Virus record (IMG/VR): IMGVR_UViG_3300005805_005733
Span: 1 to 29,293 of that record
DNA: 29,293 nt
Reading direction: 5' to 3' (one strand)
Source of the DNA: a virus
Taxonomy: Duplodnaviria > Caudoviricetes
Below are positions 1 through 29,293 of this stretch, in pieces. Positions within the stretch are counted from its first letter, which is position 1. Each line of letters opens with the position of its first letter. The translations under genes were made by a program, and so were the position numbers. The notes under the pieces were generated by a model, which saw only the letters and a program-made list of their open reading frames with translations, searched no databases and had not been told where the DNA came from.

Positions 1-347
1 TGAACACACCAAATATCAGCAGGATTCCAAGAATCTTTTTTAGCAATTTTAAATTTTACTCTGACTAATTCTGTAATGTAATCCATGAACCCACCGTCTC
101 TTGTAAACTCTGTAAACTTAGATGATGCAAATTCTCTAAACATAGTTTTTTGTTGAGCATGAAATGCCTTTAACCATTCAGCATTTATTGCTGGATAAAT
201 TTTTACCAACTCGATATACTTTTTATCTTTTACAATATCTTCTGGAGTATTGTATCTTTGATTATCATTCAATACTCTACGAAAAATCCACGCAGAACCT
301 AGTTCTTGCATCCTTGTTAATTCAGCTGCTGAATAAGATTTGGCCAT
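1..347 (-). CDS. Partial hypothetical protein (runs off window start), possibly a nuclease; not in the supplied ORF track
   Basis: Manual translation from ATG at 347: MAKSYSAAELTRMQELGSAWIFRRVLNDNQRY...KKDSWNPADIWCV, open to position 1. SD GGAG lies just upstream. Nuclease call rests only on the WNPADIW (PD-like) motif. Confidence 0.75.
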   Translation of the reverse strand, partial: MAKSYSAAELTRMQELGSAWIFRRVLNDNQRYNTPEDIVKDKKYIELVKIYPAINAEWLKAFHAQQKTMFREFASSKFTEFTRDGGFMDYITELVRVKFKIAKKDSWNPADIWCV

Positions 348-348
348 T

Positions 349-382
349 TAAACACTCCTATCAGTTTATTGGAGTATTTATC
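349..382 (-). promoter_or_regulatory. T4-type late promoter (GATAAATA) overlapping a 10-bp RBS-sequestering hairpin
   Basis: Minus strand TAAATACTCC-N12-GGAGTGTTTA-A-ATG. The late-promoter motif is in the 5' arm and the SD is in the 3' arm. Confidence 0.7.
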
Positions 383-391
383 CTATCAGGA

Positions 392-1507
392 CTACCGAAT
401 AATGTCAATCTCTTTTTCGCCTGTCCAGACTTCGATCTCTGTCCTAAGTCTATTCTCAGTCTTTAAGGTTTCAAATCTGTTAATGGCTTTCTTTCTCCAC
501 CACTCAATTATGTTTTTCAAATGAAACTTTTCATAGTTTTCTCCAGCAACCAGTTTAGTTGTTTTTCCATTAACAAAGTCAACCATGTTGTTAAACCCAT
601 AATCTGAAACATAGTAACGTTTTTGTTCATTCAGATTCTTTGCATTTTCTATGGTCTTTTTAAACTTGACACCTTCTGGTGTACCTTTCAATGCAACATT
701 GATGTGTGACACCATGGCATTTGATATCTTTAGTTTACGACTAGATGCGCCTTCTGGTGCGAGTGGTTCACCAATAATTTCTTCCATATATTCTTTTAGT
801 TCGGTGTATGTTTTACCGTGTAACATAGGAAGAAAATCACTATCAGTCAAACCTTTATAACGAATATAAGGTTTCATGCCATCATATTGTGATACAGCTT
901 TAGTTGAACCGTATAAACTTGTTGTCTCAAACAAACAAGTTGTCATGTTATATTTCTTGTTCAACATTTCACGTACTTCATGTGTGGTACAAATCGCAGC
1001 CATCAATTTGCCACCGAGATAATTATAACCAAATGGTTGTGCAGGTACAATAACAAAACCCATGATAGCACATCGATTAAACAACTGTGCGCCACCTTCA
1101 GTTTGAGTAAACACTTGACCCAACATTTCGTTTCTAGGTTTACAGTTAATTACTGGCGAACCTAGTCTAATAAAACCACACCATTTATTTGTTGTGGTTT
1201 CCAATACAGCCAACCTCAAACAACGACCAGGAATACTTGTCATGTTTGAGTGAGAAGATATCATGTTCAAATAAATGTCCCACTTTTCTTGCGAAAGTTC
1301 GACAACTTCAAAGTTCATTTTTTCTGGCGACAGTGTAAAATCGGAGAACAAATCATCTTCAGGTCCCATACCGAAAAGTGTTGGTGACCTCTCTGACATA
1401 GATGACAACTTTTGTTCACGCATGTATTCATCTATTCTTTCAAACCTATCAAAATAGTTTGAGAATACATTTGCACAATAAATTGCTTGATCTTTATTCA
1501 AACTCAT
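392..1507 (-). CDS. DUF4338/DruA-like protein (putative GNAT-like fold), paralog 1
   Basis: 371 aa; motifs IVPAQPFGYNYLGGKLMA, ETTSLYG and SQYD are shared with 20322..21599. Start overlaps the gp41 stop. Confidence 0.65.
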   Translation of the reverse strand: MSLNKDQAIYCANVFSNYFDRFERIDEYMREQKLSSMSERSPTLFGMGPEDDLFSDFTLSPEKMNFEVVELSQEKWDIYLNMISSHSNMTSIPGRCLRLAVLETTTNKWCGFIRLGSPVINCKPRNEMLGQVFTQTEGGAQLFNRCAIMGFVIVPAQPFGYNYLGGKLMAAICTTHEVREMLNKKYNMTTCLFETTSLYGSTKAVSQYDGMKPYIRYKGLTDSDFLPMLHGKTYTELKEYMEEIIGEPLAPEGASSRKLKISNAMVSHINVALKGTPEGVKFKKTIENAKNLNEQKRYYVSDYGFNNMVDFVNGKTTKLVAGENYEKFHLKNIIEWWRKKAINRFETLKTENRLRTEIEVWTGEKEIDIIR

Positions 1508-2910
1508 ACTTTAATTCCACCGAAATTTTTATTAAACTTACTCTCACGATTACCAAATGTATTTAATGGAGGTGTATCATTTGGTTGACCCGAATCTGAA
1601 ATATCATTCTGTGCATCAGGTTCAGCATCATACAATTTCATCTTAGCTCTATCAATACCAACAACAAATCGTTTGAAATGATTTGGATCACCATAACGAT
1701 TTTTCAATTGTTTCACCATAATTTGATTCAACTGTTCAAGTTCTTCAGTGCTGACCAAAGCAAACATAAAGTCTGCTGTTGCTGGTAGACCAAAAGATTC
1801 TGAAGTATCTTCTAGACCTGGATCAGTATTTGTAAAACCACTTCTAGTTGTCTGTGTAGCAGAAAAAACAGGCACAGCAAATTCAACTGCAAGACCACGA
1901 AGTTCTTCTGCAATGGCTTTGATATAAGAATAACTATTTACATTTGCACCAGGTTTGATACGAGAAGAGGAACAAATATTCAGATAATCAATAAAAACAA
2001 TATCTGGTTTGAAATTCTTTTTCAACTGCAATTCATTCAGTAGAGCTCTGAAATGAAGTGCTGATGCCGATGCAGTTGGATATTCCTTGATGATTAATTT
2101 GCCATTGAGTTTAGTTTTAAGATGATTAAACTTTCTACCATAATCATCTTTAGTCAGAGTATACAACTCATTCAAGTCTACATTCAAAAGATTTGCATCG
2201 ATACGTTCTGCAATCTTTTCTTCAGCCATTTCAAGTGTGATATACAAAACATTTTTGCCTTGCGATAGGCATGAGGCAGCAACGTGACACATAAACAAAG
2301 ATTTACCAACACCTGTACCTGCAAGTGCGATATTCAAAGTTTTAATTGGAATACCACCTTTTGTAATCTTGTTAAAGATATCCAGGTCAAATTGAATTCG
2401 TGTTTCTTGTTTGTGATAAAAATCATATCGTGCGTCAAAATCATTTACATAATCGTGGCCAATATGATTATCAAAAGATACAGCCAACGCATCACTTAGA
2501 AGTTTGGGTATCTCACCTTTAGATTTCTTATCTTCACCACTTTGGTCGAGAATGCTGACCGAATTCATGATTGCATTATAGATGGCCTTGTCTTGACAAA
2601 ACTTTTCTGTTTGGTCAATCAGCCAATCCATTTCGGAACTTTCATTCTTGTTTGAATTGAGTTCACGTAATAGATCAACACAACCGTTCACTTCGGTTTG
2701 TGTTAGTCTTTTAGATTCGGTGAAATCAATGAGTAGTGATTCGTAGGTAGGAGGAGTTTTATATTCTTCAATAAAACGTTTTACTTCATTAAAGAATTTT
2801 TTGTGTACATTATCTGAAAAATATTCATGTTTTATGAAAGGAAATACTTTGCGGGTATACTCTTCATTGAAAATCAAGTTCTTCAGAATTACTGTTTCTA
2901 ACTGTTTCAA
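1504..2910 (-). CDS. gp41: T4 gp41-like replicative DNA helicase (DnaB family)
   Basis: Walker A AGTGVGKS, ITLEMAEE, FIDYLNI, ATQTTRSG, KQLKNRY; synteny uvsX-40-41. Confidence 0.97.
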   Translation of the reverse strand: MKQLETVILKNLIFNEEYTRKVFPFIKHEYFSDNVHKKFFNEVKRFIEEYKTPPTYESLLIDFTESKRLTQTEVNGCVDLLRELNSNKNESSEMDWLIDQTEKFCQDKAIYNAIMNSVSILDQSGEDKKSKGEIPKLLSDALAVSFDNHIGHDYVNDFDARYDFYHKQETRIQFDLDIFNKITKGGIPIKTLNIALAGTGVGKSLFMCHVAASCLSQGKNVLYITLEMAEEKIAERIDANLLNVDLNELYTLTKDDYGRKFNHLKTKLNGKLIIKEYPTASASALHFRALLNELQLKKNFKPDIVFIDYLNICSSSRIKPGANVNSYSYIKAIAEELRGLAVEFAVPVFSATQTTRSGFTNTDPGLEDTSESFGLPATADFMFALVSTEELEQLNQIMVKQLKNRYGDPNHFKRFVVGIDRAKMKLYDAEPDAQNDISDSGQPNDTPPLNTFGNRESKFNKNFGGIKV

Positions 2911-3220
2911 GATTCTTTGCCTTTACTAGAATGTAGTCTTGTAAGATATCACCTAACATTATAACAAATTCTTGATCGTCTGTCAACTGTTCTAAGGCAA
3001 ATAATGAAGAATCTATGACATGGTAATTGAATTTTAACCTCGCAAAACCCTCATCTTCAAAGAATTGGGTTTGCGAGTAAGTTACGGTGACGTTTTGATA
3101 TTTACCATCAAGTATGGTAAAATAGGTGTTTTCATCCCTATAATCTACAGAATACTTAGGACTCTGTTGTTTCTTCATCCATGGGAATATCTTGCATAAT
3201 ATTTCCATAAGCAATTTCAT
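2864..3220 (-). CDS. Small protein in the T4 gp40 position (head vertex assembly chaperone-like); true start may be ATG at 3178
   Basis: Lies between uvsX and gp41 as gp40 does in T4 and is of similar size; function inferred from synteny. Confidence 0.5.
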   Translation of the reverse strand: MKLLMEILCKIFPWMKKQQSPKYSVDYRDENTYFTILDGKYQNVTVTYSQTQFFEDEGFARLKFNYHVIDSSLFALEQLTDDQEFVIMLGDILQDYILVKAKNLETVRNSNSEELDFQ

Positions 3221-4211
3221 AACGTTTCCTTACATATTCTTTAAATTTTTCATTAGTTAAAATATCATTCCAAAATTCTTTTGTCTGTGTATCATCGAAT
3301 CGAACTTTGTTTAATACCTCACCAGTATCTTGGTCAACTTTTGCATACCAACCATTACTCGGCTTTGCAACAAAATTTCCTTCGAGAGCAATATCTAGTA
3401 GACCAGAATATTTTTGAATACCACCATCGAAAGCTACTGTGATTGGAATCTTAGATTTCTCACGCACAAATCTAGATTTTTCTATATTGATAATAAAGTT
3501 GTATCCAGTAATTTCTGTTCCGGTTTTTTCTTGTTGGCGACCAAGAATCCAAATGGTATCAGCTGAATAGTAAGAACCTGTACCACCACCAACAATATCT
3601 TTTGGGAACATACCAATTTCTTTGTAAGTATGATTCACAACAATGGCTGGTATATCTTTAATTGTTAAATGAGGTGTAATCATTCTAAACAAAGATTTCA
3701 TTTGTTTAGCTCTAGTCATATCAGCAACAGACTTACCTTCAAGAGAATCTTCAATCTCTTTCTTTGAGGCCAAGTTACCAATAGAATCTAAAACAATAAT
3801 TACACGTTCACCCTTTGAGATGTTTTGCATTTGATTCATGATATCATGTTTTAATTCTTCGACATCCGTAATCGGAGTATGTAAAACTCTACTAGTATCG
3901 ATACCGAACGTATCAAAATATTTTTGAGGAGTACCAAATTCAGAATCGTAAAACAAAACAACAGCGTCACTATACTTCTTTAGGTATGCTGAAGCCATCA
4001 GAAGAGCAAAGGCTGTCTTAAAGTGTTTTGATGGTCCTGCAAACATTGTTAGTCCAGGAGTCAAACCACCATCTAATGATCCTGATAGTGCAACGTTCAC
4101 CATAGGTACATCAGTTTGAATCATATCTTTTTCCGTAAAAAATTCAGACTTAGAAAGTATTGATGTTTCCTTGATAGTCGAACCTTTTTTTAATTTTTCC
4201 ATTAAACTCAT
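3156..4211 (-). CDS. uvsX: UvsX RecA-like recombinase
   Basis: AGPSKHFKT Walker A, FYDSEFG, DSIGNLASKKE, VVNHTY, GGGTG. Confidence 0.97.
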   Translation of the reverse strand: MSLMEKLKKGSTIKETSILSKSEFFTEKDMIQTDVPMVNVALSGSLDGGLTPGLTMFAGPSKHFKTAFALLMASAYLKKYSDAVVLFYDSEFGTPQKYFDTFGIDTSRVLHTPITDVEELKHDIMNQMQNISKGERVIIVLDSIGNLASKKEIEDSLEGKSVADMTRAKQMKSLFRMITPHLTIKDIPAIVVNHTYKEIGMFPKDIVGGGTGSYYSADTIWILGRQQEKTGTEITGYNFIINIEKSRFVREKSKIPITVAFDGGIQKYSGLLDIALEGNFVAKPSNGWYAKVDQDTGEVLNKVRFDDTQTKEFWNDILTNEKFKEYVRKRYEIAYGNIMQDIPMDEETTES

Positions 4212-5023
4212 TGTATTTCTCCAATATTAACAATCTTTGATTTTGGTATTAATTCTGAATCTTCTTTCGCAAACAATTCTACACTAGGAGCTGTAGAGTT
4301 GTCAACCTTTTTCTTCTTAGATACTTTTTTGTTTTCCTCTGGTACATTTTTCATTTTGTATTTTCTGTATGATTGATTCGAAGCAATCAAAAGTAGAACT
4401 GCCAGTGGGTCGAAAACAACTATGATGATTAGTATTACGAAACGTACAGCTTTATCTATAAAGTTTGGATCATCTTTTGTGTATAAAGCCTCGGCAATAT
4501 ACTTAATTGGGCCTATTTCTGCCGTTAGTTTATTTTCTTCTGTTAGTAAAGGTAATTTTTTGTCGTTGATTTCCTTTAATTCTTGTTGTGTCTCTTGTAT
4601 CTGTTTGTCTATTTTTCTAGATGCTGTTGCTGGGTCTCCTGCACGTTTTAATAGATATTCCAACCTTTCTTTTACTATCTTCTCTTGTTGCTCTAATGTT
4701 TTTAATTGAACACTATTCGCACCTACAATTATGTTAGTTTCTAAATGAGCTTTTGAAAGATAACCAAAAATACCCATTGAGGTAATTATCATCAACAGTA
4801 TGATGGACAAAAGAAAATAGTATTTCATAATTCTTATTGTTTCTGTCCAATTGTTATATAACCATGAAACGGTTACTAATTTGGACATTTCTAGTACAGA
4901 CCCCATAATAATGATTGGCCAAAAAGAACCTGGAAATATTTGTGCTAGACCTATAACGGAATAATAAGCTGCGATGGCTGATAAAGCCACCGCAGTAACA
5001 AAAGGAAATATCACTTGTAACAT
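4208..5023 (-). CDS. Hypothetical membrane protein with coiled-coil region
   Basis: Three N-terminal hydrophobic helices, coiled-coil centre, C-terminal TM (IIIVVFDPLAVLLLIA). Confidence 0.8.
   Translation of the reverse strand: MLQVIFPFVTAVALSAIAAYYSVIGLAQIFPGSFWPIIIMGSVLEMSKLVTVSWLYNNWTETIRIMKYYFLLSIILLMIITSMGIFGYLSKAHLETNIIVGANSVQLKTLEQQEKIVKERLEYLLKRAGDPATASRKIDKQIQETQQELKEINDKKLPLLTEENKLTAEIGPIKYIAEALYTKDDPNFIDKAVRFVILIIIVVFDPLAVLLLIASNQSYRKYKMKNVPEENKKVSKKKKVDNSTAPSVELFAKEDSELIPKSKIVNIGEIQ
4276..4305 (-). promoter_or_regulatory. Putative sigma70 promoter for uvsX inside the upstream gene
   Basis: TTGACA-N18-TAGAAT about 65 nt upstream of the uvsX start. Confidence 0.5.
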
Positions 5024-5026
5024 AAT

Positions 5027-7582
5027 CTATCCAAAAAAACTCTCTATAGAATTTTGTTTTTCAACTTGCCATCCCATACAATCTAAAATTACTTTTACAG
5101 GTTCAACGAAGGCCTTATTAAACTGCGTTTCATAATCAATATATTCACTCAAGTTAAATTCTTTAGGTAATCTACCAGGATATGAGATGACATCTTCTTT
5201 GAAATGATTGGGTACTTTCAAATAAGTAAACTTTAGTTTTTCACCTTCTTGAATCAAAGGATACTTTTTCAAAAGTTCATACTTCTTCAAATAATGATTA
5301 TAAAGAATTGCACCGCGCACATGTATAGGTGTACCTTTCTTATACATCATAACAGAATCAGCATAATCTGTCAATCCATTTAATCCGCGAGGGAAAGATA
5401 TATCTTCAGGAGGCAGTTTTTTAAATTCTTGTTTGAAGTTCAAAATAAATTCCTGAACATCACTTTCATTACCCTTCATCATCAACTGAATTACTTCTTT
5501 CATCTTCTCACGTATGGCAGCAGGAGTAGATGACTTTACCATTTCTAAACCCATAACTTTAATTTGAGGTTCTTTGTATTGAACACCTTCATTGTTATAC
5601 ACATTTAGAATATATCTTTTCTTTGCAGTCCAGATACCTTTATCAGAAAGGCCTTCACGTTTCATTTGCATTTTTTGCGAGTATGCGTTAACATACGAAG
5701 CAAGTTCTTGATAACTCTTATCAATAAAAGGTTGTATTTTCTGTTCGCAGACTTTATCCATGAAGGCGATGATTGCATTAACATTCGATTTGTCTTTAAA
5801 GACCGAATCAACAAGCTCACCAAGACGGAGATAAATCGAGTCTGTATCAGAGGCGATAACATAATCTTCATTTTTAGATTTTAATAATTTATTTAAGTAT
5901 TCATTCAGAGCTTTTTCAATCCAACGAATACTTAGTTGACCTGCGGTAGTAACACCCAAAGCCATACGTAAATCATAAAACCTAAAGTATTGAGAACCCA
6001 AAGCACCATAAGCACTATTAAGTGATACTTTTTTAGCTAACTGTAGATTATCATATCTAGCAATAAGGTTTTTAATTTCATATTTCTTAGATTCATCGGT
6101 TTCATTTTCATAATCTTGTTTAGACTTCAACATTAACTTCTTAAACTTTTTTCGATCTTCATACATTTCTTCCAACATTTTAGGAAGAAAACCTTGAATA
6201 TCTGTTCTAAAAAATTGTCCGTTGGGAGTAATTGTTACATTTTTCAGTTTACTAGTATTTACTTTTTTAGATATTAAACGGTCAACATTTACAACTTGAT
6301 TTAAAACTTCACGCATCTCATCAGTATAATCTTCAGCTTCAATAAGAGTTTCTGGTGATATATTGTAACCCATCATTAAGTGTGGATATAGACTATTCAA
6401 GTCAAAACTTGCTACATAGTTATGCATACCAACTTGAGGTTCTTTTACATATGCACCTTCGAAAGCTTCAGTTTTATTCTTAATGATTTTTGGTGGTACA
6501 ATAATATTTTTCTCGAAAAGATATGAGTAAATAATAGAATCCCACATTCTAGTTTGTGCAAAAATATCTTCATAATTTGTTTTTGTATCGTATGCCAAAG
6601 TCAAACCAAGTTCGATAAGTTTTAATTTTCGTTCTAGTTCAAAAACAAGTTCAACGTCAACGATGTTATACTCAATAAACTTTTGAAAGTTTAAACGATA
6701 AAGTTGATGTAGATTATCATATTCAGAATAATCAATTTTTTTCTTACCCAATTCTACATGAGCAATGTTATCTAATCGATATGATTCTTGCGATTTACCC
6801 CCAGGCGCATACCACTTGTACAATTCGAGATAATCTAATGTAGATACTCCAGTTAAATCATATGAAGTCACATTTTTACCACGTATGACTTTTTCTCGAC
6901 CATATACATTATTCCAAGGTGAAAGTCTTTTAGTTTGTTCTTCACCTAGAATACGATTGAAACGATTAACCAAATAAGGAATATCGAAGAATTTAATATT
7001 CCAGCCAGAAATTACATCAGGATAGTCCTTCTCCCAATCATCAAGAAAAGTTTTACAAAGAGTATACTCATCACGACACTTCACATACTTAACATTTTTA
7101 TCTTTGTTAGTCTCATCTTTTTCTTTATCATAATCACCACAACCATAAACGACCATATCGCCATTCAAGTCACGAATAGCGATAGCAGTAATCGGTTCTG
7201 TTGCTTTGTATGGATCAGGAAAACCATTTTCTGATCCAACCTCAATATCGATGATAGAAACTTTTAAGTCATCGATACTCCAGTCAATCATTCCTGGTTG
7301 TGTTTCAGCAATAAAAGCATATTCGAAACTAGAATTGCCATAGATTTTAAAGTTTTGAACATCTTCATAACGTTTATTAAAATCACGAGCATCACGCATG
7401 GTTTCAAATCTTTTAGATTCTAAATTTTCACCAAACAGATTTTTCCATTCTGTGTTTTTATTTGTTGGTAAAAACAAAGTCGGAGAGTATTGGATTTTCA
7501 TCTTAACTCTCCGACCGTCTTTTACACCCCGAAATAGAATATTATTTCCATATGTTGAAACGTTGGTATAATATTTTTTCAT
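5027..7582 (-). CDS. gp43: Family B DNA polymerase (T4 gp43-like), uninterrupted
   Basis: Exo DIEV, GWNIKFFDIPY; pol SFDLNSLYP, KVSLNSAYG, SDTDS, KKRY; C-terminal clamp-binding SIESFFG. Confidence 0.98.
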   Translation of the reverse strand: MKKYYTNVSTYGNNILFRGVKDGRRVKMKIQYSPTLFLPTNKNTEWKNLFGENLESKRFETMRDARDFNKRYEDVQNFKIYGNSSFEYAFIAETQPGMIDWSIDDLKVSIIDIEVGSENGFPDPYKATEPITAIAIRDLNGDMVVYGCGDYDKEKDETNKDKNVKYVKCRDEYTLCKTFLDDWEKDYPDVISGWNIKFFDIPYLVNRFNRILGEEQTKRLSPWNNVYGREKVIRGKNVTSYDLTGVSTLDYLELYKWYAPGGKSQESYRLDNIAHVELGKKKIDYSEYDNLHQLYRLNFQKFIEYNIVDVELVFELERKLKLIELGLTLAYDTKTNYEDIFAQTRMWDSIIYSYLFEKNIIVPPKIIKNKTEAFEGAYVKEPQVGMHNYVASFDLNSLYPHLMMGYNISPETLIEAEDYTDEMREVLNQVVNVDRLISKKVNTSKLKNVTITPNGQFFRTDIQGFLPKMLEEMYEDRKKFKKLMLKSKQDYENETDESKKYEIKNLIARYDNLQLAKKVSLNSAYGALGSQYFRFYDLRMALGVTTAGQLSIRWIEKALNEYLNKLLKSKNEDYVIASDTDSIYLRLGELVDSVFKDKSNVNAIIAFMDKVCEQKIQPFIDKSYQELASYVNAYSQKMQMKREGLSDKGIWTAKKRYILNVYNNEGVQYKEPQIKVMGLEMVKSSTPAAIREKMKEVIQLMMKGNESDVQEFILNFKQEFKKLPPEDISFPRGLNGLTDYADSVMMYKKGTPIHVRGAILYNHYLKKYELLKKYPLIQEGEKLKFTYLKVPNHFKEDVISYPGRLPKEFNLSEYIDYETQFNKAFVEPVKVILDCMGWQVEKQNSIESFFG

Positions 7583-7888
7583 TTAAACGAGTTTTGATGC
7601 GATTTGAATTCCTGAACCGAAGATTTGATTGTATTGGTTTTCCAACTCAACCACTGGAGTATTGATGCACAAAATATCTGATTTACTGAGTTTAATTCCT
7701 ACTTTAAACTCCTTACTATATTCTAGATAAGGAGAAAAAGCAATACCACCTTGGTCAGTTTGTGAACGTGGAGGTACAACAACTACTTGTACTGGTTCAC
7801 GAATTGTGACCGTTTCAAAATCATCATTTTCGGTTACTGATCCGATAAGTGTTTGATTTGTTTTGAATGTGATTAGTTTAACAGCCAT
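7583..7888 (-). CDS. Hypothetical protein (possible Sm-like beta fold, T4-like core neighbour of gp43)
   Basis: 101 aa ORF abutting gp43; beta-rich pattern. Confidence 0.7.
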   Translation of the reverse strand: MAVKLITFKTNQTLIGSVTENDDFETVTIREPVQVVVVPPRSQTDQGGIAFSPYLEYSKEFKVGIKLSKSDILCINTPVVELENQYNQIFGSGIQIASKLV

Positions 7889-7893
7889 TATAC

Positions 7894-8127
7894 TTAAACC
7901 TCCATTTTCGAATCATATACTTCGAGGGTTAACCAACGTTTTGGAAACAACATTTCTCTACCCTCAAAATCCTTCATATCATATGTAGGGTCATCAACAA
8001 GACCAATTAGTTCTACCATGTCATCATAATCACGGTAGAACAAATCATACTTGTATGCTTTAGGGATATTTTTATTTGTTTCTACAAGTTTTTTAATTAC
8101 TTCATTCATTGTATTGATGCCTTTCAT
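7894..8127 (-). CDS. Hypothetical protein
   Basis: 77 aa ORF in an operon with 4-nt overlap. Confidence 0.65.
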   Translation of the reverse strand: MKGINTMNEVIKKLVETNKNIPKAYKYDLFYRDYDDMVELIGLVDDPTYDMKDFEGREMLFPKRWLTLEVYDSKMEV

Positions 8128-8495
8128 TTTTTAACAAATTTACTAAAGTCAGGAGGTTTCCACCCTTCAGGCTTTAAAACTTTACCATCTTCACGCTTCA
8201 AAACTTTCAGTGTTGCCTTATCAATTTTTTTAAGATTGCTTAGGGCACCTTCATCCCATATTCTTTCACAACTCCAACCTCTCGATAACATATACCCAAC
8301 AATAACCCATATTGTATCAAAACACGCATCGATTGTCAATACATCATCATTTAATTGCCTGGCTTCTTTAAATTCCTTTTCGTATTCTTCCTCAATGAGT
8401 TTCAAGTACAATTCTGCCTGTTGTGGATTGTCTTGATTGATAGTTTGCCCAGCAGCAGTCATAAATGTTGCCACATCTGTAAAAACTTTTGTCAT
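8124..8495 (-). CDS. MazG-like / all-alpha NTP pyrophosphohydrolase
   Basis: LIEEEY..E, IDACFD, SNLKK, REDGKVLKPEGWKPP pattern typical of this phage family. Confidence 0.8.
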   Translation of the reverse strand: MTKVFTDVATFMTAAGQTINQDNPQQAELYLKLIEEEYEKEFKEARQLNDDVLTIDACFDTIWVIVGYMLSRGWSCERIWDEGALSNLKKIDKATLKVLKREDGKVLKPEGWKPPDFSKFVKK

Positions 8496-8941
8496 GATTT
8501 TTCCTTTTCGTAAACTCTTTTACGCAATTCTGTTGAGCTGAATCTATGACTTCTGGAATTATAGTAAGTTCTTATTCCTCTACTATCACAAATATCTAAA
8601 CCAGTTAAAGGTTTGTCTTTGTATTCTACACCACAAATTCGAATAGTTATAGGAAGAAACATCAATAAATCTTCCAAATCTTTTTCATTTTCATAAACCA
8701 CAATCTCATCAACAAATTTTACGGCTGATAGTTGAACATATCTCTCAACTACAGACTGTATCGGTTTATTTTTTACTGTGGGTCTATCAATTGTTGGATC
8801 AGTTTGTAAACCAACGATAAGGTAGTCACATATTTGTTTACATTCGGCAAGCATCAATATATGACCTGCATGAAGTAAATCGAAGGTTGAACAGGTAAAT
8901 CCTATTGGTTTACCCATCATATCATCAGGTATGCATAACAT
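8492..8941 (-). CDS. Cytidylyltransferase (glycerol-3-phosphate cytidylyltransferase-like)
   Basis: FDLLHAGH (HIGH motif), LIVGLQTD, RFSSTELR. Confidence 0.88.
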   Translation of the reverse strand: MLCIPDDMMGKPIGFTCSTFDLLHAGHILMLAECKQICDYLIVGLQTDPTIDRPTVKNKPIQSVVERYVQLSAVKFVDEIVVYENEKDLEDLLMFLPITIRICGVEYKDKPLTGLDICDSRGIRTYYNSRSHRFSSTELRKRVYEKEKS

Positions 8942-8950
8942 ATTTTTCTT

Positions 8951-9385
8951 TCACTCTATATTCAATATTTTAACACCACATTTTTCTAAAAAATTTATAC
9001 CATCATCATTTCTATAAACATTTTTATAGAAAACTCTAGTAATTCCAGATTGGTGTATTAATTTTGCACAGTCTAAACAAGGCGCATGAGTTACGAACAT
9101 ATAAGAACCTTCAGTAGAATTTGTAGACCTAGCAACTTTAGAAATAGCATTTGATTCTGCATGAATTACTTCTGGTTTAGTTTTTAATGTAGGTATATCA
9201 CCTTCAATTGGTGTAGTTAAATCTTCACATCGATTAGTCCAACCAGATGGCATACCATTATAACCAATACCTATAATTGTATCGTCTTTTACAATTACAG
9301 CACCTACCTTCAGTCTCTTAGCCGAAGAAAGTTCCGAATATACTTCAGCAACTTTCATGTGGGCTAAAATGAACTTGCGCTTCAT
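8951..9385 (-). CDS. cd: dCMP deaminase
   Basis: VGAVIVKD, GYNG, HAESNAI, PCLDC zinc motifs. Confidence 0.93.
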   Translation of the reverse strand: MKRKFILAHMKVAEVYSELSSAKRLKVGAVIVKDDTIIGIGYNGMPSGWTNRCEDLTTPIEGDIPTLKTKPEVIHAESNAISKVARSTNSTEGSYMFVTHAPCLDCAKLIHQSGITRVFYKNVYRNDDGINFLEKCGVKILNIE

Positions 9386-9570
9386 TCTTCAGAAGGAACT
9401 TCAACTGCAAGTTTATTCCTATTTTTTTTCTTTTCTCTGGGAGCTTCTCTTGATCCTGTGATGATTGCTTCTATCATCAAGTGTTTGAATTCATGCGATT
9501 CTGTACTCATCATAGAGGACATAATGCGTTTGACTTCTTTCGGCATACGAAAGCTATGGTCTTTTCTCAT
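9382..9570 (-). CDS. Small hypothetical protein (possible ribbon-helix-helix)
   Basis: 62 aa with SD GGAG; N-terminal HSFRMPKEVKR resembles an RHH strand-helix start (weak). Confidence 0.6.
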   Translation of the reverse strand: MRKDHSFRMPKEVKRIMSSMMSTESHEFKHLMIEAIITGSREAPREKKKNRNKLAVEVPSEE

Positions 9571-9590
9571 GATATATTATTTTCTCCATG

Positions 9591-9611
9591 AATGGGGGCA
9601 GAGCCCCCATT
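9591..9611 (-). terminator. GC-rich hairpin after hsp20 (terminator or mRNA-stabilising/processing stem)
   Basis: AATGGGGGC-TCT-GCCCCCATT perfect 9-bp stem; no U-tract. Confidence 0.5.
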
Positions 9612-9613
9612 AG

Positions 9614-10105
9614 TTAAGCTGCTTTTTTAGTTTTAGTGGAAACTTCTTCTTGCAACAATTGTGGCTCAAAGAACTTTAATTCATTACCAATTTCAATACG
9701 TTTTGGTTTCTTACTTTCTGGAATAACATTAATAAGACCAATACGTAGAACACCGTCTTTGAATTCTGAACTGTGAACTTCTACAGTATCAGCAATCGTA
9801 ATTGTTTTTGTGAAAGAACGTGCAGCAATTCCATGATATAGATATTGTGCTTGTCCCATATCTTCATGATTTTTGTTACCAATAATCTTCAACGAATTAT
9901 CTTGCCTTGTAATTTCAATTTCATCTTTTGAAAAACCAGCAACAGCAAGTTCCACAATATAACGATTGTCATCTACTTTGATGATGTTATGTGGTGGAAA
10001 TGTTGTTGGCTTAACTTCTGTATCTAGAAGTTTTTCAACATCACGAATAAAATTTTCAAAGCCAAGAGTTTGATGGAACAAAGGTCCAAATGAAATACGT
10101 GTCAT
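9614..10105 (-). CDS. Small heat shock protein Hsp20 (IbpA-like)
   Basis: FPPHNI, ELAVAGF, YLYHGIAARSF, DGVLRI alpha-crystallin motifs; KPKRIEI C-terminal motif. Confidence 0.95.
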   Translation of the reverse strand: MTRISFGPLFHQTLGFENFIRDVEKLLDTEVKPTTFPPHNIIKVDDNRYIVELAVAGFSKDEIEITRQDNSLKIIGNKNHEDMGQAQYLYHGIAARSFTKTITIADTVEVHSSEFKDGVLRIGLINVIPESKKPKRIEIGNELKFFEPQLLQEEVSTKTKKAA

Positions 10106-10111
10106 ATTTTT

Positions 10112-10159
10112 CTCCTTAATTAAGCAAGTTAAAATTTCGTGACCCCGAAGGCATCACGA
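10112..10159 (-). promoter_or_regulatory. ROSE-like RNA thermometer in the hsp20 5' UTR
   Basis: CUUGCUU-AAUU-AAGGAG pairs the SD with a bulged G (UUGCU motif), preceded by a UUCG-capped hairpin UCGUGAUGCC-UUCG-GGGUCACGA. Confidence 0.6.
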
Positions 10160-10336
10160 CTTATTCTTGTCAATAGTAAATGCTTCTCTATTCACAAGAT
10201 AAGTTCTTTGGGGATTACTTTCATTAAAGACCTGTATGAATTCATTCACACCCTCTTTAACTACATTATCATAATCCCTTGTATATACAATCTCTTTTGT
10301 ATATTTATTTATCAAACGAATTTTTTTGTCTTTCAT
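10154..10336 (-). CDS. Small hypothetical protein (likely start ATG 10336; the longer ORF start lies within the promoter)
   Basis: MKDKKIRLINKYTKE...; downstream of the promoter at 10361-10389. Confidence 0.65.
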   Translation of the reverse strand: MKDKKIRLINKYTKEIVYTRDYDNVVKEGVNEFIQVFNESNPQRTYLVNREAFTIDKNKS

Positions 10337-10360
10337 GATAACACCATAATGTTTTTCAAA

Positions 10361-10389
10361 ATTATACAATAATATTTATATTATGTCAA
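10361..10389 (-). promoter_or_regulatory. Consensus sigma70 promoter with a T4 late promoter nested in its spacer
   Basis: TTGACA(10384-89)-N17-TATAAT(10361-66); TATAAATA at 10373-10380. Confidence 0.8.
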
Positions 10390-10398
10390 GAGTTTTTT

Positions 10399-10800
10399 TT
10401 AAATCTTTTCTTTTTTACCTATATTGTATTTTGGTATTAATTCCCAATCATCTTTTTCCTTAAAGGAAATAATCTTAATTTGATGTATGGGTGCTAAATT
10501 ATCTTCCATAACCTTTTTATTCATAATTTTTACTAATCCCCATTCTTCTAAAAGGTTGGCGATAGCATTACGTCTTTGTATATCATTCTCTGTAATGTTT
10601 GATGGCTTACCATCAAGTGCAAATAACTCTTTAAAGTGTACAATATAATACTTACCTTGTTTATGCAAGATGTGACATGACTGATAAAGAATTCTCTCTT
10701 TTCTTGATGATACTCCAATTCTTGTTAAGGTTTCTCTAACCTTTAGAAAATCATCTTGTTCTACCAATTGAACTTCTACGAATTTATTAATATCTACCAT
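10399..10800 (-). CDS. regA: RegA translational repressor
   Basis: DDFLKVRETLTRIG, LYQSCHILHKQG.YYIVHFKELF.LDG. Confidence 0.97.
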   Translation of the reverse strand: MVDINKFVEVQLVEQDDFLKVRETLTRIGVSSRKERILYQSCHILHKQGKYYIVHFKELFALDGKPSNITENDIQRRNAIANLLEEWGLVKIMNKKVMEDNLAPIHQIKIISFKEKDDWELIPKYNIGKKEKI

Positions 10801-10801
10801 T

Positions 10802-11188
10802 TTATTTCCTCAATCCACCGGTTTCTATTTTTTGTTTTAGGACTTGGATTTGTTCTTTGCTTAGTAGACGAGAGATTTCTAAAGCCTTAGAATCGGAGAC
10901 ATTGAAGTAATGTTTAATACATTCTATATCTTCACTTTTTTCAGACTTAGCCCACTTCGCAAACGGTCTCTTTCTTGACCGTATGGTATTTAGTAAAAAA
11001 TCATTCTGAAGCTTTTTGTCAACAAAATGGCGGGTGTTCATCTCATTTGCAAACATAAGGCAGTCCATATGGTAGGACAGACTGCGGTTTGTCAGAAAAG
11101 GAGAATAGTCTTTCTCAGTAATTTCATCCACAATCAGATTCTTCTTACCTTGTAGAATCTGATTAACATAATCAAACGGACTCATCAA
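10802..11188 (-). CDS. gp62: Clamp loader small subunit (gp62)
   Basis: YSPFLTNRSLS, ANEMN, RKRPFAKWAK; directly upstream of regA. Confidence 0.92.
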   Translation of the reverse strand: MMSPFDYVNQILQGKKNLIVDEITEKDYSPFLTNRSLSYHMDCLMFANEMNTRHFVDKKLQNDFLLNTIRSRKRPFAKWAKSEKSEDIECIKHYFNVSDSKALEISRLLSKEQIQVLKQKIETGGLRK

Positions 11189-12351
11189 TAAAAACCCATC
11201 TTTTTCGTATTCTTTGGTGCTTTAATTTCATTATGAAATACTTCCGCCAAAGAATAAGTTCCGTTATCTTTCTTAATCAATTCAATGTTAAGTTTTTTAG
11301 AAATATTCTTAGCCTGTTCTTCAGTATAGTTATCGAAATGAAGAATGTCAAAGCAACGACCAGGACGAATCAAAGCAGAATCAATATCATCAATAGAGGG
11401 TAGGTTCGTAGAGAAAATTAGTTTCTTACCTTTTACACCAACAAGACCGTCACCAACATTCAAGAATCGATGCATCATTGTGTTACCTTCTTTTCTTGAG
11501 ATGATAAAATTATCAGCATCTTCAATAATCATAAAGTTGGCATCATCTTCTAGAAATCTAGCAAACACATAATCTTTTTCTAGAAGTTTTTCATCATAAG
11601 TAACGAGTGCATTTTTACCAGTATAGTGTAGCAGACCTCTAATGAAAGTTGTCTTACCTGTACCTGGTGGTCCAATCAAAAGCAAAATCGAAGCAGAAGA
11701 ATTCATATATCTATCATAATATTCTTCTACAGTTTCATCTTCTAGAAAAGGATACATTTCTGTTACTGGTAATTTTTCCGATGACAGTGGAATGCTCACT
11801 GAACTTCCATCACCAGAATACATCCACTCTATGTTAGATTTGGAAGTATTAAAATTCTTATGCAAAATGTTTTGATGAAATTTGACAAACTGTTCATCAC
11901 CATAGACTTTAACATCTACAGCATTTGAATTGACAGAATAATCAATAAAGCAATTGCTCATGTTATCAATAATCATACCTGCATCTGAACTAAATTCGAT
12001 AATTTGTAAATCTTTATATGATTCTCTAGAAAATTTTGTCCAAGACCTATGATCTGAAATGAAAGACTCCCTAAAGGTAATAGTACTTTTCTTTAAACGA
12101 GTTCTTTCATTAACAATTTTTGAAATGTAATGGTCGTTTAACGATACTCCACTCAAAAAGAATTCTGAACGATCTTCTACACCAGCAAGAGTTGTAATAT
12201 CATCGTCATTGCAATTCAAACCATCACTAAAATTTCTGTCCATGTGTTTTCTTTCACCTTGTTTTCTTTGACTGTGTTTTCTTTTATACTTAAACTTTCT
12301 TCCAATTCTTCTAAGTTTACTTGAAAAAGATGTAAAATCAGTATCTTCCAT
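11185..12351 (-). CDS. AAA+ ATPase
   Basis: GPPGTGKTT, IIEDAD, STN, second region of homology DSALIRPGRCFD. Confidence 0.9.
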   Translation of the reverse strand: MEDTDFTSFSSKLRRIGRKFKYKRKHSQRKQGERKHMDRNFSDGLNCNDDDITTLAGVEDRSEFFLSGVSLNDHYISKIVNERTRLKKSTITFRESFISDHRSWTKFSRESYKDLQIIEFSSDAGMIIDNMSNCFIDYSVNSNAVDVKVYGDEQFVKFHQNILHKNFNTSKSNIEWMYSGDGSSVSIPLSSEKLPVTEMYPFLEDETVEEYYDRYMNSSASILLLIGPPGTGKTTFIRGLLHYTGKNALVTYDEKLLEKDYVFARFLEDDANFMIIEDADNFIISRKEGNTMMHRFLNVGDGLVGVKGKKLIFSTNLPSIDDIDSALIRPGRCFDILHFDNYTEEQAKNISKKLNIELIKKDNGTYSLAEVFHNEIKAPKNTKKMGFY

Positions 12352-12352
12352 T

Positions 12353-12637
12353 TTATAACATCCGTATTAAACCAATAGTATCTATCGTAACAATCAACAA
12401 ATAGTTAGCAAGCATTCCAAACGATCTCCTGCTATAAGCAGCCCAAGAATAGATAACACAGCCAGTAATCCAAAAAGGATATAATACCAGAAGGGGAGGA
12501 TTTGGAACGGTAAGTGCCATAGTAAGACTACACCCAATACTGATAGCCCAAGCAATAAGCTCGGCAGCAAAGCGAGAAGGATAGGAATTAAAGTCGTCAC
12601 GTATCCATTTGAAAATAGCATTTGTTTCTCCATTCAT
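12353..12637 (-). CDS. Small 3-TM membrane protein
   Basis: 94 aa with three hydrophobic segments; overlaps the gp44 stop. Confidence 0.75.
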   Translation of the reverse strand: MNGETNAIFKWIRDDFNSYPSRFAAELIAWAISIGCSLTMALTVPNPPLLVLYPFWITGCVIYSWAAYSRRSFGMLANYLLIVTIDTIGLIRML

Positions 12638-13590
12638 ACAAACTCACATTCGACCATCAATTCAGTTAAACAAGCGACCATATTAATTTCCTGATCTGCA
12701 ACGAACGCTTGTTTGTATTGATAGTCAGCCAAAATCAATACTGCTTTAGGTATCGATGTAGGTTTCAATACATCATACATTGCATCATAGATTTTTCTAA
12801 ACAAGGTGTTACCATCAATTTCTGTAGTCGCAACCCACTTACGAATAGCACCAAAGTCCTTAGATGATATGTGTTTCACCAACTCTTTAGTTGAAACGTC
12901 ACCAATCTGTGCAAGAATACCAGTATCGATCTTTCCGAACTGTGAATATCTTTGCAGTTCGTTTATAACACGACGAAAATCTGGAAAATGTTTCTTGATT
13001 AATTCAGCGACAACTGACTTATCGAACTCAACTTTTTCACTTTGCAGAATCGACTCAATTCTCTTATGAAAGAGAGAAGCAAGTTTTACCTTCTCACCAT
13101 TCTTCAAACCAAAATCAATCACAGCACAACGACTGTGTAATGGTTCTATGATACGAGTTTTGTAATTACATGTGAAAATAAAAGAACAGTTACTAGCAAA
13201 CTCTTCAATAGCATTTCGCAATGCTGGTTGGGTTGAGTTTGGGTTTAGATAATCAGCTTCATCAATGATAATAACTTTTCTACCACCAGCAAAAGACATT
13301 GCTGAGGCATAGTGTTTTATCTTTGTTCTAAATGTATCGATACCTGATTCATCAGAACCATTGATTATCATGTAGTCGCAGCCGATCTCTTTGCACATTG
13401 CTTTGGCTACGGTCGTTTTGCCTACTCCTGCTCCACCACTCAACAGTAGGTTCGGAATAGTTTTCTGATTGACGTATTCTTGAAATGGTTTCTTTAAACG
13501 GTCGGGGAGAATACAATCCTCGACTGTTTGTGGTCTATAGGATTCTGTCCAGAGATATTGACTAGGGGTTTTCTCAATCATATTTTTCAC
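12634..13590 (-). CDS. gp44: Clamp loader large subunit (gp44, RFC-like)
   Basis: LW.E.YRP, GGAGVGKTT, INGSDE, IIDEAD, SRC, FPDFRR. Confidence 0.97.
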   Translation of the reverse strand: MKNMIEKTPSQYLWTESYRPQTVEDCILPDRLKKPFQEYVNQKTIPNLLLSGGAGVGKTTVAKAMCKEIGCDYMIINGSDESGIDTFRTKIKHYASAMSFAGGRKVIIIDEADYLNPNSTQPALRNAIEEFASNCSFIFTCNYKTRIIEPLHSRCAVIDFGLKNGEKVKLASLFHKRIESILQSEKVEFDKSVVAELIKKHFPDFRRVINELQRYSQFGKIDTGILAQIGDVSTKELVKHISSKDFGAIRKWVATTEIDGNTLFRKIYDAMYDVLKPTSIPKAVLILADYQYKQAFVADQEINMVACLTELMVECEFV

Positions 13591-13608
13591 TTTTAAATAA
13601 CAAAATAA

Positions 13609-13673
13609 TATAAATAGGTGTAGGTCACCGAGCGGGAACTCGCACCTACTCTAACATTGTAAAGGAATGTCAG
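13609..13673 (+). promoter_or_regulatory. T4 late promoter and structured leader of the GIY-YIG gene
   Basis: TATAAATA 13609-13616; hairpin GTAGGT..CGAG-CGGGAA-CTCG..ACCTAC; second hairpin ACATT-GTAAAGG-AATGT covering SD AAGGA. Confidence 0.75.
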
Positions 13674-13674
13674 C

Positions 13675-14238
13675 ATGATTATTTATCAGATAACCAACAC
13701 AATCACTAACGATATTTACGTTGGTAAAACCACTCAACCAAAGAAAAGATTTTACATTCATAAGTATAACGCAATCAACAACAAAAGTGCGGCACATATT
13801 CATCGTGCAATGAGGAAATATGGCATAGAAAACTTCCAATTTTCCGTAATAGAAAAAGTTGAAAAATCAGAACTACTCAATGAGCGTGAGATTTTCTGGA
13901 TAGAACAACTAAAACCAAAATATAACATGACAAAGGGCGGTGATGGCGGCGATACTTCAAATTCTCCAAATTATAAACTAGGTATAAAAAATAGAGATCA
14001 ATCTGGTAGTAAAAACGGTATGTATGGCAAAAAAAGGCCTGATACCGCAACTTATTTATTTGAGGCTAAAGACAAAATGATTAAAGCCAATAAATGTCCC
14101 GTTTCTTGCGAAGGTAAATTTTACGATTCGGTTGGCGAAGCGCAAAAAGCATATCCAGGAATTAGTATCAGAAAAAGATTAGATAGTGAAATTTATCCAA
14201 CCTTTTTCAGATTAAGACCTAAGACCACTAGAATTTAA
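13675..14238 (+). CDS. Free-standing GIY-YIG homing endonuclease (Seg-like) with NUMOD3-like motif
   Basis: IIYQITN..YVGKT, R, catalytic E (REIFWI), YNMTKGG, SGSKNGMYGKK; the only credible plus-strand gene, inserted between gp45 and gp44. Confidence 0.9.
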   Translation: MIIYQITNTITNDIYVGKTTQPKKRFYIHKYNAINNKSAAHIHRAMRKYGIENFQFSVIEKVEKSELLNEREIFWIEQLKPKYNMTKGGDGGDTSNSPNYKLGIKNRDQSGSKNGMYGKKRPDTATYLFEAKDKMIKANKCPVSCEGKFYDSVGEAQKAYPGISIRKRLDSEIYPTFFRLRPKTTRI

Positions 14239-14915
14239 GATTTTTCAAATTTGGAACCAGTTTCAGTTGTAATCCAATATTGAATATTTCTATTCTTGTT
14301 TTTGAAATGCGAGATTCCTTTTGAAGAAATAGAAACGTCATAAGAACCAGAAATAATTTTAAGATTCTCGGTTCTAAAGATCATCTTATACTTATTGCCA
14401 GTACCTTCTGCAATTTGAATAGAATTAGTGTGTGCAGAATCATTTTGCAAATCGAAAGTTGTAACACATAAATTTTCACCATCAGATTCGACAGCAACAT
14501 GCGGCGAAGAAAGTACAGCAGCTGTTCGCATAATCCAGTCGAAATCATCAGAGTTCAATGTGAATTTGATTTCAGGATCAGGAACAACAACATTCTTTTC
14601 TGGTGGAACAACAATCATATGTGGTTCACAAAAACGATATTTAATTTCACTTCTGCCTTTTAGACCAGAAATCAAAATATTCTTGTCTTTAAAGGAAAGA
14701 GTTGTATCATCTTTGTGTAACGAAATAACCGAAAGAAAATTATTCAGATCATATACACCGAAGTCAATTGGAAATTCTTCATCGACGGTAACCTCAGCCA
14801 TAATATTCTTTTGAGGTGAAACAGTTTTAATTGTTTTACCTTGTTTGAAATAAATGCCTTGATTGATTGTCGCAAAGTTTTTTAGTACACTGATTGTATC
14901 ATTTGAAAGTTTCAT
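14235..14915 (-). CDS. gp45: Sliding clamp (gp45)
   Basis: MKLS..T..VLKNFA.INQ, FGVYDLNNFL, YWI..E. Confidence 0.96.
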   Translation of the reverse strand: MKLSNDTISVLKNFATINQGIYFKQGKTIKTVSPQKNIMAEVTVDEEFPIDFGVYDLNNFLSVISLHKDDTTLSFKDKNILISGLKGRSEIKYRFCEPHMIVVPPEKNVVVPDPEIKFTLNSDDFDWIMRTAAVLSSPHVAVESDGENLCVTTFDLQNDSAHTNSIQIAEGTGNKYKMIFRTENLKIISGSYDVSISSKGISHFKNKNRNIQYWITTETGSKFEKS

Positions 14916-14935
14916 TGTCTACTCCATAATTAAGT

Positions 14936-15271
14936 TTATTCATCAACAGAATACATTATATCATGTTCATATAGAAACATGAGGCAACAAAGCGCATGAG
15001 CTAAGTGGTGTTTACCAGATTCAGGATCATCTTTCTCACCTTCTTTCCATGCCCAAATATGCCTTTGTAATGCATCGAAATATCTACGTTTAGAATCTGG
15101 CACATGTTTCCAATTATCAGGTTCATATTTTTCTGCACCAAAAGTTAATACATCAACTGTTGCTTTGAGAGCTTGTGGTGGAAGTAAACTATATTGTAGT
15201 TTACCTCCATCAAACTTACGACCACCGGTCGTTGCAGTTTGGCTTTTTATCACTTCTCTTGTGATTGCCAT
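14936..15271 (-). CDS. dATP/dGTP diphosphohydrolase-like protein (DUF5664 type)
   Basis: GRKFDGGK...LLP, GAEKY..DNW, ALQRH, DPESG.HHLAHA. Confidence 0.85.
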   Translation of the reverse strand: MAITREVIKSQTATTGGRKFDGGKLQYSLLPPQALKATVDVLTFGAEKYEPDNWKHVPDSKRRYFDALQRHIWAWKEGEKDDPESGKHHLAHALCCLMFLYEHDIMYSVDE

Positions 15272-16086
15272 TACAATTTTCCAGTTAGTTCGGCGACTTT
15301 TGGCATATTACCAGTAAATGCATACGTACCAATATGTTGTGTTTTCATCCAAGGACAGAGATAAATTTCTCCACCAATTTTACGCCAAAGTTGGCAAAAC
15401 ATATAATCTTCACTTAGATAACGATCTGATCCACCACCTGTTGCAGAATCTTTCGTATCAATGATAGTATCGAAGTAAGCATGAATGTAACGAGTACCAT
15501 CAAAGTGAGCTTGACCAATATGATCTGGTTTGTAACGAAGTTGCGGATATGATTTTTCAAGTTGTTCAAAAACATGGCGTTTAATCATCATAAAACCTGT
15601 TCCAATTTCCAAAACTTGGAGTGGTTCAGTAACCTGAAACTGTTGAGTGCCTTTTACAACATTGAATACATATTCACCAACTAATTGTTCCAATTCTCTT
15701 GGATCCATTTCTGTATGCTTACGAGCAGCATGTGCAATATTACCCCAGTTAATAGATTTTTTAGGATAAGGACCACCAATAACATCTTTATCGAGAGCCA
15801 TTAATGCTAAAACATCTTGTGGGTTGAAGTGAATGTCCGAATCGATAAACAACATATGTGTACAATCTGAACGAAGAAATTCATCTGTCAAATAATTTCG
15901 AGCTCGGGTGATTAGAGATTCGTTGAAGAGAAAGGAAAATTTAATGTCGATGCCATATCGCATCATCAATGTCTGCAAATCAAGGCAAGACTTTGCATAA
16001 AGGCCATGATTCATACCACCATACATTGGTGTAGCCACAAAAAGTTTATTCTTCTTCAATTCATCTAATTTAATTTGTATTTCCAT
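15271..16086 (-). CDS. GT-A fold glycosyltransferase-like protein
   Basis: VATPMYGG, ESLITRARN, FIDSD (DxD), GTGFM, SEDYMFC. Confidence 0.8.
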   Translation of the reverse strand: MEIQIKLDELKKNKLFVATPMYGGMNHGLYAKSCLDLQTLMMRYGIDIKFSFLFNESLITRARNYLTDEFLRSDCTHMLFIDSDIHFNPQDVLALMALDKDVIGGPYPKKSINWGNIAHAARKHTEMDPRELEQLVGEYVFNVVKGTQQFQVTEPLQVLEIGTGFMMIKRHVFEQLEKSYPQLRYKPDHIGQAHFDGTRYIHAYFDTIIDTKDSATGGGSDRYLSEDYMFCQLWRKIGGEIYLCPWMKTQHIGTYAFTGNMPKVAELTGKL

Positions 16087-16105
16087 AGTTTACCCATTGT
16101 ATAAT

Positions 16106-16138
16106 AAAAAAGAGAGGATACAAATATATATCCTCTCT
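16106..16138 (-). terminator. Rho-independent terminator after the HTH gene
   Basis: AGAGAGGATA-N8-TATCCTCTCT followed by a T-run on the minus strand. Confidence 0.8.
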
Positions 16139-16143
16139 ACATG

Positions 16144-16170
16144 AGATTTCTAAACTTTATTTAGAAATCT
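16144..16170. repeat. 11-bp inverted repeat at the HTH gene stop
   Basis: AGATTTCTAAA-CTTTA-TTTAGAAATCT. Confidence 0.7.
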
Positions 16171-16442
16171 TAGGCAAATGCGCGCTCTCCCTGAGCACGA
16201 ATTGCTGCAATACCTTCAGCGACCATACGCTTGGTAGGAGTACCAAGGCGGTAGAAGAAAACTTTCTCTCCGCTGCTGTTGTAACGGCTATTCAAGTAAA
16301 TAGCATGACCTTCATTGCGAAGATCGTTGATTGTTGCAGAAGGATTAGCAACACCAAACATTGACTGCATCTTAGCAGGGGTCAAAGTGTTGTAACCATC
16401 TTCTTTAGAAAGGTAAGCAAGAATTTTAGATTTAACTGACAT
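16170..16442 (-). CDS. Winged helix-turn-helix DNA-binding protein (likely start ATG 16442)
   Basis: KILAYL...LT..KMQSMFGVANPSATINDLRNEGH..Y wHTH pattern; SD GGAG at 16452-16455. Confidence 0.75.
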   Translation of the reverse strand: MSVKSKILAYLSKEDGYNTLTPAKMQSMFGVANPSATINDLRNEGHAIYLNSRYNSSGEKVFFYRLGTPTKRMVAEGIAAIRAQGERAFA

Positions 16443-16468
16443 AACAAAATACTCCATGTTTTAAAACA

Positions 16469-16513
16469 GGTTGCTTTGAAAAATTCATTTGAGAGGCAAC
16501 CGTTCTCTCAAAT
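16469..16513 (-). ncRNA. Predicted H-type pseudoknot in the 5' UTR of the HTH gene
   Basis: Stem 1 AUUUGAGAG/CUCUCAAAU; loop GGUUGC pairs with downstream GCAACC. Confidence 0.55.
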
Positions 16514-16522
16514 TATGTTAAT

Positions 16523-16551
16523 ATTATACTATAATACGTGTGTAGTGTCAA
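16523..16551 (-). promoter_or_regulatory. Consensus sigma70 early promoter
   Basis: TTGACA-N17-TATAAT. Confidence 0.85.
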
Positions 16552-16567
16552 GTGTTTTACAGGCAAA

Positions 16568-17758
16568 TTAGAAAGGAATTTCATCATTTACCGTAGGTGC
16601 AACATCTTCAATTGTTTGTGTCATAATAGTTTGGGTATTAGCACCCGCATCCACTTTTGTATAAAGGTCGCCGAAAGAAATTTTGGTATCTTCATCAAAA
16701 CGATTCAAGCACAAATTAATTGCCTTCATCTTATCACCAAAAACACCATAAGTTTTTGCGATATGCACAAGACGGCGAGTTGAAATCACTTCATCACAAC
16801 CACCTTCTACAAAAGTTTTGCGGATAATATCAGCCCACGTTACAAGTTTTTCAGCAAACTCTTTGTCTGCACGACCCGAAGATTCCAATTCCTTCTCAAC
16901 AATCTTGCGTTCAACTTTAACAGGAGGCCAATCTTGTTCCATAGTATTCAAGAAACGTTCAAGGAAAGCTTCGTTCAGAACATTCGTAAACATATAACGA
17001 CCATCTTCTGAACCTTTACCTTTTGTGTTAGCAGTAGCAACAACGGTAAAACCTTTTGCAGGAACAATTAGTTCATTTTTCTTTTTCAAAAGAAATGGTT
17101 TACCTTCAAGTACACGCTGCAGAGAGGAAAGATTTTGAGCACCATAGTCAACTTCATCAATACACAAAACTGCGCCTTGACGAGCCGCAACGGTTACAGG
17201 ACCATCACGCCATTCCATTTGACCATTAATTAGAATAAAGTTACCAAACAAATCACTTTCATCAGTTTCGGGCGTCATCGAAACGCACACAAACTTTCGA
17301 CCAAGTTTAGCACAAGCCTGTTCAACGGACATTGTTTTACCATTACCTGATTGACCTGTGATGAATATTGGATAGAAGTTTTCTGATTGAATGATTGAAA
17401 CTATATCTTCAAAGTTTCCGAAAGGGACATAATTTTTGTATTTTGTGGGTACAAGGTTTTCAATCTCAAGATCAGTTACGATGGAAGAAATCCTATTTGC
17501 GGATTTGTTTTCGTTTTTTGTCATAGGAATGATTTGAGCTTGCATATCTACAGTTTCTACTGTAGTAGTATTTTTAGTTACGGGTACTTTATAGACACCA
17601 CGTTTTATACGATTTTCTTCTTCATTGATATACCAATAAGGAATACCGATTTCTAGTTCTTCTGCAATTGATTTAATTTCATCAAGTGTTACAGTTTTGG
17701 CACCAGTTGATACCAAAGCATTTAGAAACTTTTGACGCTTTTCGTTACGACTACTCAT
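16568..17758 (-). CDS. CobS-like / MoxR-family AAA+ ATPase (likely start ATG 17758)
   Basis: GQSGNGKT, LCIDEVD, ATANTKGKG, EAFLERF, ISTRRL; SD GGAGA at 17766-17770. Confidence 0.9.
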   Translation of the reverse strand: MSSRNEKRQKFLNALVSTGAKTVTLDEIKSIAEELEIGIPYWYINEEENRIKRGVYKVPVTKNTTTVETVDMQAQIIPMTKNENKSANRISSIVTDLEIENLVPTKYKNYVPFGNFEDIVSIIQSENFYPIFITGQSGNGKTMSVEQACAKLGRKFVCVSMTPETDESDLFGNFILINGQMEWRDGPVTVAARQGAVLCIDEVDYGAQNLSSLQRVLEGKPFLLKKKNELIVPAKGFTVVATANTKGKGSEDGRYMFTNVLNEAFLERFLNTMEQDWPPVKVERKIVEKELESSGRADKEFAEKLVTWADIIRKTFVEGGCDEVISTRRLVHIAKTYGVFGDKMKAINLCLNRFDEDTKISFGDLYTKVDAGANTQTIMTQTIEDVAPTVNDEIPF

Positions 17759-17796
17759 AATATAATCTCCGTTAGGAACAATCAATTTATACCACC

Positions 17797-17824
17797 ATTA
17801 TAACACACTGACCAGAAAAGTCAA
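17797..17824 (-). promoter_or_regulatory. sigma70 promoter with extended -10
   Basis: TTGACT-N16-TATAAT with TGTG before the -10. Confidence 0.75.
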
Positions 17825-17847
17825 GCCAGTGTTGTTTCGGCACAACA

Positions 17848-20112
17848 TTATACCGCAATACCATCAATAAATTTTGAAACCAAAACCCGATTCACTTGCC
17901 GTTTTTTATTGTATTTCAAAAAAGCAGTAGTCAATTTTGTTGCGGTAATCTTTTTAGTTTCATCAATTTCAAGTTCACCGTCATCAATCTGCAAATTATT
18001 GCCGCCTGGTACAATGAAAAAGCTTTTAAACCCTGGTTTTTTCGACAATAGAAACTTTTCTTTTTTCAATTTCTTTATTAAGACACTTGCGGCTTCTTTT
18101 CTTTCATGGTAGTTTTCGATTCTTTCATAGAAGTTTTTGGTTTCATTTTCAGTATAGAAATTTTTACAAATAGCACCATTCATACTGGAGGCATTTTCTT
18201 CTGTTATAAAGAAACCAAAAACATTTGCGCCAGTTTTTTGTTTATACCATTTCAAAACAGAAGAATTTAAAGTATCATGTTCCAACTTATCTTCAAAATG
18301 AATTTTATTGTCACGAAGTACAACATTAAAATAATTTGTTGCAAACCTACCAATTAAAGGTGAACCGTCATCATCGTGGCCAGTATGATAATGAGATAGT
18401 CCATCTGCATCACCATCATGAACAATCACCAAGTTTACAATATCCAAATTATTTACTTTTCTAAACTCTTGTGTGATTGCTTCAGTAGCAACAATAGCTT
18501 CAGTCAGAGGTGTATTTGACAAACCTTCTGCAGCAGGATAATCATTATCATATCTATATTTTCGACCAAATCCATTCATCAAACAAACCATATTTTTTAA
18601 AGCATTGTTGAATTCAGCATTACTCATTCTTGAATTAATATATTCTCTAAGGAATACAGCATTCATATGAAGATCACCAACTTTGTGTTTGAAGAAACTA
18701 TCATTCTCAACGATATCATCGGTTTCTTTATCGATATAATAACCACCGGTATTATTTCCAAACCCATAAACTGAAAAAGGAATATTTACTTTTCTACAGA
18801 ACATAGCCAAAACTAAAATTTGTTCAATAGACCCTTTCAGATTATTTGACATTGACCCAGATTTGTCTAGAAGCAAAATCAAACCATGAGATTTGCCTTT
18901 AGGTATTCTCATCATTTTTTTGAAAATAGAGTCATCAAATTTATATTTGTAAAGTTTCGATACGTCAATATCTCCCGTGTTTGAAGTTTTAGCTTTCGCA
19001 TAGCAAGAAGCCGCCTTCTTCATTTCAAATTCTTTGGCCAGCAAAGAAATGAATCGTTCATTTTTTCTTTTAAAACTATTCAACAAATCATTTTTATTTG
19101 AATAGTAAGTATAATGATCTGTCAAAAGTGTTTGTACACGAGCTGCTGGCGTAATAATATTTTTCAGAACGGGAGTAGGCAAAGTAAGATAGATATATTC
19201 TTTACACTTTTCATCGAGCAGAGTATTTTCATTCATACGAAACGCATCATCTGTTTCGCAGAATGGTTGAAACATATCTTTGTTTGCTAGAGTTGATTCC
19301 TTATTTCGATTCACCGAAAAAGATTCACCTTCTTCTTTATTTTCTTCATTTGATTCGGTGTCAAATTTATTAGAACTACCAAAATCTTCACCTTCTTCAC
19401 CATTTTTTTCAGATCGAGAAAATGATTTTCCATTTTTCTTTGAATCATCAGAATCGAAACCTTCTTCAGATTCTTCAAATTCAAATTCATATTCACCATT
19501 TTCATCAAATTCGAATTGATCGAAATCTAATTCTTGTATCATTTCAAACTGTTCATCTTTGGAATAATCCCAAACAAGACCAGTAACACGTAAAACATCT
19601 TCCCAAGTTTCACAACGCATAACTTCTTCTACAAGATTTTGTTCAAAACCAGTAAAAGTAATATCAATAGTTCCAGAAGATTTTGTGAAAAGGTTCAATC
19701 GATTAATGAAGGACATTTTATTGAGGTCTTTACCTTTAACCTCAAAGAAATTTCTTTCCATCAATTCATTGTAAGCAGTAACAAAAGACCTACGAATACC
19801 AGGATACTTTCGTTTTATTTTTTTCTCAATGCGAGCATCTTCAATAACATTCAAAAATGATTTATAGTTTTTGCCCTTGTCGCAAACGGCATCATGCCAA
19901 CCTTGAGCAGGAGTGTACAAAGCGTGACCCACTTCATGACCCATCAAAAGATCATAAAGTGTTCCCGACATATCTTTCCATATAGGACAATATAAAACCC
20001 GATTCTTTGGATCGAATCGGGCTGTACGAATCTTTTGATGTTCAATTCGCAAGTTTTCGGTGGCAAGGAGTTTTGCCAATTGCGACTTGGTCTCTGCGGT
20101 AAAAGTTGTCAT
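17848..20112 (-). CDS. CobT-like protein: N-terminal HExxH metallopeptidase-like domain, acidic linker, VWA domain (likely start ATG 20112)
   Basis: GHEVGHALYT, NVIEDARIE, MIDAS DKSGSM, NTPL.EA, HDGD; adjacent to the CobS-like AAA. Confidence 0.85.
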   Translation of the reverse strand: MTTFTAETKSQLAKLLATENLRIEHQKIRTARFDPKNRVLYCPIWKDMSGTLYDLLMGHEVGHALYTPAQGWHDAVCDKGKNYKSFLNVIEDARIEKKIKRKYPGIRRSFVTAYNELMERNFFEVKGKDLNKMSFINRLNLFTKSSGTIDITFTGFEQNLVEEVMRCETWEDVLRVTGLVWDYSKDEQFEMIQELDFDQFEFDENGEYEFEFEESEEGFDSDDSKKNGKSFSRSEKNGEEGEDFGSSNKFDTESNEENKEEGESFSVNRNKESTLANKDMFQPFCETDDAFRMNENTLLDEKCKEYIYLTLPTPVLKNIITPAARVQTLLTDHYTYYSNKNDLLNSFKRKNERFISLLAKEFEMKKAASCYAKAKTSNTGDIDVSKLYKYKFDDSIFKKMMRIPKGKSHGLILLLDKSGSMSNNLKGSIEQILVLAMFCRKVNIPFSVYGFGNNTGGYYIDKETDDIVENDSFFKHKVGDLHMNAVFLREYINSRMSNAEFNNALKNMVCLMNGFGRKYRYDNDYPAAEGLSNTPLTEAIVATEAITQEFRKVNNLDIVNLVIVHDGDADGLSHYHTGHDDDGSPLIGRFATNYFNVVLRDNKIHFEDKLEHDTLNSSVLKWYKQKTGANVFGFFITEENASSMNGAICKNFYTENETKNFYERIENYHERKEAASVLIKKLKKEKFLLSKKPGFKSFFIVPGGNNLQIDDGELEIDETKKITATKLTTAFLKYNKKRQVNRVLVSKFIDGIAV

Positions 20113-20140
20113 TTGGATACCTTTTCTATCGTATAAGGAT

Positions 20141-20169
20141 ATTATAACACAGGAAAAAGGAAAAGTCAA
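20141..20169 (-). promoter_or_regulatory. sigma70 promoter with extended -10
   Basis: TTGACT-N17-TATAAT with TGTG before the -10. Confidence 0.8.
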
Positions 20170-20212
20170 GCCGTTGTTTTTTTAACAACTGTTGCTAATT
20201 TGATAACATGGG

Positions 20213-20275
20213 TGGAGCGGATAAGAGGAGTTAAACCTCTCTACCTGCGGGGGCAGGCTGTCTCGGACTCTCCGC
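20213..20275 (-). ncRNA. Minimal, non-canonical tRNA-Gly-like RNA (63 nt, encoded CCA)
   Basis: GCGGAGA-GTCCGAGACA-GCCTGC CCCC GCAGGT-AG-AGAGG TTTAACT CCTCT-TATCCGC-T-CCA. It has an acceptor stem, U73, a T arm with 7-nt loop, a reduced D region and a C-rich anticodon-like loop. Confidence 0.75.
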
Positions 20276-20287
20276 ATTTCAGATACA

Positions 20288-20316
20288 ATTATATAGGAAC
20301 TTTCTTGAATTGTCAA
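20288..20316 (-). promoter_or_regulatory. Perfect sigma70 promoter driving the tRNA-like RNA
   Basis: TTGACA(20311-16)-N17-TATAAT(20288-93); predicted start a few nt before G1 at 20275. Confidence 0.85.
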
Positions 20317-20321
20317 GCGTT

Positions 20322-21599
20322 TTATCGACCTACTTGCGGCAAATATTTTTCTTTTGTTTCTTCCCAGCTCAAGAAACACAAGTCATCATAGAATAGTGTA
20401 TCGTAAGACACTTTATTCTTTTTTGCCAATTGTTTAATTCTTGGTTTGGCATGCTTACTCTTCCAAATTTCTACCAAAGATTCGACACTGGTATCAAATA
20501 ACTTATTCATATTTTTTCCATCATGATCGCCACGTAAAAATTCACAAGACTTATCATATAACGGAGAAAAATAAATTCCTCTAGCATGTTCAGAACGAAT
20601 CAATTCTTTTGGTATGTTTAACTGTGTGTATGTAAAATTTAAAGATCGATTTTTATGATCTCTTTTATGTGGTTGTCCAGAAGGTTTCTTTGCAACATAC
20701 CATTCAAAATATTTTCTCGTATGATTCGTTTTTAACCACTCACGTATCATATATCTAGTATCCGTCAAAGGTTCAAAAGAAACTGATCCAGAAGTGAATC
20801 CCATCGGCAGCCAATGATCTAGATTATCATACTGTGATAATCCACCAGCTTTTGTTTTACCATATAATGATGTAGTAGTTACAGATACTAATTTATCACC
20901 GTAAAGTTTTTCCCACAACTGCTGCACCGGATCGGACAAACATAGTAATGCAAGCAATTTGCCACCAACATAATTATAACCCAAAGGTTGTAAAGGGACG
21001 ATTGTTGATCCTATAGCTGTATGATTAATCATACCACCTTGTGTTTTCAATTCTCTCGACCAACCAATAAAGTTATCTCTTGGTGTCAAATCCAAAAAGT
21101 CGGAACTAATACAGATAACGCCAAGATATTTTTTACTTATCTTGTCACGAACTATGAAATTTAAATTACGACCAATATTTGAGTTGTTCTTCATCGTAGA
21201 AGAAAATGTTCGTATAGTATTCCATAATTCTGGTAGACCATCTTCTTTATTTGTATAAATCAACTCTGGTTGTAGATTTAGATAATCATCGGGTGATGTA
21301 GGTATCCAAAAATTATTTTTAATCTCTTCAATCGACCTTCTTTGGTCATCGTCTATGAGAACTTTCTTTTCACCTTCCCATAGGTCGTTGACCAACATCG
21401 TAGGATATTTTTCTTGAACCTCACACCACTTTTGAAACAGTGTGTATTCTTTAACATCCATACCAGATACATACGTGAGTTCTTTTATAGTTTTCTCACG
21501 TAGATGATCGACATCTATATTTTGATATTCAATACCAGAGTTTTGCCATTTATTCCACTGGGATTCAACATCATCTTTAGGATCAAAACTATACGGCAT
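20322..21599 (-). CDS. DUF4338/DruA-like protein (putative GNAT-like fold), paralog 2
   Basis: 425 aa; GRNLNFIV.D, IVPLQPLGYNYVGGKLLA, TTTSLYG, SQYD. Confidence 0.7.
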   Translation of the reverse strand: MPYSFDPKDDVESQWNKWQNSGIEYQNIDVDHLREKTIKELTYVSGMDVKEYTLFQKWCEVQEKYPTMLVNDLWEGEKKVLIDDDQRRSIEEIKNNFWIPTSPDDYLNLQPELIYTNKEDGLPELWNTIRTFSSTMKNNSNIGRNLNFIVRDKISKKYLGVICISSDFLDLTPRDNFIGWSRELKTQGGMINHTAIGSTIVPLQPLGYNYVGGKLLALLCLSDPVQQLWEKLYGDKLVSVTTTSLYGKTKAGGLSQYDNLDHWLPMGFTSGSVSFEPLTDTRYMIREWLKTNHTRKYFEWYVAKKPSGQPHKRDHKNRSLNFTYTQLNIPKELIRSEHARGIYFSPLYDKSCEFLRGDHDGKNMNKLFDTSVESLVEIWKSKHAKPRIKQLAKKNKVSYDTLFYDDLCFLSWEETKEKYLPQVGR

Positions 21600-22173
21600 T
21601 TTTCATCTGTCTCTTCACGGTTTTAATTTTCTTCTTTTGCTTTTGTTCAGCCATTCTTATTGCAACTGGTCCAACATACTTTGTAAATTTTATTCCATTC
21701 ATGTGGTCAGTTTCGTGTAAGAAACAACGTGCAGTTAACCCTTGGAACCATTCTCTATGAACTTCTCCATTTTCATCCGTGTATTCAGCAAGAACAGATT
21801 TTGGCCTTTCAACTTTCATAAACATAGCAGGAAAGGACAAACAACCTTCTATCTGTCTTTCTTTTTCTTCCGAAACTTCCAATACTTTAGGGTTGATACA
21901 TGCAATTTGAAATTGATCTGTACCCATAACAAAAACACGTTTTCGTATGTTACATTGGTTGGCTGAAAGACCTACACCACCATAAATCTTCATAGTCTCT
22001 TTCATACTTTTTACCAAATCGTACATATTTTTATTTGGTAAAGGTTCAGTATACTCTGGCATAACTTCTCTTAACATCGGATGTTTATCAGAATACACAA
22101 TTAATAGTTGTGTTTTTTCTTCTTTAATCTTTGTTAAGCCTTCAGAAGTATCAATAGTTAAAACATCACTCAT
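21589..22173 (-). CDS. def: Peptide deformylase
   Basis: GVGLSANQ, EGCLS, HETDH motifs. Confidence 0.96.
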   Translation of the reverse strand: MSDVLTIDTSEGLTKIKEEKTQLLIVYSDKHPMLREVMPEYTEPLPNKNMYDLVKSMKETMKIYGGVGLSANQCNIRKRVFVMGTDQFQIACINPKVLEVSEEKERQIEGCLSFPAMFMKVERPKSVLAEYTDENGEVHREWFQGLTARCFLHETDHMNGIKFTKYVGPVAIRMAEQKQKKKIKTVKRQMKNAV

Positions 22174-22177
22174 AACT

Positions 22178-22951
22178 TTATCCTATCCTAGGTTTATCAT
22201 TTATATTTTCCATAATTTTTTTGTATTCCCAATCTTCACGGGAATCACACATCAATACATTTACATCAAGCATCTCACGAAGTGCTAAAGGTAAAGGAAA
22301 AGGAACATGCATTGTTTGTAAAGCATTTTTCATAAACATCACCAATAAAGATTGATAAGTGTTTACATACCTTTTTTGGCACATGTAAGCTTTATTATCA
22401 CCAATCGCAAAAACTCTCCAATTTTTATTATTGTATTTCGCCAAACTAAATTCTATGGCAGCACTGTTCACACCAGGATACTCGTAATCGTTGAAATCGT
22501 CAAGCACTATTATTCCTTGGTCTAACATATAGTGACTAAAGAATTGTAAATCACTCAACACGGCAGAATGTTCGTGGCAACCATCGATATGCAGGAATCG
22601 TAAACGTCTATCGAAAAGTTTTTGACTGTGTTCTAGATTGGTAGTATCTTCTATTCTCCAAACTAAATTGTCAGGCATGCCAAATTTATTAATATTTTCT
22701 AAACACTTATCATAAACTTCTTGTGGAAAGATATCATAAAGGTACAATTTATCTTCTGATTTTTTAAAGTTGGAAATGGCAATAGCACTTTTACCATAAG
22801 CTACTCCAATTTCACATAGGTCACCTGAAATATTTCTTTGCATTTCGTTCAATATTCCATACATAACAATTATGTCGATTGGATAAAACCATCCTTCAAC
22901 TTCTTTGTCTACAACATCTCGAAACCAGGTTAAATATTCTTGAAAATTCAT
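22178..22951 (-). CDS. Class I SAM-dependent methyltransferase (Methyltransf_24-like)
   Basis: CEIGVAYGKS, LHIDGCH, VLDDF, PGV. Confidence 0.85.
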   Translation of the reverse strand: MNFQEYLTWFRDVVDKEVEGWFYPIDIIVMYGILNEMQRNISGDLCEIGVAYGKSAIAISNFKKSEDKLYLYDIFPQEVYDKCLENINKFGMPDNLVWRIEDTTNLEHSQKLFDRRLRFLHIDGCHEHSAVLSDLQFFSHYMLDQGIIVLDDFNDYEYPGVNSAAIEFSLAKYNNKNWRVFAIGDNKAYMCQKRYVNTYQSLLVMFMKNALQTMHVPFPLPLALREMLDVNVLMCDSREDWEYKKIMENINDKPRIG

Positions 22952-24660
22952 TTTACTATCCTAGAAAAATTCTTCTCTTTTGCAAATCGTATTACATTTA
23001 TAAATTTATCCTGTAGTATATCACCCTTATGTGAGATCACAAATAAATTTACACCTTCTAACATGTGCAACAACTTCATCAGTTCATCTGTACCAGTAGA
23101 ATCTAATGAAGAATCAAACGTTTCATCCAATATCAACAAGTTTGTGTTTGAAGAGTTCTTCAATTTTGCAATTGCTCTCCACGTCAACATTAATGCCATA
23201 TCAATTCTTTGTTTTTCACCTTCAGAAAAATTGTGATAACTAAACTCATCTCGGTGTCTAGACTTGATTGTTTCTTTGAATGATTCGTCTAGGTTGAAAT
23301 TAACAAAGAAATCTAAAGAAGCTAAATACTTGTTTACTAATTTGTTTATAATTGGTAAATACTGTTTTACAATCTTCGTTTTAATACCAGTATCTTTTAA
23401 TAAATTAGAAGCAAATTCATAATAGGTTTTTTCGTCAATAAGTTCTTTCAACTCTTCTTGCATTTTGTTTAATGCAGACTTCAATTCTTTTAATGTATTC
23501 TCTTCTTTCTGAGTACTGGTTTTATTGTTTTTAAGTTCAACAATTAAAGACTGTAACTTACTAATATATTTGTTTATACCCGTAATTGAGGCATTCTTAG
23601 TAGCAATTTCAACTTGAATTCTTTGTATTTCTTTTTGTTTCTCTACTATATCATTTAACTTTTGTTGTTCTTCATTGAGTTTAGTTTCAAGTTCAGTAAG
23701 GCCTTGCTTAGATTCTTCGACTCTTCCAGTAAGTGACTCAATTTCTTTTTCTTTAATTTCCACGGCAATGGCTTGTCTGCACGTTGGACAATCATCATGA
23801 TGTCGGAAAAAATCAATATCTTTGTTGAATTTGGTGATATTACTTTCAATCTGCGATTCAAGTTTTGAAATCTTTTTGACTTTTGTTTCAACGTCCAACT
23901 TGTTCGAAACGGCAGTTTGTAATTCTTCAATACTAGTTGTGTGTTCTGTAACTTCCGCATGTAAGGCTTCCAAGGCACCATTATTAGTTTGTATCTCATT
24001 CTCATATTCGGTTACCTTGGCATCAGTATCTAAATTTAATTTATCTAAATGATCTTTCTTTAACTTATATTCCTGTGAACACAGTTCAATGTCATTCTTT
24101 TTTATTGAAGCGTTCTCTTTGTTCTTTGAAATTTTTTCTTTTACAATATTGTTCATCGTAGAAAAAATTTGTATGTCTAACAAATCTTCAATGATTGACC
24201 TGCGATCAGATGCGGACAATTGCATGAAGGGTGTAAACGATGCTGAACCTAGAATTACAATTTGCGTGAAAGATTTATAATTCATCTTCAGAATAAATCT
24301 TTCCAGATAATCTTGATAATCTCTAGATGCAGCCTCTTGATTCAACAATTCGTTGTTGCAATAAATCTCAAAAATATTTGGTTTAATACCTCTTACAATT
24401 CTATATGATTTATTATTGGTATCAAAAGTAACTTCAACTACACAATCTTTGCCATTGATTGAATTAATAAGGTTTGGTTTGTTTATATTTCTAAATGCTT
24501 TTCCAAAAAGCGCAAAACATAAAGCATCAAGTAAAGTAGATTTACCTGAACCGTTTTCACCAACAATAAGAGTATTACTTTGGTTGTCTAATTTTATTTC
24601 TGTAAAGTTGTTACCTGTACTTAACAGGTTTTTCCACTTTATATTCCTAAAAAGTAGCAC
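22948..24660 (-). CDS. gp46: Recombination endonuclease ATPase subunit (gp46, Rad50/SbcC-like)
   Basis: GENGSGKST, CPTC zinc hook, FSEGEK signature, LILDE, ISH. Confidence 0.97.
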   Translation of the reverse strand: MLLFRNIKWKNLLSTGNNFTEIKLDNQSNTLIVGENGSGKSTLLDALCFALFGKAFRNINKPNLINSINGKDCVVEVTFDTNNKSYRIVRGIKPNIFEIYCNNELLNQEAASRDYQDYLERFILKMNYKSFTQIVILGSASFTPFMQLSASDRRSIIEDLLDIQIFSTMNNIVKEKISKNKENASIKKNDIELCSQEYKLKKDHLDKLNLDTDAKVTEYENEIQTNNGALEALHAEVTEHTTSIEELQTAVSNKLDVETKVKKISKLESQIESNITKFNKDIDFFRHHDDCPTCRQAIAVEIKEKEIESLTGRVEESKQGLTELETKLNEEQQKLNDIVEKQKEIQRIQVEIATKNASITGINKYISKLQSLIVELKNNKTSTQKEENTLKELKSALNKMQEELKELIDEKTYYEFASNLLKDTGIKTKIVKQYLPIINKLVNKYLASLDFFVNFNLDESFKETIKSRHRDEFSYHNFSEGEKQRIDMALMLTWRAIAKLKNSSNTNLLILDETFDSSLDSTGTDELMKLLHMLEGVNLFVISHKGDILQDKFINVIRFAKEKNFSRIVK

Positions 24661-25730
24661 TAGTCTGATACCTCAGTATTCAAAGCTTCAATGTAAAGTT
24701 CTCTCATAAGTGTTTTCAATTTATCAGATTCAATATCGATTTCTAAATTATCAATATACTTAGAAAGTATAGTCATAGTATCTTCAGCTTGGTCAATGAT
24801 ATCACTGTCATCACCAAGAACATTCTCACTAAAATCTTCAACTATAGAAAGGTCGCTAAGACCAATTTTATATAAGTTGTCCAAAACATGTTCAAACAAG
24901 AAAGGGTTCTGTTTGTTCAACACGATAACTTTAACATAAGAATCTTTTAGTTTGTTGTAATCGTATTTTTTCCAAAATTCAAAATCGGTTTGTGCATCAT
25001 CATATACAATTTTATTGAACATAACAAAAGTGTTTTTGACGAACTGTAGTTCACGATTGTCGGTATCAAAAATATGAAACCCTTTTGGATCATCAAAATC
25101 AGACCAGGTCATTTCATAAGGAGTACCAACATAGGTAACATTATCTGATGAAGATTTATGGTGAAAATGACCACTTAATACTATATCATACTTGAATAAT
25201 GTCTTTCTGTCAAGCCCACCTTGATGAACATTGCCTCTATCCATTTCGAAACCATCTATTTCAAAATGCCCAAAACATATTTGTGACTTACTACTTTTTA
25301 TTTTTTGAAAGATTTCTTCTTCATTGTCGGCACATAACCAAGGCACTATATCAATATCTACACCATCGAAATTTTCTGTATGAAAGTTTTCAATCAAAAA
25401 TACATTTTCATACTCATTCAACAACAAGTTTGGTGAATTTACTTCTAATGTATTTTTGAATGCCACATCATGGTTACCAACCAAAGCATATAGTTGTATG
25501 TTGTGTTCTTTTAATTTATCAAAGAAATATTTTCTACAAAGATATAGTGAATTGAAATTGATGAACTTTCTACGATCAAACAAATCGCCCATTTGAACGA
25601 CCGTCTTAATATCATTTTCTAATAGGTAAGGAAAGAATACTTCTTCATAAAATTTCTGGAAGTATTTGTGAAAATCTAAAGAATCGCCTCGAGCTCCAAA
25701 ATGAGTGTCACCCAATATACATAATTTCAT
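24660..25730 (-). CDS. gp47: Recombination endonuclease nuclease subunit (gp47, Mre11/SbcD-like)
   Basis: GDTHFG, GDLFD, GNHD, GHF, SGHFH phosphoesterase motifs. Confidence 0.97.
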   Translation of the reverse strand: MKLCILGDTHFGARGDSLDFHKYFQKFYEEVFFPYLLENDIKTVVQMGDLFDRRKFINFNSLYLCRKYFFDKLKEHNIQLYALVGNHDVAFKNTLEVNSPNLLLNEYENVFLIENFHTENFDGVDIDIVPWLCADNEEEIFQKIKSSKSQICFGHFEIDGFEMDRGNVHQGGLDRKTLFKYDIVLSGHFHHKSSSDNVTYVGTPYEMTWSDFDDPKGFHIFDTDNRELQFVKNTFVMFNKIVYDDAQTDFEFWKKYDYNKLKDSYVKVIVLNKQNPFLFEHVLDNLYKIGLSDLSIVEDFSENVLGDDSDIIDQAEDTMTILSKYIDNLEIDIESDKLKTLMRELYIEALNTEVSD

Positions 25731-25733
25731 AAA

Positions 25734-26264
25734 TTATTCTTCTACGAAGTTGTCTACGCCTTTTATTTTACTTTCTTTTTTCTTTCTTTTGTTTTCTTCA
25801 AAGTTTTGAATGAATTCGGAAATGTTATCGTAAAGTTCAAACTGTTTCATGTTACCATTCTCATCTTCATACATTTCACCCTCATCTAAAATGCCGAATT
25901 GTTGAGTTGCTTTATATTTGACATATAATTGCTTCTTCTCTTTCATAATTCGGCGTAAGAAAGCATAATATATGATTTGAGTAAAATAAGCAAATGGATT
26001 ATTACTTTTTGCCGGATTAAAGTTACGGAAATACATAATGCAGTTTTCCACGCCGTCCGAAATCATTTCATCACGGAAAGTATAAGATATAAAGTTAGGT
26101 TTCCTGGAAAGGTGTTCTGCAATTTTCAAAAAACACTCACCAATATAATTTGGAATAGGAGGATCTTCAGTTTTTTCTTTTTTAGCAGTGGCACAATCCT
26201 CATGGTATTTTACCAAAGATGCTAAGAAATCTGCGTTATTGATGTAATGATTCGATTTAGTCAT
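25734..26264 (-). CDS. gp55: Late transcription sigma factor (gp55)
   Basis: HYINN..FL, YIGECFLKIA..LS, NF..Y, EMISDG.ENC, NPFAYFTQI. Confidence 0.96.
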   Translation of the reverse strand: MTKSNHYINNADFLASLVKYHEDCATAKKEKTEDPPIPNYIGECFLKIAEHLSRKPNFISYTFRDEMISDGVENCIMYFRNFNPAKSNNPFAYFTQIIYYAFLRRIMKEKKQLYVKYKATQQFGILDEGEMYEDENGNMKQFELYDNISEFIQNFEENKRKKKESKIKGVDNFVEE

Positions 26265-26283
26265 AATATTGCCTGTAAAAGTG

Positions 26284-26312
26284 TTGACAAACGGCTTGAC
26301 ACATGTTAAAGT
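26284..26312 (+). promoter_or_regulatory. Putative antisense sigma70 promoter facing the 137-aa gene and uvsW
   Basis: TTGACA-N17-TAAAGT with extended TG; second TTGACA at 26296-26301. Confidence 0.55.
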
Positions 26313-26332
26313 GGCGGTGTTCCGTTAGATGA

Positions 26333-26746
26333 TTAATGTAATAGCTTTCCTTCTTTATATCGTTCAATCTCCTCTAGTTCTTCCTCAGTTATCTCTACTT
26401 CATCTTCTTCCTCAAAAGCAGATTCATCATCACTATATAACATAGTCAGTATAGATTCATTTACCATATTTTGGTAATACTCAACTAAAGAATCTTTGGG
26501 ATCAAACATAGTAATAACATCCGAATTATAGATTATAGCAGAATCTTCTTTTATCACTTCAATAGGTAACCAAGGCATCATCATAAAGACAGATTGACTT
26601 CCTTTTTCAGATGGCATCCTCTTAACTATCATTCTCATAGGATTAGTTAAAAGAATCATATCAGTATCATTATCTTCTACAATAGAAGAAATAATATCTT
26701 CACCTGTTTGTAGTCTTACTATTTTTATTGTTGGTTGATTATTCAT
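26333..26746 (-). CDS. Conserved T4-like hypothetical protein between uvsW and gp55 (Sm-like fold possible)
   Basis: IKIVRL.TGEDII, NPM, PWL; acidic tail. Confidence 0.75.
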   Translation of the reverse strand: MNNQPTIKIVRLQTGEDIISSIVEDNDTDMILLTNPMRMIVKRMPSEKGSQSVFMMMPWLPIEVIKEDSAIIYNSDVITMFDPKDSLVEYYQNMVNESILTMLYSDDESAFEEEDEVEITEEELEEIERYKEGKLLH

Positions 26747-28208
26747 CTTTTAACTCTATGTTGTAAAATTTGTAATTGAACTTTTCGTCATCGTATATTT
26801 TACACCTTTCTATGAAAAACTTCAAGGTAAAATTAGCATGTTTACCTATTCTCATATCATCAGCAATATCGAATAATACAGCTTCTTCTTTGTTTTCTCC
26901 TTTTCTCAACCCTCTTCCTATCGATTGTAGATTACGAATTCTTGATTTAGAAGGTGAGGCGAATATAATATTATGAAGGTTGCGGATATTAATGCCAGTA
27001 CTGAAAGTGCCATAAGAAGCAACAATGATTGCGTTTCTTTCTTTTTCAGTAATTTCTCTAACCGATTCTCGTACTTCAACATCTGTACCACCAAAGACAA
27101 AAAATACATGTCTATTTTTTGCAACTTCTTTAATACTTTCATATAATTTTTTACCATGTTTTTCAACAAATTGAAACAACAGTAAAGTATTTCCTTCTAA
27201 AGATAATGTTAGGTTTTTTATAAATTTATTTCTTTGTTCATTCAATACCAAATAATCCATTTCAGTGTGGTAATCCCACTTTTTTGATGCTTGACATACA
27301 TTATCTGGATGTTTTAAAATCAAACATTTTATTCTAAAGTCAGCTAACTCTTTTCTACTAATTAATTCTGAAGTAGAAGTTGCTTTATAAACTGGTCCAA
27401 ATAGTCCTTCTAATACAAGTCTATGTGTTTGCGTGCCATCTAAAGTACCTGTAGTACCTATTCTATATTTAGAGTTGACACATCCAGACAAAATAGTTGT
27501 TAAAGATTTTGCTTTAAATTGATGAGCTTCGTCTCCCATAACAAAATCAAACTGTTCAAAATATTCAGGTTCATTTTTGTAGATTGACTGCCAAGTGGTG
27601 ATAGTCAAAAATTTATTTGTATGTTTTTCTTTACCTGAGTATTGACGGTGACAATTTGTATCAGAATCATAACCATAACTTTCAAAGTCTTTATACATTT
27701 GTTCCACCAAAGAAGTTGTTGGAACAATTAATAGACCTCTTTGATATTCTTGACTTTGTAAGTATCTTACTATCGTATAAATTATAAGTGATTTGCCTGA
27801 TGCTGTCGGTGACAATAAAAGAATTCTTTTATTTCTTATAGCTTGAACGAAGGCTTGTAATTGATAATCTCTTATTTCGAAAGGTAAGTTTAATGTTCTT
27901 ACAAAATCTACTGCTTCAACTAAGGAAAAATTTTCCGTATTTACCACATCTGAATCTATTTCTAGATTATAATCTCTCTCTTTACAAAACTTTTCTATAT
28001 AAGGAACGAGGCCGTGGTAGATAGATTGATTACGAAGGTCAGCAAGACGTATTTTTCCATCCCACAATTTGTTTTTATATGCAGGAGTGAATTGATAACC
28101 TGGAACAAAGAAAGTAAAATATTCTGAGAGTTCTTGAGCTATACTGCGTTCACATTCAAATTGTATATAAACTTCATTTTTTTTATGAAGTACGATAGTA
28201 TCAGTCAA
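26739..28208 (-). CDS. uvsW: UvsW SF2 DNA helicase
   Basis: RDYQ, SPTASGKS, DEAH, GTTGT, QSIGRGLR. Confidence 0.96.
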   Translation of the reverse strand: MTDTIVLHKKNEVYIQFECERSIAQELSEYFTFFVPGYQFTPAYKNKLWDGKIRLADLRNQSIYHGLVPYIEKFCKERDYNLEIDSDVVNTENFSLVEAVDFVRTLNLPFEIRDYQLQAFVQAIRNKRILLLSPTASGKSLIIYTIVRYLQSQEYQRGLLIVPTTSLVEQMYKDFESYGYDSDTNCHRQYSGKEKHTNKFLTITTWQSIYKNEPEYFEQFDFVMGDEAHQFKAKSLTTILSGCVNSKYRIGTTGTLDGTQTHRLVLEGLFGPVYKATSTSELISRKELADFRIKCLILKHPDNVCQASKKWDYHTEMDYLVLNEQRNKFIKNLTLSLEGNTLLLFQFVEKHGKKLYESIKEVAKNRHVFFVFGGTDVEVRESVREITEKERNAIIVASYGTFSTGINIRNLHNIIFASPSKSRIRNLQSIGRGLRKGENKEEAVLFDIADDMRIGKHANFTLKFFIERCKIYDDEKFNYKFYNIELKDE

Positions 28209-28643
28209 TTAAATACCTTGTATAAATTTTTGCCAACTAATGTAGTCTCTTAATTGGAAAGTTCTACTGTTTAATTCTTTTAGTATTAAAGTACAAAGGT
28301 CAATTATTTCATCATGTAAAGCTTTGTTAGCTAAGTATTTGTTTAAATCTTCATCACTGTCCAAATATGTAGTGATGTCGGATTTGAGTATGAAAGGAAA
28401 AGGTTTCCAACCGTGTTTCTCAAGTTGGTCATCATCTAATTTACCTGTGTAATATTCCCATTTTAACTTCTTCATTTTATTATATTTGAACTCGGCATCT
28501 TTTGATAACAACCTGTGTCTCGATAAGACATTCAAATATTTACTGTGTAATTTGGGAATGTTTAGTATTTCTTTGTCCGGTTCTGTGCGATCAATATCGC
28601 AATCTTGCCGCCACATCTCCAACAATTCATCAATTTGTTTCAT
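28209..28643 (-). CDS. uvsY: UvsY recombination mediator
   Basis: IPKLHSKYL, KWEYYTGK; directly upstream of uvsW. Confidence 0.92.
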   Translation of the reverse strand: MKQIDELLEMWRQDCDIDRTEPDKEILNIPKLHSKYLNVLSRHRLLSKDAEFKYNKMKKLKWEYYTGKLDDDQLEKHGWKPFPFILKSDITTYLDSDEDLNKYLANKALHDEIIDLCTLILKELNSRTFQLRDYISWQKFIQGI

Positions 28644-28660
28644 TATATCCTCCTAATCAT

Positions 28661-28689
28661 ATTATACAATAATTAAATAATAATGTCAA
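28661..28689 (-). promoter_or_regulatory. Consensus sigma70 promoter for the uvsY-uvsW operon
   Basis: TTGACA-N17-TATAAT. Confidence 0.85.
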
Positions 28690-29213
28690 ACAGTTTTTAT
28701 ATCATAATATGAATATCTGAAACTTGCGTCTGCCGTGGGTATAGAGTTGGGATCTTCTTGCGTTGAAAGTATTATGGTACTTATAGTTGTGGGGAAAACA
28801 TCATAAAAGACAAACTCATGTGTCGGATTATTTGAAGATGACAGTATTATAATTTTAGCATCTGAATATTGTGGTTTTAATTGAGCTCTGTTTGAATTTA
28901 AATTTCTTAAATTTTTATATTCATCAAAGTTTACGGGAAATGTCATTGCCCTAATCCAATCATGAACTTCTTTCCACGCAGTTATTTCTTCGTCTACCAT
29001 AAAAGTTACATTCAATAAATCATATACAACTTTTTCACCAGGTATATACACATCAACAAAAGGTGTAAATTGTGGAACCTCAGACATTGAAAGTCCAGGC
29101 AAAGTAACCGACTGACAAAAATATTGTATATTAGGTAACCTACTAAAAGTTAATATAAACTTATTAGGTTGTAGAAAATTAGGATTTGTAGGGTTTCTAG
29201 TAATCGCGGTCAT
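28686..29213 (-). CDS. gp3: Tail tube terminator / tail completion protein (gp3)
   Basis: NFL.PNKF, YFCQSVTLPG, F.VDE, WI, SDA, FP, FRY; synteny gp3-uvsY-uvsW. Confidence 0.85.
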   Translation of the reverse strand: MTAITRNPTNPNFLQPNKFILTFSRLPNIQYFCQSVTLPGLSMSEVPQFTPFVDVYIPGEKVVYDLLNVTFMVDEEITAWKEVHDWIRAMTFPVNFDEYKNLRNLNSNRAQLKPQYSDAKIIILSSSNNPTHEFVFYDVFPTTISTIILSTQEDPNSIPTADASFRYSYYDIKTV

Positions 29214-29236
29214 AAAATGAATTCTCCGTTATGTAC

Positions 29237-29243
29237 TATTTAG
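29237..29243 (-). promoter_or_regulatory. Variant T4 late promoter (CTAAATA) for gp3
   Basis: CTAAATA about 24 nt upstream of the ATG of a structural gene, just past a terminator. Confidence 0.6.
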
Positions 29244-29247
29244 GTCG

Positions 29248-29278
29248 AAAAAAAAGAGGGACTTTTTACAGTCCCTCT
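29248..29278 (-). terminator. Rho-independent terminator of the upstream gene (outside window)
   Basis: AGAGGGACT-GTAAAA-AGTCCCTCT followed by a T-run. Confidence 0.88.
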
Positions 29279-29293
29279 TAAACACATTATTAT

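Follow-up and report, generated by a model that had tools for sequence, protein, structure and literature searches.

The window, by which we mean the whole stretch of DNA analysed (29,293 nt), is a fragment of a T4-like phage genome and has nearly all of its genes on the minus strand. It encodes UvsY, UvsW, gp46/47-like proteins, a late sigma factor, gp45, gp44/62, and RegA, together with a DNA polymerase, UvsX, and gp41. The DNA is matched in 20 DNA sequencing runs from lake, freshwater, and crustacean-associated metagenomes, with no RNA run among those listed, and the nearest isolates by protein are the Pelagibacter phages Mosig and HTVC008M. The features that concern us here are as follows.

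20322..21599, minus strand: gene for a DUF4338/DruA-like protein of 425 aa, upstream of the RNA (PF14236, PADLOC, and structural model)
20316..20288, minus strand: sigma70-type promoter TTGACA-17-TATAAT, agreeing with the consensus at 12/12 positions
20275..20213, minus strand: predicted 63-nt tRNA-Gly-derived, non-decoding cloverleaf RNA (sequence, minimum free energy fold, family alignment A1, and covariation)
20173..20189, minus strand: weak hairpin GUUGUU-AAAAA-AACAAC, 24 nt 3' of the CCA (read from the sequence)
17848..20112: gene for a CobT-like "peptidase", downstream of the RNA and with its own promoter, followed by CobS

Read 5' to 3' on the minus strand, the RNA starts with G1 at 20275 and consists of GCGGAGA, GUC-CGA-GAC, A, GCCUGC-CCCC-GCAGGU, and AG, followed by AGAGG-UUUAACU-CCUCU, UAUCCGC, and U-CCA, with the encoded U73-CCA at 20216..20213. 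The acceptor stem (GCGGAGA/UAUCCGC) has seven positions with G6.A67 as its single mismatch and leads into a discriminator U and an encoded CCA. The D arm is reduced to 3 bp with a 3-nt loop, CGA, and the anticodon loop is the 4-nt CCCC, which can widen to 6 nt by opening of the C-G pair but cannot reach 7 nt. The T stem contains A49-U65, G50-C64, and A51-U63 and carries the loop UUUAACU. An earlier note on this DNA had described fully paired stems with one G-A mismatch in the acceptor, a D arm of GUC-CGA-GAC, a C-rich anticodon loop of 4-6 nt, and a T loop UUUAACU together with A49-U65 and A51-U63 pairs. Every one of these structural details holds on the minus-strand sequence, and the observation as a whole is confirmed. 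Its remark that such a T stem is of the type associated with weak EF-Tu binding also agrees with the published non-proteogenic tRNAGly of S. aureus (PMC7826273). The cloverleaf is the minimum free energy fold of an 81-nt stretch (-24.7 kcal/mol, z = -2.88), and 1 of 200 shuffled sequences was equally stable. As the note had suspected, standard scanners miss the RNA: ARAGORN reports 0 tRNA genes in the window, and Rfam gives 0 matches to it at the gathering score, with no tRNA match even at E<=10. A search of the phage collection with the DNA of the element returned chance-level matches of 20-33 nt only.

The -10 box of the promoter ends 12 nt ahead of G1 in the window, and a -10-like box, judged by eye, lies 7-12 nt ahead of G1 in all relatives inspected. 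In all RNA copies inspected, G1 is preceded by a U. The earlier note mentioned neither the 12/12 sigma70 promoter nor the encoded U73-CCA end. On the 3' side, the weak hairpin at 20173..20189 is probably the end of the primary transcript; in relatives the matching site is occupied by a terminator-like hairpin, CUGUUGU...ACAACAG, and in two loci, L029 and L030, a clear hairpin with a U run stands at the corresponding position. A terminator scan of the window made no call at this hairpin.

The first homologues were RNAs found upstream of the CobT-like gene in 37 loci anchored on the CobT-like protein. The query used for this search (17848-20124, 758 aa) began four codons before the ATG at 20112..20110, which leaves the matches unaffected. 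Scanning IMG/VR with two end motifs then gave 119 stretches holding 129 matches, 89 of them distinct and many arising by chance; for the whole collection we estimate about 390 stretches with end-pattern matches, chance matches included. None of the 89 distinct matches was called by ARAGORN (0/89). The search patterns demanded GCGG...CCGCTCCA ends, so the end conservation described below is partly built into the sample. Pattern matches of 59 nt in proviruses (L081, L090, L104, L143, L145, and others) were dropped as probable chance matches on inspection by eye, as were many high-GC or reverse-strand-tRNA matches. A Mom family search of the proviruses in the 59-nt set was without a match and carries little weight, since its control was without a match as well. 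The core pattern of the window's form had 0 matches in 185,579 bacterial and archaeal species genomes.

Alignment A1 comprises the window RNA and the 24 further distinct sequences that share its form, at 63-66 nt. In this alignment, 91.4% of the cells of the cloverleaf are paired, against 81.8% in shuffles. Covariation among homologues, which the earlier note had proposed as a check, exceeds chance: the score is 0.277 compared with 0.095 for shuffled alignments (0/500 as high), and slid controls give 0.009-0.065. Changes on both sides are seen in 8 of the 21 pairs, and compensatory changes are found in three stems, those of the acceptor, the anticodon arm, and the T arm. The anticodon loop is closed by C-G in 13 sequences and by U-A in 10, so that 23/25 are paired there, while acceptor pair 5-68 is U-A in 15, A-U in nine, and C-G in one. 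Both states of the closing pair occur with either U-A or A-U at 5-68, which indicates that the tetraloop as such (CCCC or CCCA) is being preserved. Other parts scarcely vary: the D arm GUCCGAGAC is nearly invariant, the T loop is UUUAACU in 24/25 (UUAAACU in the remaining one), and the G6.A67 mismatch is retained in 24/25. Pair 49-65 is A-U in 21 sequences and U-A in four, so that all 25 are of the weak type, and pair 51-63 is A-U in 24/25; between them, pair 50-64 is C-G in 13, G-C in nine, A-U in two, and U-A in one. Over the 25 sequences, the mean pairwise identity of the RNA is 86.5%, and that of the two 63-nt flanks is 66.5% and 61.9%.

Eleven sequences of 67-68 nt make up a second form, A3, in which the acceptor is 6 bp long, the D arm is GUG-AUAG-CAC, the T arm is short, and a middle stem of 8-9 bp is topped by a 5-nt C-rich loop. 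Here 97% of the cells are paired, 13 of 21 pairs are doubly changed, and all nine anticodon-stem pairs covary. We found additional variants of 66, 67, and 69 nt. In the pelagiphages the RNA is 74 nt long; its 7-nt loop contains the anticodon ACC, GG is missing from its D loop, and its T loop is GGCAGUA or AGCGUUA. The copy in Mosig is annotated as a small CDS and that in HTVC008M is unannotated; the tRNA count of the latter phage by tRNAscan-SE is given as 0 (PMC7029224, Table 1). When 47 distinct CCA-ended sequences were folded (46 variants and the canonical tRNA-Gly of L042), CC lay in the loop of the middle hairpin in 47/47, and CC was not required by the patterns. A T loop of the type UUCRANY occurs in 0 of the 46 variants, and the elbow residues of the D and T loops are missing from all forms among them. 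Taken together, these alignments support the view that the RNA belongs to a conserved phage family under purifying selection and does not represent a decayed tRNA. Our literature search of open-access papers and bioRxiv found no described equivalent.

The set of residues that confers glycine identity in bacteria comprises U73, G1-C72, C2-G71, C35, and C36 (PMC9976931, PMC7826273). The window RNA has G1-C72, C2-G71, G3-C70, and U73, which are invariant in A1 and A3 (ends required by the patterns), and an RNA with exactly these Gly ends is present at 27 of the 29 DUF4338-positive CobT-anchored loci. The CC that would correspond to C35/C36 sits in a 4-5-nt loop in most forms, as opposed to the normal 7-nt anticodon loop. 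The T. thermophilus GlyRS additionally uses core residues of the tRNA (PMC9976931), and these are altered in the RNA family. What is kept of a canonical tRNA is the acceptor stem of seven positions with one mismatch, the discriminator base, and the CCA; what is missing is the 7-nt anticodon loop with U33, G18 G19, and T54-Psi55-C56. Relatives carry canonical tRNA-Gly genes beside the variant. One complete genome of 169 kb (G003) has a 68-nt form plus 34 tRNA matches, including tRNA-Gly(GCC) and tRNA-Gly(UCC), and the ends of these two, GCGGAUA...UAUCCGCUCCA and GCGGGUA...UACCCGCUCCA, match those of the mimic. In L042, L059, and L103, the mimic lies between a tRNA-Thr and a canonical tRNA-Gly(UCC). 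To judge from these sequences, the RNA is derived from a tRNA-Gly and, with canonical genes coexisting in relatives, is not the phage's working tRNA-Gly. Purifying selection, compensatory changes, and the canonical tRNA-Gly genes alongside the variant support the earlier note's suggestion that the RNA appears shaped for staying out of translation and is not a product of decay.

The clue that we consider strongest, and that the earlier note did not contain, is a tight module with the upstream DUF4338 gene, whose product is predicted to have a GNAT fold. In the window, the stop codon of this gene lies 46 nt ahead of G1. Among the pattern-derived loci of the window's form, a DUF4338 gene is nearly always directly upstream of the RNA, with an identity of 62-97% that makes it far better conserved than the CobT-like gene. 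The association was tested on the 37 CobT-anchored loci, which had been chosen regardless of the RNA; 35 are informative and two lack upstream DNA. DUF4338 gene and RNA are both present in 27 of the 35 and both absent in six, the gene occurs without the RNA in two, and the RNA occurs without the gene in none. In the 27 positive loci, the RNA begins 23-73 nt behind the DUF4338 gene; in G012 the spacing is 73 nt. In the two loci with the gene and no RNA nearby (L032 and L034), the promoter of the CobT-like gene directly follows the stop codon. In G004 (95% complete) and in the fragments G010, G011, and G013, all of them DUF4338-negative, a canonical tRNA-Gly is the most that was found. The 27 positive loci hold 14 distinct RNA sequences. 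Kinship and partial redundancy among the contigs, most of which are fragments, mean that the counts are not independent events, strong though the association is. The pairing takes looser forms elsewhere: in G006, G007, and G009, the RNA is in a tRNA cluster and the DUF4338 gene about 7 kb off on the same contig, and in Mosig and HTVC008M the two are about 4-6.5 kb apart. A second, shorter DUF4338 paralogue in the window (392..1507) has no such RNA partner, and no partner was found for cyanophage DUF4338 homologues, for which one genome was searched and only a canonical tRNA-Gly fit the pattern.

The 425-aa protein matches Pfam PF14236 (1.2e-18, 67.7 bits against a cut-off of 27) and the PADLOC DruA model (6.3e-17), and no other Pfam family matches it even at E<=10. 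Homologues are numerous, with 3716 at E<=0.001 in 90% clusters and 901 representatives at 50%. An AlphaFold model built on a 13-sequence alignment, on which all of the fold results below rest, is of middling confidence (pLDDT 75, pTM 0.73) and places a GNAT core at about residues 107-369. In a Foldseek search of the PDB, the Mom protein of phage Mu (8bv8_B) ranks first with a probability of 1.00, an E value of 1.3e-3 that just misses 1e-3, and a TM by target of 0.52. VIA-align also ranks 8bv8_B first (Z 10.5, rmsd 3.8, 166/202 residues aligned), with about fifty ordinary GNAT acetyltransferases at Z 9.7-8.8, less than one Z behind Mom and thus a tie by the rule of the tool. Most GNATs use acyl-CoA. 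The best named cluster in the ESM Atlas is "GNAT-phage-like" (PF22559) at 0.83, which is below the level at which the tool takes a match as more than a lead. At the sequence level, hhalign gives a probability of 1.1% against Mu Mom and 0.2% against the Mom profile, phmmer finds 0 matches in the PDB, and a profile search yields one chance row (E 0.68). A cyanophage homologue is labelled "methylcarbamoylase mom" by its depositors, yet belongs to the same PHROG and Pfam families as the protein in the window. On the model, then, the prediction of a GNAT fold is firm, whereas the description "Mom-like" is a lead, backed by the rank, the cyanophage annotation, and the neighbouring RNA. A search of open-access papers and bioRxiv found no function for DruA/DUF4338.

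These observations suggested to us a reading in which the RNA is a ribosome-excluded glycyl carrier dedicated to the adjacent DUF4338 enzyme, to which we give a probability a little short of even. A transcript from the RNA's own promoter would be trimmed at its 5' end by RNase P and at its 3' end by exonucleases, back to the CCA, and the host glycyl-tRNA synthetase would charge the product with glycine. By analogy with S. aureus, weak pairing at 49-65 and 51-63, together with loop closure and loss of the elbow, would bar the charged RNA from EF-Tu and the ribosome, and the DUF4338 enzyme would then take the glycyl ester from it. The target would most plausibly be phage DNA, by analogy with Mom, or alternatively another acceptor. 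Such an RNA would have originated from a tRNA-Gly by closure of the anticodon loop and removal of the elbow. A private carrier of this kind would keep the reaction apart from translation. The isolated relatives infect SAR11/LD12, and in slow-growing, streamlined hosts of this type such a separation may be important. The broader proposal, that T4-like phages of SAR11-type and freshwater hosts share a two-gene module of carrier RNA and DUF4338 GNAT that glycylates phage DNA or another target, we hold slightly more tentatively. Several observations run counter to the carrier reading. A sequence link between DUF4338 and Mom is not detectable, and Mom's structural lead, on a model of middling confidence, is a tie with ordinary GNATs, most of which use acyl-CoA. 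The adjacency of RNA and gene is not universal, as seen in L032 and L034 and in the lineages where the RNA lies kilobases away, and the window's second DUF4338 paralogue has no such RNA. The core residues used by the T. thermophilus GlyRS are altered as well.

An alternative that we consider unlikely, and still worth weighing, is that the RNA titrates host proteins directed at tRNA-Gly, acting as a decoy or sponge; its target might be a TacT-like GNAT toxin, a toxin that modifies the CCA end, or an anticodon nuclease. The RNA being useless to the ribosome, damage to it would cost nothing. The features that are most strictly kept (U73, G71, CCA, and the CC loop) are what such enzymes read, and TacT, which acetylates Gly-tRNAGly, owes its specificity to U73 plus G71 (PMC9976931). 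A consensus promoter of the early type would suit a counter-defence product, and the fold is one that cannot decode. However, a decoy leaves the tight and persistent pairing with DUF4338 unexplained, and the likely hosts have no known defence system that targets tRNA-Gly. In addition, since a covarying pair closes the anticodon loop, the usual substrate of an anticodon nuclease would have been removed. The earlier note had put forward an anticodon nuclease decoy, a primer, and a processing signal as roles, none of which gained specific support; its interpretation is supported in part, as regards an RNA that is neither decayed nor decoding.

Less likely again is a processing signal, that is, a site for RNase P or 3'-end maturation of neighbouring transcripts, or else a stable RNA unrelated to glycine of the T4 RnaC/RnaD type. 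The tRNA cluster of T4 carries stable CCA-ended RNAs with no known role. Consistent with this explanation, in five loci (L048, L053, L062, L065, and L121) a variant lies between a promoter and an ORF, about 20 nt before the ATG and with no terminator, in other lineages the variant is found inside tRNA clusters, and a U stands before G1 in all copies inspected. A mimic of the acceptor and T arm would suffice as a cutting mark, though, with no need for U73, G1-C72, C2-G71, or a CC loop on a covarying stem, and separate promoters serve the RNA and the next gene in the window. We think it improbable that the RNA is a base-pairing sRNA whose C-rich loop pairs with G-rich sites, for example Shine-Dalgarno sequences, the tRNA shape providing stability only. 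Gram-positive sRNAs with C-rich loops that target ribosome-binding sites exist, and the C-rich loop is the sole internal feature common to all variants; against this, the loop is just 4-5 nt long, conservation is as strong at the CCA and the Gly-specific acceptor end as in the loop, and nothing ties the RNA to any target.

That the RNA might still decode as an odd-shaped tRNA-Gly, in the manner of armless mitochondrial tRNAs, seems to us highly improbable. The 74-nt pelagiphage form fits this best, with the HTVC008M copy called as tRNA-Gly(acc) by ARAGORN, and a 7-nt loop, UCACCAA, is found in L132. Yet the window's form cannot make such a loop and its closing pair covaries, no form has the elbow residues, canonical tRNA-Gly genes coexist, the Mosig copy is not called by ARAGORN, and tRNAscan-SE counts 0 tRNAs in HTVC008M (PMC7029224). 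A decaying, functionless tRNA-Gly pseudogene would account for a score below the threshold of every tRNA detector, but is hardly credible because dozens of diverged phages conserve the RNA with compensatory changes and a kept promoter, and conserve it better than its flanks.

Outside the ribosome, charged tRNAs are known to serve in cell walls, lipids, protein tagging, and antibiotics and, since 2023-2026, in phage DNA hypermodification by Mom. To our knowledge, the tRNA has always been supplied by the host in the viral cases described so far. What is new here is the putative module of RNA and DUF4338 gene. If the RNA is indeed a glycyl carrier, it would be the first virus-encoded private aminoacyl carrier and would represent a new strategy, in which the virus brings its own shuttle for activated glycine that translation cannot drain. 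It would also provide the first functional handle on DUF4338/DruA, including the DruA of Druantia defence. The RNA family is abundant and yet invisible to standard tRNA finders, and the carrier reading is open to direct test in two cultured phages of Pelagibacter HTCC1062, HTVC008M and Mosig.

Several known systems resemble parts of the proposed module. In type I Druantia, DruA belongs to the same Pfam family, PF14236, as the neighbouring gene, which PADLOC DruA models match; unlike Druantia, the DUF4338 gene is encoded by a phage and paired with an RNA gene, and there is no DruB-E in the window. The RnaC and RnaD of T4 (species 1 and 2) are small, stable tRNA-like RNAs that are processed like tRNAs. 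As described, they are likewise small tRNA-like RNAs of T4-type phages, and they are set apart, again by description, by being about twice as long and by having no reported glycine identity or linked enzyme.

On the protein side, the Mom family features the catalytic residues R111 and S124 and an HTH-like insertion. Mu Mom moves glycine from Gly-tRNAGly to the N6 of dA in double-stranded DNA, where the group rearranges to give 6-NcmdA (PMC13219725). It accepts all three E. coli tRNAGly isoacceptors and not Gly-tRNAAla, and its authors suspect that it reads the 3' acceptor end of the tRNA (PMC13219725). The DUF4338 protein resembles it in the GNAT fold predicted by the model for a phage protein, with Mom as the top-ranked structural neighbour in a tie with ordinary GNATs. 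In contrast to the 425-aa DUF4338 protein, Mom belongs to PF25680 and has about 240 aa, and similarity between the two sequences is not detectable. Mu brings no carrier RNA and uses all three isoacceptors of its host instead. The terms DUF4338, DruA, and tRNA-like RNA have 0 occurrences each in the text of PMC13219725.

For the RNA, the non-proteogenic tRNAGly NP1-NP3 of S. aureus offer a comparison, as they supply FmhB, FemA, and FemB, which are GNAT-type aminoacyl transferases that act outside the ribosome (PMC7826273). These tRNAs have A49-U65, U50-A64, and A51-U63, bind EF-Tu weakly, and are charged by the normal GlyRS via G1-C72, C2-G71, U73, C35, and C36 (PMC7826273). The phage RNA shares with them its apparent derivation from tRNA-Gly, the same identity ends, and 49-65 and 51-63 pairs of the A-U type. 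The staphylococcal RNAs differ in that they are full-size, have normal 7-nt anticodon loops, and are detectable as tRNAs, whereas the RNA in the window is virus-encoded, measures 63 nt, and has a closed tetraloop, a D arm of 3 bp and 3 nt, UUUAACU as its T loop, and a predicted carrier role.

The 74-nt form of the tRNA-Gly mimic in the pelagiphage Mosig is a tRNA-Gly(ACC)-like RNA encoded on the minus strand (MT647606.1 7779-7852), where it coincides with the 'hypothetical protein' Mosig_000011 (MT647606.1 7774-7869; locus L204 975-1070), which is probably an RNA gene mis-annotated as a protein. Its counterpart in the pelagiphage HTVC008M (KC465899.1 91140-91213) carries no annotation. In both phages, the slot behind the DUF4338 gene is occupied not by the tRNA mimic but by a dissimilar short conserved hairpin, and in Mosig a MazG gene is interposed between the DUF4338 gene and this slot.

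L199 4197-4331 and L200 3617-3752: short conserved hairpin, GCUGUGCGA...

The short locus L154 (668 nt) contains two differing tRNA-Gly-like mimics, one 68 nt and the other 69 nt long, and the gap from the DUF4338 gene to the RNA widens to ∼550 nt in the relatives L045, L057, L100, and L101, which may reflect an inserted small gene. The viral contig of L126 (109 kb) carries, within a cluster of His, Tyr, and Pro tRNAs, a 72-nt RNA that receives no call from ARAGORN and may be a further independent example of a closed-loop tRNA.

L126 301-372: 72-nt CCA-ended RNA with a Gly-type acceptor, canonical GGUUCGAAUCC T arm, and 5-nt middle loop

Across this phage group, a CUGUUGU-loop-ACAACAG hairpin recurs ahead of many promoters of the TTGACA type and has the appearance of a common early terminator or punctuation signal. 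The CobT-like gene downstream of the mimic most likely starts at an ATG with an AAGG ribosome-binding site; this start is preferred to the TTG at 20169, which opens the longest ORF and is probably not used.

20173-20189 (and in relatives): recurring hairpin motif site
17848-20112, minus: CobT-like 'peptidase', ATG at 20112..20110

Taken together, several nucleotide-pool genes in this part of the window hint at changes that the phage makes to the base composition or modification of its DNA. The sole sizeable plus-strand gene, inserted between those for the clamp loader and sliding clamp, probably encodes a homing endonuclease.

14936-15271, minus: dATP/dGTP diphosphohydrolase N-terminal domain (PF18909, 1.2e-35)
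8124-8495, minus: MazG-like PRA-PH
8492-8941, minus: cytidylyltransferase-like
8951-9385, minus: dCMP deaminase
13675-14238, plus: GIY-YIG endonuclease

The window also encodes a second, shorter DUF4338/DruA-like protein, whose gene adjoins that for a gp41-like helicase and has no tRNA-like RNA adjacent to it.

392-1507, minus: DUF4338/DruA-like paralogue, 371 aa (PF14236, 1.1e-09)

This shorter paralogue belongs to a type that occurs in cyanomyophages, where one homologue is labelled 'methylcarbamoylase mom'.
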